Shown here: piece by piece, positions 1-64,000 of the stretch
How the letters are laid out: every line of letters begins with the position of its first letter
How positions within the stretch are numbered: position 1 is the first letter of the stretch
NCBI GenBank assembly: GCA_964544935.1
Contig: CAZJDZ010000004.1
Location: 15,802 to 79,801, forward strand
Direction: 5' to 3'
From: an uncultured Candidatus Saccharibacteria bacterium
GTDB lineage: Bacteria > Patescibacteriota > Minisyncoccia > Phycocordibacterales > UBA5272
Length of the DNA stretch: 64,000 nt
Translations under genes and position numbers: made by a program
The notes under the pieces: model-generated
The model's database searches: none
Told to the model about the DNA's origin: nothing
What the model saw: the letters and a program-made list of their open reading frames with translations, nothing else

Positions 1-291
1 TTGCGGGAACAAAAATCTTTCACAACGAAGGAAATGAGGCATTTTTGGAAAACAAAAACCCATATACCTCTAAGCAACCCCTTGGTGAAGAACAGTCCTT
101 CGTGAGGATAGACACAGATGCAACAAGTGCAACCAGATCGTCCTTCGAATTAGAAAGTGAGAGTAAATCCCGATTGTTTAGAGATATATAGGTTCTGACA
201 AATATGTTTAAAATATTGTTTATATTTCAAACGATAGGTCTATTATAGCATATATAAAACTTTTGTCAAATCTTGACCAAATCCATACGTC

Positions 292-1275
292 ATGACACCA
301 CTTAACCCCCCAATTGAATTAGAAGAGACAAGGCATTTAGATAGTACTCTTCGACCTGAGAAATTTTCGGATTATGTTGGGCAGGAAGTCATCAAAAAAA
401 ATTTACATATACTTTTAACTGCTGCAAAAGAGCGAAATACTCCTCCTGAACACATACTTCTTTATGGCCCACCAGGACTTGGAAAGACAACACTTGCACA
501 TTTGATTGCAAAAGAACTCGGCGCAAATCTCAAACTATCAAGTGGCCCAGCAATTATGAAAGTTGGGGACTTGGCGGCAATTCTTACGAACCTCACTCCA
601 GGGGATGTTCTGTTTATTGATGAGATTCACCGTCTCAATAAACTAATTGAAGAAGTTCTCTACCCTGCCATGGAGTCTGGAAAGCTTGATATCGTGATAG
701 GTAAAGGACCAACTGCAAGAACAATACAACTTGATCTTCCTCCTTTTACTCTTATAGGAGCGACAACTCGCATATCTCTCCTATCGTCCCCTCTTCGCTC
801 TCGTTTTTCAGGAGGGGTATACAGATTGCAATATTATACAGAAGATGAAATCGCGACTATTGTAAAACATAGTGGTGAAAAACTTAATACCACTGTTCCA
901 GATGATGCAGCATACGAAATTGCTAAGCGTTCACGCTTTACACCACGTATTGCTAACTATTATCTTAAACGTGCACGAGACTACGCTCAGGTACACAAAG
1001 CGCTTCTTGATAAAGATGTGGTTGACACCTCACTCTCACTCCTTGAGATTGATGAGTTTGGAATTGGTATTTCTGAGAGACTTGTTCTTGAGTGTCTAGT
1101 TAACGTATTTAATGGTGGACCTGTTGGACTTAACACACTTGCTGCCGCAACTGGAGAAGAAGAAGCAACAATTGCTGACGTTACAGAACCATACCTTCTT
1201 CAGATTGGTATGATTGAACGTACTGCGCGCGGGCGAAAGGCAACGGAGAAGGCTATGGTGAGGTTTAAGAAGTAG
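292..1275 (+). CDS. ruvB: Holliday junction DNA helicase RuvB
   Basis: AAA+ Walker A GPPGLGKTTLA, Walker B VLFIDEIHRL, RuvB-like C-terminal winged helix; 327 aa. Confidence 0.9.
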   Translation: MTPLNPPIELEETRHLDSTLRPEKFSDYVGQEVIKKNLHILLTAAKERNTPPEHILLYGPPGLGKTTLAHLIAKELGANLKLSSGPAIMKVGDLAAILTNLTPGDVLFIDEIHRLNKLIEEVLYPAMESGKLDIVIGKGPTARTIQLDLPPFTLIGATTRISLLSSPLRSRFSGGVYRLQYYTEDEIATIVKHSGEKLNTTVPDDAAYEIAKRSRFTPRIANYYLKRARDYAQVHKALLDKDVVDTSLSLLEIDEFGIGISERLVLECLVNVFNGGPVGLNTLAAATGEEEATIADVTEPYLLQIGMIERTARGRKATEKAMVRFKK

Positions 1276-1312
1276 GGAGGTCTAGCCTGTAGTGTGATCA
1301 TACTTAATACAA

Positions 1313-1350
1313 TACAAATGCGTGACGCCGTAGGCGTCACGCATTTGTAT
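1313..1350 (+). terminator. intrinsic terminator hairpin (ACAAATGCGTGACGCC-GTAG-GCGTCACGCATTTGT)
   Basis: perfect 16-bp GC-rich stem with GNRA-like loop after the ruvB stop, followed by T-rich tract. Confidence 0.6.
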
Positions 1351-1401
1351 TAAAGCTAAAAGCTACAAGCTAATAGCTGAAAGTTGTATACTTATATCAC
1401 T

Positions 1402-1917
1402 ATGTCCTCCCCTATTATTCGCATCATGGGAATCGATCCTGGTTTTGATCGGCTTGGTATTTGTATATTAGATAAAGAAGGAACGAAAGAGACGCTAGTA
1501 TTCTCAACATGTATTGTCACCTCAAGAAAAGATATGTTTGAGAAACGTCTTGTTGTGATCGGTGAACAATTAGAAACAATACTTACAACATATACACCCA
1601 CAGAACTTGCTATTGAGACGCTTTTTTTTACAAAAAACCAGAAGACAATTATAACTGTTGCTGAAGTTCGTGGTATATGTATTTATCTTGCACACAAAGT
1701 TGGTGTTGCGCTTTACGAATATTCTCCACCACAAATCAAATTAGCAATCGCAGGCCACGGTAAGGCATCAAAGGATGATATTGCAATTATGGTGCCAAAG
1801 ATTTTAAAACAACCCCTTCTTATACATACACTTGATGATGAAATAGATGCAATAGCAATAGCACTCACCCATAGTGCAAATCGTAATAATCGCCTTATTT
1901 TACAAAGATATTCTTAA
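1402..1917 (+). CDS. ruvC: crossover junction endodeoxyribonuclease RuvC
   Basis: IMGIDPGFDRLG catalytic N-terminus and RNase H-like fold; ORF track start 1384 is TTG, first ATG (MSSPIIRIMGIDPG) is at 1402. Confidence 0.85.
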   Translation: MSSPIIRIMGIDPGFDRLGICILDKEGTKETLVFSTCIVTSRKDMFEKRLVVIGEQLETILTTYTPTELAIETLFFTKNQKTIITVAEVRGICIYLAHKVGVALYEYSPPQIKLAIAGHGKASKDDIAIMVPKILKQPLLIHTLDDEIDAIAIALTHSANRNNRLILQRYS

Positions 1918-1952
1918 ATATTCACACAAAAACTTGCATAGATGTTTGTTAG

Positions 1953-2171
1953 ATGGTATCTTTTCAATACATTAAATTATTTTTGAGTAGTATGCTTATT
2001 GAAGAAGAAGAACCAAAGGTTGGTGGGGACGTAAATCCAGATGCTCTTGAAGCAGTTTTTGAGGAAGATGTTCTTATTGAGGAAGAAGATGTTGTATTTG
2101 CTGTTGTAGACGACGAAGAAGCTGATGAAATAGATATTGCTTTTGCAGCAAATGATGAAGGATACTGGTAA
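1953..2171 (+). CDS. small highly acidic protein (about 40% D/E), function unknown
   Basis: 72-aa ORF (alternative ATG at about 1992 gives 59 aa) followed by a strong hairpin terminator; no recognisable motif. Confidence 0.35.
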   Translation: MVSFQYIKLFLSSMLIEEEEPKVGGDVNPDALEAVFEEDVLIEEEDVVFAVVDDEEADEIDIAFAANDEGYW

Positions 2172-2201
2172 TAAACAGCTATCAGCTTGTAGTGTTTAGT
2201 A

Positions 2202-2236
2202 ATACAAAAGTGGCGCCTACGGCGCCACTTTTGTAT
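2202..2236. terminator. bidirectional intrinsic terminator (ATACAAAAGTGGCGCC-TACG-GGCGCCACTTTTGTAT)
   Basis: 16-bp stem between the convergent acidic ORF (+) and tyrS (-). Confidence 0.6.
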
Positions 2237-2265
2237 TTCGTTATGTATCCCTTAACTCTACTATT

Positions 2266-3459
2266 TTAGCTTACAATTATTTTTACAAATCGTTTCTTCC
2301 CTATTTTAAATGTTGCATTATATGCAAGTTGTTTTGGATCGATAATAGTCCCTTTCTCAACATCAGTAACTGCACCTTCTTGAATAAGTCTACGCCAATC
2401 TGTTTTTGAGGAAACGATTGCATTCTCGACAAGAATATCAGCTAACTCTTTATCGCCTGTTGTTTTTATTTCTGGAACACTATCAGGAACTCCTCCATTT
2501 TGAAATGTTTCAATCCAAGAGTTTTTTGCAAGTGTTGCATCTTTTTCTGTATGATACAACGTTACAAGCTCAGAAGCGAGACGCATCTTAATATCTTTTG
2601 GATTAACGCCGTCTGTTAATTCTTTTGTAAATCCCTCAATATCTGCAAGTGTTACATCAGTACAAAGAGTGAAATATTTAATAATTAAATCATCGTGTAG
2701 TGCCATTACCTTACCAAACATAGTATTTGGGTCATCAACGATAGCAATAATATTACCCCATGAACTCGACATTTTACGTCCATCAATTCCTTCAAGCATT
2801 TGGCATGTAAAAACACTCTGCTTTGGTTGTCCAAAATACTCTTGCATAATACGTCCAGCTTTTAAATTAAACAGTTGATCAAATCCCCCAAGTTCTACAT
2901 CTGACTTAACTGCAACAGAATCATATCCTTGCATAATTGGATACAAAAATTCACGAAGGGAAATTTCTACCCCTGTATCATATCTATCTTTGAAATTACG
3001 ACGAGCAAGCATTTGTTGTACAGAAAAACATTCAGCAAGACGAGTAACTTCCTCGAAAGAAAGTTTTGAGAGCCAATCACTATTGTGAACAAATTCTGTT
3101 TTTGAAAGGTCTAAAATCTTAGAAACCTGACTCTTGTAATCTTTGAGGTTCTCATCAATCTGAGCACGAGTAAGCATTGGACGCTTATCACTTTTATCAG
3201 ATGCATCTCCAACTTGAGCCGTAAAATCACCAACAATAAAAATAACTTGGTGACCTAGTTTTTGAAATTCTCGTAATTTACGAAGAGGAATTGCACGCCC
3301 TAAATGAATCTTTGGCCCTGTAGGATCAACTCCAAGCTTAATGCGAAGCTGTTTTCCAGAAAGGAGGAGTGCTCTTAATTCATCTTTTATAAAAATATCT
3401 TCAACTCCTCGAGTAAGGAGTTCTTCTATTCTTTTTTCATCAGTAATTACCTTATCCAT
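2266..3459 (-). CDS. tyrS: tyrosyl-tRNA synthetase (class I aaRS with C-terminal S4-like domain)
   Basis: GVDPTGPKIHLGR (HIGH-region equivalent) and KMSSS (KMSKS) motifs; 397 aa. Confidence 0.8.
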   Translation of the reverse strand: MDKVITDEKRIEELLTRGVEDIFIKDELRALLLSGKQLRIKLGVDPTGPKIHLGRAIPLRKLREFQKLGHQVIFIVGDFTAQVGDASDKSDKRPMLTRAQIDENLKDYKSQVSKILDLSKTEFVHNSDWLSKLSFEEVTRLAECFSVQQMLARRNFKDRYDTGVEISLREFLYPIMQGYDSVAVKSDVELGGFDQLFNLKAGRIMQEYFGQPKQSVFTCQMLEGIDGRKMSSSWGNIIAIVDDPNTMFGKVMALHDDLIIKYFTLCTDVTLADIEGFTKELTDGVNPKDIKMRLASELVTLYHTEKDATLAKNSWIETFQNGGVPDSVPEIKTTGDKELADILVENAIVSSKTDWRRLIQEGAVTDVEKGTIIDPKQLAYNATFKIGKKRFVKIIVS

Positions 3460-3476
3460 GGGTTGTATACTACCAT

Positions 3477-5711
3477 ATGCACCACTTTTCTTTAAGTGTG
3501 TGCTACTATAGACAAATGTCGGATTCTTATGTACATAGAAAAAAGCGAATAAAACACAGATTCTTTAAAGAATTCTTTCTTGTTATTTTTTCTTTGGGAA
3601 TTATTATACTTGCGTATGGAATAACATGGCTTGCAACCATGCAACTTCCGGATTTTAATAATTTTGAAAATAGAAACATAGCTAACTCAACAAAAATCTA
3701 CGACAGGACAGGTAAAATTGTTTTATATAATATTCATGATAATGTTCGTAGAACTGCAATCCCTATTGAAGATATAAGTCCGTATATTCAAAAGGCTACT
3801 ATTTCTATTGAAGATGCTCATTTTTATGAGCACTTTGGGTTTAGACCAACATCGTTTATTCGTGCTGTAATTACTAATATTACCTCTGGTGGTTATGCTC
3901 AAGGGGGTTCAACAATTGATCAGCAAGTTATAAAAAATGCTCTTCTTTCTCGTGAAAAAACTATTTCTCGTAAATTGAAAGAAATAATTCTTTCAATAAA
4001 ACTTGATCGTGAACTTCCTAAAGATACGATTCTTCAAATATATTTAAATGAAAGCCCTTATGGTGGAACTATTTATGGTGTTGAAGAAGCTTCTCTTACT
4101 TATTTTAATAAAAAAGCAAAGGATGTAACCTTAACCGAAGCCGCATACTTGGCAGCTCTTCCACAAGCTCCAACGTTTTATTCTCCATATGGAAAACATA
4201 GAGAAGAACTTGAAAAGAGAAAAAATCTTGTTTTAGAAAGGATGTATGAACTTAATCATATTACTAAAGAACAAAAAGATTTTTCTCAAAAAGAACAGGT
4301 AGTTTTTGAAAAAGATCTTTCAAACAGTGGTAAAGCTCTTCATTTTGTTATGTATATTCGTGAATATCTTGAAGAAAAGTATGGTATCGATATGGTTCAA
4401 AATGGAGGTCTTCGTGTTATTACAACAATTGATTATACACTTCAAAAACAATTTGAAGATATTGTAAAAGAAGGTGCATTAGAAAACATGAAGAAGTTTA
4501 AAGCTTCAAACTCTGCACTTGTTGCTATTGATCCAAAAACTGGGCAAATACTTTCTATGGTTGGTTCTCGTGATTTTTTTGATACAGAAATAGCGGGTCA
4601 ATTTAATATTGCAACAGCTTTTAGACAACCTGGATCTTCTTTTAAGCCAATTGTATATGCTGCTGCATTTAAACTTGGATACACCCCTGAAACTGTCTTG
4701 TTTGATATTCCTACTCAATTTAGTTCTCTTTGTGATTTTGAAGGAACTCCGTTGCGAGCCGGTGCTGATTCTTCAGTATGTTACATGCCAGAGAATTATG
4801 ATGGTCTTTTTAGAGGTCCTGTTTCTTTACGTGAAGCACTTGCTCAATCTCTTAATATTCCAGCAGTTAAACTTCTATATCTTACTGGTATTAATAATGT
4901 AATTACTCTTGCTCAAGCAATGGGTCTCTCAACAATTAATGATCCTAGTCGTTATGGTCTTTCTCTTGTGCTTGGTGGTGGAGAAATAACATTACTTGAA
5001 CTTACTAATGCGTACGGTGTATTTGCTAATAATGGTATGTATCATAAACAACAAGGTATTCTTGAAATACGAGATAGGGATGGAAGTATTCTTCAAAAAT
5101 TTACACAAGCAGAAACTGAAGTTCTTCCAGAATCAGTAACAACTCTTATTTCAAGTATTCTTTCTGATAATGTAGCACGAACAGCTACATATGGAGCCAA
5201 CTCTGCACTTTACTTCAGAGATAGACCTGTTGCAGTAAAAACAGGTACAACTAATGACTATAGAGATGTATGGGTTGTTGGATATACACCATCTATTGTT
5301 ATTGGTATGTGGGCAGGAAATAATGATAATACTCCTATAGATAAAAGGACAGCTGGGTTTGTACTCGCTCCTGTTTGGCGAAAATCAATGACTGTTGCTG
5401 TTGAAGGTACTCCGGTTGAGTATTTCCCTGATCCTCTCCCTAACACCTCTTCTAAGCCAATTTTAGAAGGAAAGTACTGTTCATTTAATGGTGTTCATAC
5501 TATCCTTGCTTCTGTAATAAAAAATAATCCTGCTGGAGAATACCCTATTAATCCAACAAATGATTCACAATATTTTCTTTGGGAAAATACTCTTCAGAAA
5601 TGGCTAGCAAATCATTCGCTTCCATGTGCAGGTGATACAACATCTCTTTCATCTTCAACTCCTTCAACTATAATTCCTACAGAAATAGCAACAACAACTT
5701 TTACACAATAA
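3477..5711 (+). CDS. class A penicillin-binding protein (glycosyltransferase GT51 plus transpeptidase) with C-terminal Ser/Thr-rich tail
   Basis: GT51 motifs EDAHFYEHFG and QGGSTIDQQ; transpeptidase SSFK, SxN and KTGTT motifs; N-terminal TM helix. Start uncertain (3477 or ATG at 3516) because tyrS starts divergently at 3459. Confidence 0.85.
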   Translation: MHHFSLSVCYYRQMSDSYVHRKKRIKHRFFKEFFLVIFSLGIIILAYGITWLATMQLPDFNNFENRNIANSTKIYDRTGKIVLYNIHDNVRRTAIPIEDISPYIQKATISIEDAHFYEHFGFRPTSFIRAVITNITSGGYAQGGSTIDQQVIKNALLSREKTISRKLKEIILSIKLDRELPKDTILQIYLNESPYGGTIYGVEEASLTYFNKKAKDVTLTEAAYLAALPQAPTFYSPYGKHREELEKRKNLVLERMYELNHITKEQKDFSQKEQVVFEKDLSNSGKALHFVMYIREYLEEKYGIDMVQNGGLRVITTIDYTLQKQFEDIVKEGALENMKKFKASNSALVAIDPKTGQILSMVGSRDFFDTEIAGQFNIATAFRQPGSSFKPIVYAAAFKLGYTPETVLFDIPTQFSSLCDFEGTPLRAGADSSVCYMPENYDGLFRGPVSLREALAQSLNIPAVKLLYLTGINNVITLAQAMGLSTINDPSRYGLSLVLGGGEITLLELTNAYGVFANNGMYHKQQGILEIRDRDGSILQKFTQAETEVLPESVTTLISSILSDNVARTATYGANSALYFRDRPVAVKTGTTNDYRDVWVVGYTPSIVIGMWAGNNDNTPIDKRTAGFVLAPVWRKSMTVAVEGTPVEYFPDPLPNTSSKPILEGKYCSFNGVHTILASVIKNNPAGEYPINPTNDSQYFLWENTLQKWLANHSLPCAGDTTSLSSSTPSTIIPTEIATTTFTQ

Positions 5712-5722
5712 TTATTACAGTT

Positions 5723-5956
5723 TTAAAGTTTAACTATATATCCCTGTTCTTGTAAAATATTTTTAATGTTTTTTTGTATAAGAAATGCTTTTTTTACTGA
5801 TGTTGTTTGTATAGTGATTATTTTTTTAGAAATATGTAGTTCTTTTTGATCTATAGTAATGTTTGTTTTTTCTAAAATAAGAATACAAATCTGTTCTTTT
5901 ATATCATTATTATTTTTAATTTGGGTAGAGTATTTTTTGAAAAGTCCTTGATCCAT
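5723..5956 (-). CDS. hypothetical small protein immediately downstream of dnaN
   Basis: 77-aa ORF 3 nt after the dnaN stop (translational coupling likely); K/I-rich, no motif. Confidence 0.3.
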   Translation of the reverse strand: MDQGLFKKYSTQIKNNNDIKEQICILILEKTNITIDQKELHISKKIITIQTTSVKKAFLIQKNIKNILQEQGYIVKL

Positions 5957-5959
5957 AGA

Positions 5960-7051
5960 TTACCTATTAAGAGGCATAAGTAAATATGTGAAAGTTATAT
6001 CTTGTTGAGAGGTAATAAATACTGGTTTATTAGGTGTTGTAAAATTACAAATAAGAGAATCACCTTTAATATACGGTACAACATCTAAGAAAAACTTATT
6101 ATTATATTTTACTTCTATATCTTCCCCTTCTTTTGTAATAGGAATTGAGTGTGTTACTTGACCAACTTTTTCACTTTTACTATGTACAGTACATTTTCCT
6201 TCTGTAAAAATACATTCAACTTGGGAATACTGTTCATTAAAAAAAGTTGTAAGGAGGAGTGCTTTTTGAAGTTCTTCTTTTGAGAGTGATACTGTAGTTG
6301 TGAACTCCTTCGGGAATAGCTGTCTATAGTCCGGAAAATGACCTGTAATCGTGTGTATTGATAGAGTTAAGGTATTTCCTGTAAGTGATAAAATATTCTC
6401 ACTACGAGAGAGATTTATATCACCTTCTTCTTCGTTAATAATTTGAAGAATTTCTCCTATATGTTTTTGAGGGATAAGGAAAGAAAAATCTAAATCTTTC
6501 TCATTCGGAATATTTTTTTCAGCAAGACGATATGAATCTGTTGCAACAGAATAAATCGAAGAATCTTTTGTATATACAAACACTGAAGAAATTTCTGGCT
6601 TTATATCTGTTGTAGCTGAACAAAAAGAAACTTCACGTAGCAACATATCAATTGATTCTTTTGGAAGAGATCCTAATTGTTCACCTTGGGTTGGTAACAT
6701 AGGAAAGTCTTCGTATGGTGTTGTTTTTATTTCAATAACTCCTTTTTCTGTTGTAATAGTAAATACTCCATTAACTAATTCACAAGTAAGTGTTACATCT
6801 TTTGCATTAAAAGTAGAAATAATTCGAAGTAATGTCTCCCCTTGTAATAAACAAGCACCATTAACCACTCCTTTTACAGGAATACTTTTTTCACAGAATA
6901 ATTCTAAGTTAGTAGCTCGAAGTGAAAGGAGATGATCATTAACTTCAAGATGTATGTCTTGAAGAAAGTTTTGTGACTGTACTTTACTACGTGCACGAGA
7001 TACTTGTTGTACTGCTTTTATAAAGACCTCTCCTTTGCATTCGAATTTCAT
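5960..7051 (-). CDS. dnaN: DNA polymerase III beta sliding clamp
   Basis: 363 aa; MKFECKGEVFIKAVQQVSRA N-terminus typical of DnaN; immediately downstream of dnaA. Confidence 0.85.
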   Translation of the reverse strand: MKFECKGEVFIKAVQQVSRARSKVQSQNFLQDIHLEVNDHLLSLRATNLELFCEKSIPVKGVVNGACLLQGETLLRIISTFNAKDVTLTCELVNGVFTITTEKGVIEIKTTPYEDFPMLPTQGEQLGSLPKESIDMLLREVSFCSATTDIKPEISSVFVYTKDSSIYSVATDSYRLAEKNIPNEKDLDFSFLIPQKHIGEILQIINEEEGDINLSRSENILSLTGNTLTLSIHTITGHFPDYRQLFPKEFTTTVSLSKEELQKALLLTTFFNEQYSQVECIFTEGKCTVHSKSEKVGQVTHSIPITKEGEDIEVKYNNKFFLDVVPYIKGDSLICNFTTPNKPVFITSQQDITFTYLLMPLNR

Positions 7052-7329
7052 AGTACTTAGTATATATAAAATATAATACTAAGTATAGGTATGTGGATGT
7101 TGTGGAAACAGTACAATAATACTTATATATAAAGGATTTTTATTATAATTTATAAACTTTTATATATACTATTCTTTAGTTTTGTTGGGTATATACCGTA
7201 ATTAAAATTACTACAACAAGAACAACATATAGATTTATTATGAGTTTATTCTGTACTTATTCACAGACTTTTCCACAAAAATAATATATATAATAAAAAA
7301 CATACAAAATTGTATGTTTTTTATTTATT
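7052..7329. promoter_or_regulatory. candidate oriC: AT-rich dnaA-dnaN spacer with DnaA-box-like 9-mers
   Basis: TGTGGATG (7092), TGTGGAAA (7101), TTATTCACA (7258), TTTTCCACA (7270) against the consensus TTATCCACA; roughly 80% AT. Confidence 0.5.
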
Positions 7330-8667
7330 TTATACAAGCATTGCTCTTATATCCTCTATTTCTCTACTTAATTGAGGGTTATCTTTAAGTAATCCTTTTA
7401 TTTTTTCATATGAATGGATTACTGTTGTGTGATCTCTTCCTCCTAATCTATCCCCTATCATCGGGTATGATATATCAAAATCTTCACGAAGAATATACAT
7501 AACAATCTGACGAGGTTTTACAACATCTTTTCTACGTGTTTTGTTATAAATATATACATCAGGAATATGATAATAATCAGAAATCATTTTTACTATTTCT
7601 GGAATAGAAATACTTTTTTTAGCACGAACACTATTTTTAAGAAGATTTTTTACATCAAGAAGACTAATAACTTGTTGTTTTACTTGAATATGACCAAGAA
7701 TTGAAGTCATTACCCCTTCTAGTTCTCGAATATTTCCTTGAATTGTTTCTGCAATATATTGTAATACTTCAGAAGGAATTTTTTCACGATAATCCTTTGT
7801 TTTTATTTGTAAAATTGCAAGTCTTGATTCTACAGAAGGTACATTAACATCAACAATCATACCGTGATTAAATCTTGAGCGAAGACGATCCTCTAATCCT
7901 TGAATAAGATTAGGATGTTTATCAGAAGAAAAGATAATCTGTTTATTCATTTCATAAAGAGAATTAAAAAGATGGAATAGTTCGTCTTGAGTACGTTCTT
8001 TACCATTAATAAATTGAATATCATCCATAATAAACACATCAAATTTTCTATATTTTTCTTTAAAACTATTAATTTTATTAAGATTAGTAGCATTTACATA
8101 ATCCATATAGTATTTTTCAAGAGATGTATAAAAAATTTTTCTATCCGGATGTTTTTTCTTAATCGTATTTCCTACAGCTTGTAATAAATGAGTTTTACCA
8201 AGACCTGTGTTTCCATAAATAAAAAGTGGATTATATACAATTCCAAGATTATTAATAACCGCCTGAGAACAAGCATAAGCAACTTCATTAAAAGAACCAA
8301 CAATAAAACTATCAAACGTATATCGTGGATTTAAACCATCATCTTTATTAATGTAAAGGTCATTAAGAGGAAGTGTTTGCCCAATAATAGAAATATGTTG
8401 TGATTTTTTCTGAAGAGCTTCTGGTTTTACAACAGTAAAAATAACAGCACGAACACCTTCATGGATCGTTCGTAAAATACGAAGAATAAATTTGTGATAT
8501 TTTTGATTAAGCCAATCTTTAACGAATTCATTTGGGACACCAATAGTAACTTCCCCATCCTTGTAATCAATAATACGAGTATTTTTGAACCACGTATTAA
8601 AGTTAACTCGAGAAAGTTCTATCTCAATCTGAGATAATGCACTATTCCAAAGTTGTTGATAGTCCAT
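7330..8667 (-). CDS. dnaA: chromosomal replication initiator DnaA
   Basis: Walker A GNTGLGKTHLLQA; DnaA N- and C-terminal domains; 445 aa. Confidence 0.92.
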   Translation of the reverse strand: MDYQQLWNSALSQIEIELSRVNFNTWFKNTRIIDYKDGEVTIGVPNEFVKDWLNQKYHKFILRILRTIHEGVRAVIFTVVKPEALQKKSQHISIIGQTLPLNDLYINKDDGLNPRYTFDSFIVGSFNEVAYACSQAVINNLGIVYNPLFIYGNTGLGKTHLLQAVGNTIKKKHPDRKIFYTSLEKYYMDYVNATNLNKINSFKEKYRKFDVFIMDDIQFINGKERTQDELFHLFNSLYEMNKQIIFSSDKHPNLIQGLEDRLRSRFNHGMIVDVNVPSVESRLAILQIKTKDYREKIPSEVLQYIAETIQGNIRELEGVMTSILGHIQVKQQVISLLDVKNLLKNSVRAKKSISIPEIVKMISDYYHIPDVYIYNKTRRKDVVKPRQIVMYILREDFDISYPMIGDRLGGRDHTTVIHSYEKIKGLLKDNPQLSREIEDIRAMLV

Positions 8668-8879
8668 AGATACCTGTAAGTATACACGTCAATTGTTTTG
8701 TCACAACTTGACAGGAAGGTAGATAATAGACGTTGGGTAATAGAAGATGAAAAATATAAGGTCATTACTAAAATTCCTATTTCTTTTTATATTTATGGAT
8801 AAGAAATATGTAAAGTTAACTTTTAATATTTACAATTTTTACGGTTGATTTTTATCTATTTCTCATGTAGAATAGCGCC

Positions 8880-9014
8880 ATGTCAATTACATATAACCCA
8901 AAAAGAAAGAAGCGAGGAACCACACACGGATTTCTCGTACGTATGGCTACAAAAGGAGGCCGTAAGGCTATTTCTCGTCGTCGAAGTATTGGACGCAAGA
9001 AACTTTCGGTTTAG
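8880..9014 (+). CDS. rpmH: 50S ribosomal protein L34
   Basis: 44-aa [47 protein letters not shown] (below the ORF-track length cutoff); upstream TTGATT-17-TAGAAT promoter; rpmH-rnpA-yidC order. Confidence 0.85.
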
Positions 9015-9056
9015 TTAGTTGAGAATCTGGTGTTACAAACGCCTTAGTTTCACTCT

Positions 9057-9371
9057 ATGCCACCAAAAAACAAACGTTTTACAAAAGAAGACTTTTTAAA
9101 GGCTCGTCCTAAAGTCTTTTTTCGTGGAGCGTTAGTAGATATTGCATATGTACAACTCCCTACCCAAAAGTTTGCTTGTGTTATTTCTAAAAAAACACTA
9201 AAAACAGCAGTTGTAAGAAATAGTGTTAAAAGAAAGATTATGAATTGTCTTTCCACAATTGAAATCCCAACCCAGCACTCATTTGTTATATACCCAAAAA
9301 AAACAACTAAGGACACCCCCTATTCACTCCTAGATGAGGAAATAAAGAAAGCATTTGCTACACTACACTAA
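9057..9371 (+). CDS. rnpA: RNase P protein component
   Basis: 104-aa basic protein directly after rpmH. Confidence 0.8.
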   Translation: MPPKNKRFTKEDFLKARPKVFFRGALVDIAYVQLPTQKFACVISKKTLKTAVVRNSVKRKIMNCLSTIEIPTQHSFVIYPKKTTKDTPYSLLDEEIKKAFATLH

Positions 9372-9372
9372 T

Positions 9373-10095
9373 ATGTTTCATACATTTTTCTACGAACCAA
9401 TTTATAATCTTATTGTGCTTGTGCTCAACCTCGTCCCTCTTCATGATATAGGAGCAACAATTATTATTGTGACACTTATAGTGAAAGGATTACTCCTTCC
9501 TTTTAATCTTTCAGCACTTCGTACTCAATATGCTATGAAACGAGCTGAGCCAGAAATGAAGCGTATCAAAGAGCTTCAAAAGAAAGATCCAGCAGCGGCA
9601 TCAAAAGCAATGATTGAGATTTATAAAAAGGAAAAAATAAATCCATTCTCTAGTTTGTTTGCAATGATATTACAAGTCCCTATCTTCTTTGCACTATACT
9701 TCGTTTTTTCAAAAGGGTTATTTAATGATCCAAAGTCAATATATTCATTTGTAACATTTCCAGAAACTCTCCACACATTAGCATTTGGACTTTTTGATGT
9801 AACACAAAAAAGTATTTTCATAGCACTTCTAGCAGGGTTTTCTTCATATAGACTTGCACTTCGTCAAACACAAGGAATGGGAGAAACGAAAGAGTCACAA
9901 GAAGAGTCATTCCAAAATCAGTTTATGAAATCAATGAAAATACAAATGGTGTATGTACTTCCTGTGATTATTATTTTTTCAGGAATGGTTCTTCCGTCAG
10001 CGCTTTCCTTGTATTGGTTTATTAGTAATATAGCAAGTATTTTTCTTGATATATACACAAAGAATAAGTTGGCACATTTAAAACCAGCACATTAA
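9373..10095 (+). CDS. yidC: membrane protein insertase YidC (short form)
   Basis: multi-TM protein with KRAEPEMKRIKELQKKD and PFSSLFAMILQVPIFFALY; ORF track start 9355 is TTG, first ATG at 9373. Confidence 0.8.
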   Translation: MFHTFFYEPIYNLIVLVLNLVPLHDIGATIIIVTLIVKGLLLPFNLSALRTQYAMKRAEPEMKRIKELQKKDPAAASKAMIEIYKKEKINPFSSLFAMILQVPIFFALYFVFSKGLFNDPKSIYSFVTFPETLHTLAFGLFDVTQKSIFIALLAGFSSYRLALRQTQGMGETKESQEESFQNQFMKSMKIQMVYVLPVIIIFSGMVLPSALSLYWFISNIASIFLDIYTKNKLAHLKPAH

Positions 10096-10157
10096 AAATA
10101 TAGAGGGTAGACCGCCTCGCTGGTAGAAGATGGAGTATAGAGGATAGAGAGGAGATG

Positions 10158-10200
10158 TAAGACAAATGCGCGACACCGAAGGTGTCGCGCATTTGTCTTA
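10158..10200. terminator. bidirectional intrinsic terminator (TAAGACAAATGCGCGACACC-GAAG-GTGTCGCGCATTTGTCTTA)
   Basis: 20-bp stem between convergent yidC (+) and the SLT gene (-); related to hairpins at 1313 and 33157. Confidence 0.65.
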
Positions 10201-10241
10201 CACAGACTTAATAAGAAAGACTTAGGCATAGTTATACGTAG

Positions 10242-11210
10242 TTATAATGAGTCAAGGCAAGTAGTGAGCTCACAGGCATAATTTTTTACACTACACATAT
10301 TAAAAGTACCATCCCCTGGATTGATAGGACAAACCCATTTTGGAACAGCATTTTGAAATCCTGTCTGTGTGGTACAGTCTACACTTGGTGCGTTTGGAGG
10401 GGTTCCATTTCCACAACAGTTGTATGAAGCAAAAACAGAAGCTACTGCAGGGACACTTAAATATGTTTGAGAAGAGGCACTTATTTTTTGTTTCATACGT
10501 CGCACCCCTTCTGTAATATTATCTACTACAGAATATGAAGCATCTGTACAACTGCCATTTTGATTGATTTGCATTAAACCACAATCAAATGTTCCGTTAT
10601 CATTTTGGTGAGATCTGTTTGGAACTGCACCAGACTCTTTACACATCGTTACAATAGTCATTTTTTTAAGCATCGAGTCCCCTCCTGTTGCTTGATCAAT
10701 AATAGATTCATATTGTTTCCAGTTACAACCAGTGAGAGTTTTACATACTGTTCCTGCACAAACATTTCCGGACTGTAGTTTTTGTATAATACCAGCGGAG
10801 GATTCACATGCTTTTGAAGAGCCTCCACTCCCAACACTTGTTCCACTTGGAATAGCTGCAACCCCTCCCCCAAACCTTTTCGTCGCTAACGCCCCTAACC
10901 CTATCTCTCCATTCACTAACCCTTTGTTAACCGTAAACAAGATAAGAAACAAAGAAAACACACCAAGTAGTCCAAGAGTTACTTTCTTAATCTTCTCTTT
11001 ACTTTGTCTAATTGATGCTTCAGAAGCTTGCACCTGTAGCATTCCCGCTCCTACTAGTTGAAAAAAAGCAGCAATCACAATTGCTGTAAAGAAGAGTCCA
11101 TATATAAATGAAGATGTAGCAAAGAATGATATAGATTCCCCTGCTTTAAACGAAGGAGCAGTCATACCAAGAGCGGTGAGGTTGGAGGGTTCGAGAGAGG
11201 TATATTCCAT
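10242..11210 (-). CDS. membrane-anchored lytic transglycosylase (SLT domain), VirB1-like T4SS cell-wall hydrolase
   Basis: N-terminal two-TM hairpin, then Cys-rich domain with ES...GLMQIN (SLT catalytic Glu and GLMQ motif). Confidence 0.6.
   Translation of the reverse strand: MEYTSLEPSNLTALGMTAPSFKAGESISFFATSSFIYGLFFTAIVIAAFFQLVGAGMLQVQASEASIRQSKEKIKKVTLGLLGVFSLFLILFTVNKGLVNGEIGLGALATKRFGGGVAAIPSGTSVGSGGSSKACESSAGIIQKLQSGNVCAGTVCKTLTGCNWKQYESIIDQATGGDSMLKKMTIVTMCKESGAVPNRSHQNDNGTFDCGLMQINQNGSCTDASYSVVDNITEGVRRMKQKISASSQTYLSVPAVASVFASYNCCGNGTPPNAPSVDCTTQTGFQNAVPKWVCPINPGDGTFNMCSVKNYACELTTCLDSL
10878..11201 (-). repeat. 324-bp repeat copy A (5' module of SLT gene)
   Basis: nucleotide-identical to 13110-13433 as far as read; encodes identical 108-aa anchor YTSLEPSNLTALGMTAPSFKAGESISFFATSS...GLGALATK. 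Confidence 0.8.
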
Positions 11211-11215
11211 AACTA

Positions 11216-12511
11216 CTAATTTTCACCAAGAAGATTTGTGTTAAGAAGCCACAAAGAAGAATCTTGCTTCTTTGTAAAGCTTACAAAGAAATTATCTTCA
11301 GATGTAGTTAGTTTAATGATATCAAAAGCGCCCTCTTCCTCTTTAAAGGAATATAAAGAGTATTGTTCACCTGTTCGTACATCAATGGTAAAAAGATCAT
11401 CACTAAAAGAAATTCTTCCTTGGAGCCAGTCATCTGGTAACCCTTCCGTTACTCTGGGTATTGTTCTAGGGATAGCACATACAAAAAAGTCTTTAGTCTG
11501 TATAGCACACTTAGGTGCAAGTGTTGCAAAAGGAAGAACCCGAAGTGTTCCATTTTGAGAAAGAAATGTTGCAAGACCATTTTTCCCCCACATGCTATTT
11601 AACAGAGTTCCTTGGGATAAAGGGAGTGTCATAAGACCTGTTTTTTCAGCAACCTCTCCTTCAAATCGAGGTAAGCTAAGAGTCGCCCCTTCTATATATG
11701 CAGATGGTTTAGTTGTTACATACAGCGTATTCCCTCCGTATGAAATAGCCCATTCCCTAAATGGTGAAGAGGTTATGAATGTAGGATTTTTTGATGCAGT
11801 AACAGAATAGATAGCGCTTCCATTATCTGTCGCGACAACATATGAGCTTTCTGTTTTTGCTTGGTTAACAGCAACAGCAAGTACTTGAGAAGTTAAGTAT
11901 TCAATGTTCCCAAGAGGAGACGCTTCCGTTGATTGATTGATTGAGGGGACATTTGCGATTAGTCCAACAATTGTATTTTTTGTTTGATCTACATAACGCA
12001 TAATCACACGTCTCCCATTATCAAAAAAGTAAGCATCGTGCACCCCAGGGATTACAGAGTTACTTATTTGAAAAACCTGACCAGTCTCTAGTGGATAACC
12101 ATAAATATATCCAGTTGTTGCATCAACAAAGATAACCACAGTTGTTGTCGCACGAATAGTTTTCTTAACTTCAATTGTTGTTGTTCCTTGAGTGCTTGTT
12201 GCAGTAATTTCTTTGAGTACTTGAGTGGTGATAAATGTTTGACCTGTTGCTGGCTTTCCCCAGATTTTTACAAGAGGCATTGCAAGAGGGTTTGTTACTT
12301 CTGTTGTTGAAGAGTTAGTATCTTCACCATTAATCCAATCAGATATAAACTGAAATCGAGGAGGAAATGTTCTTGTCGGGATTGGATCATTTGTTGACTG
12401 TAATGAAGGAGCAATTACTGGTTTTGCATAGAAAAAATACCAAACAAGAACAATAACAACAAAAAATAGTACGAACCCAACAGCTATACGCAAACGACGG
12501 TTACTTTCCAT
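11216..12511 (-). CDS. hypothetical N-terminally anchored extracytoplasmic protein (beta-rich, Thr/Val-rich)
   Basis: single N-terminal TM (VGFVLFFVVIVLVWYFFYA); 431 aa; sits between the two hydrolase paralogs. Confidence 0.4.
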   Translation of the reverse strand: MESNRRLRIAVGFVLFFVVIVLVWYFFYAKPVIAPSLQSTNDPIPTRTFPPRFQFISDWINGEDTNSSTTEVTNPLAMPLVKIWGKPATGQTFITTQVLKEITATSTQGTTTIEVKKTIRATTTVVIFVDATTGYIYGYPLETGQVFQISNSVIPGVHDAYFFDNGRRVIMRYVDQTKNTIVGLIANVPSINQSTEASPLGNIEYLTSQVLAVAVNQAKTESSYVVATDNGSAIYSVTASKNPTFITSSPFREWAISYGGNTLYVTTKPSAYIEGATLSLPRFEGEVAEKTGLMTLPLSQGTLLNSMWGKNGLATFLSQNGTLRVLPFATLAPKCAIQTKDFFVCAIPRTIPRVTEGLPDDWLQGRISFSDDLFTIDVRTGEQYSLYSFKEEEGAFDIIKLTTSEDNFFVSFTKKQDSSLWLLNTNLLGEN

Positions 12512-12641
12512 ATAAAGAAGTATAGCAAGGATAGATAAGAGATTATAGAGTATAAAGTGCTAGAACTAATTACTTTGTATATAGTAAGTACAGTGAATCT
12601 ACTGTATTGTAGTACCTTACAAACCTTACAGCTAAGTTTTT

Positions 12642-13451
12642 TTATTTATATATGTGCCAATGTGCGGCTGTATTTTTTTCATCACAAAAAATATAACCAA
12701 AATTTTTATAGGTTGCTTTACAAAAACCAAGTGTTGGTCCTGGGGTGAAATTACGAACACAAGCATTAAGAGTCACATCATTAATTCCAAGGTCAACAGG
12801 AGTTCTTCCTGGACCATGACTGCTATGACCAGCTTCTGTTCCCCCTGTTACCTGTATAGAACCACCACAGGTACTTTTCAAGCTTTGAAGCATTATAAGT
12901 GTCTCTGGGTGCATTCCACCTACAGTTGTACATTCAGTAGCGGTAGGAGAAGAACATACTGATTTGTTTACAGTAATTCCTAGTTGTCTTAATTTTTCAC
13001 GAACAACAGGGTCTTCGTTAATAGCATTTTGCATACTATTGTTCCCAGATGGGGATCCGGCTCCTCCTGAAGGTGCTTGAGCGCCAATAGAGATACTTGT
13101 GCTAGTCCCTTTCGTCGCTAACGCCCCTAACCCTATCTCTCCATTCACTAACCCTTTGTTAACCGTAAACAAGATAAGAAACAAAGAAAACACACCAAGT
13201 AGTCCAAGAGTTACTTTCTTAATCTTCTCTTTACTTTGTCTAATTGATGCTTCAGAAGCTTGCACCTGTAGCATTCCCGCTCCTACTAGTTGAAAAAAAG
13301 CAGCAATCACAATTGCTGTAAAGAAGAGTCCATATATAAATGAAGATGTAGCAAAGAATGATATAGATTCCCCTGCTTTAAACGAAGGAGCAGTCATACC
13401 AAGAGCGGTGAGGTTGGAGGGTTCGAGAGAGGTGTAGGATACAGATTGCAT
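12642..13451 (-). CDS. membrane-anchored LAS-type (M15/VanY-like) zinc peptidase, putative peptidoglycan peptidase
   Basis: same 108-aa anchor as 10242-11210; C-terminal SSHGPGRTPVD (H-x7-D) and HWH (H-x-H) motifs characteristic of LAS metallopeptidases. Confidence 0.5.
   Translation of the reverse strand: MQSVSYTSLEPSNLTALGMTAPSFKAGESISFFATSSFIYGLFFTAIVIAAFFQLVGAGMLQVQASEASIRQSKEKIKKVTLGLLGVFSLFLILFTVNKGLVNGEIGLGALATKGTSTSISIGAQAPSGGAGSPSGNNSMQNAINEDPVVREKLRQLGITVNKSVCSSPTATECTTVGGMHPETLIMLQSLKSTCGGSIQVTGGTEAGHSSHGPGRTPVDLGINDVTLNACVRNFTPGPTLGFCKATYKNFGYIFCDEKNTAAHWHIYK
13110..13433 (-). repeat. 324-bp repeat copy B (5' module of LAS peptidase gene)
   Basis: identical to 10878-11201; offset 2232 bp, same strand. 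Confidence 0.8.
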
Positions 13452-13466
13452 GTACTCTAGTATAAA

Positions 13467-14438
13467 CTATTTTCTTGTATCAAAAATAAGTTCCGTTTCT
13501 AGTTCTGCATTTTGAAGAACCCTTGTTGGACCTGCTATTTTAATCGTAAGTAATTTTGAACCATAACTATTTTCTTTTGGATGAAGAGCAAGAAGTCTTC
13601 CTCCAAGTGGGGTCGATGGAAGGCCATCCAAAAACCATGTATATGTAGGACTCTTTGTCTCTTTGTCTGATACATAAAAAGGTTCAAGAGAAAGTGTAAA
13701 GTCCTTCACCACTTCAAATCTTCGTTCTATAAGATTCTTGAGTGTTGTACCGAATATCTGATCATATACATACAGAAGTGGCATAACAGGATGAGGAGTG
13801 ATAGTTATTGTTTTTGTTGCAGTAGTTCCATTCGGACTGTATACAACAACTCGGATATCATCACTATCCTGTAAGTAGTTGAGCTCTATGGTTGCTGACT
13901 GTTTACCATACCCAGAATAATTTTTAAGAAGCTGATCATCAATATACCAGCTATATGAAAGTGTTGCTGGGTCAAGCATGACACCTTTGTCACTCATCTG
14001 AGGTATCGCAGTAACTCTCACTGTTGCTCCGTCAGAAGGAAGAGATCTTCCTTCATAGAGTACAGGAACATAACTTTTAGGTGCTTCATAGATAAGTATT
14101 ACTGACGAAGGTGTGATTGAGAGTGTTTTGGTTACAAAGCTACCATCAGCAAGCTCAGCTTTTACAAAAATACGTGAAGTCACTCCAACATCAGCTGTTT
14201 GAAGTGTAAGAGTATCAGCACCTCTACCTTGAAGAATGGTATTTCCATCCATTTGCCATGTAATAAATGCGATCCCAGTATTAAAAGAATAACTCGAAAG
14301 AGTTATACGAACCGTGCTTTTTGGCGATGGGTTCGGTGGATCAAGTGTTATAAACGCATCTGTTTGTTGTGCATATGCGTGTGTACAGAAGAAAAAGAGA
14401 TAGATGCAAGAAGAAAGAATTGTAATTATTTTTTTCAT
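13467..14438 (-). CDS. hypothetical secreted protein (signal peptide), T4SS-associated
   Basis: MKKIITILSSCIYLFFFCTHAYA signal peptide; 4-nt overlap with the VirB4 stop suggests translational coupling. Confidence 0.45.
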   Translation of the reverse strand: MKKIITILSSCIYLFFFCTHAYAQQTDAFITLDPPNPSPKSTVRITLSSYSFNTGIAFITWQMDGNTILQGRGADTLTLQTADVGVTSRIFVKAELADGSFVTKTLSITPSSVILIYEAPKSYVPVLYEGRSLPSDGATVRVTAIPQMSDKGVMLDPATLSYSWYIDDQLLKNYSGYGKQSATIELNYLQDSDDIRVVVYSPNGTTATKTITITPHPVMPLLYVYDQIFGTTLKNLIERRFEVVKDFTLSLEPFYVSDKETKSPTYTWFLDGLPSTPLGGRLLALHPKENSYGSKLLTIKIAGPTRVLQNAELETELIFDTRK

Positions 14439-16264
14439 ACACCTTTTGATTGTTCAACCTCCTCCTTCATTTCTTGAATTTTAAGAAGTTGAGAAGGGTC
14501 ACTTGTGATAATCTGATCCTCTGTATATGAAGCAACAACTTTAAGTGCCACATGTTTAAGACCTGCAAAAAAGATCCCTTCCCCCACACCGGACTCTAGA
14601 AGTAAGAACTTTTCTTCATTAGTAAGATTAAAAGTTTTTTGAACAATATCAATTGAAGACGGGGATTGTTTGAGAAGAATTTGAATTGAAGAGTTGGTAA
14701 TAATTGGAAGACCATATGGAGATTTAAGAAAATCCCCTACGTCTTGTGTAATTGTTGCAAGTCCTAAATAATATTTTCTTCCACGTTTTGCAAGACCAAA
14801 AAGGAAAGATGCTGTATCATCGTTTTTCATCATGATCCACGCTTCATCTACCACAAGGAGTCGCTTACGAAGATTTTTACGAACAGCGTTCCAGATGAAA
14901 TGTGTGATGAGATACATAGCAACTGGCTTGAGGTCATCTTCCATGTCTCGAATAGAAAAACAAACAAGCTTCTTGTTGATGTCCACATTTGAAGGCTGGT
15001 TGATGAACCCTGACCATGTCCCTTTTGTATATTTTGAGATTCTTTGAACAAGACTTTCAGACCCCTCTATTCCTGAGAGTACAGTTTCAAAATCAGAAAG
15101 AAGTGGTGGTTCTAGTTTTGTAAAATCAGTATCACCATTAATATCTTTAAGTGCATACGTTTCGGTAATTGCCTGATCGATAATAGCGTCTTCCTCAGGA
15201 GTAAGACCTCCAAGCATCACACGAAAAAGTCCAACCAAGTTCACAATGTTTGATCTAAGCACCTCTGAAGGAGATTCATCTTGTGTTGGATGTGGCAAGT
15301 CAAATGGGTTGATATGGTGTTCCCCAACAAGTGAAATATCAAAGTAACGGCCACCAACAGATTCTGCAAGAAATTCATATTCGCGTTCTGGGTCAATGAT
15401 AATTACTTCAGTATCAAACATAAGAGTTCGCAGAATTTCAAGTTTTGTAAAATAACTTTTTCCAGAACCAGATTTTGCAAACACAATTGAATTGTAGTTC
15501 TCCATTGAGAAGCGATCAAAGAGAATGAGACTACCATTGTGACGATTAAGTCCATACAAGATCCCTCTATCAGAAGAAAGATCAAAAGAAACAAATGGGA
15601 AAAACGAAGACAAAGGAGATGTGTTAAGCTTGTTTTTTATCTGTAACAAATCTTGTCCAACTGGAAGTGTTGAAATAAAACCTGCATCTTGCTGGAAAAG
15701 TGCCGGCTTAACGTACACAAGTTTACTTTCAAGAATATTTTTAATTTCATTTTCTGCCTTATCTATTTCTTCATTTGTTTTACCATAAAGAGTAATATAC
15801 AAAGATACTTCAAACATCTTCTCTTGAGCTTGTGTAAGGCCGTCACGAAGATCTTCAAGATCTTGGTAAGCAACATCAAGTGTCGGGTCTCTTACCATCC
15901 CCTTTTCATCACGAGTCATGATTTGACTCTGTACCTCTGCCACCTTTCTTTGAAATGTCTTCATGACTTCACTCGTATTAAGTGGAACAATATGAATTGA
16001 AATATCAAAAACCTTATCAAGGTTAATAACTGGACTTAGCCAGTTATCAGTAAGGTATCTAGGGTATGAAATAACAAAAAAAGAACGCGTAATTGACGTG
16101 CCTAAGTTAAGCGCTTTTGATTGCACTTCAAGTGCACTCGGTGCAATAATATCTTTTAATTGCATCTCAGCAATCTTATACACCTGCTCTGGTAATACCG
16201 GAGTGATGAGCGATTTATGTTCAGGCTCTGCCTTTTTTTTGTTTAAAAAATCAAAAAGTCCCAT
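14435..16264 (-). CDS. virB4: VirB4/TrbE-family conjugal-transfer ATPase (Gram-positive PrgJ/TcpF type)
   Basis: Walker A FAKSGSGKSYFTK, Walker B LLVVDEAW; N-terminal DIIAPSALEV...YPRYLTDNWLSPVI region typical of monoderm VirB4. Confidence 0.8.
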   Translation of the reverse strand: MGLFDFLNKKKAEPEHKSLITPVLPEQVYKIAEMQLKDIIAPSALEVQSKALNLGTSITRSFFVISYPRYLTDNWLSPVINLDKVFDISIHIVPLNTSEVMKTFQRKVAEVQSQIMTRDEKGMVRDPTLDVAYQDLEDLRDGLTQAQEKMFEVSLYITLYGKTNEEIDKAENEIKNILESKLVYVKPALFQQDAGFISTLPVGQDLLQIKNKLNTSPLSSFFPFVSFDLSSDRGILYGLNRHNGSLILFDRFSMENYNSIVFAKSGSGKSYFTKLEILRTLMFDTEVIIIDPEREYEFLAESVGGRYFDISLVGEHHINPFDLPHPTQDESPSEVLRSNIVNLVGLFRVMLGGLTPEEDAIIDQAITETYALKDINGDTDFTKLEPPLLSDFETVLSGIEGSESLVQRISKYTKGTWSGFINQPSNVDINKKLVCFSIRDMEDDLKPVAMYLITHFIWNAVRKNLRKRLLVVDEAWIMMKNDDTASFLFGLAKRGRKYYLGLATITQDVGDFLKSPYGLPIITNSSIQILLKQSPSSIDIVQKTFNLTNEEKFLLLESGVGEGIFFAGLKHVALKVVASYTEDQIITSDPSQLLKIQEMKEEVEQSKGV

Positions 16265-16269
16265 ATAAT

Positions 16270-16902
16270 TTATTGTGTAACTTTAGGAGCCGCTCTGTCT
16301 CCTTCACTTGGATTAAAGAGTTTATAGAAGAGCTCAACCACCTCCTCTGTTCCAAGTCTTTGAGCACGAAGCCCAAAACGAGAAAGTCCTTGTAGTACAG
16401 TTGCTGTACGTTGTTCAAGTTGAATACGTGCAGCTTCAAACCCTGTCTCAATATTTTTTGATGAACTGTTGCCCCCTAAAGAAAGAAGAGAAGAAGGGCT
16501 TGTTCCTTGAGCGCTTTGATTGAAGTATGGAACAGTAACAAAAAAGTGTTTGGTCATGATGTTACTTTCTTCGGTGAACTTAGCTATGAATCCCATATAT
16601 TCATGGATCTGGATCTTGAGCAAATCTTCTTTTACCTCCCCACTTCGTTCTTTAAGGAGGTCCATATATGGTTTGATATTAAGTTTTCTTGATTGCACAA
16701 AAATCTCTACAGGAAAATCAAGTGAATTAAGAAAATTTTGAAACTGGGACAGTACTGCTTGCTGCTCATCTTCACTTTTGAGTCCAAGGTTAAGTGAGTT
16801 GGTGAGCAAGATAGCACGAAGTTCCCCTGTCTTTAAAATAACAATACCATCGCGTACACGCTCAATTGGAACAAACTCTTGTGTTGATAGTCCTTTAGCC
16901 AT
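16270..16902 (-). CDS. T4SS-associated protein resembling the extra N-terminal domain of long (Tn916 Orf16-type) VirB4 proteins
   Basis: FVPIERVRDGIVILKTGELRAILLTNSLNLGLKSEDEQQAVLSQF pattern; stop TAA lies 5 nt upstream of the VirB4 ATG in a different frame. Confidence 0.45.
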   Translation of the reverse strand: MAKGLSTQEFVPIERVRDGIVILKTGELRAILLTNSLNLGLKSEDEQQAVLSQFQNFLNSLDFPVEIFVQSRKLNIKPYMDLLKERSGEVKEDLLKIQIHEYMGFIAKFTEESNIMTKHFFVTVPYFNQSAQGTSPSSLLSLGGNSSSKNIETGFEAARIQLEQRTATVLQGLSRFGLRAQRLGTEEVVELFYKLFNPSEGDRAAPKVTQ

Positions 16903-16932
16903 ATCTACAATACAGTATACCCTAAGAATTTT

Positions 16933-17364
16933 TTACTCCCTATCCTCTTTCTGTGAGTTGTGTTCAAAAACATCAAGTCCAAGTGCAAGATCATGAATTT
17001 TATCTCGATTTGTTTTTTGAATAATAATTTCTTTTTGAGTGTTTGCAACAACTTGATCAACTGAAGTTTCATTCTTTTTCATTTCTGGTTGTCTCCATGT
17101 GTAGACTTTTGCACCAGTGTAATAATTAAAAGCACTTTCTAATATTTCACCAAAAGATCTGTTGTTGTATTTTACAAAAGCAAGTGAAAGAAATAGTCCT
17201 GCAACAGGAATAATCAAAAGTATTGCAAGAAATTTAATTGGCATAAATGTCCAAATAAGAAACGAGGTTCCTCCAGCGCCAACTAAGTAGCCAAACTGTT
17301 TTAAGGTAAAAGGGCCGAAGACTTTATCTTCCATATCGATGAATTGTGGTACTCGAAATTGCAT
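16933..17364 (-). CDS. PrgI/VirB3-like small membrane protein
   Basis: VPQFIDMEDKVFGPFTLKQFGYLVGAGG followed by two TM helices; positioned upstream of virB4 as PrgI is to PrgJ. Confidence 0.5.
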   Translation of the reverse strand: MQFRVPQFIDMEDKVFGPFTLKQFGYLVGAGGTSFLIWTFMPIKFLAILLIIPVAGLFLSLAFVKYNNRSFGEILESAFNYYTGAKVYTWRQPEMKKNETSVDQVVANTQKEIIIQKTNRDKIHDLALGLDVFEHNSQKEDRE

Positions 17365-17485
17365 ATAGATAGTATAACAAAAAATACTAGACGTAGATAA
17401 GACATATAAGATAGTAAGATAAAAAGACTGTTTTGCTTACTAGACAAACGGTCTAAAAGTCTTACATTCTTCTTGTCTTGTTTGT

Positions 17486-18226
17486 CTATTCTTCCGAATA
17501 TTCTCTATATGGATCAACGTTATATTTTGTTGGAGCTACACTGTAGGTTGAGTGATTAACTGTTGCGTCAGCAACATCCTTTCCTTTTTCCCCAAACATA
17601 AAGCTTTTAAGGGCGATCTTAGAAGTGAGACTATTATCCTCTTCTTGCTTTTTAATTGCACCAATCTGCTCCTGAATATGCTTGAGACGCTCCCCTATTT
17701 CTTCATCATTTGGAATAGAACTAAGAACTTGTAATTGTTCAAGGAGTTGAGAGCGTGACCCTGGAGCAATCACGGTTGTTTTCTTAGGAAGTGGAGATGA
17801 TTGGTCTTTGTTAATGCCAGACTCTCTTTTTGTTGTATCGAGAATAGACTTACGAAGTTCGTCCTTTGTTTTATCTCCTTGATACTCAAGTGTCTTTACT
17901 TCGCCGCTTTTCTTAAAAAGTGAAATACGAGCCTTCTCAAGGATCGATCCCTCAAGGTCTGTAGCTATATGGATAGCATCCTCACTATTTACATCAACAA
18001 GTTCTTGAAGGGCTTGCACAACATCATCTGGCTGTATTGCTCCAATCAAAATAAAAGAAATGATATTAGAAAGCGCGATTTGCTTACCAATTGGAATTTT
18101 ATATTTTGCTCCAAGGGTGAGAGTTGCTTGGTCTAAATCACCATTAAGAATCAGATCCTGAACAGCAGGCTCTGCGCTATCAAAAAGTTCATCATGGTTA
18201 CTTGCGATGTACGACGGTAGGCTCAT
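17486..18226 (-). CDS. hypothetical protein in T4SS-like block
   Basis: 246 aa, no motif recognised. Confidence 0.35.
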   Translation of the reverse strand: MSLPSYIASNHDELFDSAEPAVQDLILNGDLDQATLTLGAKYKIPIGKQIALSNIISFILIGAIQPDDVVQALQELVDVNSEDAIHIATDLEGSILEKARISLFKKSGEVKTLEYQGDKTKDELRKSILDTTKRESGINKDQSSPLPKKTTVIAPGSRSQLLEQLQVLSSIPNDEEIGERLKHIQEQIGAIKKQEEDNSLTSKIALKSFMFGEKGKDVADATVNHSTYSVAPTKYNVDPYREYSEE

Positions 18227-18252
18227 AACTTATAGTATATAGTATGTCTTTC

Positions 18253-21105
18253 TTAAGCTTGTGCAGTAGCGGTGGATTCTGGTTGGATAGATGTCTCTGT
18301 TTGAGAGGAGTTAGCAGCTGGAGGAACTGGAGGAGTAACAACTTTGGAAGAAGATTGTACTGGGATAGATGAAGGACGCACTTCTGGTGGATGAGGTTGA
18401 CTGATAGAAGCATTCGCTGCCCCTCCGGCATCAGCACGTTGTTGTACAAGTTTTTGTTGCATTTGACGCTTTTGTGCTACGCGTTGTGCAAAGCTACTTG
18501 TGTTGATAGAAAATTCAGCAGCATTTTCTATTGATCGATTTTGTTTATCTTTTGCCTCTGCAAGAATTTTGGTATCAGAATCTACCAAAGTAGAATCTTT
18601 TTGATCGACCACTTTTTGAGCTCTATCAACCTCAGCAGCTCTACCCTCTTCAACTTTCCTTATACGTTCCTCACGAAGTGCTGCACCAGCAAGAGGTCCG
18701 CCTAAGGTTTTGGTTGCTTCTTGGGAAGAAGCTGAGGCAGACCCCCCAGATCTTTTTGCAATAATTGCCTCTTTAACATCTGCACTCTGTCGAGCGAAAT
18801 AGTCTTTCTTTTTTTCTTCACTCATATCCTTGAGTTCATTTTCAACACGAAGAACCTCTTTGTTTAGATTCTCCTGAATTCCTTTCTCCTCTTTTTCTAT
18901 ATCATGCATCACTCGAGAAAGTGCCATACCTCTGTTACTTTCAAGTTTTGGATCGCTCCTCTTAAGCTCATCCATCTCTTTTTTGACTTGTTCAGTGAAC
19001 ATTTTTTTACCATCCTTACCCTCTTTTTTATAGTTGGCAAGTAATTGACCTCCAGTCTCGTCAACATAAGTATCGCCTAGTTTGTTTCTTTGGTCTTTTG
19101 TTAAGAAAAGAGCACCCCCGTTGTTTGAAAGATATTCTTCTCGTCTCTTTACAGCTTCTTCGTCCTCTTCTCCTTTTCTATGCCACTTACCGTCTGAGCC
19201 TATTCCATCTCGTTCGTACTTTGTTTTTATTCTGTCGGCACGAGCCATAACACTTTTAACACGCTTCTCATCTCGAGCATTTTTAATTTCTTCATGACCG
19301 AGTTTTGAACCCATCCCCATCCCCATCCCAAGTTTCTTTGCGGCTCCTGCAACATACGTGCTGTTACGTAGATCAAAGGTACTATTAGCAACAGAGTTAG
19401 AAAGGTCATACGCACGACGTCCAAGGAATGAGTTTTCGTTCTTTTTTACCCACTCACTCTCTCTTGCTTTAAGAGCAAGTCCACCTAAACCTTTTCGCGC
19501 AAGAAGACCTGCTCCACCCGCAGCAACTCCAAGTCCAAATCCTCCAACCTTACCTATTCCTTCAGTTGCCCAAGTTCCTACTGTTCCCGAGACACTAACG
19601 GTTACCTTGATCATGATATGCAGCATGATGAGCATCATGATGATGTTGAAGAATACAGGGATAGTTGTAGAAACAGGACCAGAAAGACTTCCTAAACCAG
19701 AAGAAGTAAGTGCTCCTGTTGTATGGAATACTTCCAAAAATTTAAGCGTAAGAGCAAGCATAATCATAAACACAGGACCAACCGCAAGTTGTTCAAAAAG
19801 AATCTTTCGAAGAAACTTTGCTCTCTCTCCAAGTACTGGAATAACCGCATCAACAAGTAAAAGTGGGGATGCAATAGTAAGAAACACAAGCGATACTGTG
19901 CGCCCTATCATGATAATGGTAACTCGTATAAAAATAAACGCAGCATATGCAACAAAAGCAACTGCTGCAAGAGCTGCAGGGACGCTGCTAAGCTCACCAA
20001 GCATGTTGCCAGTAGTGTTCGTAGTTGCACTAAACACTAAACCACTTAACCCAAGTGCACTCACAATAAGTGCCCCTGCTGTGTTCTCTGATGTTCCAGA
20101 AAGTGCACTACTTCCTACTGCTGAAGCATAAATATTAAGTGAAATAATATTTGAAATATCAATCGCTGTACGGATAAGTGGATATGAAAAGTTAACAAAA
20201 AGTCCAAACATAACCACCCACGGGATATATCGTTCAAATGTCTCCTCCTTTCCTAAGATATACATGAATCCTAAGTAGAGTCCTATGAAGACAATAGCAA
20301 GTGAGATGATTTGTCGAATAATAATCCAAATAGGATAGAGTGTGTCCGGTGCCCAATCGGAGAAATGAAGAATCCCTACTTGAATTGAAGTGTTAAAAAT
20401 ATTTGCAGAAGCCCAGAGTAAGAAACCAGCAAACTCAAGAAGTGTATTCTTAATAATCCAAGTTATTCCTTCATTGATACAGGCCACAAGACTCCATCTC
20501 CAAAGAGTACAAGTTCCTGTATCTTGTGCGCTAACAATTTTATCAGTTTGTGTCTGTGCGTTAGCTATCGCATCAGGATTTGAGTTAAGGTTTCCAGAAG
20601 AACCGCCGCTATTAATTGTTTTTGCTATTTCTAATTCTGTTCGTAACTGAGCTTGAAAAGCATTGTAGATGGACATTGCTTGAATTTTATTCATGTCACC
20701 ACTTAACGGCGGAATACTGCTTCCTAAGCTTTTTTGTGTTTCTGTAAGAGCTTTTATCTGTGCTTCAGGCGGGGAGAGTTTTGTATCATAAGAATTAAGG
20801 TATACGGTTTTAGCGGTACTTACTGCTGTTAGTAATTTAGGTGCTAATGTTTTATATATTTCATATCGAGCTTTACCCTCATCTGTTTGAAGTTTAGAAG
20901 CAGCATCTAAGCCTTGGTTTATTGCTACGGTATAGTTATCAAAAATTTTTGCGACATTACCTTTTGCAGTGTCATGAGTGTAGTTAGTCGAGTTGTAAGA
21001 AATTATGTTTGCTGATTGAGCATGAGTTTTTTGAGGCGTTGAAAAACCACCAAAAAGGCTTACAGAAAGGAGAATAAGAGAGATGACTACACCAAGTCTT
21101 TTCAT
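18253..21105 (-). CDS. VirB6/TrbL-like polytopic membrane protein with long charged coiled-coil C-terminal extension
   Basis: signal peptide, at least 6 central TM helices, K/E/R-rich tail with GMGMGMG and Pro-rich end; 950 aa. Confidence 0.5.
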   Translation of the reverse strand: MKRLGVVISLILLSVSLFGGFSTPQKTHAQSANIISYNSTNYTHDTAKGNVAKIFDNYTVAINQGLDAASKLQTDEGKARYEIYKTLAPKLLTAVSTAKTVYLNSYDTKLSPPEAQIKALTETQKSLGSSIPPLSGDMNKIQAMSIYNAFQAQLRTELEIAKTINSGGSSGNLNSNPDAIANAQTQTDKIVSAQDTGTCTLWRWSLVACINEGITWIIKNTLLEFAGFLLWASANIFNTSIQVGILHFSDWAPDTLYPIWIIIRQIISLAIVFIGLYLGFMYILGKEETFERYIPWVVMFGLFVNFSYPLIRTAIDISNIISLNIYASAVGSSALSGTSENTAGALIVSALGLSGLVFSATTNTTGNMLGELSSVPAALAAVAFVAYAAFIFIRVTIIMIGRTVSLVFLTIASPLLLVDAVIPVLGERAKFLRKILFEQLAVGPVFMIMLALTLKFLEVFHTTGALTSSGLGSLSGPVSTTIPVFFNIIMMLIMLHIMIKVTVSVSGTVGTWATEGIGKVGGFGLGVAAGGAGLLARKGLGGLALKARESEWVKKNENSFLGRRAYDLSNSVANSTFDLRNSTYVAGAAKKLGMGMGMGSKLGHEEIKNARDEKRVKSVMARADRIKTKYERDGIGSDGKWHRKGEEDEEAVKRREEYLSNNGGALFLTKDQRNKLGDTYVDETGGQLLANYKKEGKDGKKMFTEQVKKEMDELKRSDPKLESNRGMALSRVMHDIEKEEKGIQENLNKEVLRVENELKDMSEEKKKDYFARQSADVKEAIIAKRSGGSASASSQEATKTLGGPLAGAALREERIRKVEEGRAAEVDRAQKVVDQKDSTLVDSDTKILAEAKDKQNRSIENAAEFSINTSSFAQRVAQKRQMQQKLVQQRADAGGAANASISQPHPPEVRPSSIPVQSSSKVVTPPVPPAANSSQTETSIQPESTATAQA

Positions 21106-21177
21106 AGCACTAGTGTATCATATAACCTTTATAGAAATGGATTGTTGGTAAACGTAAACAATTTTCTGTAAAGTAAA

Positions 21178-22911
21178 TTATTTCTCTGCATCCTTGCGTG
21201 TATCTATACAGTTTTGATTGAATGTATTAAGGTTTCCTACGTCTACAGATTCTTGTAATGTGGCTTTGTGTATAAGGTACGCACCTTGTTCTACCGCAGA
21301 GGCACTTATACCTTCAGGTAAGCCTTGATTTTTTACTGTAGATTGAAAGTTGTTAAAAATTGAAAGAATTTCTTCTGTTGATTGAGATATATTAATTTTT
21401 GAAATAGTTTCATCAATAAGTGTGATTTCAGTTTGAGCGCGCACTTGATCAGCTAGTAGTTTTCCTCGTGTTGAACTAGATCCATTATATTCTCTTGCAT
21501 AATAGGTGTTATAAAAATTTCTTGCTGCTACAACAGGTCCATTAACTATTATATTATCAGGATAATCTAAAGAGAGTCTTTCAAAACACTGAAGCATGGT
21601 ATCCATCGCAGCTTTTTCATTTTCTATAGATGTAAGATGGTTAGCTTGCCAGCCGAGCAGTCCCCCAAGAGCAGTTTTTTGTCCTGACAAGAAATCAAGA
21701 GGGGTTTTTGTAAGATTAGTTTTTCCGGATGAATCATTTAAAAGGTCGTTAGTATATCCTCCTGTCCCTCCCCCTGTACCAGTTCCTCCCCCACTTCCGA
21801 CACCAAGCTGGCTGCCAATTTGTTGTGTTAAGGAAAGTGTATTCATTGCCACGCCAACAACAGACATGATTCCAGAAGCACTATTACCAATTGTTGCAAG
21901 TTGAGGTTTAATTGTATCAAATGAATTCTTGAAGCTTTCGTTAATAGAGTTTGCTGTCTGTGTTATTTTTTCTTGTACACATGGAGCAGTAAGATCCCCT
22001 GTCTCATATTTTGTGCCATCTATTTTTGTTGCAACTCGTTTTGTACAAGTGGTTACACTGCGAAGCCCTCCCCCTGATTTCAGATCTTCTACAGCTGCTT
22101 GCGCTATCTGGTTTTTTCTCGCCTCAACTTCTTGCTCTATACGCTGAGATCTACAGAACTCATTGTCGCAAGACGTCATAGCAAGAAAACTATCAAGCGA
22201 CGGATTTTGTTTATTGATAGCTGTGAGCGCTGCTCGTGTATTGGGGTCACTGAGATCGCCACAAAGGGCGTCGCTCAGCTCTTTTTTACGGGTTGTATAT
22301 GCGGCACGATACTCTTCTTGTGTGTAGCTGCCACTAGAGTTACTAATGTCTTTTTCTGCTTGAGATGAAAGAGCGGCATCAGTACATCTCCTCTTCTGTT
22401 CCATCGCAGGAATATTTGATTGATTGATGGACGCAATTCTATCATCTAGAGTTCTGTTTTGATATCGTGTTCTTTGGATAAGATTAGCCATAACACTGTC
22501 ACTGTAAGGGCCATTTTGTTCTGTGAGGCTCCCTATTGCTTGTTGAGTAACTCCATTTGATTTGTTACGTAGATATTCCTCAGGGTCTGCCACAAGAAGC
22601 GCATTTTCTTGGCCCATGGTTCCTCGTACCAAATTCTGTATTCCATTGTTAGAGGATATAATTGCTCGTAAAGTAAGAACACTGTTCATAGGAGTAAGAA
22701 CGTCTCTATTAACCTGTGATAGTACATCTAGTGTTGCGCTTGTCATAACACCACTACCAATAACTCCTTGTGTAGCGTAGTCTTTAACCATTTGAACAAG
22801 TGCAGCCGGATCAAAAACAATATCTCCAGCTCCAAAAAGTGTATGAGCTTTGTGTGTCGAAGAAGACGTTATTGCAAGAAGAAGAATTGATGTAAAAAAT
22901 ATTTTTTTCAT
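21178..22911 (-). CDS. hypothetical secreted Cys-containing protein with Gly-rich linker (possible surface or pilus-tip component)
   Basis: signal peptide MKKIFFTSILLLAITSSSTHKA; GVGSGGGTGTGGGTGG segment; 577 aa. Confidence 0.4.
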   Translation of the reverse strand: MKKIFFTSILLLAITSSSTHKAHTLFGAGDIVFDPAALVQMVKDYATQGVIGSGVMTSATLDVLSQVNRDVLTPMNSVLTLRAIISSNNGIQNLVRGTMGQENALLVADPEEYLRNKSNGVTQQAIGSLTEQNGPYSDSVMANLIQRTRYQNRTLDDRIASINQSNIPAMEQKRRCTDAALSSQAEKDISNSSGSYTQEEYRAAYTTRKKELSDALCGDLSDPNTRAALTAINKQNPSLDSFLAMTSCDNEFCRSQRIEQEVEARKNQIAQAAVEDLKSGGGLRSVTTCTKRVATKIDGTKYETGDLTAPCVQEKITQTANSINESFKNSFDTIKPQLATIGNSASGIMSVVGVAMNTLSLTQQIGSQLGVGSGGGTGTGGGTGGYTNDLLNDSSGKTNLTKTPLDFLSGQKTALGGLLGWQANHLTSIENEKAAMDTMLQCFERLSLDYPDNIIVNGPVVAARNFYNTYYAREYNGSSSTRGKLLADQVRAQTEITLIDETISKINISQSTEEILSIFNNFQSTVKNQGLPEGISASAVEQGAYLIHKATLQESVDVGNLNTFNQNCIDTRKDAEK

Positions 22912-22924
22912 ACGTGAGTCATGA

Positions 22925-23866
22925 TTATTCTAAAGTATACCCTATTGTAAACACATACCCAGATTCATTCGCATTAAATACAATATTTTTGAGAGTAAAG
23001 TACTCGCTAAGTTTTTTGTAAATAAGAAGTGTTCCAACAAGTGTGTCTGGGTACTTATCAAGCGCAATCTTTGCTCGAATAGGATCAGAGACCCCTTTTG
23101 ATAAATCAAGGAGCACATCTCTGTAAAGAGTTATCTGATTAAGCATTGTAATATGATAAAGCGATGCAGATGGAGGAACAGAAAGTGCGAGAAGTTTTTT
23201 TAGTATTGCATCTATACGAGCAGACTCTGTTTTGAGGCGGATTATATCAGACACCCCTTCTTGGTCCTGTGACGACGCAAATGCTGCAAGAGCCTCAGCA
23301 TCTTTTGTAATAGTCCCTTCAGTAATTATTCCTTGTATAATAGTGGCAACAGTATTCCCGTATGCTTTGATTGTGTCCCTGCTCTCACTAGACGCTACAC
23401 GAATTTCACTATAAAGGTATTTTTTTGAAGTAACTTTTTGTGCTTCTTGAGTGATGAGTTCTTCAATGATCTTCTGTTGCTCCTCTGCACTCACTCCCCC
23501 TGCGTTAATAATCTGATTTGAAGCAAGATAAATGTTTTTTGAAAATGAAGAAGTGAGATTGTTTGGGTCATTAAGTGCCGCAAGCGTTTCTGCACTTGGT
23601 GGGTTATTCTTTGCTTCAGCAATAATAGCATCTCCATATTTGGTGCTTCTGGTAAGTTCCTCCCACGTTACTTTTCCGTCATCGTCGTTATCGTACGTAT
23701 CAACATCCGAAGCTCTAAGTTGAGTGAAATCAATCGGAGTGTATCCATTTTTTCTTGTCTCTACTCCAAACCAACTTGCAGGAACAAATGCGCTCATAAT
23801 AAAAACTGCAATAAGCAGTGCAAAAAACATGTATGACCTAGATATGTCTTTTCGATCAGGACTCAT
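22925..23866 (-). CDS. hypothetical N-terminally anchored protein with EF-hand-like calcium-binding loop
   Basis: TM helix FFALLIAVFIMSAFV; DNDDDGKVTWEE matches the 12-residue EF-hand loop D-x-D-x-D-G-x-V-x-x-x-E. Confidence 0.4.
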   Translation of the reverse strand: MSPDRKDISRSYMFFALLIAVFIMSAFVPASWFGVETRKNGYTPIDFTQLRASDVDTYDNDDDGKVTWEELTRSTKYGDAIIAEAKNNPPSAETLAALNDPNNLTSSFSKNIYLASNQIINAGGVSAEEQQKIIEELITQEAQKVTSKKYLYSEIRVASSESRDTIKAYGNTVATIIQGIITEGTITKDAEALAAFASSQDQEGVSDIIRLKTESARIDAILKKLLALSVPPSASLYHITMLNQITLYRDVLLDLSKGVSDPIRAKIALDKYPDTLVGTLLIYKKLSEYFTLKNIVFNANESGYVFTIGYTLE

Positions 23867-23958
23867 GCCACCAGTATACTTCTATAACTATGTATCATCG
23901 TATATCTGTCCACATGTAGTGTGTATGGGTATACATACACAAGCAAGGTTTTGGCAGG

Positions 23959-24762
23959 TTATTTGCTAAGTAATGAAGCAAGTAAGAGCCAAGAAGAAAG
24001 AGGCACGTCTTCAGCGCGTACTTTTTCTGAAAGGTCTATTTCTTTAAAAAGTGAAATAACATCATTGTCTACAAAAACAGATTTGATATTTGAAAGTGCA
24101 AACTTTCTTTTGTGAGCAAACGCTGCATGAATGAGTTTAAAAAAAATAGCCTCATGGTACTGGTTTTTAAAATTATTCTTAGAAATATTTTTGATTTGTA
24201 GCACAGCAGAGTCGACAGTTGGAATTGGGTTGAAGCTCCCCTTGTTTACTTTGTAGACAAGTTTTGGCTCGCCGTAGACTTTGACTGAAAGTGAAAGAAG
24301 TGATTCTTTGCCGTCTCGTGCGCAGACACGTTCAGCAACTTCTTTTTGCACAAGAACTACCATTGTACTTGGTTGGTATGTATGAGAGAGAAATTTAGAA
24401 AGAATAGCTCCAGTGATGTAATAGGGAATGTTAGCTATTAGCTTGTAGCTATTAGCTTGTAGCTTGTAGTTTTGAGGCTCAAATTCTAAGACGTCACCCT
24501 CGATGAGAGTAAGTTGATGAGAAGCGATTTCTGATGAGAAGTTTTCGGTAAGTAATGGGAGTAAATCTCTGTCTTTTTCAAGAGCAACAATAGATGCTCC
24601 AGATTCTAAAAGAGCCTTAGTAAGAAAGCCTTTTCCAGGACCAATTTCTAGAATTGTATCAGTAGGAGTTATTTCACCAGCGGAAACAATCTGCATACGA
24701 GCAGGAATAGAAGTGAGGAAGTTCTGTCCGAGAGATTTTTTTGGAGCGTGGTATGACGACAT
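23959..24762 (-). CDS. rsmA: 16S rRNA (adenine1518/1519-N6)-dimethyltransferase
   Basis: LGQNFL, ILEIGPGKGFLT SAM motif, LIANIPYYITG (NLPY motif); ORF track extends to 24783. Confidence 0.85.
   Translation of the reverse strand: MSSYHAPKKSLGQNFLTSIPARMQIVSAGEITPTDTILEIGPGKGFLTKALLESGASIVALEKDRDLLPLLTENFSSEIASHQLTLIEGDVLEFEPQNYKLQANSYKLIANIPYYITGAILSKFLSHTYQPSTMVVLVQKEVAERVCARDGKESLLSLSVKVYGEPKLVYKVNKGSFNPIPTVDSAVLQIKNISKNNFKNQYHEAIFFKLIHAAFAHKRKFALSNIKSVFVDNDVISLFKEIDLSEKVRAEDVPLSSWLLLASLLSK
24433..24468 (-). repeat. AGCT-heptad repeat inside ksgA/rsmA (AGCTACA/AGCTAAT units)
   Basis: minus strand reads AGCTACAAGCTAATAGCTACAAGCTAATAGC; encodes YKLQANSYKLIAN (near-duplicate in frame). Confidence 0.6.
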
Positions 24763-24818
24763 GGTATGAAGAGACTCTAGCATTTTTTCTCGGAAGATTC
24801 TATCTGGTGTAGAGAAAA

Positions 24819-24845
24819 GAAGGCGCGGCCGTAGGCCGCGCCTTC
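24819..24845 (-). terminator. intrinsic terminator (GAAGGCGCGGCC-GTAG-GCCGCGCCTTC)
   Basis: follows the pcrA/uvrD-like gene on the minus strand. Confidence 0.5.
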
Positions 24846-24926
24846 TGTAGCACCCTTTCCATTATTTGTGTGATGTATTTGTCTGACATCTGTCAGCGAA
24901 GCGGTCTATGTTCTCTTGTCTATATT

Positions 24927-26873
24927 CTAAATATACACTATAGCCCCACCATTTTGTTTGTAGTAGAGGTCATGATGAAGAGCTATGTTATCATCTAGAT
25001 CTTCCAAGAATTCACTCGGAGCATTGATCTGTTTTTGTCCGAAAATTGTTCGAAGTTCAGCATACGAAAGATAGAGTTGTTTACGAGCGCGAGTAACTGC
25101 TACATAAAAGAGTCTACGCTCCTCCTCCTCCTCCTCCTTGCTTCGTTTACGATTACCAATATTTTTATGAGGGAAAAGATCTTGTTCAAGTCCTACAATA
25201 AATACATGATTAAATTCCAATCCTTTACTTGCATGTACGGTCATCAAACGTACACCATTTTTTTCTGCAGTGTCATTGTCTTGGTCTGACTGAAGAGAAG
25301 TTTCTTCAAGAAATTGTGTGAGAGCTTCCATGCCTGCTACCCCGTCATAACGTACAGTAAGTGACACAAGTTCTCGTGCGTTCTCAAGGCGTTCTGCATC
25401 TTCGCTTGCCCCTTCTAACATTTCCTTTTCCATACCTCCATCAACGATGATCATCGAAATAACATGAGAGAGAGGTTCAGTTTCAAGTGTGGTCATAATC
25501 TTGTCCAAAAATTCGTACACCTGTCCAATTTTTATAGCTGCTGCTTTTGGTATTTCTTCGCCTGCAAAAATTTTTGCAACCGTCACCTTTCCTATCCCTC
25601 TTTTTGGTGTATCAAATACTCGACGAAGATCTGCTTGAGAAGATCTGTTAAGTGCTGCACGCAAGTAACTCATGACATCTTTAATTTCTTTTCGTTCAAA
25701 GAATTTTGTACCGAGCAAGTTGTAGGCGATGTTTTCTTTAAGAAATCCTTCTTCAAGAACTCGCGACTGAAAATTGGCACGGTATAGTACAGCAATGTTT
25801 TGAGGGTTCTCCCCTCCCTCAATTAGTTCTTTACACTTTCTAGCAACTTGTTCAGCTTCTGACCCCTCGTCCCAACATGGTTGCACCTCTATTTTTTCGC
25901 CACTACCTTGTGAAGTAAAAAGATTCTTTTCAGTACGAACAGTATTTTTCTTAATTGCTGTATTTGCAAGCAAGAGAATGTTTCCTGTTGAGCGATAGTT
26001 TTCTTCAAGAAGTACAGTGTGAGCACCAGCAAAATCCTTTTCGAAGTTAAGAATATTTCTTATGTTTGCGCCACGCCAACTGTAGATGTTTTGGTCAGTG
26101 TCACCAACAACACAAATATTGTTTGTCTCTGGATTAACAAGAAGTTTAATGAATGCATATTGAGCTCCGTTAGTATCTTGGTACTCATCAATGTGAATAT
26201 ATTTGAAACGATTCTGGTAATACCCTCTGATGTCTACGTGGTCTTCAAGCATATAGACTGCACGAACGATTAGGTCATCAAAATCAACTGCCTTTTGACG
26301 CTTCAGCTCCTCTTCATAGATTCTCCATACTGTTGCAACAATATCCATTTGAGCTGTTGCTACTTTCGCTTGGTATTCTTTTTGATTAACAAAGTCACCT
26401 TTTTCACGACTAATGATTGAGCGAATTTTTGAAGGGTCGTTAATCTTCGGATCAAGGCCTAATTGTTCTACTGCACGTTTGATAATTGAGAGTGAATCTG
26501 AAGAGTCTAAAATAGTCGGGTGGCGAAGTAGGTTGAGTCTGTCTGCTTGCTCAGAAAGCATCATAAGACCGAGTGAATGAAACGTCTTAATAACAGGTGT
26601 GTGGTGGTATGGATTTTCTTTTTCAATAATATGCTCCTCCTCTAGACGAGAAACAATTCTTTCACGCATCTCCTTGGCAGCTTTATTGGTAAAAGTCACC
26701 GCAAGAATATTACGAGGGTCCGTACCTTTTTTTACTATGGTTACAATTCGCTCAGTAAGTGTTTTTGTTTTCCCAGCCCCTGCTCCCGCAACGATCAAGA
26801 GAGGTCCTTCCGTACGAATAGATGCTTCATACTGTGCTGGGTTGAGTTCGATTCTGTTGGAGGAAGTCATCAT
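24927..26873 (-). CDS. UvrD/PcrA-family ATP-dependent DNA helicase
   Basis: AGAGAGKTKTL Walker A, superfamily 1 helicase motifs; 648 aa. Confidence 0.85.
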   Translation of the reverse strand: MMTSSNRIELNPAQYEASIRTEGPLLIVAGAGAGKTKTLTERIVTIVKKGTDPRNILAVTFTNKAAKEMRERIVSRLEEEHIIEKENPYHHTPVIKTFHSLGLMMLSEQADRLNLLRHPTILDSSDSLSIIKRAVEQLGLDPKINDPSKIRSIISREKGDFVNQKEYQAKVATAQMDIVATVWRIYEEELKRQKAVDFDDLIVRAVYMLEDHVDIRGYYQNRFKYIHIDEYQDTNGAQYAFIKLLVNPETNNICVVGDTDQNIYSWRGANIRNILNFEKDFAGAHTVLLEENYRSTGNILLLANTAIKKNTVRTEKNLFTSQGSGEKIEVQPCWDEGSEAEQVARKCKELIEGGENPQNIAVLYRANFQSRVLEEGFLKENIAYNLLGTKFFERKEIKDVMSYLRAALNRSSQADLRRVFDTPKRGIGKVTVAKIFAGEEIPKAAAIKIGQVYEFLDKIMTTLETEPLSHVISMIIVDGGMEKEMLEGASEDAERLENARELVSLTVRYDGVAGMEALTQFLEETSLQSDQDNDTAEKNGVRLMTVHASKGLEFNHVFIVGLEQDLFPHKNIGNRKRSKEEEEEERRLFYVAVTRARKQLYLSYAELRTIFGQKQINAPSEFLEDLDDNIALHHDLYYKQNGGAIVYI

Positions 26874-26951
26874 AGGTCTCTAGTGTAACAGAAGACTGGG
26901 TAAAGAAAATAGTGATCTAAAATAGATATGCTTGTAGCAGTATTAAGATAC

Positions 26952-27740
26952 TTAATTTTTGTTTTTAAAAAAATGAACAATAGGCTCTATATTAATGATA
27001 AAAGGGTTATTGGTTTTTGAAAAATGAGCAACACCAAAGTTTTCACTTTCATATTTTTTTGGTATATATGTCCCAAAAATCTTGTCCCAGAATGAGAATA
27101 AAAAACCATAATTCTTGTTACCGTATTTTTCTGTATGATGTAACGCATGAAGGTTAGGTGTAATAAAAATATGCGAAAATATGCGAGGGATGCTGTTACG
27201 AAATAAAAAAGAATGAGTAATAATCTGGTGAAAGAAAATTGTTTGAGCAATTGGAGATAGTAACTGAGGGTTAGCTCCTAGAAAGCTAAAAAAAGCAAAA
27301 GAAGTTATCGTAAAAAATGCAGAAACAATAGGAACACGTATTGTTGTGGAGGCATCAAGATTATTGTCAGAGTGGTGTACTGAATGGAACATCCAAAAGA
27401 AACGAGACGTGTGATAAAGCACATGAGTTGCGTAGCTTATACCGTCAAATATGATGAGCCATAAGAAAAAGTATATCCACGAAACAGGTGTGTAGATAAG
27501 CGAGTAGTGAGACACAAAAGCAAGCACAGAGTCTCGCGTAAGCACATAGTGACTAAAAAAAGAGAAGAGAACAAGACCGATAAACAAAACTCCAAAATTA
27601 GCGAGTGTATGTGAAAATGAGAAATTTTTTTTATTAAATTTCAAAAAAATATATTCACAAAAAATAACTAAAAAGAGAAATAGATAAGGTGCTGGCCCTT
27701 GTACAAAGTGTATATATTCTTCGATACTCATTGCTACCAT
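26952..27740 (-). CDS. fatty acid hydroxylase/sterol desaturase-family membrane di-iron enzyme
   Basis: His boxes HVLYH, HSVHH, HALHH; multi-TM; 262 aa. Confidence 0.65.
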   Translation of the reverse strand: MVAMSIEEYIHFVQGPAPYLFLFLVIFCEYIFLKFNKKNFSFSHTLANFGVLFIGLVLFSFFSHYVLTRDSVLAFVSHYSLIYTPVSWIYFFLWLIIFDGISYATHVLYHTSRFFWMFHSVHHSDNNLDASTTIRVPIVSAFFTITSFAFFSFLGANPQLLSPIAQTIFFHQIITHSFLFRNSIPRIFSHIFITPNLHALHHTEKYGNKNYGFLFSFWDKIFGTYIPKKYESENFGVAHFSKTNNPFIINIEPIVHFFKNKN

Positions 27741-27768
27741 TGTACTACAAGCGGTATACGAGTCAGAT

Positions 27769-28065
27769 CTACACAGATGGTTCTTTGTTGAATGACAGAA
27801 CTACCTTTTTTCGTGCTTCTTGGAAGAGTTCTTCGTAGTTAGGAACAAGATGTTTCAGTGTTGTTGCATAAAATTCTTCCCCCATGTTTGCAGATGCTTG
27901 TAATGCATCAAATTGCTTAGCTCCAATAGCATCATACACATCAAGAAGAAATTGTTTTTGAATTGTTTTTGAAATTTCAAAAAGCATCTCCTCCTTGTCT
28001 TCTTCTGGAAGATCTTTGAGATTAAAATCTGAAATGAGTTGATTATATAGTTCTTGGAAGTTCAT
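27769..28065 (-). CDS. hypothetical 98-aa protein, paralog of 52229-52525
   Basis: shares an LP-ED-KE...EE...KH-P...E-VL-F pattern with the other 98-aa protein; both sit directly downstream of a large membrane or coiled-coil protein. Confidence 0.4.
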   Translation of the reverse strand: MNFQELYNQLISDFNLKDLPEEDKEEMLFEISKTIQKQFLLDVYDAIGAKQFDALQASANMGEEFYATTLKHLVPNYEELFQEARKKVVLSFNKEPSV

Positions 28066-28081
28066 GGATAATGATTATTTA

Positions 28082-31000
28082 TTAAGCATTCTTTGCTTGA
28101 GTGGCGACTTTTAGTGCTCTATCAAATAACTGACTGAGAGTCTCCTCTTTGTTGTTAACAGAAGTATCTTTTTGTTCTGATTCAACAATAAGTTTCAAGA
28201 TCTGAATAATACTGCAAAGATCCCTTCTTTCTTCGTTCGTAATACCATATACACCATCTGATGAATTAAGTAAATCATATACACGCATTGAAGATGTTTT
28301 TGTTAATGTTGCTGCGTTCCCTTTTTCAAGTGTTGTATATGGTGAATACTTTTTTATAAATGTATAGAAGTCATACTGTTTTGTATTGAGAAGATCATCA
28401 ACAAAAGATTCTATAGTAAAATCTTTGTTTTTTTCAAAATCATTTTTTTTAAGTGTAATCTGGTTGTACCGATACTTGAGATCATCTGTCCAAGAAACCG
28501 CCTCCCCAAGAGTAGCTGCTCTTCTTGGTGTGCCAACAGCGGATTCTTCTTCTTTTTTAAGCAATAACCCAACCCCCGCTCCGGATGCCATTACTGCTGC
28601 GGTAGCAATTGCAAAAGCAAACCGTTGCCAAGGTTTTAGATTTTTAAGATCTGTGTTTTTAAAACGAGTTGAACGAGTTGCAAGAAGAGTATCAACAGCT
28701 TTTTGCTTGAGAAGCCTTTCATTATTTGATTCAGGTAGAATAGCAGCTTGCTCTGGAATAGGAATCTCTTCTTCTACAGGGGTTGCACCAGACATAACAA
28801 ATTCTGCGTGTTTGATCCCTTCTTGATGTATGTCATCTCTCGTAACTGAACGCACCATGCCTTCATGATGGTTAGGAACAACTTTTTGAGTAAGTAGAGA
28901 TTCTTCTTTACGCTTCGCACTAAGTTCCTCATCAGTCATATTTTTTTCATCCGGCATTTTTCTACTTCTTTGTGCAAGATCATAATCCATCTTAGCAGAT
29001 AGATTAAACAAACCAGTCGGACGATCTTTTCCAACTGCATCCATAGAGGGGTCATGTGCTGGGCTGTAGGTTTGTCTATATTTTCTATCTATTACACCTG
29101 GAGCATAATCTTTCAGAGGGATGCTCCTCTCTTTGAATTCCCTTCTTTGAGAGAATTCAAAATGTTCGTCTTCCAATTTTGTTATAAGATTTCTCGCTTC
29201 TTCTAGATCTGTTGTTAGTTTCAGTACTTTAGTTACATCTTTGCCTCCCTCCTCTTCAAGTTCTTTTTCCTTATCCCGTATACCGGCCTTTATGGAGTCC
29301 ATCTCTCTTTGTAAATTTTCTAAGTACTCAGCAAAGACAGCCTCAATAGCATCTTTGTTGGGATCATCTCGTCCCCATGTTTTGTTAAGATACAGTTCTT
29401 TGTATTTATCCTTATATTTTTTAAAATTTTCTCTGTGAATATTGATTAGTTCTGCTTGAGCTTGAACCTTCTTGGTGTCTCCTATTTCTTTTATATAAAC
29501 ACCTTTACCTGCTTGTTCTCTCCTCCATTCTCCTGCTGTGGTTCTTCTTCCTCCGGCACGGAGTACTATTGCGGTGTCGGGTGCCCTCTTCACCACCCCT
29601 CCTTGAGTTATCTTGAGATGATTTTCAGCTCCTTTAAGTACGTCACGAAAAGCCTTAACCATATTTTTATATTCCGCAGCAAGCACCCCTACTGTTTCAT
29701 TGAGGGTCATTTGTTGTACAATTTGATCCTGTAAAGCACTTAATTTTATTTCTAGGTTTTGAAGAAAGTTTCTCTCTGTTTCGTTTTCAATTCCATCAAA
29801 CAATGAATTTTTAAGAGCAATACCTTCCATGTGATCTTTCTGGCTTTCCTTAAAAGATACCTCAAGTGCTTTTTTCGCCTCTTCTTGTACCCGAAGTTCT
29901 TCTTGCCTTTTTACCTCTGCTGCTGTGTACTCTTTCCAAGACTCTTCTGCCTCAACTATTCTATTTCGAAATACCTCAAGGAGAACAAAAACACCCTCTG
30001 TGTTTTTTTCAGATAACGCACGTAGAATTTCATTTTTTGCTTCGATAAGTTCTCCATATTTTGCTATTTTCTGTAGACTCTCTCTGGAAGTTTTGCCTTT
30101 AAAAAATGTAAGATATACAGCCATTTCCTGATCAAAATTTGTTTTTATTCTTGCCCAAGCATCACCATCATCAAGCTTCTCTCCACCAAAAAACCAAACA
30201 CCATTTTTGGCTGTAGTGATTGTTTTAGGCCAACCGCTCCAAATATCAAGACTAATACTTGGGTTCTTTGGTTGTTTGACAGGAGCGATTTCTACTGGTT
30301 CAGGTTGTTTAGGTTTTGGCGCATCTTCTAAAAATGTTTTTGCTTTTTCTTGTGCTCCACTGATTTGACGTTCGAGAGTTCTAAGACCTGCTTCAAAAGC
30401 TCCAAAAGCATAAGGAGAAGGGTCTTTTTGTAAGTCGTTACGTAGACGAGTAACGTCCTCTATTTGTTTTTCGATAAAGTCTGTATGAAATATAGGTAGA
30501 TTAAAATCATCCCCTAGAGTTTTTTTGAGAGAATCAGCTTCATCAAGTAAGGCAGTATATTGTTCAGAAAGAAGTTTTATTTTTTCTGCAGTACTTACTA
30601 GTGATTCCTCTCCTTGTGCTTTTTCTCCATCTTTAATAAGCGTTTCAAACTGATCGAGTAATTCCTCAAGAGCATCAAGCGCAAGAGGTGTTTTTTCGGT
30701 GTCGATGTCTATTTCTGGAGATTTTTCTAACCACTCTAGACTTTCAAATGCAGTATTAATAGCATTAAAAATAACAGTCTTTTTGTCTTGGTCTGTTATG
30801 ATACTCATTTTTGGTTGCAGTAATTCAAAACGCTGTTCTAGTTTCCCAAAATGACGAGCGAACATAGTGCGCTCTTGAAGTTTTTTAGCGTCTACTATTT
30901 TCTCATTTTCTGGCTCCTCATCATCAACCTCTTGAACAAGTTTTAGAGGATTACCTTCAGCGTCTCTTTCAATAACAATACCGGCATCCCTTGCCAGTCT

Positions 31001-31300
31001 TCCAAGCTCGAGAAGTTCCCCCTCTTCCTTTCCTCTTTTTTTAGGGCCAAGCTCCATCCCGACATTTTTGCTGTAAGGTGTTTTTAGAATCTTTGCGGTT
31101 GTTTCTTGTGGAAAAGCCTTCTCTTTTTTGGTATATATTGTAAATGTACCTGCTTTCTGTGGTGAAAAACGATTAAACGGGCCAGCTGTTCCAGATTGCC
31201 TCAAGACTCCCCCATTATTAGGAAGTGTCATAGAACTCTCTCCGTAAGACTCTAGGCCTTTGGAAAAGTCATCACTAGAAGCAGGAAGTTTATCGTCCAT
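28082..31300 (-). CDS. large (1072 aa) coiled-coil protein with one TM helix near the C-terminus
   Basis: extensive heptad-like K/E-rich regions; TM AFAIATAAVMASGAGVGLLL; no catalytic motif seen. Confidence 0.45.
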   Translation of the reverse strand: MDDKLPASSDDFSKGLESYGESSMTLPNNGGVLRQSGTAGPFNRFSPQKAGTFTIYTKKEKAFPQETTAKILKTPYSKNVGMELGPKKRGKEEGELLELGRLARDAGIVIERDAEGNPLKLVQEVDDEEPENEKIVDAKKLQERTMFARHFGKLEQRFELLQPKMSIITDQDKKTVIFNAINTAFESLEWLEKSPEIDIDTEKTPLALDALEELLDQFETLIKDGEKAQGEESLVSTAEKIKLLSEQYTALLDEADSLKKTLGDDFNLPIFHTDFIEKQIEDVTRLRNDLQKDPSPYAFGAFEAGLRTLERQISGAQEKAKTFLEDAPKPKQPEPVEIAPVKQPKNPSISLDIWSGWPKTITTAKNGVWFFGGEKLDDGDAWARIKTNFDQEMAVYLTFFKGKTSRESLQKIAKYGELIEAKNEILRALSEKNTEGVFVLLEVFRNRIVEAEESWKEYTAAEVKRQEELRVQEEAKKALEVSFKESQKDHMEGIALKNSLFDGIENETERNFLQNLEIKLSALQDQIVQQMTLNETVGVLAAEYKNMVKAFRDVLKGAENHLKITQGGVVKRAPDTAIVLRAGGRRTTAGEWRREQAGKGVYIKEIGDTKKVQAQAELINIHRENFKKYKDKYKELYLNKTWGRDDPNKDAIEAVFAEYLENLQREMDSIKAGIRDKEKELEEEGGKDVTKVLKLTTDLEEARNLITKLEDEHFEFSQRREFKERSIPLKDYAPGVIDRKYRQTYSPAHDPSMDAVGKDRPTGLFNLSAKMDYDLAQRSRKMPDEKNMTDEELSAKRKEESLLTQKVVPNHHEGMVRSVTRDDIHQEGIKHAEFVMSGATPVEEEIPIPEQAAILPESNNERLLKQKAVDTLLATRSTRFKNTDLKNLKPWQRFAFAIATAAVMASGAGVGLLLKKEEESAVGTPRRAATLGEAVSWTDDLKYRYNQITLKKNDFEKNKDFTIESFVDDLLNTKQYDFYTFIKKYSPYTTLEKGNAATLTKTSSMRVYDLLNSSDGVYGITNEERRDLCSIIQILKLIVESEQKDTSVNNKEETLSQLFDRALKVATQAKNA

Positions 31301-31571
31301 AGATAGCCCCAGTATACTTTAATTTACAAGTCTTTTAGACCACTTCTCCACATCTATAGGGGTACAATTCTATTGTACTTACCAAGTACAATTTGGTATA
31401 CTAGGGGCACACTCCTTACAGGGGGAAATTCTTGACAAAAATTTCTTATGTATTATTACAAAGAAATTTTTTGTCTTCATCAAAAAGAATTATAGTTTCT
31501 ATAATTTTACCAAACTTATTGTAGTAGATACTCAAAAACGCTTCCATAGAGCGTCATATACCGCCCCCTTT

Positions 31572-32582
31572 TTGGCAATTTTGGTTGCTTTTACTCCCGT
31601 CTCCCCTGCATCTGCAGGAGTAATTAGTAATTTTACTGATAAAGTAAAGGCTATTTTTGTCGAAACACCTCTTCCTGAAGAAGAAGTGTCTCTTGCTACC
31701 ACACAAACAATGGCACTATTCAAGCCAACTATTATTGATGGAACAACAACTGATGGCGCTGAAGAAGCTATGAATCTTGAGCAAGATTCTCTTCAAGCAG
31801 TTTCAGGACCACTTCGAGTTTCAACAGAAGATGTTGATTTTCCAACAACTGATATAATTAGTGTGTATGAGGTTAAAAAAGGAGACACACTCCAGACAGT
31901 TGCAAAACTTTTTAATGTTTCAGTGAACACAATTATGTGGGCGAACAATCTCACCTCTAAAACAATTTCAAAAGGAGATACTCTTGTTATTTTGCCTGTT
32001 ACAGGAATCAAGCATCTAGTTAAAAAAGGAGACACTATCGCATCTGTTGCAAAGAAGTACAAAGCTGACGAACAGGATATCGCAAGTTATAACGGTTTAG
32101 CTGTGGATGCAGAACTTGCAGTGAGCGATACAGTTATTGTTCCTGATGGTGAAATTGAAATTATTCAAGCTGCCCCAAAAACATCAAAGTCAAAGTCAAA
32201 GCCGCGAGTTCTCAACAGTTACACATATTCAGCCCCTTCTGGTTTTCTTGTTAGGCCTGTGGTTGGAGGGCGTAAGTCTCAAGGGATTCATGGGCATAAC
32301 GGTGTAGATATAGCTGCAAGTATTGGGACTCCTGTTCTTGCGTCAGCATCTGGTCGTGTGATTATCGCTAGACTTGGTGGATACAACGGAGGATATGGAA
32401 ATATGATTATTATTTCTCATGATAAAGGGGTTCAGACGGTATATGGTCACCTTAATGCTATTAATGTGACACAAGGTCAGACGGTTACACAAGGTCAACA
32501 GATTGGAGAAGTTGGTAATACAGGAAGATCAACAGGTTCCCATCTTCACTTTGAAGTTCGTGGTGCAAAAAATCCATTTTAG
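31572..32582 (+). CDS. LysM-domain M23 family peptidoglycan endopeptidase
   Basis: two LysM repeats (YEVKKGDTLQTVAKLFNVSVNTI..., HLVKKGDTIASVAKKY...); M23 HNGVDIAA...GSHLHFEV motifs; TTG start as called, signal-peptide-like N-terminus. Confidence 0.8.
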   Translation: MAILVAFTPVSPASAGVISNFTDKVKAIFVETPLPEEEVSLATTQTMALFKPTIIDGTTTDGAEEAMNLEQDSLQAVSGPLRVSTEDVDFPTTDIISVYEVKKGDTLQTVAKLFNVSVNTIMWANNLTSKTISKGDTLVILPVTGIKHLVKKGDTIASVAKKYKADEQDIASYNGLAVDAELAVSDTVIVPDGEIEIIQAAPKTSKSKSKPRVLNSYTYSAPSGFLVRPVVGGRKSQGIHGHNGVDIAASIGTPVLASASGRVIIARLGGYNGGYGNMIIISHDKGVQTVYGHLNAINVTQGQTVTQGQQIGEVGNTGRSTGSHLHFEVRGAKNPF

Positions 32583-32593
32583 TTAAATAATAT

Positions 32594-33106
32594 ATGAAAC
32601 CCCTTAAACTCACTATTAAAAAATTTTCATATAGGTATGCTCAAATTTTTTCAAAATTACGAAGAGATATAGATAACGAATCAGAGTATGTGCTTGGGAA
32701 TAAGGGAGAAAGAAAAGAAAATGCTCTACATGTTATTGTTAGACTTTTGATTAGTCAAAGAAGAATGGTTACTTTTTTAGCATTTGATGATGATTTTGTG
32801 ATCGGGTATGTAAGTCTTGTTTTCCCAAGATTTTCAAAAATGAAAGGAAACACATATCTCACTATTTCTGTGCGCGAAGCATACAGAGGTAAAGGTGTAG
32901 GAAGTGCTCTTATGGAAACTGCCGAGAAGTACGCACAAGCACAAGGAATGAGAAGAATAGAGCTTGAAGTTTTTGGAAAAAATAAAAACGCGATTGCGCT
33001 CTATGCAAAGAGAGGGTATGTTGTTGAAGGAACTAAGAAGGATGCTGTGTATAATTTGGGTGCATTTGACGACATCATCATTATGACCAAAAGAATAGGC
33101 GCTTAA
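32594..33106 (+). CDS. GNAT family N-acetyltransferase
   Basis: RGKGVGSALMETAEKYAQAQG acetyl-CoA binding motif; 170 aa. Confidence 0.7.
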   Translation: MKPLKLTIKKFSYRYAQIFSKLRRDIDNESEYVLGNKGERKENALHVIVRLLISQRRMVTFLAFDDDFVIGYVSLVFPRFSKMKGNTYLTISVREAYRGKGVGSALMETAEKYAQAQGMRRIELEVFGKNKNAIALYAKRGYVVEGTKKDAVYNLGAFDDIIIMTKRIGA

Positions 33107-33156
33107 TGTGCTCGATGAAGTACCCTATGATAGGGTTTGAGGAATAAAAGATTAAG

Positions 33157-33188
33157 AAAGGGCGACACCGAAGGTGTCGCCCTTTTTT
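33157..33188. terminator. bidirectional intrinsic terminator (AAAGGGCGACACC-GAAG-GGTGTCGCCCTTTTTT)
   Basis: between convergent GNAT (+) and yifB (-); inner stem identical to the 10158 hairpin. Confidence 0.6.
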
Positions 33189-33227
33189 AATAGTCTTACA
33201 AACAAAGTGTTCTTTTTTATCTTCTTC

Positions 33228-34784
33228 CTATAATCTGTCCTGATACAATTTTGGTCTGTATTGAAATGCCTCAAGAATATCAGCTTCTGCAATGGTTGCT
33301 GATCCTCTGTAGTCTGCAATGGTTCTTGCAAGACGAAGCACGCGGTGATATGCACGTGGAGAAAGTGTATATGTGGTTGCTAGTTTTTTCATGAGCTGTA
33401 AACAGGTTTCATCAAGCATGATATATTTTGCGATATCCTTTGCCCCCATGTCTTTATTTTTTGAGATACGAGTACTTCCAGATGTATGAAAACGGTTTCG
33501 AGCGAAATCTCGTGCATTCTTAACACGCACCCGCACGGTGTCACTCCCTTCAACTTCTTGTGTATGGGCAAGCGTATCATAATCTATATGCTGCACAGGT
33601 ACCCACATATCGATACGGTCCATGATTGGGCCTGAGAGTTTGCGAGCGTATCTATCTATGTCTGATGGTTTACAGATACATTTCTTCTGCTTACTTCCCA
33701 TATATCCGCACGGACATGGATTCATTGATGCGATAAGTGTGCATGATGCAGGAAATGTAAAAGATCCTTTTGCTCGCGAAACAGTGATATGTCCCTCCTC
33801 TAACGGTTCCCTGAGTGATTCGATAACTCGTTTATCGAACTCAGGAAATTCATCCAAGAAAAGTACACCAAGATGAGACAAGGTTACTTCTCCTGGACGA
33901 GGATTAGTCCCTCCTCCAACAAGAGAGACATGCGAAGATGTATGGTGAGGACTGCGAAGCGGTGGATGAGTGATGAGTGTTGTATCTTTGCCGACAAGTG
34001 AATGAATACGAGTGACAACAAGCGCTTCTTCTTCTGTGAGTGGTGGAAGAATTCCTGTGAAAGCTCGAGCAAGCATAGTCTTTCCAGTTCCTGGTGGTCC
34101 GTAGAGTGCAATGTTATGTCCACCAGCTGCCGCTATCTCAAGTGCACGTTTTGCAGATTCTTGACCTTTGATATCTTTGAAATCTAAAAAAGAATTTGGT
34201 CTCTGGTATGTCAGTGTAGTCTTTTTTTCTGGGGTGAGTTCCGCAATTGTTTGGTTATTTTCTAAAGTTCCTCCTACATGAAGAATAATATCAGTAAGTG
34301 TTTTACATCCATACACAGTAAGTCCCTCAATAAGTGCAGCCTCTTCTCTGTTAGTGTAGGGCACATACAGTGCACGAGCCCCATGCTTTTTTGCGTACGC
34401 TGCAATAACAAGAATTCCTTTCATGGGAAGAATTTCTCCAGTAAGTGAAAGTTCTCCTACGAACCATCCGACACCAGAAGCAATTTTGAGCTGTTTTGAG
34501 GCAGCAAGATATGCGAGAGCAATTGGTACATCAAAATGTGACCCTTCTTTTTTAACATTTGCAGGACTGAGTGACACAATTACTTTTTGATTTTCTGTTT
34601 TTGGATTTCGGGCGCCTATATTTTTAAGTGCGGCGATGATTCTATCTTTACTCTCATCAATTGCTTTATCGGGAAGTCCTACAATAGAAAAAGAGTAGAG
34701 TCCTGAAGAGACATCAACTTCAACAGTTACTTTCTCGGCTTCTAACCCAACGATGTGAGCACAGGATATTGTGGCAACACTCAT
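33228..34784 (-). CDS. YifB/ComM-family Mg-chelatase-like AAA+ ATPase
   Basis: N-terminal Lon-protease-like domain, Walker A GPPGTGKTMLA, C-terminal ComM region; 518 aa. Confidence 0.85.
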   Translation of the reverse strand: MSVATISCAHIVGLEAEKVTVEVDVSSGLYSFSIVGLPDKAIDESKDRIIAALKNIGARNPKTENQKVIVSLSPANVKKEGSHFDVPIALAYLAASKQLKIASGVGWFVGELSLTGEILPMKGILVIAAYAKKHGARALYVPYTNREEAALIEGLTVYGCKTLTDIILHVGGTLENNQTIAELTPEKKTTLTYQRPNSFLDFKDIKGQESAKRALEIAAAGGHNIALYGPPGTGKTMLARAFTGILPPLTEEEALVVTRIHSLVGKDTTLITHPPLRSPHHTSSHVSLVGGGTNPRPGEVTLSHLGVLFLDEFPEFDKRVIESLREPLEEGHITVSRAKGSFTFPASCTLIASMNPCPCGYMGSKQKKCICKPSDIDRYARKLSGPIMDRIDMWVPVQHIDYDTLAHTQEVEGSDTVRVRVKNARDFARNRFHTSGSTRISKNKDMGAKDIAKYIMLDETCLQLMKKLATTYTLSPRAYHRVLRLARTIADYRGSATIAEADILEAFQYRPKLYQDRL

Positions 34785-35545
34785 TAGTGAAGTATAGCAC
34801 TCTTGAGTGCAAGAATACCTTCTTTACTATTTGAAATGAGAAGTGTATTGCTTCCTACGAAAGCATAGACAACTGCCTTGCCATCTTTTGACCATACACG
34901 CATATTTTGGTTAGAAATAGTTATATCATAAAAAGCAGAGGTTACAGGAGGAGGTGTCGGCACTTCAACAGGTGTTGATGTTGCTTTAGTTGTTGTTGCT
35001 GTTTTTTGTGTTGAAGTGGCGGTAGTAGTAGTTGCTGTCGTTGTTGTGGCGTTAGTTTGTGTTGGTGTTGTGGTTGCAATAACAGGAGAAACTATACCAA
35101 AAAGTAAAGCAAGTTCATCTATGTACGAGGTTTCATTTCTCGTCATGTATGCAAACACAGCTGAGTAATCGCTAATAGTTACTATGTATCCTTGGTCCTT
35201 CTTTTCAACTTTAGTAATAAAACGCCCTATTTGACCTGAAAGTGTCGGAGAGATAGTTTGCATATCAGAAATTACTTTTGGAATCGTAGGGAGAGGCGTC
35301 TCCTGCGTAACTGGAGCAGCTGTATCTTCTTTAAAATAAAAATAACCAAGAACTCCGAACCCAAGGAGGCAAAGTATAAAAAATGCAACAAGTGCTATTA
35401 AAAAAACAGGCTGCTTTGTAGGAGAATCTGCGGTGGGAATATTACCAACATCGTTTGATGCAGCAGAAATCCCTGTAAGCGAAGCCTCCTTCCTTTTTAT
35501 TTCTGTAGCAATATCTTGTTCAAAGGTGTCGACTTTAGGCATCAT
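34784..35545 (-). CDS. hypothetical membrane-anchored protein with Thr-rich low-complexity repeat
   Basis: TM FLIALVAFFILCLLGFGVLGYFYF; TTTPTQTNATTTTATTTTATSTQKTATTTKATST tract. Confidence 0.4.
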   Translation of the reverse strand: MMPKVDTFEQDIATEIKRKEASLTGISAASNDVGNIPTADSPTKQPVFLIALVAFFILCLLGFGVLGYFYFKEDTAAPVTQETPLPTIPKVISDMQTISPTLSGQIGRFITKVEKKDQGYIVTISDYSAVFAYMTRNETSYIDELALLFGIVSPVIATTTPTQTNATTTTATTTTATSTQKTATTTKATSTPVEVPTPPPVTSAFYDITISNQNMRVWSKDGKAVVYAFVGSNTLLISNSKEGILALKSAILH

Positions 35546-35625
35546 ATGTTTAGTAGTGTATCAGAAAATACACCCACATTTTTATTGTGAGTGTATTTCA
35601 TGTGAATAGATGGAAACCGGTTCTT

Positions 35626-36267
35626 TTATAGTGTTACGTTAGATGATGGAGGAGTATCCCCGCTAAATATTCCAAGGTCTTCATCTGAAAATTCTTTTCG
35701 AACAACTTTTTTACCATGCGGTTTTGTTTTCTTTGCTGCAGACGGAGCACGACGGACACGGTACCCCATAAGATATTTTTCTGGATGGTCACACATATCT
35801 ATAAAATCTTCGCATGCTTCACGGAGTTTTGTAGAAGATGATCTACCAAAAGAAATAACCTCAACTTGGACACCGAAGTGCTCTTTTAAGAAGTTAACAA
35901 GCGGAACGAAGTCCCCATCCCCTGTTGCAAGCACGATAGTGTCTACTTTTGGAGCAAGACGAATTGCGTCAACGGCAAGACCAACATCCCAGTCTGCTTT
36001 CTTTGCCCCTCCATAAAATATCTGAAGGTCTTTTGTTTTTGTTTCGATGCCGAGCTTGGTCAGAGCTTCAAAGAATTGAGTCTCGTCCCCCGCTTCGGTG
36101 GTGATAACATAGGCAATTGCACGGATAAGCTTACGCTTACCGAGTGCGTTTTCCATAATTGCTCCGAAGTTTACTTTGGTATTATAGAGATTTTTTGCGC
36201 TGTGGTATAAATTTTGTGTATCAATAAAAATTGCGACACGCTGGTCGCTGTGTTTAATAACTGACAT
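35626..36267 (-). CDS. NYN/LabA-like (PIN-related) domain protein with basic C-terminal tail
   Basis: VAIFIDTQNLYHS...IVLATGDGDFVPLV pattern of the LabA/NYN family. Confidence 0.6.
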   Translation of the reverse strand: MSVIKHSDQRVAIFIDTQNLYHSAKNLYNTKVNFGAIMENALGKRKLIRAIAYVITTEAGDETQFFEALTKLGIETKTKDLQIFYGGAKKADWDVGLAVDAIRLAPKVDTIVLATGDGDFVPLVNFLKEHFGVQVEVISFGRSSSTKLREACEDFIDMCDHPEKYLMGYRVRRAPSAAKKTKPHGKKVVRKEFSDEDLGIFSGDTPPSSNVTL

Positions 36268-36411
36268 ATATGGTGCTAAGGTGTAGCGTATAGTGCGTAG
36301 CGTATAAAAAAGTACAGCACATAAAAAGCTACACAGGTATAAAAATTATTTAAAAAATAGAAACTATAGTTAGTATACACCTACAAAGAATGTTCTTCCT
36401 GTGTAAATGAA

Positions 36412-36436
36412 GAAATGACGCGTACAGCGTCATTTC
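36412..36436 (-). terminator. intrinsic terminator (GAAATGACGC-GTACA-GCGTCATTTC)
   Basis: downstream of rpsO on the minus strand. Confidence 0.45.
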
Positions 36437-36465
36437 TTCTGGTTAACAGCTGGTGACTGTTGTGT

Positions 36466-36729
36466 TTACTTAAGTCCGAGTTTTGTAACGAGGGCGGTGT
36501 AACGCTTCTTGTTACTGGTCTCAAGATACTTAAGGTGTGAACGACGATCAGCAACCATCTGAATAAGTCCACGACGTGAGTGATTATCCTTTGCGTGTGT
36601 CTTAAGATGATTAGTGAGTTCAGTGATTTTTTTACTCAAAATAGATACCTGAACCTCTGGAGATCCTGTATCTTTTGCGTGAATTTGAACGTTTTTGATG
36701 GCAGTAGCCTTTTTCTTAGATGTAAGCAT
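36466..36729 (-). CDS. rpsO: 30S ribosomal protein S15
   Basis: 87 aa, GSPEVQVSILSKKITELTNHLKTHAKDNHSRRGLIQMVADRR typical S15. Confidence 0.9.
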   Translation of the reverse strand: MLTSKKKATAIKNVQIHAKDTGSPEVQVSILSKKITELTNHLKTHAKDNHSRRGLIQMVADRRSHLKYLETSNKKRYTALVTKLGLK

Positions 36730-37007
36730 AATATATAACTATTGCCACATCATATCATATATTGTATAAAAAAGCAACCCCCAGCGGGCAGGGTTTAGGA
36801 GTTGGGGTTTAGGAGCTAGAAAACTATTAAATATAAGAGTTTTTACAAAATAGAAGAAATTTTAGCTTGGCTAACCCTTTAACCCATTTTTTCCATACTA
36901 TTATTTTCCGACATTGGGATATACTTAAGAGAATATAGAAGACAGAGTATAGAATTTAGTATTTTCTATCTTCTAAAATCTATCCTCTAATTTCTATCCT
37001 CTGCCAC

Positions 37008-37952
37008 ATGTCTTCCCTCTTTTCCCTCAAACAAGATTTTCTTCAGTACATAGAAATTGAAAAAGGTCGCAGTGCTCTTACTGTGCGTAACTACGACCAT
37101 TATCTGACTCGATTTTTGGATTTTGCAAAAGTAGATTCCCCTTCAGATATTACTGAAAGCATGATGCGAGAATACCGCGTGTATCTTAATCGTCATCCAG
37201 CACGGGAAGCAAAAAAAGGACAAGCCCAAGATACTCTTGATAAAAAGACTCAGAACTACCATCTCATAGCACTTCGGGCATTCTTTAAATATATTAGAAA
37301 ACGTGGTGTACAAGGGTATGACCCAGAACGTATTGAGTTAGCTAAGACATCACAGCGTGAGCTTGACCTTATCTCTGAAAAAGAATTAAACGAACTTCTC
37401 TCTGCTCCTGATACAGGAACAATCGCAGGGCTTCGTGATAAAGCTATCTTGGAACTTTTTTTCTCAACAGGGCTTCGTGTGTCTGAGCTATGCTCACTCG
37501 ATAGAGATATAGATCTTGGTAATGGTGAGATATCTGTTCGAGGAAAAGGTGGAAAAATTCGCGTGGTATTTATTTCTGGCTCTGCTCATGCAGCAGTAAA
37601 AGCATATATTAAGAACCGCGTTGATATTGATGAAGCGATGTTCATCGACCACTCCCCTCGTGCACATTCTCGTATGGTGCAAGAAGAGTCAGTCAGACTT
37701 ACCCCTAGGAGTGTCGAACGAACTGTGCAGAAATATGCAGAGCGTGTCGGTATCGCCAAGAAGTGTACCCCTCACGTACTACGTCACTCGTTCGCAACTG
37801 ATCTTCTTTATAACGGTGCTGACCTTCGTACTGTACAGATGATGCTTGGGCATGCATCAATCGCAACAACGCAGATTTATACAAATGTCACTAACAAGTT
37901 CCTCAGAGATCAGTATGAAAAGTTTCACGGGAAGAAAAAGAAAGAAGAGTAG
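37008..37952 (+). CDS. tyrosine recombinase XerC/XerD family
   Basis: HVLRHSFATDLL...LGHASIATTQIYTNV catalytic region (R-H-R-Y), N-terminal core-binding domain; 314 aa. Confidence 0.85.
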   Translation: MSSLFSLKQDFLQYIEIEKGRSALTVRNYDHYLTRFLDFAKVDSPSDITESMMREYRVYLNRHPAREAKKGQAQDTLDKKTQNYHLIALRAFFKYIRKRGVQGYDPERIELAKTSQRELDLISEKELNELLSAPDTGTIAGLRDKAILELFFSTGLRVSELCSLDRDIDLGNGEISVRGKGGKIRVVFISGSAHAAVKAYIKNRVDIDEAMFIDHSPRAHSRMVQEESVRLTPRSVERTVQKYAERVGIAKKCTPHVLRHSFATDLLYNGADLRTVQMMLGHASIATTQIYTNVTNKFLRDQYEKFHGKKKKEE

Positions 37953-38031
37953 CTGGAAACATTTTTTTGACATGTGCATATTTTTATAGTATTATAAAGT
38001 CCGTTCTGATCTTTGAAGAAAGGTTCTCATC

Positions 38032-38736
38032 ATGAGTTCACCACAAGGTACTCAAGAGGTAAGTCATCTGTTTCTTGATATCAGTGGACCCCCATTGTCG
38101 CCCGAAGGTTCTTCTCGCAATGTTGGAAGACTGCTTCGAAACTCTCGTTTAACGATTGTCAAAATTCCAAAAGAAATTTTCTCCCCTATCCCTTTTGAAG
38201 TGACGACGAGCGAATCTACAACCTTGTTAGCTGAGAAGAATAAAGGAATCGCTGTTGGAGATATTGTTCCAAGAACAAATTCTACATTCATTAAGGATTT
38301 GTTTGTCATTGATGATGTCACTTTGATTGCTGTTACTCAGTCAGGAACAGTATTTTTGATGAGAGTGTATGGTGTGCCATACAAAAAATATACCGCAGAC
38401 GCTACGACTGTCATCGAAACACCTGCTCTCTTGGATCATTCAGGTGAAGTAGATGTTTTGTTGCCCCTTGAAGATGTTTATCTGAAAGGTAAGGATATCA
38501 GCGTGGTTCGTTTCGAACCCAAGATTTTTGAAGGAGATGCAATTAAGACATCACAGTCTGCGACAATTGTTCCCCGCACCTTGAATACAGGTGTATCAGT
38601 TGGGTTTCCTGTTCCAAAATCAGGGTCCAATACTGTTATTCAAGTCTTCCCTGTTTCATGCGATAAGGTTATTGCGATCACTGAATCTGGAGCAATGTAC
38701 TTCATCGCAAATCGAGAAAAAATTAAAAAAACATGA
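38032..38736 (+). CDS. hypothetical protein
   Basis: 234 aa, no motif recognised; followed by hairpin terminator. Confidence 0.35.
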   Translation: MSSPQGTQEVSHLFLDISGPPLSPEGSSRNVGRLLRNSRLTIVKIPKEIFSPIPFEVTTSESTTLLAEKNKGIAVGDIVPRTNSTFIKDLFVIDDVTLIAVTQSGTVFLMRVYGVPYKKYTADATTVIETPALLDHSGEVDVLLPLEDVYLKGKDISVVRFEPKIFEGDAIKTSQSATIVPRTLNTGVSVGFPVPKSGSNTVIQVFPVSCDKVIAITESGAMYFIANREKIKKT

Positions 38737-38757
38737 AAAGAAGTATCCATGTCTTGT

Positions 38758-38788
38758 GGAAGCCCGTCGCTTGCGACGGGCTTTTTAT
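38758..38788 (+). terminator. intrinsic terminator (GAAGCCCGTCGC-TTGC-GACGGGCTTTTT)
   Basis: after 38032-38736. Confidence 0.5.
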
Positions 38789-38823
38789 ATGCCTGTTTAT
38801 GAAATTTGGTATACTTCTATACT

Positions 38824-39630
38824 ATGAAGATACTCTCATATAATGTAAATGGTATTCGCGCATCCTATAAAAAAGGTGCATTACAAAATCTTTTTAAACT
38901 AGATGCAGATATTATTGGTATTCAAGAGACAAAATCTACTCCAGATCAGTTAGATGAAGCTATTCGTGTACCACTTGGATACTTTTCATATTTTGATAGC
39001 GCAAAAGAACGCAAAGGGTACTCAGGAGTTGCTGTGTATACAAAGATGCAACCCACAAAAGTCGAGTATGGTTTAGGAGATGAACTCTATGACACAGAAG
39101 GAAGATGTCTTACGCTTCATTTTGATACATTTGCATTTGTCACTGCATATTTTCCAAACGGTGGACGAGATGAAGAACATTTTCAATTTAAACTCAGATA
39201 CTATGATAAGTTTTTGGCACATGTTAAAAAATTAGAGAAAAAATATACCCATGTTATTTTTTGTGGAGACTTAAATGTTGCCCACAATGAGATAGATCTT
39301 GCTCGTCCAAAAGAAAATAGTAAGCAAATAGGATTCTTACCTATTGAACGTGCATGGGTAGACAGAGTAATTGAATCTGGGTTCATCGACACATTTCGTA
39401 GTAAACATGAGAGTGAAGTGAGATACAGTTGGTGGGACCAGAAGACACGATCACGTGAGCGAAATGTTGGTTGGAGAATTGATTATTTTTTTGTGAGCAA
39501 GGCATGTGCGAAGCTTCTTATGTCATCAAAAACAATCGCTACAATTCTAGATGATTTTATGGGTAGTGACCATGCACCCGTGCTTCTTTCTTTTGATGAT
39601 GTTGAATTTAAAAAGGAAACAGGAAAGTAA
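38824..39630 (+). CDS. xthA: exodeoxyribonuclease III (AP endonuclease)
   Basis: MKILSYNVNGIRA, ETK, WWDQ...GWRIDYFFVS, SDHAPV motifs; ORF track start 38806 is TTG. Confidence 0.85.
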   Translation: MKILSYNVNGIRASYKKGALQNLFKLDADIIGIQETKSTPDQLDEAIRVPLGYFSYFDSAKERKGYSGVAVYTKMQPTKVEYGLGDELYDTEGRCLTLHFDTFAFVTAYFPNGGRDEEHFQFKLRYYDKFLAHVKKLEKKYTHVIFCGDLNVAHNEIDLARPKENSKQIGFLPIERAWVDRVIESGFIDTFRSKHESEVRYSWWDQKTRSRERNVGWRIDYFFVSKACAKLLMSSKTIATILDDFMGSDHAPVLLSFDDVEFKKETGK

Positions 39631-39634
39631 ATGA

Positions 39635-39674
39635 AAAGAAATCCGCAGACGAAGTCTGCGGATTTCTTTTTTCA
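39635..39674. terminator. bidirectional intrinsic terminator (AAAGAAATCCGCAGAC-GAAG-TCTGCGGATTTCTTTTTT)
   Basis: 16-bp stem between convergent xthA and 39687-40238. Confidence 0.6.
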
Positions 39675-39686
39675 TTCTATCTTCAA

Positions 39687-40238
39687 CTATTTATCAAACA
39701 ATGATTTGATTACATTGATTACATTTTGAATGCTCCCTACTCCAGAGTCCTCTACAGTTGCTTCTGTTGAAGTTGCTTCAGCATTCTCGAGTGCGTCGTT
39801 TTGAGTCTCACGACATGCTTGTATAGTGTCTTCAAATGTTTCCCAAGCATCTTTTCGTGCCTCTGTTAAATCATTTTGAGCTTTTTTTACGAGATTTTTA
39901 TATGTGTCTACTGAGTTCTTGATTGCAACTTTTTTTGCATCTTTATCTATAATTGCGATTGCTAGCTTCTCTTTATTTTTTCTATCAGTGAGCGCATTTG
40001 CCATAGCAGTGTTGTACAGTGTTCGTGAAGAAGCAATCTGAGTGTCTCGATCCTCGATTGCTTGTTGTTGGCATTGTGTAAACAACTGTTCAGGTGTTGA
40101 TGTCGCGGTCGATGTTGCAGCTGTAGTTGTTGCAGTGATTTCCTGTATTGCAGGAGACGAAGAAGCTGCCTCTGCGTGTGCGGCAAGAGGAAGAGCAAAA
40201 AGAAGTGCTAGTTGTATATGGAGTAAATGGTTCTTCAT
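39687..40238 (-). CDS. hypothetical secreted helical protein
   Basis: signal peptide MKNHLLHIQLALLFALPLAAHA (start chosen at the internal ATG; ORF track extends to 40277). Confidence 0.4.
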   Translation of the reverse strand: MKNHLLHIQLALLFALPLAAHAEAASSSPAIQEITATTTAATSTATSTPEQLFTQCQQQAIEDRDTQIASSRTLYNTAMANALTDRKNKEKLAIAIIDKDAKKVAIKNSVDTYKNLVKKAQNDLTEARKDAWETFEDTIQACRETQNDALENAEATSTEATVEDSGVGSIQNVINVIKSLFDK

Positions 40239-40286
40239 GGTATAAGGGTTATTCATAAAAAGTATATCGTACAACAAAAATGATTA

Positions 40287-40634
40287 CTATAAAGAGTAGT
40301 CACGAATATTGTTTCGATAGTCTTCGTCGTTAATTTGCTGCTCAAAATCCTCTACTTGTTTATCGGTCTCGTAGTATGGATTTTTATGTATGTCATTTGT
40401 GTGGACAATATATGCAGGAAGCACTGCAAAAATAATTGCAGAAAGAGTTACAACTTGAGTGATAGCCAGCCATCTATACGGGGAACGTATCGCACGTCCC
40501 TCTTTAAGTTTTTGTTGCTCTGGTATTTGAGAAAGTATTGCTTGAAAATAGGTTTCTGACGGCGATACGTTCTCCTTATACATAGCTAAGGCATCCTCGA
40601 TATGTGATTGTTGTGTTATTTTAGTTGGGTTCAT
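40287..40634 (-). CDS. putative anti-sigma factor (single-TM protein downstream of ECF sigma)
   Basis: MNPTK start overlaps the sigma stop by about 14 nt; one TM WLAITQVVTLSAIIFAVLPAYIV; assignment by context only. Confidence 0.35.
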   Translation of the reverse strand: MNPTKITQQSHIEDALAMYKENVSPSETYFQAILSQIPEQQKLKEGRAIRSPYRWLAITQVVTLSAIIFAVLPAYIVHTNDIHKNPYYETDKQVEDFEQQINDEDYRNNIRDYSL

Positions 40635-41214
40635 GGAGATGAGACACGAGAATGCGGAGTTTTTTGAGGGCTCGCTCCTTAATCTTACGAATATATGCTT
40701 CTTCTTTTTCAATGACATCACTTATTTCTTTGTAGTTGAGTTCTGCAAAAAAATGAAGACGAATCACTTCTTGTTCATCGTCGGTGAGCGAAGGAAGAAA
40801 GGTTGTGATATGTTCAGCTAGGTGTTTGATGTGTACCTCTTCGATAATAGTTATAGTATCATCACTGTAGATTTCAAAGAGTGTTTCATCAAAAGACTCA
40901 AAGGTCTTCTTTTCTTTATGGTTAATGAGTAACCGTTTTGCTATCGTAAAGAGATATGCAAGCGGAGATTTCTCTGGTTCATAAGAACCAAGAGCTTCAT
41001 AAAACTTCAGAAACGTTTGTTGACAAATATCATTCGCAAGCTCAACGTCATGACTTTTGGAAATGACGTACCTATACAGAGGAACATAGAGTGTGCTATA
41101 CAAAGCCCCAAAGGCTTCAGTATCCCCTTTCTTTGCTTGTAGAATAAGCTTCTTGAGAGCACTATGATCCCCTGCATCTACTATAACAGGTGAGGAGTTA
41201 TTTTGTGACAGCAT
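40621..41214 (-). CDS. ECF-type RNA polymerase sigma-70 factor
   Basis: region 2 (FGALYSTLYVPLYRYV...) and region 4 HTH (LTDDEQEVIRLHFFAELNYKEISDVI); start ambiguous (41214 or 41265). Confidence 0.8.
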   Translation of the reverse strand: MLSQNNSSPVIVDAGDHSALKKLILQAKKGDTEAFGALYSTLYVPLYRYVISKSHDVELANDICQQTFLKFYEALGSYEPEKSPLAYLFTIAKRLLINHKEKKTFESFDETLFEIYSDDTITIIEEVHIKHLAEHITTFLPSLTDDEQEVIRLHFFAELNYKEISDVIEKEEAYIRKIKERALKKLRILVSHLHEPN

Positions 41215-42325
41215 CGATGCCTGGTAGTGTACCAGATACCAAGAAATCAAGCATCGCACCTCCACCTAATGAAACAAAAGTAAATTTATCAAGGAGATGT
41301 AGTGTATTTGCAACAGACACAGTATCTCCTCCGCCAATATATGAAGTTACTGAAGAGTTTGCGAGATTAACAAGAATCCTTTCACTTCCATGAAGCCACC
41401 CTTTTTCGTAGAGTCCAAGAGGACCGTTTGCAATCACTGTATTTGAAAGTCCTACCAGATTATTAACCATATCAGTTGTCTTTGTTCCACAGTCAACTAC
41501 TACACCATCTTTTGGAATATGTTCTACATCAACAGTTTCACCGTTTGCAAGAACAACATCGGTTGGAGTGATGAGAAGCGGATGATTCACAAAACTTTCA
41601 GGAAGATGATATTCAGGATCATAGAGACTTTCCCCAATTTCAATACCGCGTTCTTTCCAGATATTATGCACCATAGCACCGCCGACAAATACTTGAACAC
41701 CTTGATTTAAGTATTGCTTAATAAGATCAAGTTTTGTTGAAATCTTAGCACCTCCAATAATCATGAGTGCTGGTTGCACAGGAGTGAGAGCCTTTGTGAG
41801 ATTTTCGAGCTCATGTTCAAATGTCGGACCAAAATATGAGAGTCTATGTTCTGGGATCCCCACGACACTTGCATGCTTGCGATGAGCAACCGAAAAGGCA
41901 TTGTTGATAAACACATCTCCTAGTTCTGCAAATGATTGTGCAAGTGTCGGACTATTATCTGTTTCACCTTCAAAAAGTCGAACGTTTTCAAGAAGTATTG
42001 CATCTCCTAGTGCAAGCGAAGACACTGAAGCTTGAATGGCTGCAAAATCAAATGTTGGTGTAAAGGTGATAAAAGGAAGTTTTTTTGTTGCATGATTAGC
42101 AATCGGAGTTAAGCTCTCCCCTTTTTCTCCATAATGTGTGAGGAGAATTATTTTTGCTCCAGCGTGTGAAAGATTATTAAGAAATTCTACAGTCACATCA
42201 AATCTACTCGTGTCAGTAACAACACCATCAGTAACCGGCATGTTCCAATCAAGACGCACAATAACTCGCTTATCTCTAAGTGTTCGTAAATCAGGAGCAC
42301 AGTGTTGTTGCCAGTTTGTATTCAT
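41198..42325 (-). CDS. pgk: phosphoglycerate kinase
   Basis: RVIVRLDWNMP, IIGGAKISTKL, GGGDT...GGGAMLDFL motifs; 375 aa. Confidence 0.9.
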   Translation of the reverse strand: MNTNWQQHCAPDLRTLRDKRVIVRLDWNMPVTDGVVTDTSRFDVTVEFLNNLSHAGAKIILLTHYGEKGESLTPIANHATKKLPFITFTPTFDFAAIQASVSSLALGDAILLENVRLFEGETDNSPTLAQSFAELGDVFINNAFSVAHRKHASVVGIPEHRLSYFGPTFEHELENLTKALTPVQPALMIIGGAKISTKLDLIKQYLNQGVQVFVGGAMVHNIWKERGIEIGESLYDPEYHLPESFVNHPLLITPTDVVLANGETVDVEHIPKDGVVVDCGTKTTDMVNNLVGLSNTVIANGPLGLYEKGWLHGSERILVNLANSSVTSYIGGGDTVSVANTLHLLDKFTFVSLGGGAMLDFLVSGTLPGIDAVTK

Positions 42326-42340
42326 ATGAAGTAGCTTATG

Positions 42341-43117
42341 TTATTTTTGTGTATACACTGCATTGAGTATATCAACAAACGTAGAGACTTCTTGTGAACT
42401 TCTTCCAATCAAGAGTCCATCTACTCCCCCTTCCTCCAAAAATGCTTTTGCATTATCTTTAGAAACTGTACCACCGTAAAGAATCTGCACTTTTTTTGCG
42501 TAATCAATTCCGCCAAGTGATGCAAGTGCACGTCTAATTGCAATCACTGCTTCGAAGCATTCACTTGCAGTTGCGGGCACTGCTCCTCCAATTGCCCACA
42601 CTGGTTCGTATGCAACAATAAGATTCGAGAAAAGTTCTCGTTTTACTAAAGAGAGAGTATTTTTTACATCGTTTTCAAGCTCTTCGAGGTATTTACCTTC
42701 TTTGTCACGCTTGTGCTCGCCAAAACAAAGTATTGTAGTAAGTTTTATGTGGAGTGCGTTTGCTACTTTTTGAGCACGAGCTTCCACAGTTTCACCAAGT
42801 TTTCTTACTTCGCTATGACCAATAATAGTAAAGTCTGCCCCTCCTGATTGCAATTGTGAAGGGATTTCCATTCCTGTGTGCTGGCCAAGTTCAAGTCCAG
42901 ATACGTTTTCTGCCCCGATATACCCTCTCTTTGCATGAGGAATTAAGTGAGGGATAAAAATATCAGGTGCTGCGATGAAGTATGCTTTTTTAGGAATTTT
43001 ATTTTTTGAAGTAGCAATTTTTTTTTCGAGTTGCTTAATAAATTTGATCCCTTCTTCTTTTGTTCTTGGTGTTGATTTCCAGTTACCAACAATAATTGGT
43101 GAGGTGCGTTTTATCAT
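42341..43117 (-). CDS. tpiA: triosephosphate isomerase
   Basis: IVGNWKS, IIGHSEVR, AYEPVWAIG, GGTV motifs. Confidence 0.9.
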   Translation of the reverse strand: MIKRTSPIIVGNWKSTPRTKEEGIKFIKQLEKKIATSKNKIPKKAYFIAAPDIFIPHLIPHAKRGYIGAENVSGLELGQHTGMEIPSQLQSGGADFTIIGHSEVRKLGETVEARAQKVANALHIKLTTILCFGEHKRDKEGKYLEELENDVKNTLSLVKRELFSNLIVAYEPVWAIGGAVPATASECFEAVIAIRRALASLGGIDYAKKVQILYGGTVSKDNAKAFLEEGGVDGLLIGRSSQEVSTFVDILNAVYTQK

Positions 43118-43200
43118 AAAAAAGAGTATAGCATGTTCATTTTTTCTTTCCCTGTTTTCCGCGTATAGTTAGAGACATCAATGATATACTTGAGATTAAT

Positions 43201-44823
43201 ATGTCAGAAACAATTTCGAAAACTCCTCAATCTTTTTATAAATCAATTATTCATTTTTTTGCACGTCATAAAACATACACAGCTATCCTTTTTGTGGTAG
43301 CGGTCGTCATTATTTTCTTTGCACTTTTTTCTACACCAAAATCACAAAAAGAAAGTTATACAGTGGCTTTTGGTCCGCTTAAACAGTACGTGAAGATTTC
43401 TGGTCAAGTAGAATCATCAAAAGATGCAAACCTCTCTTTTCAAACCGTTGGAGCAGTTGCTTTTGTTGGTGTAAAAACAGGTGATACAGTCGAGCAAGGG
43501 AAAGTTCTCGCCACCCTATCGGCAGGAGATGCACAAGCTACATTGCTACAAGCACAAGCAAATCTTTCTAATGCACAAGCTGTTCTTGCACAATTACAGC
43601 AAGGTGCTCGCCCCGAAGAAATAGCAATTAAACAGCAAGCAGTAGATAACGCAAAAAGTTCCCTCGATCAAGCATATAACACACTTCCTGATGCGATTCA
43701 AAATGTTGACGCTACAACAGCAGATATTGTTAAAAATAAGTTCTCATCACTTTTTTTCTTAAGTAATGGAGCGTATCATCTTTCGTTTAGTTCATGTGAT
43801 CAGCGTCTTCAGGGAGAAATAGAAATTAAGCGTACGAATCTCGAAAGCACGCTTGCTGATTTTCAAACTAAAAGTTCTGTCATTACTTCTCTTTCTTCAA
43901 CACAAGCAATAGATGTTGCTTTTGACGAAGCGTACAAGGCAGCAATTGCAACCAACGATCTTGTGAACGCACTCTCCAATCTCCTCCTTGCTCCATGTAG
44001 CGCAGGCAATATAAGTCTTGATGGATACAGAGCAACACTCTCTACAGTAAAAGTAAGCATGACAGCACTCTTCTCTGATATTACTGTGAAAAGAAGCGCT
44101 CTTATTACCGCAAAGAATACCTTCAATCAAGCTTCTCGTGACCTTGATCTTACACAAGCAGGAACTGATCCGTATAGAGTTAAAGCACAAGCTGCATCAG
44201 TTTCTCAAGCAGAAGCGCAAGTTGCTTCTGCTCGCTCCGGACTTTCAAAAACAATTATTACAGCCCCTTTCAAAGGCGTGATCAGTAATATTGATCTCTC
44301 ACTTGGAGAGACAGTGACACTTGGAAAGACTGTTGTGAGCATGCTTGCAACGGATGGTTTTGAAATTGAAGCAAAAGTTCCAGAAGCTGATATTGTAAAA
44401 GTAAAAATTGGAGCAGATGTTGATGTAACGCTCGATGCATACGGCAAGGATAGTATTTTCCCTGCAAAAATTACGCGCATTAATCCGACTGCAACTACAG
44501 AAGGAACTGTTCCTGTTTACAAAGTAATTGTTACGTTTCTTGGGAAAGATGAACGTATTAGACAAGGGATGACTGCAAACGTGCAGATTATCACTGAATC
44601 AAAATCAAAAGTAATCGCAATCCCTGCTCGCTTTGTAAAAGTAAATACTGTTGATGAAGGAACAGTAACTGTGTTTGCGCAAGGAAAAGAAGAAAACAAA
44701 TCTGTTCGTTTAGGTATCAGAGGAGTTGATGGATTGATTGAAATTACAAGCGGACTTTTTGAGGGTGATGTAGTTCTCTCACCCTCTACTACAGATCGTC
44801 AGGCACAAAAACAAACTAATTAA
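43201..44823 (+). CDS. HlyD-family periplasmic adaptor/membrane fusion protein (MacA-like)
   Basis: N-terminal TM, long coiled coil, TITAPFKGVISNIDLSLGETV beta-barrel/lipoyl domains. Confidence 0.75.
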   Translation: MSETISKTPQSFYKSIIHFFARHKTYTAILFVVAVVIIFFALFSTPKSQKESYTVAFGPLKQYVKISGQVESSKDANLSFQTVGAVAFVGVKTGDTVEQGKVLATLSAGDAQATLLQAQANLSNAQAVLAQLQQGARPEEIAIKQQAVDNAKSSLDQAYNTLPDAIQNVDATTADIVKNKFSSLFFLSNGAYHLSFSSCDQRLQGEIEIKRTNLESTLADFQTKSSVITSLSSTQAIDVAFDEAYKAAIATNDLVNALSNLLLAPCSAGNISLDGYRATLSTVKVSMTALFSDITVKRSALITAKNTFNQASRDLDLTQAGTDPYRVKAQAASVSQAEAQVASARSGLSKTIITAPFKGVISNIDLSLGETVTLGKTVVSMLATDGFEIEAKVPEADIVKVKIGADVDVTLDAYGKDSIFPAKITRINPTATTEGTVPVYKVIVTFLGKDERIRQGMTANVQIITESKSKVIAIPARFVKVNTVDEGTVTVFAQGKEENKSVRLGIRGVDGLIEITSGLFEGDVVLSPSTTDRQAQKQTN

Positions 44824-44828
44824 TTTTT

Positions 44829-46151
44829 ATGAAGTCTTTTTTTAACACGATTTCGTTAGGATTCTTTCTCGCGATTCGTCAGGTAACACGGTCAAGTAAG
44901 TGGGCAACATCCCTCATCGTGTTTATCATGATGCTTACATTTCTTAACCTTGTAGCAACGAGTGGTTTTCTTGTGGGTATTGTCGAAGGAGCATCTCGTG
45001 CTTTTAAAGAACAATGGACAGGAGATCTCATGATTGTGAATCGCAATGAGAAAACATATATCGAACATACAAATGATATTGTCGAAGTGCTCTCATCATT
45101 TCCGCAGATTGATAGTTATACAACACGTATTGTTGCTGGTGCAAAAGTAGAAGCAAACTGGTGGGAGAAGCGCACAGAAGAAGATGCAAATATTGTATCT
45201 AACCAAATTGCTGGAATCGATCCAGCGCAAGAAGATAGAACAACACATCTCTCAGAAGCAGTTGTCGAAGGAGAGTGGTTGCAAGAAGGAGATACAAATG
45301 GCATCGTTCTGGGGTCTGGATATCTTGATAAATATTCTCGTGTACGTGACCTAGTATCACTACTACGTGATGTCGAACCTGGAACAACTGTGAGAGTTAC
45401 TGTTTCTGGCGCTAAAGTAACTGTTAATCCAGGAAATGAAGGTCAGGAACTTGCTAGTACTATTGATCAAAATACTGCCGTTACTAAAGATTTTATTGTA
45501 CGAGGTATTGTTGATTCAAAAGTAGCGTTTGTTTCTTCTCGAGCATATATTCTTGATAGTGAACTTAAAAAAATGCTTGGCAAAACTGAAGGAGATGTAT
45601 CAGAGATTGCCATTGTTATGAAAGAAGGTGTCGATCCATATGAAGTCAAAACCCCACTTCTTAATAATGGTTTTGGCGAGTATGCAAAAATCAATACAGC
45701 AGAAGAAGGCTCCCCTGACTTTCTTGTAAGCATCAAACTTTTCTTTAATGTGATTGGGACAATTCTTGGTTCTGTTTCTGTGGTTGTAGCACTCATCACT
45801 ATTTTTATTATCATTTATATCAACGCACTTACTCGTCGCCGACAGATTGGTATCATGAAAGCGGTTGGAGTAACTGAGTTTGCTATTGAATTTAGTTATA
45901 TCTGTCAGGCGCTTTTCTATGTATTTGTTGGTTCAGGAATTGCACTGGTGATTATTTTTGCATTTCTTAAACCGCTTATTGATGCTCATCCGATAGATAC
46001 ACCATTTGCGCTTATTGTACTTGTTGCAGAACCGGCATCTGTTGCGCTTAAATTTTTACTCGTGATGGTTGTGTCAGTATTTGCTGGGTACTTGCCTGCA
46101 CGATTTATTGTAAGCACTAACACACTTAACGCTATCCTAGGAAGAAATTAA
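44829..46151 (+). CDS. ABC transporter permease, FtsX/MacB-like
   Basis: N-terminal TM, large extracytoplasmic loop, C-terminal FtsX-like 3-TM bundle. Confidence 0.75.
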   Translation: MKSFFNTISLGFFLAIRQVTRSSKWATSLIVFIMMLTFLNLVATSGFLVGIVEGASRAFKEQWTGDLMIVNRNEKTYIEHTNDIVEVLSSFPQIDSYTTRIVAGAKVEANWWEKRTEEDANIVSNQIAGIDPAQEDRTTHLSEAVVEGEWLQEGDTNGIVLGSGYLDKYSRVRDLVSLLRDVEPGTTVRVTVSGAKVTVNPGNEGQELASTIDQNTAVTKDFIVRGIVDSKVAFVSSRAYILDSELKKMLGKTEGDVSEIAIVMKEGVDPYEVKTPLLNNGFGEYAKINTAEEGSPDFLVSIKLFFNVIGTILGSVSVVVALITIFIIIYINALTRRRQIGIMKAVGVTEFAIEFSYICQALFYVFVGSGIALVIIFAFLKPLIDAHPIDTPFALIVLVAEPASVALKFLLVMVVSVFAGYLPARFIVSTNTLNAILGRN

Positions 46152-46161
46152 TTGTACATCT

Positions 46162-46860
46162 ATGACAACACACACCAGAGAAGCAAAAGAAATGATTATT
46201 GATATACGAGATATCACCAAGAGTTTTACCGATGGAGATACAGTGACACAAGTGCTTAAAGGTATTAACCTTACCGTAGAAAAAGGTGAGTTCGTGGCAA
46301 TCATGGGACGCTCAGGAGCTGGCAAGTCCACCCTCCTCTATCAGATGTCCCTTCTTGATACTCCAACAACTGGTTCTATACGATTAGATGGTAGAGTCGT
46401 TGATGATTTTGGAAATGCAGAAAAAACAAAGTTTCGTCTTCGCGAGCTTGGGTATGTATTTCAGGACTACTCTCTTCTTCCAGAACTTACTGCACTAGAG
46501 AACATTATGGTCCCTCTTCTTATGCAAGGTGTTAGTATGAAGGCCGCAAAATCTCGCGCAGAGGAAGCTCTGACAAGTGTGAACTTGGTACATCGTAAAG
46601 ACAACCTCCCACCAGAATTATCCGGTGGTGAGCAGCAGCGTGTGTCAATTGCGCGCGCTATCACTCATAAGCCAAAGATTGTTTTTGCTGATGAACCAAC
46701 TGCTAACTTAGATACGTTTTCATCAAAGCTCGTTATGGATATTTTCAGAAAGTTAAATAAAGAAGATGGGCTTACTATTGTGATGGTGACGCACGAAGAA
46801 GATTATGGAAAGTTAGCTGATAGAATTATTAGATTGTCGGACGGTGTTGTGGTGAAGTAG
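46162..46860 (+). CDS. ABC transporter ATP-binding protein (MacB/LolD-like)
   Basis: Walker A GRSGAGKST, signature LSGGEQQRVSIARA, Walker B IVFADEPT. Confidence 0.85.
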   Translation: MTTHTREAKEMIIDIRDITKSFTDGDTVTQVLKGINLTVEKGEFVAIMGRSGAGKSTLLYQMSLLDTPTTGSIRLDGRVVDDFGNAEKTKFRLRELGYVFQDYSLLPELTALENIMVPLLMQGVSMKAAKSRAEEALTSVNLVHRKDNLPPELSGGEQQRVSIARAITHKPKIVFADEPTANLDTFSSKLVMDIFRKLNKEDGLTIVMVTHEEDYGKLADRIIRLSDGVVVK

Positions 46861-46865
46861 TTAAG

Positions 46866-46916
46866 CCGCGGAAAGTTGCGGAAAGTTGCGGAATGAACGC
46901 GGACTAATGCGGAAGT
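46866..46916. repeat. five helically phased GCGGAA direct repeats (spacing 10,10,11,10)
   Basis: GCGGAAAGTT GCGGAAAGTT GCGGAATGAAC GCGGACTAAT GCGGAAGTAT immediately after the ABC ATPase stop. Confidence 0.6.
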
Positions 46917-47127
46917 ATCATTCGGAGGAAGTGGCTCCGTTACGATCCCTGCTCGTGGAGCACTAAAAAATATTTATAAATTGTATAGATATTTTTGGTA
47001 TAAGTTAGGTAGGAACCTAACTCACAAAATATTTTTTGATTTAAACATAAAAGTGTTGTAGTGTATCTGCAACGGGTTACGCCTACCCATTCAATTAGGC
47101 GAATTCTATAATTTCTGGAGATGAATT

Positions 47128-47376
47128 GTGGCAGATGACACAAAATACACCATGCTTTTGGACGAAGGTGCAAAACTTGAAGTTGATCGGCTTCAAAGAG
47201 TCTACAGTTTAGAGACCTTAGAGACCAAGGCGGACGTCTATGATCTTGGTCTACGAGTCCTTCTTTGGATGACACAACAACAAGTTCAAGGTCGTGAATT
47301 TGGGTGTTACAGTGAAGAAGAGTTTCGACCACTTATCCTTCCTGTAACTTTGGACAAAAACAAATGGGTAAACTAA
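47128..47376 (+). CDS. small helical protein (possible ribbon-helix-helix-like regulator), GTG start
   Basis: GGAGA RBS 7 nt before GTG; 82 aa; own terminator; higher GC than surroundings. Confidence 0.4.
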   Translation: MADDTKYTMLLDEGAKLEVDRLQRVYSLETLETKADVYDLGLRVLLWMTQQQVQGREFGCYSEEEFRPLILPVTLDKNKWVN

Positions 47377-47389
47377 ATTATCTACACCA

Positions 47390-47423
47390 CCGAAAGCCAC
47401 CGCGCGTCGGTGGCTTTCTTTTT
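47390..47423 (+). terminator. intrinsic terminator (GAAAGCCACCG-CGCG-TCGGTGGCTTTCTTTTT)
   Basis: after 47128-47376. Confidence 0.55.
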
Positions 47424-47456
47424 ATATAGTTACTCTCAATCTTGTTTCACATAATA

Positions 47457-47520
47457 GTTCTAAATCTGTGTACTTTGTGGAGCACTTGAAAAACACACAA
47501 GATCATTGTATTATGTGTGT
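47457..47520 (+). promoter_or_regulatory. promoter module R1: operator-like GTTCTAAATCTGTGTAC, then TTGAAA-17-TATTAT
   Basis: motif shared with R2 and R3; drives 47543-47818. Confidence 0.45.
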
Positions 47521-47542
47521 CTTGTTCGTTTAGGAGAAAATT

Positions 47543-47818
47543 GTGAAACTTGCTGAAATCAAAATCGAAGGCGACGGTATAGTCATGGACCATAATTTCC
47601 CTTGTCCTTGCTGTGGAAAGCGTGCAGCAATTCTCGAAGGAGGACAGTTCAACCCCTGCTACTCATGTCAAGCAGAGGGACTCAACATTGTGAACCTTGT
47701 GAAGTCCCGGCCTTGGTGGATTCCGTTGAAGTTGTGGGAGCAATACTTCGGTGTAAACACATCATCGGCAAAAAGAAACAAGTCGTTCTTCTACAAAGAA
47801 ATGTCTTCAGTAATCTAA
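47543..47818 (+). CDS. small Cys-rich (zinc-ribbon-like) protein, GTG start
   Basis: AGGAGA RBS; CPCCGKR...CYSC four-Cys cluster; basic C-terminal tail; 91 aa; own promoter and terminator. Confidence 0.4.
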   Translation: MKLAEIKIEGDGIVMDHNFPCPCCGKRAAILEGGQFNPCYSCQAEGLNIVNLVKSRPWWIPLKLWEQYFGVNTSSAKRNKSFFYKEMSSVI

Positions 47819-47830
47819 CCGTCTTTCAAC

Positions 47831-47860
47831 GAAACCGTTGGAGGGCGGTTTCTTGTTTTA
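47831..47860 (+). terminator. intrinsic terminator (GAAACCG-TTGGAGGG-CGGTTTC-TTGTTTT)
   Basis: after 47543-47818. Confidence 0.5.
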
Positions 47861-47882
47861 TGTGCCCATCACATGCTCAAAT

Positions 47883-47954
47883 TTCCTCCAATCAAACGTT
47901 CTGAATCTGTGTACCATTTGGAGAACTTGACAAATTATAACAATATGATATACT
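47883..47954 (+). promoter_or_regulatory. promoter module R2: TTCCTCCAATCAAACGTTCTGAATCTGTGTAC, then TTGACA-16-TATACT
   Basis: near-consensus sigma70 promoter preceded by a motif conserved with R1 and R3. Confidence 0.5.
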
Positions 47955-47960
47955 TAATTT

Positions 47961-48185
47961 GTTAGGTTCCACTCCTTGATAGCCTGATGAGTGGTGAGGT
48001 TATCTGCTTGGTCAGCAGATTTCCAAGAAGGCTAGCGGGCCTCGAGGTTGTCGTACTCGAGAGTAACCGATAATGAAAACGACGGACCAATAAATTAAAC
48101 AGCACCAAGTGGTGCGGTCGGAGAAAGGAAAAACACCGACGCAGCGTACGCTGACGAACCCCGAGAGCGATCTCGGGGTTTTTAT
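47961..48185 (+). ncRNA. candidate structured small RNA (about 225 nt, unclassified)
   Basis: transcribed from the R2 promoter, ends in terminator ACCCCGAGA-GCGA-TCTCGGGGTTTTTT; about 50% GC against 36% genome; several local stem-loops; no ORF over 28 codons and no RBS. Confidence 0.35.
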
Positions 48186-48210
48186 ATTTTGGCTACCATA
48201 TTCTCATACT

Positions 48211-48293
48211 TCCTCCAATCAAATGTTCTGAATTTGTTTACAGTTTTGAGCTCTAAGCCTACATCTTGCGCTTTTTTGCACGTATGGTATACT
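48211..48293 (+). promoter_or_regulatory. promoter module R3: TTCCTCCAATCAAATGTTCTGAATTTGTTTAC, then TTGCGC-16-TATACT, heading a roughly 300-nt leader before nusA
   Basis: shares a 32-nt motif with R2 (4 mismatches). Confidence 0.45.
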
Positions 48294-48555
48294 AAAATAG
48301 TTAGTTTGGATGTGAGTTGTGTGTCGGCCTGTTAAGTTCAGCGCCGGCCATTTTTGTTAAAAAAATTAAAAATAAGAAAATTATTTCATCTGCTTTGTTG
48401 CATATAATTTTTGTTCCACGCGTCGTACTAGAAGTACGCCTTGGTCTCAAAAATTGTATGCGCCGCGCATCTAAAACAATTTTCTTGTTTTTTATAGTTA
48501 TACATTATTATTTTACAAACCTTGTTGCTATACGTTTTTTGCAGGATGTATTTTT

Positions 48556-48586
48556 GCTAAAAGCTGCTAGCTACAAGCTAATTGCT
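48556..48586 (+). repeat. AGCT-heptad repeat (GCTAAAAGCTGCTAGCTACAAGCTAATTGCT) just upstream of the nusA start
   Basis: 17/18 match to AGCTACAAGCTAATAGCT at 1361 and to its reverse complement at 24440. Confidence 0.55.
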
Positions 48587-48593
48587 ATTCATT

Positions 48594-49865
48594 ATGTTAG
48601 ACATCAAAGCCCTAAAAGTTGCTCTTGAGCAGCTTGAACAAGAAAAGAAGATCGCTCATGAGAAAGTTGTTGACGCAGTAGAGAAGTCACTCGCTGCTGC
48701 ATACCAAAAAGAGTATGGAAAGCGTGGACAAATTGTTCGCTGTCAGATTAACTTTGAAACAGGAGAAACAAGTTTTGAACAAGTGAAGATCGTTGTTGAT
48801 GAAACAACAGTTCGTATGCCGGTTGAAGGTGAGGAAGAGGAAGTTACTCCAGTTAAGGAAGCTGATGAAACAGCAGAAGGGCTCCTCCCTCGTTACAACG
48901 AAGAGCGTCATATTCTTCTCTCAACAGCAAAGCTTCTCAAGAAGAATGCAGAGCTTGGTGAAGAAATCGTCTTCCCACTTGATAACCAAGATGACTTCGG
49001 TCGTATCGCAGCGCAGACTGCAAAGCAGGTTATCGTCCAGAAGCTTCGTGAAGCAGAGCGTGAGAGTATCGTTGGTGAATTCACTGACAAGGAAAACACT
49101 ATTGTCTCAGGTGTTGTTCAGCGTGTAGAACGCGGAGCAGTGTTTGTTGATCTTGGTCGTACTACTGCTATCCTTCCATATGAAGAGCAGATCACACAGG
49201 AACGTCTTCGTCCTGGAGAGCGTATCCGTGCGTACCTTTTCTCTATTGAAGAAGGGTTCCGTGGACTCTCTATCCGTCTTTCACGTTCACATCCAAAATT
49301 CTTAATCGAACTTTTCAAAAATGAAAGTCAGGAAATCGCTCAAGGAACTGTAGAAATCGTAGCAGTTGCTCGTGAACCAGGAAGTCGCTCAAAGATCGCC
49401 GTAAAATCAAACGATGAACGCGTAGATCCAATCGGAGCATGTGTTGGTCAGCGTGGTGTGAGAGTATCAGCTATTACAGAAGAACTCTCTGGTGAGAAAA
49501 TCGATGTTATCGAATGGTCACCGGATGCTCGTCGTTTTATCGCGACAGCACTCTCCCCTGCTAAGGCAGTCTCTATCGAACTTGATGAAGCAGAAAAGAA
49601 AGCAACAGTTACTGTTACAAGAGATGAGCAGTCACTCGCTATTGGAAAAGGAGGACAGAACGTTCGTCTTGCTGCTAAACTTACTGGATGGAAGATTGAT
49701 ATTGTTTCTGGTGGTGAAATGGTTGCAGAGGCTGATGAAGCTGGCATCCTAACAGCACAGAGTACTGTTACTGATGAAACAATCACAGAAGAAGTAGAAG
49801 AAGTTCTTGAAGCTCTTAATGTTACAGAAGAAGTTGTAGCAGAAACTGTAGAAGAAGCTAAATAG
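48594..49865 (+). CDS. nusA: transcription termination/antitermination factor NusA
   Basis: N-terminal domain, S1 and two KH domains, acidic C-terminal tail; ORF track start 48582 is TTG. Confidence 0.9.
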   Translation: MLDIKALKVALEQLEQEKKIAHEKVVDAVEKSLAAAYQKEYGKRGQIVRCQINFETGETSFEQVKIVVDETTVRMPVEGEEEEVTPVKEADETAEGLLPRYNEERHILLSTAKLLKKNAELGEEIVFPLDNQDDFGRIAAQTAKQVIVQKLREAERESIVGEFTDKENTIVSGVVQRVERGAVFVDLGRTTAILPYEEQITQERLRPGERIRAYLFSIEEGFRGLSIRLSRSHPKFLIELFKNESQEIAQGTVEIVAVAREPGSRSKIAVKSNDERVDPIGACVGQRGVRVSAITEELSGEKIDVIEWSPDARRFIATALSPAKAVSIELDEAEKKATVTVTRDEQSLAIGKGGQNVRLAAKLTGWKIDIVSGGEMVAEADEAGILTAQSTVTDETITEEVEEVLEALNVTEEVVAETVEEAK

Positions 49866-49913
49866 TTTATATTTACTAATCCCTAGTCCTTAAAAACTAA
49901 CTACTATCACCCT

Positions 49914-50444
49914 ATGAATTTACTTCACGATATTACTCCGGGGAAAAATATTCCACAAGAAATTAATGTTATTGTAGAAATTGAAAAAGGTTCAAAGAAC
50001 AAGTACGAGCTCGACAAAGAAACAGGACTTATCAAGCTAGATCGTGTTATGTACACAAGTCAGGATTACCCATTTGATTACGGATTCGTTCCTCAGACAC
50101 ATTGGCATGATGGAGACCCTCTTGATGTGGTCCTCCTCACTACTCATCCGCTTGTCCCAGGACTTCTCCTTACAGCTCGTCCAGTTGGAGTGCTTGATAT
50201 GGTTGATGACGGAGAGAGTGATGCTAAGATAATTGCAGTTCCAGTAAAGGATCCTAGGTGGAATGAAGTGAAGGATCTTAAGGATGTTAATTCTCACACT
50301 CTCGAAGAGATCAAGCATTTCTTTGAAACATACAAGCAGATCCAGAAGAAAGAAGTTACTATCCCAACTATCCGCGACGCAAAAGCTGCGATGGAAGTAA
50401 TTACAGAAGGTGTGGAACTCTACAAGAAAGAATTTAATAAATAA
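49914..50444 (+). CDS. ppa: inorganic pyrophosphatase (family I)
   Basis: DYPFDYGFVPQTHWHDGDPLDVVLL active-site region. Confidence 0.9.
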   Translation: MNLLHDITPGKNIPQEINVIVEIEKGSKNKYELDKETGLIKLDRVMYTSQDYPFDYGFVPQTHWHDGDPLDVVLLTTHPLVPGLLLTARPVGVLDMVDDGESDAKIIAVPVKDPRWNEVKDLKDVNSHTLEEIKHFFETYKQIQKKEVTIPTIRDAKAAMEVITEGVELYKKEFNK

Positions 50445-50521
50445 CTAATTGGCATTGAGTCAGACTGTTTGTTCCTCCACCTGCTGGCTCCGGAACTCTT
50501 CGTCGCTCTTCGCTCCTCGAT

Positions 50522-51643
50522 ATGAAAATTGAAAAGAAAGACTTACCAAAAGGATTGGTAGAATTAAAAATCGTTGTTGATGAAAAAGAACTTGAAGCTT
50601 ATCACGATAAAGCCCTTACTGCTGTACAACAAGCGGTAGAAGTTGATGGTTTCCGTAAAGGAAATGCGCCAGAAGATCTTATCATCAAGAAGTACGGTGA
50701 TATGGTTATCCTAGAAGAGATGGCTAATTTTGCACTTCGTGCAGCATATGTGAAAGCTGTTGAAGATCATAAGCTTAATCCAATCTCAGATCCACAAGTA
50801 ACAATCACAAAGATTGCTAAGAACAATCCCCTTGAACTCACTATCACCGTTCCTGTGATGCCAGACATTACACTTCCTTCATACAAGAAGATTGCAAAAG
50901 AAGCTGTAACAGATGGAGAAAAAATCGAAGTTACTGACAAGGATATCGAAGTTGTTCTTGAAGAACTTCGTAAGGGTCGCGCTACACAGCACGCTCATGA
51001 CCATGAAGGACATGATCATGCTCACGATCATCATGATCACGAAGGTCATGACCACCATGACCATGACCACACTCACGTCGAGGAAGCGAAGGAAGGTGAT
51101 GTGAAAAAAGAAGTTGTCCTCCCTGAGCTTAACGATGAGTTTGCGCAGAGTTTTGGTCCAGAGTTCAAGACACTTGCTGAACTTAAGAGTAAGGTAGGTG
51201 AAAACTTAAAGCTTGAAAAAGAGCAGAAGCTTCGTGAGAAGCGCCGTACTGCAATCATGGAGAAGCTTGTTGCAGAAACAAAGACAGAACTCCCGGATGT
51301 TATCATCGAAGGAGAGCTCAACAACATGCTTGCACAGATGCGTGCAGATATTACTCGTTTCGGTGGAACATGGGAAGAATACCTTGCTCACTCTAAGAAG
51401 ACAGAAGAAGAGATTAAGAAAGACTGGATCTCAGACGCGCATAAGCGTGCTATGAGTCAGCTTCTTCTTCATAAGATCGGACAAGCAGAAAAACTAACTG
51501 CAACAGAAGAAGAAGTAGAAGTAGAACTTGTTCGCCTTCTTGCGACAGTTCAGGATGCTGATGAGGAACGTGCAAAGGCGTATCTTTATCAGGCGCTTAC
51601 CAACGACAAAGTTCTCGCCTTTTTGGAAAAGGTCGCAGACTAA
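50522..51643 (+). CDS. tig: trigger factor-like chaperone lacking PPIase domain, with His/Asp-rich insertion
   Basis: N-terminal ribosome-binding domain VDGFRKGNAPEDLI (GFRxGxxP motif); C-terminal arm domain; HAHDHEGHDHAHDHHDHEGHDHHDHDHTH insert; 373 aa. Confidence 0.7.
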   Translation: MKIEKKDLPKGLVELKIVVDEKELEAYHDKALTAVQQAVEVDGFRKGNAPEDLIIKKYGDMVILEEMANFALRAAYVKAVEDHKLNPISDPQVTITKIAKNNPLELTITVPVMPDITLPSYKKIAKEAVTDGEKIEVTDKDIEVVLEELRKGRATQHAHDHEGHDHAHDHHDHEGHDHHDHDHTHVEEAKEGDVKKEVVLPELNDEFAQSFGPEFKTLAELKSKVGENLKLEKEQKLREKRRTAIMEKLVAETKTELPDVIIEGELNNMLAQMRADITRFGGTWEEYLAHSKKTEEEIKKDWISDAHKRAMSQLLLHKIGQAEKLTATEEEVEVELVRLLATVQDADEERAKAYLYQALTNDKVLAFLEKVAD

Positions 51644-51666
51644 CGCGGACCTCGCAGAAAGATACG

Positions 51667-51704
51667 AATACAAAAGCAGTGCCGTAAGGCACTGCTTTTG
51701 TATT
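51667..51704. terminator. bidirectional intrinsic terminator (AATACAAAAGCAGTGCC-GTAA-GGCACTGCTTTTGTATT)
   Basis: between convergent tig and the DoxX gene; outer stem identical to the 2202 hairpin. Confidence 0.6.
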
Positions 51705-51727
51705 GTATTTAATCTGCTAAGTCCGTT

Positions 51728-52129
51728 CTAGTTCGCGTGTTCTGCAGAAACTCTCTTCTTTGGGTGAACAGCACAATCTTCACAAGCACAACCAATAGCA
51801 GCCATGATACCTCCAATGATTGCAATGTTTTTAAGTGCCATAATTACATTGAGTGCGTTACCAAGATCTCGATGTACAACAACCGTTACAAGTGCGGTGA
51901 ATCCGATAAGAATGTATCCAGAGAGTCTTGTTTTATATCCCCAAGCAAATGCACCTGCAACACCTATTTCAATTGCAATTACAATAAGGGTGGCAAGAGG
52001 CGCAAGTGGTACACCCATACTAGCAATAGAGCCTGAGGTGTCTGTGAAATGCATTAATTTTTGAACACCAGCAACAATAAATAAAAGTGCGATTAAAATA
52101 CGTGAGGTTTGAGCGTAATCAAGTTTCAT
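51728..52129 (-). CDS. DoxX-family membrane protein
   Basis: 4-TM, 133 aa, LFIVAGVQKL... Confidence 0.65.
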   Translation of the reverse strand: MKLDYAQTSRILIALLFIVAGVQKLMHFTDTSGSIASMGVPLAPLATLIVIAIEIGVAGAFAWGYKTRLSGYILIGFTALVTVVVHRDLGNALNVIMALKNIAIIGGIMAAIGCACEDCAVHPKKRVSAEHAN

Positions 52130-52228
52130 ATATGAAATATAATTCTAAGAATAATGCCCTTTCGGGTTGTTCTTAGTGTAGCATGAGATACACTTCCTCG
52201 TCTGTTAGTTGCTATACAAAGTAAAGGA

Positions 52229-52525
52229 TTACCGTAGCTTATCTGTAAACTCTGTAAGTACTTCTTCTACAGTTTGTGAAATAAGCGCATTAAATTCTGG
52301 GTGCTTTCTTGTTATATTGGTAAGTACTTCTTCTATATTTCCTGCCTCCATTTGCTTTGTAAATATTGCAGCTTCATCACCTGTAAGAATTTTTGCAATA
52401 ACAATAAGCGTTCTTTTTAAAATATTTTCTGTAAGTCCTATAACAACAGCCTCTTTAATATCCTCTGGCAGGTTAGCTATAGCAAGCCTTTTCTCTATTT
52501 CTTGTGTAATGTGTGCGTTATTCAT
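52229..52525 (-). CDS. hypothetical 98-aa protein, paralog of 27769-28065
   Basis: see 27769-28065. Confidence 0.4.
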   Translation of the reverse strand: MNNAHITQEIEKRLAIANLPEDIKEAVVIGLTENILKRTLIVIAKILTGDEAAIFTKQMEAGNIEEVLTNITRKHPEFNALISQTVEEVLTEFTDKLR

Positions 52526-52530
52526 ATAAT

Positions 52531-55245
52531 TTATTTGGTAAACAGAGTAACATGCTTAAGAATATCTTCAGGAATCTTTCCATCAAATTGTGAAAAATCA
52601 ACAACATCCCCTGCATGAATATTGTCTATACCATGTGGGAATATTTTTGCTTCTTGTATAGCGGCAAGATATTTTGATATCTCAATATTTTTTGCTTGTT
52701 CTGAAAGAGCTGTAAACGCATCACTCTGCATGAGGTGGTCTTTTACGATAGTCCAAAGATTCTCATCTTCTTCAACTATATGAATCATCTCATGAGCAGG
52801 TGCTGCTACAGCTTCTTGTGCTACTTGTTCACTGGCAGCTTGAGTAATAGCTTCTACATCAGGAGCTGACGCAGCGCTTGCCACCACTTCAGGTACAGGT
52901 ACTGGAGCACTCGCAGCAGACTCTATCTGACTAACATCAAGCCCTGCAGTATGTGGCGCTACATCTGTTGGGAACAAACCACTTATATATTGTCCAATTG
53001 CATAGCCTGCAAAAGCAGATACTGTTATTGCTCCGGCGCCCATAACTTGTTTTCGTAATACTTTTACTTTTCTCCCAGCAGCTTCTTCTTTTGCATATGT
53101 GTTCTCAAGAGCCTTATGTAAGGTCGCATAAAGACCAGCACCTGATGCTACTCTAAACACTGTAGCAAGTGCAAGCGCAGGTACAACAAGAGGCGCGCCA
53201 CTAGCACCAAGTCCTGCAATAGCGATACCAGTTCCGTACCGTACAGATTTTGGAAGCCTATTAAATTTCTCACCAAGAATCTCTACTTTTTCAAGAATAT
53301 TTTTTGCTGCACCTGTTGTTGTTTCTAATGCATTTTGTTGTAGATTATCTGTGCGCTTATCGACGGAACTAAGAGCTTCAAGAGCTTTATGTGATTCTGG
53401 AGATGTTGGAGAAGCAGTAAGAATAGATGCTATTTCTTCAGGATGAACATCAAAAGTATCACCTTCAGGTTGGGTTTCTTTTTTAGAAGCAGTATCTTTT
53501 GTAATAAGTCTATTGAAACCATTCCTAAATTTACTTTGCCACCCAGTAACTTGTTTAGCAAGCTCCTCTTCTTTTTTCTCAACTTTCTCAACAAGCTCTT
53601 CGACTTTCTTACCAAAATTTCTAAGTGTTCCAAGTATTCCGGTTCCTTTTAGGCGATGAGATGGTGGCGCATTTGGTTTAAGCGTAGCAGGTTTTTCCAC
53701 TATCACAGCATCAGGCGCATTTTTCGACTCATATTTCAATGCTTCATGTATTCCATCTCGCAAATTGTCCAAAGCTACATTTTCGTCAGGTAATTTAGGG
53801 AAGTCACTCACCGCTTCTTCTACTCGAGCCTTCACATCTTCCAAGGAAGGTTGTGCCGGTAATGCATCAATAACGATGCCTTTATCGGGGTTGTGAAAAC
53901 CTAAGCCTTCGTTACTTAGGTCCGGAACAGTACTTTCTTCAAAAATCCCCGGAGCAATTTCTATCTGATCTCTTGTGGTAGAGGTATTCACTCCACCGTA
54001 TCCAACCTTTTCTTCTGGAGCAATAAAATTATATGGTCTTGGAATTGAAGCTGTTGATACAGTATCGTTTTCAAGTGTGTCTGAAATGTCAGGTACTCCT
54101 TCGGTAGGCAGACTCTCAGCAGGAAACTCCACTTCCACAGGACGAGTATTTATATCGTCAGGACTTTGAGTAGGAGCAAAACCAGAAGTATCTTCCTCTT
54201 CATCAAGTTCCTTATTTTTAAGAATTAATTGGTTCAAAATATCTTTAAACTTTTGTCCCATGCCACTTATTTCTCCCACTATAAACGTATCAAAAAATAA
54301 GCTACCATCAGGAGATGAACCTTGTTTGGAAATATACTCAAGAATTGATTCTTTAAGTTTTTCGATTTCCAAAAAGTCACCAGAAGTAAGAGGTATTTTT
54401 TGCAACCCCCCTTCGGATAAGAATTTTAAGAATTCTGCAAGGGTTTTTGCTTGAGGAAGATTTTGTCGATTTGATTCAAAAGTTACTCGACAGAGACTGT
54501 CTTCACCCGCTTCTGTAATTTCTTTGAGAATGAGGCGATTAAGAACATCTTTAAATTCTTGACCTATGCCTTGAACCTCACCAATTGAAACAACATCAAA
54601 AAACATTTCACCTGCAGCAGGTATTTTTCCTTTAAGATCAAGTATATATTTGATAATTGCATTATTAAGAGTTTCTGCTGGTATAGAATTTCCACCAGAA
54701 AAAGGTATGTTTTTTATATTTTCTGATTCTAGTATTCCGAAAAATTCCAAACGACTTTTTGCTTGAAGAAGTTTTGGTTTAATTTCAAGTTCTATAACTC
54801 GATTTTCTGCAGACATTTCTTCAACCTGTGCAGCTCTTTTTTCTGCTTCTTTAAAAATAAGTTGTTCAAGAGTATCCTTGAAACTTTTGCCCGCATAGCT
54901 AATTTCACCTATATTGAAAGTATTAAAAAACGTAGCTCCCTTAGCTGGTATTTGTCCATGCAGCCCTTCAAGATATTTTTTAATTTCATTCGCGAGGGTG
55001 CTAACTGCTATCGAGTCACCTTTTTCTAATGGTATTTTTTTTAGCTTCCCTTCTTCAAGTATTTCAAAAAATTCTATAAGTGTGTTTGCTTTACGTAGTC
55101 TTGGTTCAATCTCCAACAAAAACATCATTCGTGCATAGTTTGTAGGGAAAGGGTCTGTTTCTGGCGTTTCTTTAGGTAGAACATCTGGAGAAGTGGTGTT
55201 TGGAACAGGAAGGTCTTCTTTTTTTCTGAAATGAAAGAATCGCAT
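52531..55245 (-). CDS. large (904 aa) membrane protein with three N-terminal tandem roughly 100-aa repeats, central TM region and possible LysM-like C-terminus
   Basis: repeats FFEILEEGKLKKIPL... / FFGILESENIKNIPF... / FLKFLSEGGLQKIPL...; TM segments GTGIAIAGLGASGAPLVVPALALATVF and AGAITVSAFAGYAIGQYISGLF. Confidence 0.45.
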   Translation of the reverse strand: MRFFHFRKKEDLPVPNTTSPDVLPKETPETDPFPTNYARMMFLLEIEPRLRKANTLIEFFEILEEGKLKKIPLEKGDSIAVSTLANEIKKYLEGLHGQIPAKGATFFNTFNIGEISYAGKSFKDTLEQLIFKEAEKRAAQVEEMSAENRVIELEIKPKLLQAKSRLEFFGILESENIKNIPFSGGNSIPAETLNNAIIKYILDLKGKIPAAGEMFFDVVSIGEVQGIGQEFKDVLNRLILKEITEAGEDSLCRVTFESNRQNLPQAKTLAEFLKFLSEGGLQKIPLTSGDFLEIEKLKESILEYISKQGSSPDGSLFFDTFIVGEISGMGQKFKDILNQLILKNKELDEEEDTSGFAPTQSPDDINTRPVEVEFPAESLPTEGVPDISDTLENDTVSTASIPRPYNFIAPEEKVGYGGVNTSTTRDQIEIAPGIFEESTVPDLSNEGLGFHNPDKGIVIDALPAQPSLEDVKARVEEAVSDFPKLPDENVALDNLRDGIHEALKYESKNAPDAVIVEKPATLKPNAPPSHRLKGTGILGTLRNFGKKVEELVEKVEKKEEELAKQVTGWQSKFRNGFNRLITKDTASKKETQPEGDTFDVHPEEIASILTASPTSPESHKALEALSSVDKRTDNLQQNALETTTGAAKNILEKVEILGEKFNRLPKSVRYGTGIAIAGLGASGAPLVVPALALATVFRVASGAGLYATLHKALENTYAKEEAAGRKVKVLRKQVMGAGAITVSAFAGYAIGQYISGLFPTDVAPHTAGLDVSQIESAASAPVPVPEVVASAASAPDVEAITQAASEQVAQEAVAAPAHEMIHIVEEDENLWTIVKDHLMQSDAFTALSEQAKNIEISKYLAAIQEAKIFPHGIDNIHAGDVVDFSQFDGKIPEDILKHVTLFTK

Positions 55246-55276
55246 AGATGCTATTTAGTATAGCCTATTTATTTAC

Positions 55277-56002
55277 TTAAAAGAGCGAGATAACCACAGC
55301 TGCAGTGATTGCAGCTGTTTCTGCTCGTAGTGTTGTTTCACCAAGAGATACGCGAGTAAAACCTTTCTCCTTAAATGTGGTTTCTTCACTGTCTGACCAT
55401 CCGCCTTCTGGCCCAATAAAAAAAGCAACAGAAGCAGAACTATCTTCGGTAAGACTATTTTTTCGACGTACAACCTCTTTTAGTGGTGTACCAAAAAGTG
55501 TTGCAATAAATACGTTCTCTTGTGAGACTTTTTCAGACGCCAGAATATAAGCTTTTTCAAGTGAAATAGTTTCATGGAGAGTAAGCAAGTCCCCTCGCCC
55601 AGATTGTTCACTAGCTTCTTTGATAATAGTCGTGAGTCTCTCGTAGTTAAGGAGTTTCTTTTCGGTTCTTTCGGTAATGACTGGAACAATATCAGTAACG
55701 CCAAGCTCAATTGCTTTTTCAAGAGCAAATTCAAAGAGGTCTTTCTTGATAACCGAGATAAAGAGATAGCTTTTTCGCTTTGGAATATAAGTAGGGTTTT
55801 TTTGTGAGAGAGAAAGAATACATCTAGTACTAGATGTTTCTTGTAATGTGTAGGTATATTCACTGCCGTCACCGTTAAATATAATAACGGAATCACCAGA
55901 TATATATCTAAACACTTTTAACCACTGCTTAATTGTAGGAACGTCTTCTATAACAACTTCTTCACCAAGGGGTTGTGATACGTAGAAGCGATGTAATCGC
56001 AT
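55277..56002 (-). CDS. rsmE: 16S rRNA (uracil1498-N3)-methyltransferase RsmE (SPOUT)
   Basis: MRLHRFYV N-terminus with PUA-like domain; C-terminal SPOUT FFIGPEGGWSDSE...ETAAI; ORF track start 56038. Confidence 0.8.
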   Translation of the reverse strand: MRLHRFYVSQPLGEEVVIEDVPTIKQWLKVFRYISGDSVIIFNGDGSEYTYTLQETSSTRCILSLSQKNPTYIPKRKSYLFISVIKKDLFEFALEKAIELGVTDIVPVITERTEKKLLNYERLTTIIKEASEQSGRGDLLTLHETISLEKAYILASEKVSQENVFIATLFGTPLKEVVRRKNSLTEDSSASVAFFIGPEGGWSDSEETTFKEKGFTRVSLGETTLRAETAAITAAVVISLF

Positions 56003-56095
56003 AACCATTAGCCTACATAAGCTAAAAAGACATTGCAACTAAATGAAAAGACAATCTTTTTAAGAGACAGAATATGTTGTAAAAAGTAAAAGACA

Positions 56096-56104
56096 GTTAT
56101 CCAC
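56096..56104 (+). promoter_or_regulatory. perfect DnaA box TTATCCACA
   Basis: exact consensus 9-mer in a non-coding stretch; isolated. Confidence 0.3.
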
Positions 56105-56413
56105 AGTTGCCCACTTGCATGTAAAAGACATTGTAGTATTATTAAGGACAGGGAAGGAGTAGTGACCAAAAACGCTCACCCGTGCGTTAATCGGGATATC
56201 AAGTTTTGCGCACAAATCCTTCCACAATTGTTCTTTCACATAGCGGACCATAAAGATCATTATTAAGATCTCCGCACATTAAACCCCATAAAGGTTTGCA
56301 TGAAGTTTGTTTCTATCTTTAACAGGTGAGGTTATCTTGTCCTCCTCTGTCAAAATGTTCTTTTTATAAGCTTTTAGGTTGCGATAACCCATGTAGCTAT
56401 AATCTTTCTCAAA

Positions 56414-56471
56414 GCCCCTTGCATTGTGTGTACGAATCCTCTTTCGTACATAGAATGCAAGGGGCTTTTTT
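56414..56471 (+). terminator. long hairpin terminator (23-bp stem, 2 mismatches, loop TCCTCT, then T6)
   Basis: GCCCCTTGCATTGTGTGTACGAA / TTCGTACATAGAATGCAAGGGGC followed by TTTTTT on the plus strand; implies a plus-strand transcript ending here. Confidence 0.55.
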
Positions 56472-56518
56472 ATTTCCCATTTTATATGTATATGTGTTTA
56501 TGAATATGTATATGAAAA

Positions 56519-56542
56519 GGGCGGTTGCTTGCGCAACCGCCC
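56519..56542 (-). terminator. intrinsic terminator (GGGCGGTTGC-TTGC-GCAACCGCCC)
   Basis: directly after the stop of 56559-57569 on the minus strand. Confidence 0.5.
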
Positions 56543-56558
56543 TGAGAACCCCCTTTCT

Positions 56559-57569
56559 TTACTTTTTGCTTCGACCCACAATCACAACCCCCAAGCCTAT
56601 GAGGATCACGAAGATGAATGCAGAGTAGAGCACGTACAGCTCTCCTGCCCAGTCGCCGCCACTTTCTTGGTTTTTTCCAAATGCGCCAAGCGTAAGTATG
56701 GCCATGAGAACCCCCCATGACACAGTGGTTATCAGTGGTCCATGCTTGTTGATGAAGAATCCACCAATGAAGGCAAATACATCTCCCACCCAGCGAGCAA
56801 CTGCCCCCTGCCACCCATTGAGGATGACGATGGAAACTGCAAGCGAGAGTATGGAGACTACCGTCATATACCACCATCCAGTGTCTCCTTGCCAACTCTT
56901 CACGAGCGCCTGAAGCACCGAGAGGTTGGTTTGATGTTTGGTCATCATTCCAACTTCAATGTAGATGTGACCCCCTGCTATCACAAGGACAATTGCCGAA
57001 GCAATAGCCCAAGAGCGAAGTAGATTTCTGAAAACAGCTTGAGCAATGGTGTCCCACTGCTCGAAATGGCTGAGGAAAAATCCAGTCGCAATGAGCAGCA
57101 GTGCGCCTGACTTATGAAACAGGAACGAGTCCTTTTCGGAATATGCATCTAGGAAAACCCAGATCGCGAAGAGAACCAACAGGACACCTGTCCAGAGCCA
57201 AGGTTTGTCCTTGTACTTTGTCCATGCAAAACCAGTAAGTTCTGCTCCTCCTTTAGCAATTCCTGCACCCGCATGACCAACTTTTTGTGCAGCAACGTGC
57301 GTACCATGAAGTACGTGAGGTTGTGCACGGCTAGCCATATGGGAAAAGGATTGTGCTCCAGAAACCAGAGCCGCAGCCATCTTGCTTGCCATTCTTGTGA
57401 TTGCAAGACGAATGGCGATGACGTCCCCAAACAGGAATACGCCATACAGTGCAAGAGCCAAAACAGCGCAGGCACCCAAAGCGTAACTCTTGGTCAAGAA
57501 GAAGACCAAGGCCAGTCCAAGCAAAAATGGCACAGGAATCCAGGCCAGGAGAAACATTCTGAAGTTCAT
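56559..57569 (-). CDS. hypothetical polytopic membrane protein, compositionally atypical (about 50% GC)
   Basis: at least 8 predicted TM helices; GC-rich codon usage (CTG, GCC, GGC) unlike the rest of the window. Confidence 0.5.
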   Translation of the reverse strand: MNFRMFLLAWIPVPFLLGLALVFFLTKSYALGACAVLALALYGVFLFGDVIAIRLAITRMASKMAAALVSGAQSFSHMASRAQPHVLHGTHVAAQKVGHAGAGIAKGGAELTGFAWTKYKDKPWLWTGVLLVLFAIWVFLDAYSEKDSFLFHKSGALLLIATGFFLSHFEQWDTIAQAVFRNLLRSWAIASAIVLVIAGGHIYIEVGMMTKHQTNLSVLQALVKSWQGDTGWWYMTVVSILSLAVSIVILNGWQGAVARWVGDVFAFIGGFFINKHGPLITTVSWGVLMAILTLGAFGKNQESGGDWAGELYVLYSAFIFVILIGLGVVIVGRSKK

Positions 57570-57714
57570 TGGGAAATCTCCAAAAAGATGAAAAAGTTTG
57601 TGAAAGTGCTGTAGATACCTTATTTAGGCAGAGCTACTCTGTTTTATATTGTATCATGTAATAATAGTATTGTCAATACCAATATTCCATAAAACCATTT
57701 ATATATAAACGATT

Positions 57715-58053
57715 TTAGTTATTTCCAATGAGTACTGTAAAGGTTGTAAGTGTGCAGTTTGCTTGTTCAAGACCTCGAAGCGTTTCCAGCAGATAATAAC
57801 AGGTATCAGGTCCTGTAACTTTAAGCATTTTCCCTACCCACTCTAAAATATATTGAGTTTGGTCAGCGAAGAGTAAAAATCCATTCTGTGTAACTGTAAA
57901 AAGAGGCTGTTCCATGATATGTCTGTTATTCTGTCGATAATACCTTTGTACTACCATACTATTTATGATAGTGTCAAACATATACAAGCACGCACGCTTT
58001 TGTGATATAGTGCAAGTAATACAGATATGACAGTCATGAAAGCAAGAATGCAT
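57715..58053 (-). CDS. doubtful small ORF with N-terminal Cys cluster (C-x3-C-x2-C-x2-C)
   Basis: no RBS; lies in the 600-bp clpP upstream region. Confidence 0.2.
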   Translation of the reverse strand: MHSCFHDCHICITCTISQKRACLYMFDTIINSMVVQRYYRQNNRHIMEQPLFTVTQNGFLLFADQTQYILEWVGKMLKVTGPDTCYYLLETLRGLEQANCTLTTFTVLIGNN

Positions 58054-58172
58054 TTTGATTTGATTTGATTTTTTACATTTGTTTTCTTTAATTTATTGGT
58101 GATATATACGGGATTGATTGAAGATTTTGAAAAATCTATCATCTAATCTCTAACATCTATTTTCTATTTACT

Positions 58173-58757
58173 ATGTTAATTCCTACTGTTATCGAAAAAA
58201 GTCAGTTTGGTGAGCGTGCATATGATATCTATTCGCGTTTACTTAAAGAAAGAATTATCTTTCTTCACGATGAAGTTAATCAGCATTCGGCATCACTTGT
58301 TGTTGCACAACTACTCTTTCTTGAAGCCGAAGATCCAAAGAAAGATATTACCCTCTATATCAACTCCCCTGGCGGAAGTATTCAGGCGGGTATGGCAATC
58401 ATCGATACGATGCAGCATATTAAGCCAGATGTAGCTACTGTCTGTACTGGTATGGCAGCATCTATGGGTGCAATGATTCTTTCACAAGGAGCAAAAGGAA
58501 AGCGTTTTGTGCTTCCTAATTCAGAGGTGATGATTCATCAGCCGTTAACTGGTGTTGAAGGACAAGCATCAGATATTGAGATTACTGCAAAGCATATTTT
58601 AAGACTTAAAGATAAGTTATATGAAATGCTTGTTGCTGCGACAGGAAAAACAAAGGCACAGATTGAAAAGGATAGTGATCGTGACTACTGGATGACAGCT
58701 GAAGAAGCAAAGAAATATGGTATTGTAGACCAGATTCTTAAACCTAAGACAAAATAA
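58173..58757 (+). CDS. clpP: ATP-dependent Clp protease proteolytic subunit
   Basis: catalytic Ser in [15 protein letters not shown], His in MIHQPL; 194 aa. Confidence 0.92.
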
Positions 58758-58758
58758 C

Positions 58759-60276
58759 ATGAGCACTACAGTACTTCTTATTGAAGGCGCTGTCACACTT
58801 ATTTTGGGAGGAGCAACGGGATATATTATTCGTCACCATGTTGCTAAGTCTCGACGTGGCTCGCTTGAGGCAGAGCTTGAGGAAAAAATCCTTCAGGCTA
58901 AGCGTGATGCGCGTGCAATAGAAGACGAAGCTCTCTCCCGAGCAAGTGCGCTCCGTGAAGAACTCAAGCGTAACGAAGATAGAGTTGCTAAGCAAGAGGA
59001 GCGTCTTGATCGACGTGAAAGCGAAGTTATACACAAAGAATCACAACTAGATAAAGAATTTGAATCACTCAAACAAAAAGGGAAAGAGCTAGAGTCTGTT
59101 AAAGAAAGACTTCTCGAAAAAGAAATTGAAGTTAGTAAGAGTCTTGAAAAAGCTGCGCAACTTTCACGAGAGGAAGCGAGAGAGCAGTTATTTACTAAGA
59201 TTGTAAAAGAGTCAGAAGAAGATATTCAATCACGAATGCTTAAACTTGCTCGTGATGGTGAAGTTCGTCTTGAAGAAAAAGCTCGTGATATTTTGGTAAG
59301 TAGTATTTACCGTATTGCAAATGGTCCAATTGCACAGTTTATGACTTCAATAGTTGAAATAGAAGATGAAGAAATAAAAGGTAAGGTTATCGGAAAGGAA
59401 GGTCGTAATATAAAAGCTTTTGAGCGACTAGCAGGAGTTGAGCTTCTTGTTGATGAGAATCCAAACGGAATTGTTATCTCTTGTTTTGACCCTGTTCGCA
59501 GGGCAATTGCAACCAATGCTCTTCAAATGCTTATCAAAGATGGACGTATTCAACCAGCAAAAATTGAAGAGTGTATCGATAAGGCGAAAAGAGAGATTGG
59601 GGTCTTTATGCGCAAGAAGGGAGAAGAAGCTGTGCTTGAGTGTGGACTCCTCTCAATGCCAGAGGAACTTATTCCAATCATTGGACGTCTTTATTTTAGA
59701 ACAAGTTATGGACAGAATGTGCTTAATCATTCTATCGAAATGGCGCACATTGCAGGAGTATTAGCACAAGAGCTTGGGGGAGATGTGTATGTTGCAAAAG
59801 CAGGAGCACTTCTTCATGACATTGGAAAAGCTGTTGATCATGAGATTCAAGGGACACATGTGGAGATTGGTCGTAAGATTCTTATGAAGTATGGAGTAGA
59901 TGATCGTGTGATTCTTGCTATGCAAGCTCATCATGAAGAGTATCCATACGAAACAGTTGAGAGTGTTCTTGTACAAGTAGCGGATGCAATATCAGGTGGA
60001 AGGCCTGGAGCACGTCGTGATACAGTTGATAGGTACATACAGCGACTTTCAGACTTAGAGGCGCTAGCAATGTCATTTAGCGGCATTGAGAGGGTCTACG
60101 CTCTTCAGGCGGGGCGTGAAATACGAGTGTTCGTGTCCCCACTTCTTGTTAATGATGTAGAAGCTCGTGATCTTGCACGCAATATCGCACTTCGTGTTGA
60201 GCAAGAGCTTCGTTTTCCGGGTGAGATTAAGATTCATGTTATACGTGAATCTCGTATGATTGAGTTTGCTCGTTAA
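58759..60276 (+). CDS. rny: ribonuclease Y
   Basis: N-terminal TM, coiled coil, KH domain (GKEGRNIKAFERLAGVELLV), HD domain (HSIEMAHIAGVLA...LLHDIGK); 505 aa. Confidence 0.88.
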   Translation: MSTTVLLIEGAVTLILGGATGYIIRHHVAKSRRGSLEAELEEKILQAKRDARAIEDEALSRASALREELKRNEDRVAKQEERLDRRESEVIHKESQLDKEFESLKQKGKELESVKERLLEKEIEVSKSLEKAAQLSREEAREQLFTKIVKESEEDIQSRMLKLARDGEVRLEEKARDILVSSIYRIANGPIAQFMTSIVEIEDEEIKGKVIGKEGRNIKAFERLAGVELLVDENPNGIVISCFDPVRRAIATNALQMLIKDGRIQPAKIEECIDKAKREIGVFMRKKGEEAVLECGLLSMPEELIPIIGRLYFRTSYGQNVLNHSIEMAHIAGVLAQELGGDVYVAKAGALLHDIGKAVDHEIQGTHVEIGRKILMKYGVDDRVILAMQAHHEEYPYETVESVLVQVADAISGGRPGARRDTVDRYIQRLSDLEALAMSFSGIERVYALQAGREIRVFVSPLLVNDVEARDLARNIALRVEQELRFPGEIKIHVIRESRMIEFAR

Positions 60277-60333
60277 AGAAAAAAGTATGCATGTGCTGGT
60301 AACTGTGAATAGGATAGTATGAGATGTAGAAAA

Positions 60334-60361
60334 TAGCGCGCAACCGAAGGTTGCGCGCTAT
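60334..60361. terminator. bidirectional intrinsic terminator (TAGCGCGCAACC-GAAG-GTTGCGCGCTA)
   Basis: between convergent rny and the Gam-like gene. Confidence 0.6.
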
Positions 60362-60405
60362 TGATTTTGTAATGCTCACTTGAGCATCTTGAGATATCTT
60401 GAAAG

Positions 60406-60981
60406 TTAGACGTCGATTGCCTCGGTCTTGCCTTCGTCCGGAAGAGCGATCGAAAGCTCTTCTGCACTGCCGTCGACCTTGCTTATGAGCTTCGGCTTGG
60501 CGAAGAACTCTTCGCGCGACAAGTACGAAACACCAGGTACATCAGGTCGATCAGAGAGTAGTGCTTCACGGTCGAGTTCATACTTCACACGGACGTACTT
60601 CGTCATGTTGTGGGCACGTAGATAGGCAACGACAGAAGCGTCGTCCTCACCCTCATCAAGCTCCACATATGGTGGCGTAAAGCGCCAACCAAACGTCCCC
60701 TGTTCAGTCTTCACTGAGCGAAGCTTGGCAGTGAGCTCCCCCTTCTTTCCTTGTGCGAAGGTGTAGAGTGCCGTGAAGAAGGTGTCACGCTCTTTGACAA
60801 GAGGAGTAAGCTCGACTTCGAGATCACTTTTGATCTTGTCGATCGCTTCCTTGGCTTTCTTCTTGGCAAGGTTGATCTTCTTCTGCTCTTGTCCGATTGA
60901 CAAGAGGTAGTGTGCAGCGTGGATGACGCTTTGAGGAACTGCGGTAAAACTCTTCTTCAGGCGATTGATAGTTGTTGAGGC
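60406..60981 (-). CDS. phage Mu Gam-like host-nuclease inhibitor / DNA end-binding protein
   Basis: MASTTINRLKK...FTAVPQ and GTFGWRFTPPYVELDEGEDDASVVAYLRAHNMTKYVRVKYELDREALLSD align with Mu Gam (SWRVRPPSVSIRGMDAVMETLERLGLQRFIRTKQEINKEAILLE); about 52% GC; ORF track extends to 61083. Confidence 0.7.
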   Translation of the reverse strand, partial: ASTTINRLKKSFTAVPQSVIHAAHYLLSIGQEQKKINLAKKKAKEAIDKIKSDLEVELTPLVKERDTFFTALYTFAQGKKGELTAKLRSVKTEQGTFGWRFTPPYVELDEGEDDASVVAYLRAHNMTKYVRVKYELDREALLSDRPDVPGVSYLSREEFFAKPKLISKVDGSAEELSIALPDEGKTEAIDV

Positions 60982-61113
60982 CATGGCAACATCTCCTAGT
61001 TGATTACTGGTGAAAGAACATTTGTCTTCCATAACTTTACTAGAGTACAAGTAAAATGTTAAACTGTCGGCGAAAGTCGACAAATATACTCAATCTTTAT
61101 ATTTCTTACACAC

Positions 61114-61875
61114 ATGAACACAACCCTTGAATCAATTCTACGTGACCTTGATCTCCACCCTACTTCGTCAAAAATTTATCGTGAGTTACTTGAACACGGT
61201 GAGACAACACCACGTATTCTTTCGGAGAGGTTGCATATCACACGCCCGTCTACTTATGATCATCTAACAATTCTTAAAAAGAAAGGATTGATTGTAGAAA
61301 GAAAAATAGAAAACAAAGCATATTTTGCGGTTGATGATGTTCGCAGTATCAAAAGTGCTCTTTCTGAAAAAATAAGCACACTGACTGATCATGAGAAAGT
61401 TTTTACCACAATGCTTCCAGAACTCCTTAAACAAACAAAAACAGAGACACCTGTGATTAAGTTTTTTGAAGGAAAAGAGGGCTTACACTTCATTATCCAT
61501 GATCTATTATGGAGTAAAGGTGAAACCGTGTATACCATGTGGCCTCATGAGGAGATGCAAAAAGTTATTGATAAAGAAACACTTATTCGTTTTAACGATA
61601 GACGCATCAAAGATAAGATAACGATTCACGCACTGTGGCCACAAGATATGGTCCCAAAAGGAGAGTATATATGGAAAAATAAGGATATTTTGACAAAACG
61701 AAAATATTTACCACAAGGAATGGATTGGAAAATGGGGTATACAATTTATGGAGATAAAGTATCTTTTATTTCTTCTTACAAAGAAGTTTTTGGTTTTATT
61801 GTGCAGTCAAAAGAATTTGCAGCACTGATGAGATTACAATTTGAAGTGCTTTGGACTATAGCAAAAGAAAAATAA
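61114..61875 (+). CDS. TrmB-family transcriptional regulator (wHTH plus C-terminal effector domain)
   Basis: N-terminal ILRDLDLHPTSSKIYRELLEHGETTPRILSERLHITRPSTYDHLTILKKKGLI resembles the TrmB HTH. Confidence 0.55.
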   Translation: MNTTLESILRDLDLHPTSSKIYRELLEHGETTPRILSERLHITRPSTYDHLTILKKKGLIVERKIENKAYFAVDDVRSIKSALSEKISTLTDHEKVFTTMLPELLKQTKTETPVIKFFEGKEGLHFIIHDLLWSKGETVYTMWPHEEMQKVIDKETLIRFNDRRIKDKITIHALWPQDMVPKGEYIWKNKDILTKRKYLPQGMDWKMGYTIYGDKVSFISSYKEVFGFIVQSKEFAALMRLQFEVLWTIAKEK

Positions 61876-62041
61876 TTTTTTTGACAAAAAATAATAGTGT
61901 GTTTATAGGACTTGCCAAAAACCCTGTGCGTACTATACTTATTGTATCCTTTCGTTTGCGTAATGCATACGAGGAGTTTAATAAATTTATTTTTTGATGA
62001 TGTGGTCCTAGGAAAACATGTCATCATAATCAATCACTCAT

Positions 62042-62314
62042 ATGAACAAAGCAGGTCTCGTTGAAGCAGTACATGCAGTACTCGGCTCAACAAAGGTACA
62101 AGCAGAAGAAGTAGTAGAAACAGTTTTCGGTACAATCGTTAAGACTCTTTCTAAAGGAGATGAGGTAGCAATTGCTGGAATTGGAAAGTTCACAGTAAAA
62201 CTACGTAAGGCTCGTGAAGCTCGTAACCCAAAGACTGGTGAGACAGTTAAGGTTCCTGCAACAAAGGTTCCTAAGTTCTCAGCCGCAAAAGCTCTTAAGG
62301 ATGCAGTTAAGTAA
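62042..62314 (+). CDS. hup: DNA-binding protein HU
   Basis: 90 aa, GFGKF-type arm (AIAGIGKFTVKLRKAREARNPKTGETVKVPA). Confidence 0.9.
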   Translation: MNKAGLVEAVHAVLGSTKVQAEEVVETVFGTIVKTLSKGDEVAIAGIGKFTVKLRKAREARNPKTGETVKVPATKVPKFSAAKALKDAVK

Positions 62315-62366
62315 TTGACTCCACAATGCTAAGCAGTTCTTATAACTAAGAATGTGATGCAAAAAC

Positions 62367-62394
62367 AAAAGCGCGACCTTCGGTCGCGCTTTTG
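62367..62394. terminator. bidirectional intrinsic terminator (AAAAGCGCGACC-TTCG-GTCGCGCTTTT)
   Basis: between convergent hup and 62406-62780. Confidence 0.6.
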
Positions 62395-62405
62395 TTTATT
62401 TGAAC

Positions 62406-62780
62406 TTAACTTCTGAAACCGCGCCCTTCTTGTGATTGTCCAACATCCTTCTTAACGTCTCCACCTGTTGCTCCAGTCTCATTCCAAACATTTTCTGTAG
62501 ATTTTGATTTTACAGTATTCTGTAATGCAAGTATTTCCGCATCAATTTTTGTAAGCTTTTCTTCTGTTTCAATAAGAAGAGTTCTATATGCTCGCAACTT
62601 TCCTGCCGCTTGTGCGATATAGTCTTCGCCCCCATCTTTAATATCCCCTAGCCTTGCAATATCAACTCGTAGCTTAGTTGCTTCTTCCAGTAGTTCAGTT
62701 TTTCTTGCTTTGAGAGTTTCTAATGTTTCTGGGGATCTATTTCCTTCTTGTGGTTGTGGCGCATTGTTCATTGATGTCAT
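62406..62780 (-). CDS. hypothetical coiled-coil protein
   Basis: 124 aa; no motif. Confidence 0.35.
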   Translation of the reverse strand: MTSMNNAPQPQEGNRSPETLETLKARKTELLEEATKLRVDIARLGDIKDGGEDYIAQAAGKLRAYRTLLIETEEKLTKIDAEILALQNTVKSKSTENVWNETGATGGDVKKDVGQSQEGRGFRS

Positions 62781-62862
62781 GTTACAAAGTATAGCTTGTG
62801 TTTATGAAAAGTAAACTCTTATAAAGGGTTTAGCATATATAACAAAGGTCTGACACAATGTG

Positions 62863-63105
62863 TCAGACCTTGGGGACTTCTCGCAGTAAAGAAATGCTGT
62901 GTGCCTCCTGTGTTGCTCTCGTTGTTGCTACAGAAAGCGGCAACGTTGTTTCTGCTAAACGCCGAAGTATCTGGTATGAAGCCGTATCCGTCAGGGATTC
63001 ACAGTCAAGTATACGTTGGCGGAACTCTCGCAAGGCAATTGCCTGTTGATCAAGTAGTCTTAGCAGCTCCTCTTGTCCTTGTTCAGGAGTAATGTTTTCA
63101 GGCAT
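62863..63105 (-). CDS. hypothetical small helical protein (higher GC)
   Basis: 80 aa; followed on the minus strand by hairpin GGTCTGACACA-ATG-TGTCAGACC (62850-62872). Confidence 0.3.
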   Translation of the reverse strand: MPENITPEQGQEELLRLLDQQAIALREFRQRILDCESLTDTASYQILRRLAETTLPLSVATTRATQEAHSISLLREVPKV

Positions 63106-63172
63106 CTGAATCTCCTTTAGAAGGATGGTGGTATTTGAATGAAGGTCTTTGATTATTCTGCATTATTTGAAA

Positions 63173-63598
63173 TTATCTGTCAACTTCTTCTTGTTTTTCA
63201 AGAAGAAGTTCTTTTATTGACTCAGGATGCACCATGAGTTCATCGAGTTCAGATAGTGGAACCCACATTGGAGTAAAAAACTGCTTCTCGTACTCAGCTG
63301 GATTTACCTCAGGTAAGAGTATTTCTCCGGCAGAGTATATACAGGTATAAAAATATTCAGCTTCATCAATATCTTCTTTAGAGTAGAAGATGTCACCTGT
63401 TTGAATGATTAGCCCAAGTTCTTGAAAGCTTTCATGAAGCGCTTCATCAGTACTTTCGTCGTCTTCAACCGCTTTTCCAGGAAAAACAAAATATTCTTGA
63501 TTAAAAAGCCTCTCCTTGTTTATTCGATGAATAAGTAGAACTTTTTCATCTCTCTTGCAAATACCCCCTACCCATTTCTTTTGAAGATCTTCATTCAT
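63173..63598 (-). CDS. possible degenerate NUDIX hydrolase
   Basis: FPGKAVEDDESTDEALHESFQELGL approximates the Nudix box G-x5-E-x7-REUxEExGU, with His in place of Arg. Confidence 0.35.
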   Translation of the reverse strand: MNEDLQKKWVGGICKRDEKVLLIHRINKERLFNQEYFVFPGKAVEDDESTDEALHESFQELGLIIQTGDIFYSKEDIDEAEYFYTCIYSAGEILLPEVNPAEYEKQFFTPMWVPLSELDELMVHPESIKELLLEKQEEVDR

Positions 63599-63610
63599 AG
63601 AGATACTTAG

Positions 63611-63886
63611 TTAGTGGTTTTGTTTCTTAACAATTTCATTAATTGAAGCAAGATTTCTCATTTTTTTATCTTTCATAATATTAAGCTGCATCGTGAAGCG
63701 CACAGTGTCAGCTGGAGTCCACTTGCCTTCATTATCTTTCTTAAATATTTCAATATCCGCAGTTAATCCTTTGATGAGAGCATCAAGGGTTCTATTTTGA
63801 AGGATAAGATCTTCAACGAGCTCCCTCTCCTCCTCGTTTACTTCATGAGGAAGAGATTCATCTTGGTTGTTGTCAGTTGTTGACAT
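63611..63886 (-). CDS. hypothetical small protein
   Basis: 91 aa, acidic N-terminus; no motif. Confidence 0.3.
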   Translation of the reverse strand: MSTTDNNQDESLPHEVNEEERELVEDLILQNRTLDALIKGLTADIEIFKKDNEGKWTPADTVRFTMQLNIMKDKKMRNLASINEIVKKQNH

Positions 63887-64000
63887 ACGATTTTATTACG
63901 TACAGTGTAGCATTTCTTATTTGTTTAGGAATAGGAAGAATTACTAGAAAGGTATACCACTGGAAATAAATTCTAAAATATAGTAGTATATCTTCTACAA

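Follow-up and report, generated by a model that had tools for sequence, protein, structure and literature searches.

A nusA-proximal island in a Candidatus Saccharibacteria chromosome, probably an array of three mini-gene cassettes with a conserved joint element

Introduction

The genomes of Saccharibacteria, and of CPR bacteria generally, are tiny; these organisms live on other bacteria and are believed to be poor in classical mobile elements. Several systems for moving small genes offer points of comparison. Integrons, including sedentary chromosomal integrons, form one-orientation arrays of small, mostly unknown genes with a conserved repeat, and their repertoire is shuffled between genomes. 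Phage morons are single genes with their own promoter and terminator that are inserted between unrelated genes harmlessly, while Neisseria minimal mobile elements and the pdif modules of Acinetobacter plasmids carry small cargo between fixed flanks and depend on host recombination, having no transposase of their own. Another relevant design is that of the PeSLs (promoter-early stem-loops), which T4-like phages carry as mobile regulatory cassettes (Arbiol et al. 2010, PMC2839356; Comeau et al. 2014, PMC4122927). The PeSL promoter lies in a palindrome whose arms vary in sequence but remain complementary, and recombination between two PeSLs yields mini-circles (PMC2839356; PMC4122927). The tycheposons of Prochlorococcus are described as tRNA-anchored integrative islands of a streamlined genome (bioRxiv 10.1101/2020.12.28.424599).

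Here we describe an island located 5' of nusA in the window, by which we mean the whole stretch of 64,000 nucleotides that was analysed. We consider it probable that three self-contained mini-gene cassettes make up this island as an array, that such cassettes are peculiar to one Candidatus Saccharibacteria lineage, and that a repeated ~70-nt element within it, termed R, is the shuffling joint of a composite terminator/joint/promoter module. Our literature search returned no relevant prior description in Saccharibacteria or Patescibacteria.

Like a PeSL, the R module is a composite intergenic element that combines a strong sigma70-like promoter with an overlapping or adjoining stem-loop, the terminator role of which is predicted here. 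Both occur in many copies in hyperplastic regions, have small ORFans alongside and mark where indels or replacements end between close relatives. The palindromic promoter typical of PeSLs was found in eight relatives and in cassette 3 of the window, but the palindrome at the cassette 2 promoter was not significant. PeSLs reside in phage genomes, whereas the R module resides in a bacterial (CPR) chromosome and matched 0 of 2.9 million viral contigs; it also has an extra block of ~70 nt that is neither promoter nor terminator and is its most conserved part, as well as a tRNA-Asn anchor. With tycheposons, the R arrays share a variable island extending from a tRNA 3' end and a partial tRNA 3' end at the boundary (window 46939-46963). 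They differ from tycheposons in having no adjoining integrase, units of 0.3-0.8 kb rather than kilobases, and an overlap between joint and tRNA of 7 nt. Morons are not arrayed and share no flanking element; R cassettes are chromosomal. In contrast to the minimal mobile elements and pdif modules, the flanks here are neither housekeeping genes nor 28-bp Xer sites but a dedicated ~70-nt repeat, and a dif-like 11-6-11 arrangement is absent.

Results and Discussion

The NusA proteins of the close relatives are 92-97% identical to that of the window, and colinearity with these relatives stops at the stop codon of the ABC-ATPase gene (46862). The left breakpoints of L101, L044 and L046 fall at 46853-46862; in the nearest relative, L043 (NusA 94% identical), left homology continues through 46916 at 95.9% identity. 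Colinearity with L043 is back from 48263 at 92.7% identity, a 266-aa gene occupying the slot in that genome, and the right breakpoints lie at 48265 for L101 and L044 and at 48308 for L046/L047. The gene content of the slot differs in each relative, with six different contents among the close relatives. Comparison with L043, L101 and L044, and on the left also with L046, delimits a variable segment of 1.35 kb (46917..48262, + strand) that holds the three-cassette array and opens at its left end with a fragment of a tRNA-Asn 3' end. This segment replaced what a hypervariable slot had held, the slot being bounded by the ABC-exporter operon on one side and the native nusA promoter on the other. 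The surroundings of the locus and of the arrays in other genomes are chromosomal (nusA, ABC exporter, tRNA and ribosomal-protein genes). The layout of modular promoter-gene-terminator units with a common element, which had been proposed from the sequence alone, is real, and relative to close relatives it is an insertion. Two other features ascribed to the island did not hold up. Its GC fraction, supposed to be high and atypical, is 0.38-0.45 and equal to that of the flanks, and the supposed interruption of a rimP-nusA arrangement finds no counterpart, since rimP lies upstream of nusA in 0/8 relatives examined.

Directly 3' of the insert is the promoter of nusA, TTGCGC-16-TATACT with a TGG extended -10 (48267-48294), followed by a leader of ~300 nt (promoter and leader together 48267..48593, + strand). 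This predicted promoter is below the threshold of the promoter scan, yet it shows 89-93% identity in relatives and is present in L043, L044 and L101, all of which have no R. It contains no palindrome (DNA fold z=-0.15). Promoter and leader, conserved in these relatives, are native and stand outside the cassette system.

The 32-nt motif on which the sequence-only reading was built proved to be real. It occurs exactly at 47883-47914 and 48210-48241, where shuffled sequences lead one to expect 0 matches, and in a diverged third copy with its core at 47457-47473. A repeat search lengthens the copies to ~60 nt, and an nhmmer profile gives the ~70-nt element R. R1 (47419..47485, + strand; profile match 47419-47488, E=8.5e-12) is diverged and ends in GGAGCAC; R2 (47855..47926, + strand; profile match 47855-47929, E=1.2e-17) ends in GGAGAAC; and R3 (48179..48262, + strand; profile match 48179-48255, E=6e-17) has the degenerate 3' end TGAGCTC. 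The three are direct repeats spaced 441 and 327 nt apart, and each is placed 3' of a predicted intrinsic terminator, the element sequence (...TTTTATATACTCACCACATTCTCATACTTCCTCCAATCAAAnGTTCTGAACCTGTGTACCnTTTGGAGCAC) following directly on the terminator T-tract. That the motif precedes three promoters was correct insofar as R1 and R2 abut predicted sigma70-like promoters of cassettes; R3 borders on the native promoter of nusA, one that is R-free in relatives, and it forms the last part of the insert, homology with relatives restarting directly 3' of it. The inverted repeat GTTCT(N20)AGAAC that had been assigned to the motif is found in R2 only, R1 having GGAGCAC and R3 TGAGCTC at the corresponding place. 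The sole inverted repeat of the R consensus is TCCTCCAATC/GTTTGGAGCA, the two halves being 22 nt apart. R possesses a 20-nt core that is almost invariant (1.8-2 bits per position); the invariant core reads TCCAATCAAANGTTCTGAAC and two of the copies contain a 21-nt hairpin inserted in it.

The R profile detected no further copy in the 64-kb window, all three copies being inside the island, and the core GTTCWGAAY is absent from the rest of the window, so that R is not a general operator in this genome. A MITE- or REP-type dispersed repeat was also rejected: R has no terminal inverted repeats, its copies in the window are all in the island, and the others are clustered in arrays.

The motif search outside the window changed the picture of an element private to this locus, since R turned out to recur across the clade, with its copies bounding the shuffled cassettes. 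We counted 39 distinct copies in ~19 contigs, mostly in same-orientation arrays of ORFan mini-genes 3' of tRNA-Asn. A typical array has 2-6 copies of R, oriented as the genes are, and true copies outside the window were found in Saccharibacteria/Patescibacteria contigs only. Phage origin was rejected on the basis of the 0 viral-contig matches and of the two small proteins, neither of which belongs to a PHROG family. Two putative diverged copies picked out by eye, 5' of the nusA promoter in L043 and in L004, were discarded, as they were not significant by nhmmer and gave ~60% identity in a MAFFT alignment.

Cassette 1 has a leader module (47056..47110, + strand) that matches L001 4418-4472 and L009 3143-3197 (blastn, 82-84% identity over 55 nt), both located 5' of unrelated NADAR genes. 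Its gene (47128..47376, + strand) is an 82-aa ORFan with a GTG start. The GGAG ribosome-binding site that had been noted lies 8 nt 5' of the GTG, and the gene's own terminator was likewise predicted by the terminator scan (47392..47418, + strand). The region of this terminator, 47384-47433, shares 93% identity with L023 4371-4416 and 88% with L001 3368-3416; the terminator is one of a family reused behind unrelated genes. The 82-aa protein had been called ribbon-helix-helix (RHH)-like and proposed as the controlling factor of the motif. It matches no Pfam, PHROG or PADLOC family, and its single-sequence AlphaFold model is all-helical (residues 4-26, 34-53 and 63-70) with no strand, including at the N terminus, although a pLDDT of 58.6 makes the model too weak to exclude an RHH fold. 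Among 5.8 billion proteins its only match is the identical protein itself, and tblastn finds no homolog in the ~19 other R-bearing contigs. As no R-bearing locus besides its own has a homolog, the 82-aa protein cannot be the factor of R.

Cassette 2 has the promoter TTGAAA-17-TATTAT (47486..47514, + strand), which our promoter scan recovered as originally described; the 7-bp palindrome there falls short of significance (z=-0.66). The gene (47543..47818, + strand) encodes the 91-aa zinc-ribbon-like protein of the earlier description, a member of a small uncharacterised family. The database search returned for this protein five homologs (P0001-P0005) of 71-86% identity with an invariant CPCC...CxxC pattern; the gene is real and conserved. 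The surroundings of the homologs differ: in L004 the gene follows the X RNA next to tRNA-Asn, in L001 it lies inside the tRNA-Asn array and in L005 it comes after rplX. The family has 119 remote representatives, 0 of them in Pfam, and the protein, like the 82-aa one, has no PHROG family; its structure prediction is poor (pLDDT 45.6). The X RNA that adjoins the tRNA has no Rfam match and was not assigned to a known family. The cassette ends in a predicted intrinsic terminator (47817..47852, + strand), and the segment comprising this terminator and R2 (47814-47933) is 85% identical to L009 3273-3391, where the upstream sequence is different. Terminator-like sites number 10 in the scan versus 2.6 expected.

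The third cassette carries no protein-coding gene. Its promoter, TTGACA-16-TATACT (47927-47954), was also recovered by the scan and lies in the palindrome GAACTTGACAAATTA / TAATTTGTTAGGTTC (47923..47969, + strand; DNA fold z=-2.75). In eight relatives the cassette promoters have palindromes extending from -35 to +1 with 13-17-bp arms (z from -4 to -11), the arms varying in sequence while keeping their complementarity. The predicted product is a non-coding RNA of ~225 nt (47961..48186, + strand, its 5' end placed from the -10 box; fold z=-3.4), followed by an intrinsic terminator (48156..48181, + strand) found by the scan. The non-coding character proposed for this stretch was borne out: 47958-48186 has no conserved ORF, and the sole ORF, of 28 codons, is interrupted by a stop codon in a homolog of 94% identity. 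That homolog is L058 3860-3595, which corresponds to the whole promoter-to-terminator unit and lies directly 3' of tRNA-Asn. Between the two copies compared, 4/4 substitutions in predicted stems retain pairing. Rfam 15 gave no match at gathering thresholds in the window, chance-level hits (E>0.6) only in 46800-48650 and none in L058; a hammerhead, considered for the CUGAUGA of this RNA, is not supported by Rfam.

The cassettes of the island recur with other partners in other genomes, as do their promoters, leaders and terminators taken singly; one and the same leader, terminator or terminator-plus-R is found beside unrelated genes. The order of cassette protein families differs from array to array, neighbours vary from genome to genome, and the cargo consists mostly of ORFans, 10/10 tested proteins having no Pfam family. 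PADLOC gave no match save a weak one for a NADAR protein, and a defence island was accordingly rejected.

The arrays of L001, L004, L023/L091 and L058 are headed by tRNA-Asn(GTT). L001 offers what looks like an empty site, the tRNA end GGAGCAG being followed directly by ATAAAAGTTTAG and a hairpin. L058 offers the occupied counterpart: after its tRNA end GGAGCAC comes a unit of ~400 nt, consisting of a promoter, the RNA of our window, a terminator and an R ending in GGAGCAC, and only beyond it ATAAAATCTTAG and a hairpin as in L001. The R-to-flank join of L058 is also seen in L009 and L024. ARAGORN detected no intact tRNA within the window. The tRNA-Asn fragment near the left end of the insert (46939..46963, + strand), identified by local alignment to the L058 tRNA-Asn, runs from the T-loop to the discriminator and ends in GGAGCAC; it matches at 21/24 positions with one gap, a score reached by 0/2000 shuffles. 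The similarity of R itself to the tRNA is confined to the heptamer GGAGCAC and is not significant (330/2000 shuffles), and R was not considered to be tRNA-derived.

If the island is indeed such a cassette array, the parts of the cassettes would be interchangeable: a sigma70-type promoter, usually with a palindrome around it, a leader, a small ORFan or RNA, an intrinsic terminator and R. In relatives such units form head-to-tail stacks downstream of tRNA-Asn. R and its flanking hairpins would stop transcription of the upstream unit, insulate it and restart transcription for the next one, and R would be the conserved joint at which cassettes swap. The exchange might proceed by homologous recombination between R copies, for instance after DNA uptake, or through a trans-acting recombinase at the GGAGCA(C) end of R, which would be interchangeable with the tRNA-Asn 3' end. 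At nusA, three foreign units would be expressed while nusA, served by its own promoter, would be undisturbed. The left end of the insert at 46917 has no R element, which indicates that the event here was not a simple exchange of R by R. Homologous recombination alone also fails to account for the fact that the core of R, neither promoter nor terminator, is the most conserved part.

A more specific proposal, which we hold tentatively, is that R serves as attachment site for a cassette-capture system of CPR bacteria that has so far gone unrecognised. This would be integron-like in function, with cassettes that are self-promoted and self-terminated, primary docking at the tRNA-Asn 3' end (GGAGCA), and a recombinase supplied in trans, which could be the single Xer-like enzyme or a protein of unrecognised type. 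Pfam searches of neighbouring genes revealed no recombinase in the 6-14 kb around five tRNA-Asn arrays, and the sole tyrosine recombinase of the window is encoded by an Xer-like gene, at ~37341-37916, whose synteny is conserved. Inverted arms 6-8 bp apart, the layout of a classical tyrosine-recombinase core site, are missing from R, and R was rejected as such a core or as a dif-like site.

Rather unlikely, in our judgment, is a regulon in which R is the site of one trans-acting factor (activator, silencer or anti-silencer) that co-regulates the cassette promoters, its link with variable regions being secondary. The fixed orientation of R relative to transcription agrees with this, as does a TTGACA-like -35 located 4-9 nt from the GGAGC end in ~20/39 copies and followed by a TATAnT -10. 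R is also conserved with no homogenisation within arrays, and its almost invariant 20-nt core is what a protein site would have. Because of this core, a trans-acting DNA-binding factor for R is plausible, encoded elsewhere and distinct from the 82-aa protein. A promoter operator, as first envisaged, fits the arrangement poorly, however. R ends 5' of the -35, and its distance from it varies by several nt, whereas the spacing between R and the upstream terminator is constant; in roughly half of the 39 copies a terminator-like hairpin comes next in place of a promoter. R3 stands at a different distance from a nusA promoter that exists in relatives with no R, two copies tolerate the 21-nt core hairpin, and the regulon leaves the interchangeability with the tRNA-Asn end without account.

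Action at the RNA level appears improbable. In this model R is transcribed and acts as a multicopy anti-ribosome-binding-site small RNA or as a 3'-UTR element, transcription starting by terminator read-through or from a 5' TAnnnT box and stopping at the A-tract, hairpin and T-tract that follow. The streptococcal csRNAs are a possible analogue. R contains CAUACUUCCUCC, the complement of a Shine-Dalgarno sequence plus AUG, and its core in reverse complement is GGAGGAAGTATG; every class of post-R sequence opens A-rich and goes on to a hairpin and a run of T, and the hairpin insert of two copies would be harmless to a folded RNA. But the TAnnnT box lacks a preceding -35 or extended -10, the predicted upstream terminators are strong, and RNAalifold returns a 6-bp stem of -3.5 kcal/mol with practically no covariation. 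R matches no Rfam family, and both a folded RNA and a known RNA family were rejected for it.

Local tandem duplication of the nusA upstream region, with the small ORFs and the RNA being incidental, would explain three close, direct repeats of the same orientation, but it is very unlikely, as the nusA promoter is unduplicated, the relatives have no R there, and both the 91-aa gene and the RNA are conserved in different surroundings in other genomes. The R copies themselves are nearer to copies in other genomes (0.88-0.89) than to their neighbours (0.73); R2 has 0.89 identity to its closest copy, in another genome, versus 0.73 within its own array. Overall, for 26/29 copies the nearest relative lies in another locus and not in the array they belong to; mean identity is 0.67 within arrays versus 0.69 between loci, which argues against duplication or homogenisation in situ. 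These relationships indicate that R copies travel together with their cassettes. An integron-type or CALIN array (an attC cluster with no integrase), with R as attC, is hardly credible despite one-orientation arrays of small, mostly unknown genes split by a conserved 60-130-nt repeat, which recall the Vibrio VCR arrays: R lacks an attC-like imperfect palindrome and RYYYAAC...GTTRRRY ends, no IntI-like gene adjoins any array, there is no common Pc, and the cassettes, each with a promoter and a terminator to itself, form separate transcription units.

Should the favoured interpretation of R as the joint of shuffled cassettes be true, a standard plug-in format for cassettes, made up of palindromic promoter, leader, gene, terminator and joint, would constitute a concrete, testable mechanism of gene flux in CPR bacteria, and the PeSL principle would reach cellular chromosomes. 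The cassettes occur mainly at tRNA-Asn and occasionally before essential genes (nusA) or within a ribosomal-protein operon. A capture system of the kind tentatively proposed above would let ultra-small, host-dependent bacteria trade ORFans and small RNAs. The ~70-nt element may serve as a search marker for hypervariable cargo, such as ORFans, the new ~225-nt RNA and a tRNA-Asn-like RNA, and the predicted strong promoters and terminators could be natural parts for the few cultivable Saccharibacteria.

Directly 3' of the ABC-ATPase stop codon, five GCGGAA units are arranged with a phasing of 10-11 nt (46868..46914, + strand). They are kept in L043 minus one 10-nt unit, and this repeat is a conserved flank that lies outside the insert.

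The region in front of nusA

The island is flanked on one side by three ABC exporter genes forming an operon, which encode an HlyD-like protein (43201-44823), an FtsX permease (44829-46151) and an ATPase (46162-46860, stop codon 46858-46860), and on the other by nusA (48594-49865). We compared it with the corresponding slot in eight relatives whose NusA proteins are 88-97% identical. Colinearity with the window extends on the left to 46916 in contig L043 and to 46853-46862, around the ATPase stop, in contigs L101, L044 and L046/L047. It resumes on the right at 48263-48265 in L043, L101 and L044, 1-3 bases 5' of the TTGCGC -35 box, and at 48308 in L046/L047, which establishes the insert boundaries here. 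The slot holds a 266/268-aa gene (L043, L046, L047), a 149-aa gene (L044), two reverse-strand genes (L101) or a 2'-5' RNA ligase gene (L103, L104); L048/L049 have a wholly different arrangement. A search with nhmmer detected no copy of the ~70-nt joint element R in the slot of these relatives. Segment 46917-48262 is thus the lineage-specific content of a hypervariable slot. The insert includes R3, the last of three window copies of R, whereas nusA itself owns the long leader and its TTGCGC...TATACT promoter.

The island had been described from sequence alone as GC-rich, of atypical composition, and as interrupting a rimP-nusA arrangement. Neither description holds: its G+C content of 0.38-0.45 equals that of the flanks, and rimP is absent upstream of nusA in all eight relatives examined.

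Directly after the ATPase stop codon are five GCGGAA units (46868-46914), phased 10/10/11/10 nt, that look like a helically phased protein-binding array; the closest relative, L043, conserves it with exactly one 10-nt unit fewer. The nusA leader contains an AT-rich stretch of ~140 nt with 36-nt inverted arms (48355-48502). Copies with 70-74% similarity occur in both orientations in contigs L101/L102, one of them between ppa and tig, and the stretch may belong to a dispersed family of small palindromic repeats. Window NusA has 423 aa versus 444-456 aa in its closest homologs (92-97% identical), the difference being located at the C-terminal acidic tail.

Distribution and anatomy of R

The 32-nt motif of the sequence-only reading was recovered as exact matches at 47883-47914 and 48210-48241 (0 expected by chance), and its diverged third copy does share a 17-nt core, at 47457-47473. 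A repeat search stretched the similarity among the three copies to ~60 nt, and a profile built from several copies placed R1 at 47419-47488, R2 at 47855-47929 and R3 at 48179-48255, with no further copies in the 64-kb window. Intrinsic terminators are predicted at 47392-47418, 47817-47852 and 48156-48181, and each R starts within the T-tract of one of them. Good predicted sigma70-type promoters directly abut R1 (P1, 47486-47514) and R2 (P2, 47927-47954), as had been claimed. The inverted repeat GTTCT-N20-AGAAC is present in R2 only.

Exact-pattern scans of genome and metagenome collections, followed by a profile search, yielded 39 distinct R copies on about 19 contigs, the window included. In these collections true copies are confined to contigs labelled Candidatus Saccharibacteria or Patescibacteria, and viral contigs contained none. 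A typical locus carries 2-6 copies spaced 0.3-0.8 kb apart, all oriented like the genes in between (L001, L009, L023/L091, L088).

Alignment of the copies and their information content define a 5' part consisting of a terminator hairpin of variable sequence, of which one family, CCACCGAAAGCCACCGCGCGTTCGGTGG, is reused behind unrelated genes. The hairpin is followed by TTTCTTTTTATA, TACTCACCACATTCTCATACTTCC, the nearly invariant core TCCAATCAAAnGTTCTGAAC and then CTGTGTACCnTTTGGAGCAC. After GGAGCAC, about half of the copies (class a) lead into a TTGACA promoter within a palindrome, whose 13-17-bp arms differ in sequence among copies while complementarity is kept (z from -4 to -11). Class (b) continues with TTGAAAAGCACC, a hairpin and the leader common to NADAR cassettes, class (c) with ATAAAATCTTAGG and a hairpin, and the remaining copies with assorted A-tract/hairpin/T-tract structures. 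The palindrome at P2 is weaker than those of class (a) (z=-2.75), and none was found at P1 or the nusA promoter.

In two R copies of different genomes, on contigs L084 (~1319-1408) and L001 (~5611-5644), a 21-nt GC-rich hairpin (CCTGCC...GGCAGG) splits the otherwise invariant core at one and the same place, separating TCCAA from TCAAAAG. Read on the opposite strand, the conserved CATACTTCCTCC of the core (47876-47892 and 48203-48219) becomes GGAGGAAGTATG, in which a perfect Shine-Dalgarno motif precedes a spacer and an ATG, followed in many copies by a mini-ORF of 3-4 codons; the sense strand is an anti-SD/anti-AUG sequence.

Products of the cassettes

The first cassette encodes an 82-aa ORF (47128-47376) with a GGAG ribosome-binding site. 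Its sole match among 5.8 billion proteins is itself, it has no family in Pfam, PHROG or PADLOC, and a single-sequence AlphaFold model is all-helical and of poor quality. This protein, once suggested as the factor controlling the motif, proved irrelevant to R. The 91-aa ORF of the second cassette (47543-47818) is a genuine conserved gene, with five homologs at 71-86% identity and an invariant CPCC...CxxC zinc-ribbon signature. A profile search with this family returned 119 remote representatives, all small zinc-ribbon proteins and none in Pfam.

The third unit (about 47961-48186) has no match in Rfam, and its fold beats shuffles (z=-3.4). Its one homolog, in contig L058 (3860-3595), is 94% identical from the -35 box through the terminator; there the sole 28-codon ORF is broken by a TAG, and 4/4 substitutions within predicted stems preserve pairing. 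On these grounds, and from two sequences, we tentatively read the unit as a non-coding RNA. The leader of the 82-aa gene (47012-47032) holds GGAACCTAAC inside a palindrome, GTTAGGT...ACCTAAC. The 225-nt RNA has the complementary GTTAGGTTCC (47950-47970) at its predicted 5' end, making RNA-mRNA pairing possible.

Reuse of cassettes and their parts

Relatives of the 91-aa gene lie 3' of a tRNA-Asn-like RNA beside tRNA-Asn in L004, within an array at tRNA-Asn in L001, where the downstream partner is another one, and behind rplX in the ribosomal-protein operon in L005-L008. The window RNA cassette is directly 3' of tRNA-Asn in L058. The leader of the 82-aa gene matches that of NADAR cassettes, its terminator matches terminators in L023 and L001, and the 91-aa gene terminator plus R2 matches L009 3273-3391. 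Leaders, terminators and terminator-R units are reused individually beside unrelated genes, a mosaic of parts in cassette format. ORF clustering across all arrays revealed common families in differing orders and many singletons, and 10/10 cargo proteins tested had no Pfam family.

R copies show no clustering by array: 26/29 have a nearer relative at another locus, and mean identity is 0.67 within arrays versus 0.69 between loci. These values exclude recent local duplication and array-wide homogenisation, and imply that each R moves with its own cassette, its core maintained by selection. A classical integron was also contradicted by tests.

In L005 (2662-3788; also L006-L008), another Saccharibacteria contig, the ribosomal-protein operon holds a cassette array directly 3' of rplX (L24) that comprises a 112-aa gene, the 91-aa-gene homolog and an 81-aa gene.

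Association with tRNA-Asn

Arrays in L001, L004, L023/L091 and L058 are headed by tRNA-Asn(GTT), identified by ARAGORN and Rfam; the window contains no tRNA gene. In L001, ATAAAAGTTTAG and a hairpin come immediately after the tRNA end ...CCGCGGAGCAG, with a structured RNA, X, next in line. In L058, ~400 nt separate the tRNA end ...CCACGGAGCAC from the colinear ATAAAATCTTAG, hairpin and X; they comprise, in order, a class (b) remnant, promoter, RNA, terminator and an R ending ...TTTGGAGCAC. L009 and L024 join the R end to the ATAAAATCTTAG/hairpin flank as L058 does. Since the tRNA end in L001 and the R end in L058, L009 and L024 join the same flank, the two ends are interchangeable at GGAGCA. 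Beyond the shared heptamer R has no similarity to tRNA-Asn (330/2000 shuffles reach the score). Within the inserted segment, 46939-46963 (GTTACGATCCCTGCTCGTGGAGCAC) is a tRNA-Asn 3'-end fragment (21/24 positions, 0/2000 shuffles).

X is 120-230 nt long, adjoins tRNA-Asn and has no Rfam match. Copies are located at L058 3490-3372 (-), L004 5689-5918, L009 ~7285-7140 (-), and from L024 5746, L084 648 and L001 2158. In X, the 5' GCTCCGCGAG and the 3' CTCGCGGAGC pair with each other, the final ~20 nt are identical to the tRNA-Asn 3' end, and an internal hairpin covaries among genomes. X might be an RNA that originated from a tRNA, or else two att-like sites in inverted orientation.

Related systems and a possible mechanism

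Our literature search turned up no earlier account of such arrays for Saccharibacteria or Patescibacteria, and they bear on mobile-element biology and on CPR genomics alike. Among described systems, the promoter-early stem-loop (PeSL) module of T4-like phages comes closest. The Saccharibacteria cassettes have its defining sequence features, but differ in lacking the T4-like phage genomic setting, in being anchored at a tRNA and in having an additional conserved block.

We propose that the terminator, R and the palindromic promoter work together as one composite module, which would end one unit, insulate it and start the next. Because it would terminate, insulate and restart transcription, cassettes could enter ahead of essential genes and be tolerated there without polar effects. 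The module would also supply the conserved joint for cassette exchange. If R were instead purely a transcription-factor site, as in the operator originally proposed, its orientation and core conservation would be accounted for; however, copies without adjoining promoters, the variable spacing, the tRNA/R interchange and the match of R to indel boundaries would be left unexplained, and we consider this unlikely. Still less probable is that R acts as RNA: its sense strand has CAUACUUCCUCC, complementary to Shine-Dalgarno and AUG, and a terminator-like hairpin lies 3' of every copy, but there is neither an evident promoter nor covariation.

Exchange at the composite module could proceed by homologous recombination of one R copy with another, the route suggested for PeSLs (PMC2839356, PMC4122927), or through a site-specific enzyme encoded in trans that acts at the GGAGCA end. 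A specific protein is favoured by the near-invariant core and by the precision of the tRNA/R interchange. A simple integrase model seems disfavoured, as no recombinase genes were found near the arrays, R has no classical core-site architecture and the left junction of the window insert is not at an R. The sole recombinase seen, an Xer-like tyrosine recombinase at ~37341-37916 (+), lies within conserved synteny, which makes it look like a housekeeping gene, but is a candidate for the trans-acting enzyme. A recombinase ~6 kb 5' of nusA in L048/L049 is 87% identical to it.

Follow-up and report, generated by a model that had tools for sequence, protein, structure and literature searches.

A segment of roughly 225 nt at positions 47961–48185 of the window, the whole 64-kb stretch of DNA that was analysed, had been described in an earlier note as a candidate structured small RNA with its own promoter and terminator. 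This raises the questions whether the segment is an independent non-coding transcription unit, whether it belongs to a described RNA family and in which way an RNA encoded at this locus might act.

Transcription signals and coding potential

The top promoter-like site in the region 46500–49500 is located on the plus strand at positions 47927–47954, upstream of the segment. It consists of the −35 hexamer TTGACA (47927–47932), a 16-nt spacer and the −10 hexamer TATACT (47949–47954), is extended by a TG at 47946–47947 and reached a score of 11 out of 12. The total number of promoter-like sites in this region was not higher than in shuffled sequences, and weight was therefore put on the quality and conservation of the promoter and not on the number of sites. 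From its position, transcription would start near G47961, and we infer that the segment is actually transcribed. The candidate RNA body (47961–48155, plus strand) comprises approximately 195 nt with a GC content of 0.50 and is followed by an intrinsic terminator at 48156–48189 on the same strand, GAACCCCGAGA-GCGA-UCUCGGGGUUU with a U-rich tail. The terminator hairpin (48156–48181) contains 11 pairs, six of them G-C, closed by the GCGA loop, and is followed by TTATATTTT. Over 47961–48185 the GC content is 0.507 compared with 0.383 for the window; the two neighbouring small ORFs have values of 0.42–0.45 and the nusA leader has 0.33. The near-consensus promoter, the strong terminator and the GC content of about 50% claimed in the earlier note were thus all recovered. 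Both transcription signals are also retained in a second copy of the locus on contig L132 (see below), as expected for a stand-alone sRNA gene, which is framed by a promoter and a Rho-independent terminator of its own.

On the plus strand, the longest ORFs are one of 28 aa that starts with ATG at 47987 and one of 40 aa that starts with GTG at 48109; the latter reads through the terminator into the adjoining repeat module. Neither of them is preceded by a Shine–Dalgarno sequence. In agreement with the earlier note, no credible ORF is present. In L132, the substitution G47996U introduces a stop at codon 4 of the sole ATG-initiated ORF. On the antisense strand a frame is open over 76 codons and contains an ORF of 48 aa with a TTG start, for which no promoter was found; moreover, two internal hairpins with T-rich tails on this strand resemble terminators. 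The antisense frame was used as a protein query against 5.8 billion proteins, since homologous RNA loci might have been annotated as protein genes by mistake, and no match was obtained. Likewise, a six-frame tblastn search of the segment against 147 related loci, including their cassette proteins, revealed nothing below E = 0.1, and a decayed protein gene was rejected on these grounds. No conserved ORF was thus detected, neither by comparison with L132 nor by protein or translated similarity. The open antisense frame and the existence of short plus-strand ORFs would fit a small protein gene, whether of 28, 40 or 48 aa, but the early stop in L132, the lack of translation and transcription signals, the read-through across the terminator, the terminator-like hairpins on the antisense strand and the empty protein search make this explanation very improbable.

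Conservation in a second copy and predicted structure

The exact K-turn-like motif of the RNA (see below) was used as a pattern to scan 241 million metagenome records on both strands. A single match was obtained, on contig L132, whose homolog of the RNA is located at 3825–3595 on the minus strand and is 95.6% identical. When L132 was compared with the whole 64 kb, similarity was confined to positions 47924–48251. This interval starts with the −35 hexamer and extends over the RNA and its terminator to the repeat module downstream; upstream of the −35 hexamer the two sequences are unrelated. Identical positions amount to 31 of 37 in the promoter region (47924–47960), 216 of 226 aligned columns in the RNA body with its terminator (47961–48185) and 58 of 66 in the downstream module. 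The body thus differs at 10 of 226 positions and the flanks at 14 of 103, corresponding to 95.6% versus 86% identity (Fisher p = 0.005). In the promoter region, the −35 hexamer, the TG and the −10 hexamer (14 positions in total) are unchanged, while the other 23 positions hold all six changes (p = 0.06), which are located mainly in the spacer and the discriminator. Within the RNA, two blocks are invariant, namely the first 35 nt (47961–47995) and a stretch of 73 nt (48085–48157). Eight substitutions cluster in between, in the middle third of the RNA at 47996–48084 (p = 0.0015), and the two changes in the terminator, A48158G and G48169A, convert an A-U into a G·U pair and affect the loop, respectively.

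The contrast between body and flanks, the intact transcription signals, the stop in the ATG-initiated ORF and the absence of translated similarity support the view that the locus is a conserved, non-coding transcription unit. The high identity of the two copies could, however, partly reflect recent transfer and not selection. No further copy of the RNA was found among the 147 related loci, among the 80 nusA loci of relatives searched with blastn and nhmmer, or among 15 more tRNA-Asn/hpf loci identified through HPF homologs. Viral contigs contained no match to five exact or two-part patterns of the RNA, and blastn against phage and plasmid collections yielded only promoter-like scraps with E values of at least 0.3. 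The RNA family hence appears very rare.

Comparison with described RNA families was carried out with the 4227 covariance models of Rfam 15. No match at gathering score was obtained across the 64 kb, and at E ≤ 10 the intervals 47300–48700 and 47955–48192 gave noise only (at most 17.6 bits compared with gathering scores of at least 37). ARAGORN found neither a tRNA nor a tmRNA in the window, so that no RNA gene of any kind was recognised there by either program. The Rfam scan, which the earlier note had proposed as a check, therefore assigned the segment to no known family, and its impression that the RNA does not resemble tmRNA, RNase P RNA, SRP RNA or 6S RNA was borne out even at the permissive threshold. 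6S RNA is an RNA of approximately 185 nt, encoded once per genome, whose rod-like fold is closed by a stem and opened by a large central bubble. The candidate gave no match to RF00013 at E ≤ 10, its predicted fold is multibranched and it is strain-specific. RNAs of Patescibacteria are often divergent, and in a window devoid of any recognised RNA gene a housekeeping RNA (6S, SRP, RNase P or tmRNA) could conceivably have escaped the Rfam models. There is hardly any probability left for this explanation, since a strain with 95% identity lacks the RNA at the same locus, the carrier is a horizontally shared accessory cassette, none of these families matched even weakly at E ≤ 10, and size and predicted multibranch fold suit neither the 6S rod nor RNase P.

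RNA antitoxins were considered as well. Type I antitoxins overlap an adjacent toxin gene in antisense orientation, and type III antitoxins consist of tandem repeats. Inside the RNA, neither tandem nor direct repeats were present. The neighbours differ wholly between the two loci, homologs of the adjacent ORF91 occur without the RNA, and a fixed adjacent toxin partner was thus not found. Links to TIGR-Tas, IS110 bridge RNAs and box C/D RNAs (PMC12045711) were rejected, as an array and a box D partner are lacking and neither a Nop-domain gene nor a transposase gene was found in the vicinity. Overall, the sequence comparisons support an independent, non-coding transcription unit outside the described RNA families.

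The folding z-score of the segment was −3.13 with the terminator but −1.73 without it, and the reverse strand reached −1.70. Thermodynamics alone hence does not show the RNA to be 'structured', as the earlier note called it. The local hairpins listed there are all present as sequence, but CTCGAG/CTCGAG loses a pair in L132. An RNAalifold consensus of the two sequences, which are 95.6% identical, comprised 61 pairs. Three of the 10 differences fall into stems and all of these preserve pairing, while the remaining seven are unpaired. With two sequences this demonstrates compatibility and not covariation, and the agreement is only suggestive, because the structure was derived from the same two sequences. 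One helix of the consensus is formed by UUGUCGU (48048–48054) and ACGACGG (48079–48085) on the plus strand, in which the one-sided changes G48084A (U·G to U-A) and A48082G (U-A to U·G) keep pairing. Together with the hairpin CUCGAG (48041–48046)/CUCGAG (48056–48061), this helix could form an H-type pseudoknot, which would be sterically possible. In L132, the CUCGAG/CUCGAG hairpin shows one wobble change and one broken pair (A48060U). Two invariant hairpins follow at 48102–48143 (plus strand), GCACC-AAGU-GGUGC and GCGGUCGG/CCGACGC, the latter with a purine-rich loop of 14 nt, AGAAAGGAAAAACA. The substitution U48001G breaks the helix GAUAGCCU/AGGUUAUC of the single-sequence MFE structure. Several mutually exclusive secondary structures fit equally well, and the evidence for an overall structure is weak.

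The best structural lead in the sequence is a K-turn-like hairpin arm, recognised by eye at 47980–48034 on the plus strand. It is composed of a C-stem of six base pairs (UAGCCU/AGGCUA), a 3-nt bulge GAU, a tandem G·A/A·G formed by GA at 47989–47990 and GA at 48027–48028, a further G·A and UGG/CCA. The distal part contains an internal loop and then a helix of seven base pairs, AUCUGCU/AGCAGAU, capped by UGGUC. A K-turn-like motif of this quality occurred in 1.2% of 5000 dinucleotide shuffles (p approximately 0.012), for a motif that was noticed post hoc. Constraining the fold to the putative K-turn gave −56.2 compared with −59.4 kcal/mol for the MFE structure, a cost of 3.2 in an energy model that ignores non-canonical pairs. 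The motif itself is identical in both homologs, and both substitutions in the arm (G47996U and U48001G) are located in the internal loop. The CCACUC/GAGUGG hairpin would be an alternative to the K-turn, and none of the substitutions favours one over the other.

The element CCUGAUGAG...AAGAAGG agrees with the K-turn consensus in its canonical stem, GAU bulge and tandem G·A/A·G. Its bulged strand, GAUGAG, also occurs in the glyQS T-box, at the foot of Stem I, and is similar to box C (RUGAUGA). A T-box leader would share the K-turn-like base; however, the candidate arm comprises merely 55 nt with no recognisable specifier loop or distal T-loop platform, the RNA contains no T-box sequence, no aminoacyl-tRNA synthetase gene is located downstream, and RF00230 gave no match at E ≤ 10 with permissive filters. 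In box C/D sRNAs, a terminal stem joins box C and box D into a K-turn. The sequence CUGAUGA at 47984–47990 is box-C-like, but the partner strand AAGA (48025–48028) lies in a hairpin and is not the box D sequence CUGA. In addition, at approximately 200 nt the candidate has three to four times the length of an archaeal C/D sRNA (about 50–70 nt), and the sole C/D-box family to match, sR18, reached 11.6 bits (E = 2.5), which is noise level.

The island upstream of nusA and cassette arrays at tRNA-Asn

The RNA is located between the gene of an ABC-transporter ATPase (46162–46860) and the promoter of nusA. NusA, encoded at 48594–49865, retrieved Paceibacterota/Parcubacteria MAGs when used as a query, which assigns the window to a Patescibacterium. 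In the sister strain L092, which shows 95% nucleotide identity, the alignment extends to 46916 and resumes at 48263, and a 266-aa gene is found in between. The same site harbours a similar gene of 268 aa in L001 and nothing in L003, and the cassette was not found there in L092 or in L001–L004. The RNA is therefore part of a strain-specific island of 1.35 kb (46917–48262, plus strand). Contigs L097 and L098 from Logan are identical to the window. Conservation across the 80 nusA loci is limited to the nusA promoter and the beginning of its leader.

The island contains, in this order, ORF82 with a terminator, ORF91 with promoter and terminator, and the RNA with promoter and terminator. ORF82 (47128–47376, plus strand; terminator at 47392–47418) is a small gene with no match in Pfam or PHROG, and its exact protein was found only in the identical contigs L097 and L098. 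ORF91 (47543–47818, plus strand) encodes a small zinc-ribbon protein and is flanked by a promoter at 47486–47514 and a terminator at 47817–47850. Five homologs of ORF91 with 71–86% identity were found, all in unrelated surroundings; three have tRNA-Asn or hpf as a neighbour. The RNA is absent beside all five, and a linkage between ORF91 and the RNA was therefore dismissed. Prediction of RNA targets with RNAduplex, using the full RNA against the window, was featureless; the top hits lay approximately 3.9 sd from the mean, the duplexes were implausible full-length ones, and the prediction was discarded. Complementarities to the 5′ UTR of ORF82 (10 nt) and to its terminator (19 nt, 84%) were judged unconvincing, because there is no ORF82 near the copy of the RNA in L132.

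The three units of the island are separated by three copies of a direct repeat module of approximately 60 nt on the plus strand. One copy (47863–47926, ...TCCTCCAATCAAACGTTCTGAATCTGTGTACCATTTGGAGAAC) is situated directly upstream of the −35 hexamer of the RNA and is 79% identical to 48190–48250 and 73% identical to the copy at 47435–47493. The copy downstream of the RNA, DR2 (48190–48252), is carried along with the RNA cassette, and its end lies immediately in front of the −35 region of nusA. A profile of the module revealed more copies upstream of small genes in L081, L082, L089, L091 and L138. In viral contigs, the module pattern gave 33 single matches, which by estimate is roughly the number expected by chance.

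Several observations connect these units with tRNA-Asn. At the left edge of the island, positions 46908–46962 (plus strand) represent a decayed fragment of tRNA-Asn that covers the 3′ two-thirds from the D-arm to the 3′ end (...CGATCCCTGCTCGTGGAGCAC). Its local alignment with the intact tRNA-Asn(GTT) of L132 scored 39, compared with a maximum of 35 in 1000 shuffles. The module in front of ORF91 ends in 14 nt that exactly match the 3′ end of tRNA-Asn and its flank, GGAGCACTTGAAAA. In L132, the promoter of the RNA begins approximately 70 nt downstream of the intact tRNA-Asn(GTT), and the same tRNA heads arrays of small genes in L081 and L084, both of which hold homologs of ORF91. From its tRNA-Asn remnant, the match to the tRNA 3′ end and the arrays in L132, L081 and L084, the island appears to be a segment of a cassette array linked to tRNA-Asn, transplanted to a position upstream of nusA. 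These arrays are highly variable. Contig L137, which shares 93.5% identity with L132 starting at the tRNA, lacks the RNA cassette; in L137 and in L134, another relative, an element with a large serine recombinase abuts tRNA-Asn in place of the array found in L132. A recombinase gene is present neither in the window locus nor in the L132 locus. Many assemblies break at the tRNA-Asn array, and two strains with an identical HPF protein possess different arrays. The earlier note had recognised the transcription unit but missed this setting, in which the RNA belongs to a strain-specific, horizontally shared cassette of a variable array and is not a core-genome sRNA.

The arrays resemble integron cassettes and tRNA-associated accretion in several respects: the units are short and exchangeable, a repeat of about 60 nt recurs, the content is hypervariable among strains, the adjoining tRNA is targeted by recombinase elements and a tRNA 3′ remnant marks the edge of the island. 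In contrast to integron cassettes, the units are each equipped with a promoter and a terminator, neither an integron integrase nor an attC-type site was seen, and one cassette consists of an RNA and holds no protein gene.

Possible roles of the RNA

A transcribed but functionless relic, derived from a former small protein gene or from part of an integrative element, would retain its signals while the interior decays, and it would look much like the locus described here. In favour of a relic, the array is full of integration debris such as the decayed tRNA-Asn fragment and degenerate modules, and the RNA family is extremely rare. Against it, conservation of the RNA body is three times that of the flanks (p = 0.005), and the body contains two long invariant blocks. 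Sibling cassettes do encode small proteins, but the 147 loci showed no translated similarity of the segment to any cassette protein, and its GC content of 0.50 exceeds the 0.42–0.45 of coding cassettes. The folding z-score of only −1.7 would also be in keeping with a relic, whereas the substitutions in stems all preserve pairing. On balance, this explanation is unlikely. The segment might instead act at the level of DNA, as a site of recombination or attachment or as a region of the cassette system to which proteins bind, and whose palindromes function as folded or duplex DNA in the manner of integron attC sites. It is rich in palindromes (CTCGAG...CTCGAG, CAGCGTACGCTG and ATCTGC...GCAGAT), both strands fold equally well, and the array occupies a hot spot of integration at which large serine recombinases are found in relatives. 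What recurs in the arrays, however, is the 60-nt module, while the RNA segment is unique to one cassette, is bracketed precisely by a near-consensus promoter and a strong terminator with conserved functional positions, and is accompanied by a recombinase in neither of the two loci. A DNA-level role consequently appears quite improbable.

A further explanation is a cis-acting leader or attenuator, similar to a riboswitch or T-box, that would control read-through into the downstream gene, in this case nusA. Its 5′ domain would sense a signal and choose between the terminator and an anti-terminator helix of 48041–48049 with 48157–48165. The layout is reminiscent of a T-box, in that the first arm would rest on a K-turn, a pseudoknot is possible and a terminator stands at the end, and CUCGAGGUU (48041–48049) is able to pair with the 5′ half of the terminator; the L132 substitution A48045G turns an A·C mismatch of this helix into a G-C pair and A48158G keeps a U·G pair. 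Yet a helix of 9 bp with one mismatch to a target of 11 nt is, by estimate, expected about once by chance in 195 nt, and no T-box or riboswitch matched at E ≤ 10 with lax filters. Moreover, the downstream genes differ, nusA in the window and an ORF of 67 aa in L132; each of them has its own promoter and is separated from the RNA by a repeat module, and nusA keeps its conserved promoter and leader in relatives without the RNA. We therefore assign a low probability to attenuation.

With moderate confidence, we consider it most likely that the locus is a genuine, novel, accessory non-coding RNA gene whose product acts in trans. The gene of approximately 195–225 nt would be transcribed independently. 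Together with its promoter, its terminator and a 60-nt repeat it would form a self-contained cassette of about 330 bp that belongs to the accessory genome of Paceibacteria (Patescibacteria) and has probably moved between genomes. The cassette would reside in hypervariable arrays of small promoter-bearing cassettes that accumulate downstream of tRNA-Asn. Action in trans, on a protein or RNA partner that would be encoded elsewhere in both hosts, is the most likely mode because the adjacent genes are wholly different in the two known locations; these different neighbours argue against a fixed protein partner next door as well as against a cis-regulatory role. The invariant 35 nt at the 5′ end and the invariant 73 nt towards the 3′ end might represent the functional surfaces, the latter including the hairpin with the purine-rich 14-nt loop and an A/U-rich linker, and the K-turn-like arm at 47980–48034 is a candidate handle for protein binding.

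Trans-acting sRNAs are known from islands and prophages, such as the Spr RNAs of Staphylococcus aureus pathogenicity islands, the Isr RNAs of Salmonella islands and DicF of the Qin prophage. The candidate shares with them a stand-alone organisation with a sigma-70-type promoter, a Rho-independent terminator, no ORF and a length of 100–300 nt, as well as the location on horizontally acquired, strain-specific DNA that is absent from close relatives. It differs from them in that there is no relationship in sequence or Rfam family, the host is a Patescibacterium and the carrier is an RNA-only cassette of 330 bp in an array linked to tRNA-Asn and not a large island or prophage. A more far-reaching interpretation is doubtful. 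It regards the locus as a mobile, RNA-only cassette made up of promoter, RNA, terminator and repeat, whose structured RNA of approximately 200 nt bears a K-turn and is passed horizontally among Paceibacteria, as part of an undescribed integron-like system of mini-cassettes downstream of tRNA-Asn and as the representative of a new class of accessory structured RNAs. If this were true, the RNA could possibly sequester a protein or serve against phages or competitors by means of a K-turn-binding protein of the host.

Were the segment an inert remnant, the finding would be an ordinary one. Patescibacteria combine tiny genomes and a small number of recognisable regulators with symbiotic lifestyles, and to our knowledge their regulatory and structured RNAs are almost entirely undescribed. 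The candidate RNA is short and easily synthesised, which makes it suitable for structure probing and for the pull-down of partners. The array of mini-cassettes with its 60-nt repeat next to tRNA-Asn provides a separate lead on the flexible gene pool of reduced genomes. If the preferred interpretation as a trans-acting accessory RNA gene is true, Patescibacteria would exchange RNA genes in addition to small protein genes at a tRNA-linked hot spot.

The nusA leader and its surroundings

The nusA promoter lies at approximately window positions 48266-48295. It is followed by a leader start (48296-48350, GTTAGTTTGGATGTG..GTCGGCCTGTTAAGTTCAGCGCCGGCCATTTTT) which is near-invariant across three nusA loci of relatives lacking the RNA (L001-L003) and still recognisable in a fourth (L004). 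This conserved segment is closed by a hairpin and a T-run approximately 250 nt upstream of the nusA start codon, and no Rfam family matching it (48296-48350) was found. The hairpin and T-run may represent a transcription attenuator involved in nusA autoregulation. The long 5′ leader also contains an A/T-rich 36-nt inverted repeat (48358-48393 and 48467-48502, 75% complementary), a region that is conserved in part in L002.

Neither tRNA genes nor Rfam matches at gathering score were found in the window (1-64000). Its G+C content peaks at 49% in the bin 60001-61000, which covers the ORFs at 58759-60276 and 60406-61083.

Components of the small-gene cassettes

A module of about 60 nt is repeated directly 5′ of the −35 element in small-gene cassettes of several Paceibacteria. 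In the window it occurs at 47435-47493, 47863-47926 and 48190-48252, and in the loci of relatives at 2656-2700, 5090-5139 and 5611-5644 (L081), 1308-1349 (L089) and 3587-3640 (L138). The module includes a near-palindrome, GTTCTGAA(C/T), and its 3′ end, GGAG(C/A)AC, resembles the 3′ end of tRNA-Asn. It could serve as a regulator-binding site and/or mark the cassette boundary.

Three short complementarities connect ORF82 or its UTRs with neighbouring elements: 23 nt (87%) between ORF82 and the nusA leader (47218-47240 and 48429-48451), a perfect 10 nt between the ORF82 5′ UTR and the RNA (47012-47021 and 47961-47970), and 19 nt (84%) between the ORF82 terminator and the RNA (47404-47422 and 48124-48142). 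These probably reflect chance or common cassette parts.

ORF91 (47543-47818) encodes a small zinc-ribbon protein (CxxC...CxxC) to which no Pfam family was assigned. Homologs with 71-86% identity are found in unrelated contexts, namely adjoining tRNA-Asn/hpf, 3′ of a ribosomal-protein operon and beside an NYN-domain gene. ORF91 behaves as a mobile small gene.

On the metagenome contig carrying the one second RNA copy found (L132), the minus-strand region 3365-3525 lies immediately 3′ of the RNA cassette. It holds about 130 nt of G+C-rich sequence with the arms of a long inverted repeat on either side, AGTGCTCCGCGGG ... CTCGCGGAGCACT. This sequence is preceded by a small terminator-like hairpin and followed by the promoter of the next cassette; it could be either another non-coding element or a site of recombination.

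tRNA-Asn and mobile elements

The strain-specific island carries a decayed tRNA-Asn fragment on its left edge (46908-46962), extending from the D-arm to the 3′ end. This remnant points to an origin of the island in a tRNA-Asn-linked array or to an integration event. Tandem-like short GCGGAA(A/T)G repeats (gcggaaagttgcggaaagttgcggaatgaacgcggactaatgcggaag, 46866-46915) lie 5′ of the remnant, immediately 3′ of the ABC ATPase stop codon.

The site occupied by the RNA cassette array in L132 is that of serine-recombinase elements in two relatives lacking the RNA, L134 and L137. Their large serine recombinase genes (L134 4011-5684; L137 4326-6065), with Resolvase and Recombinase domains, adjoin tRNA-Asn, the L134 gene overlapping its 3′ end. 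The cargo of these elements comprises AAA_25, Macro domain, N6_N4 methyltransferase and DUF5659. A strong match to LOOT RNA (RF03000, 92.7 bits) is located at L137 1871-1990 (minus strand) within the recombinase-bearing element of this Paceibacterium. It is a further non-coding RNA on mobile DNA, at a hot spot shared with the RNA cassette.
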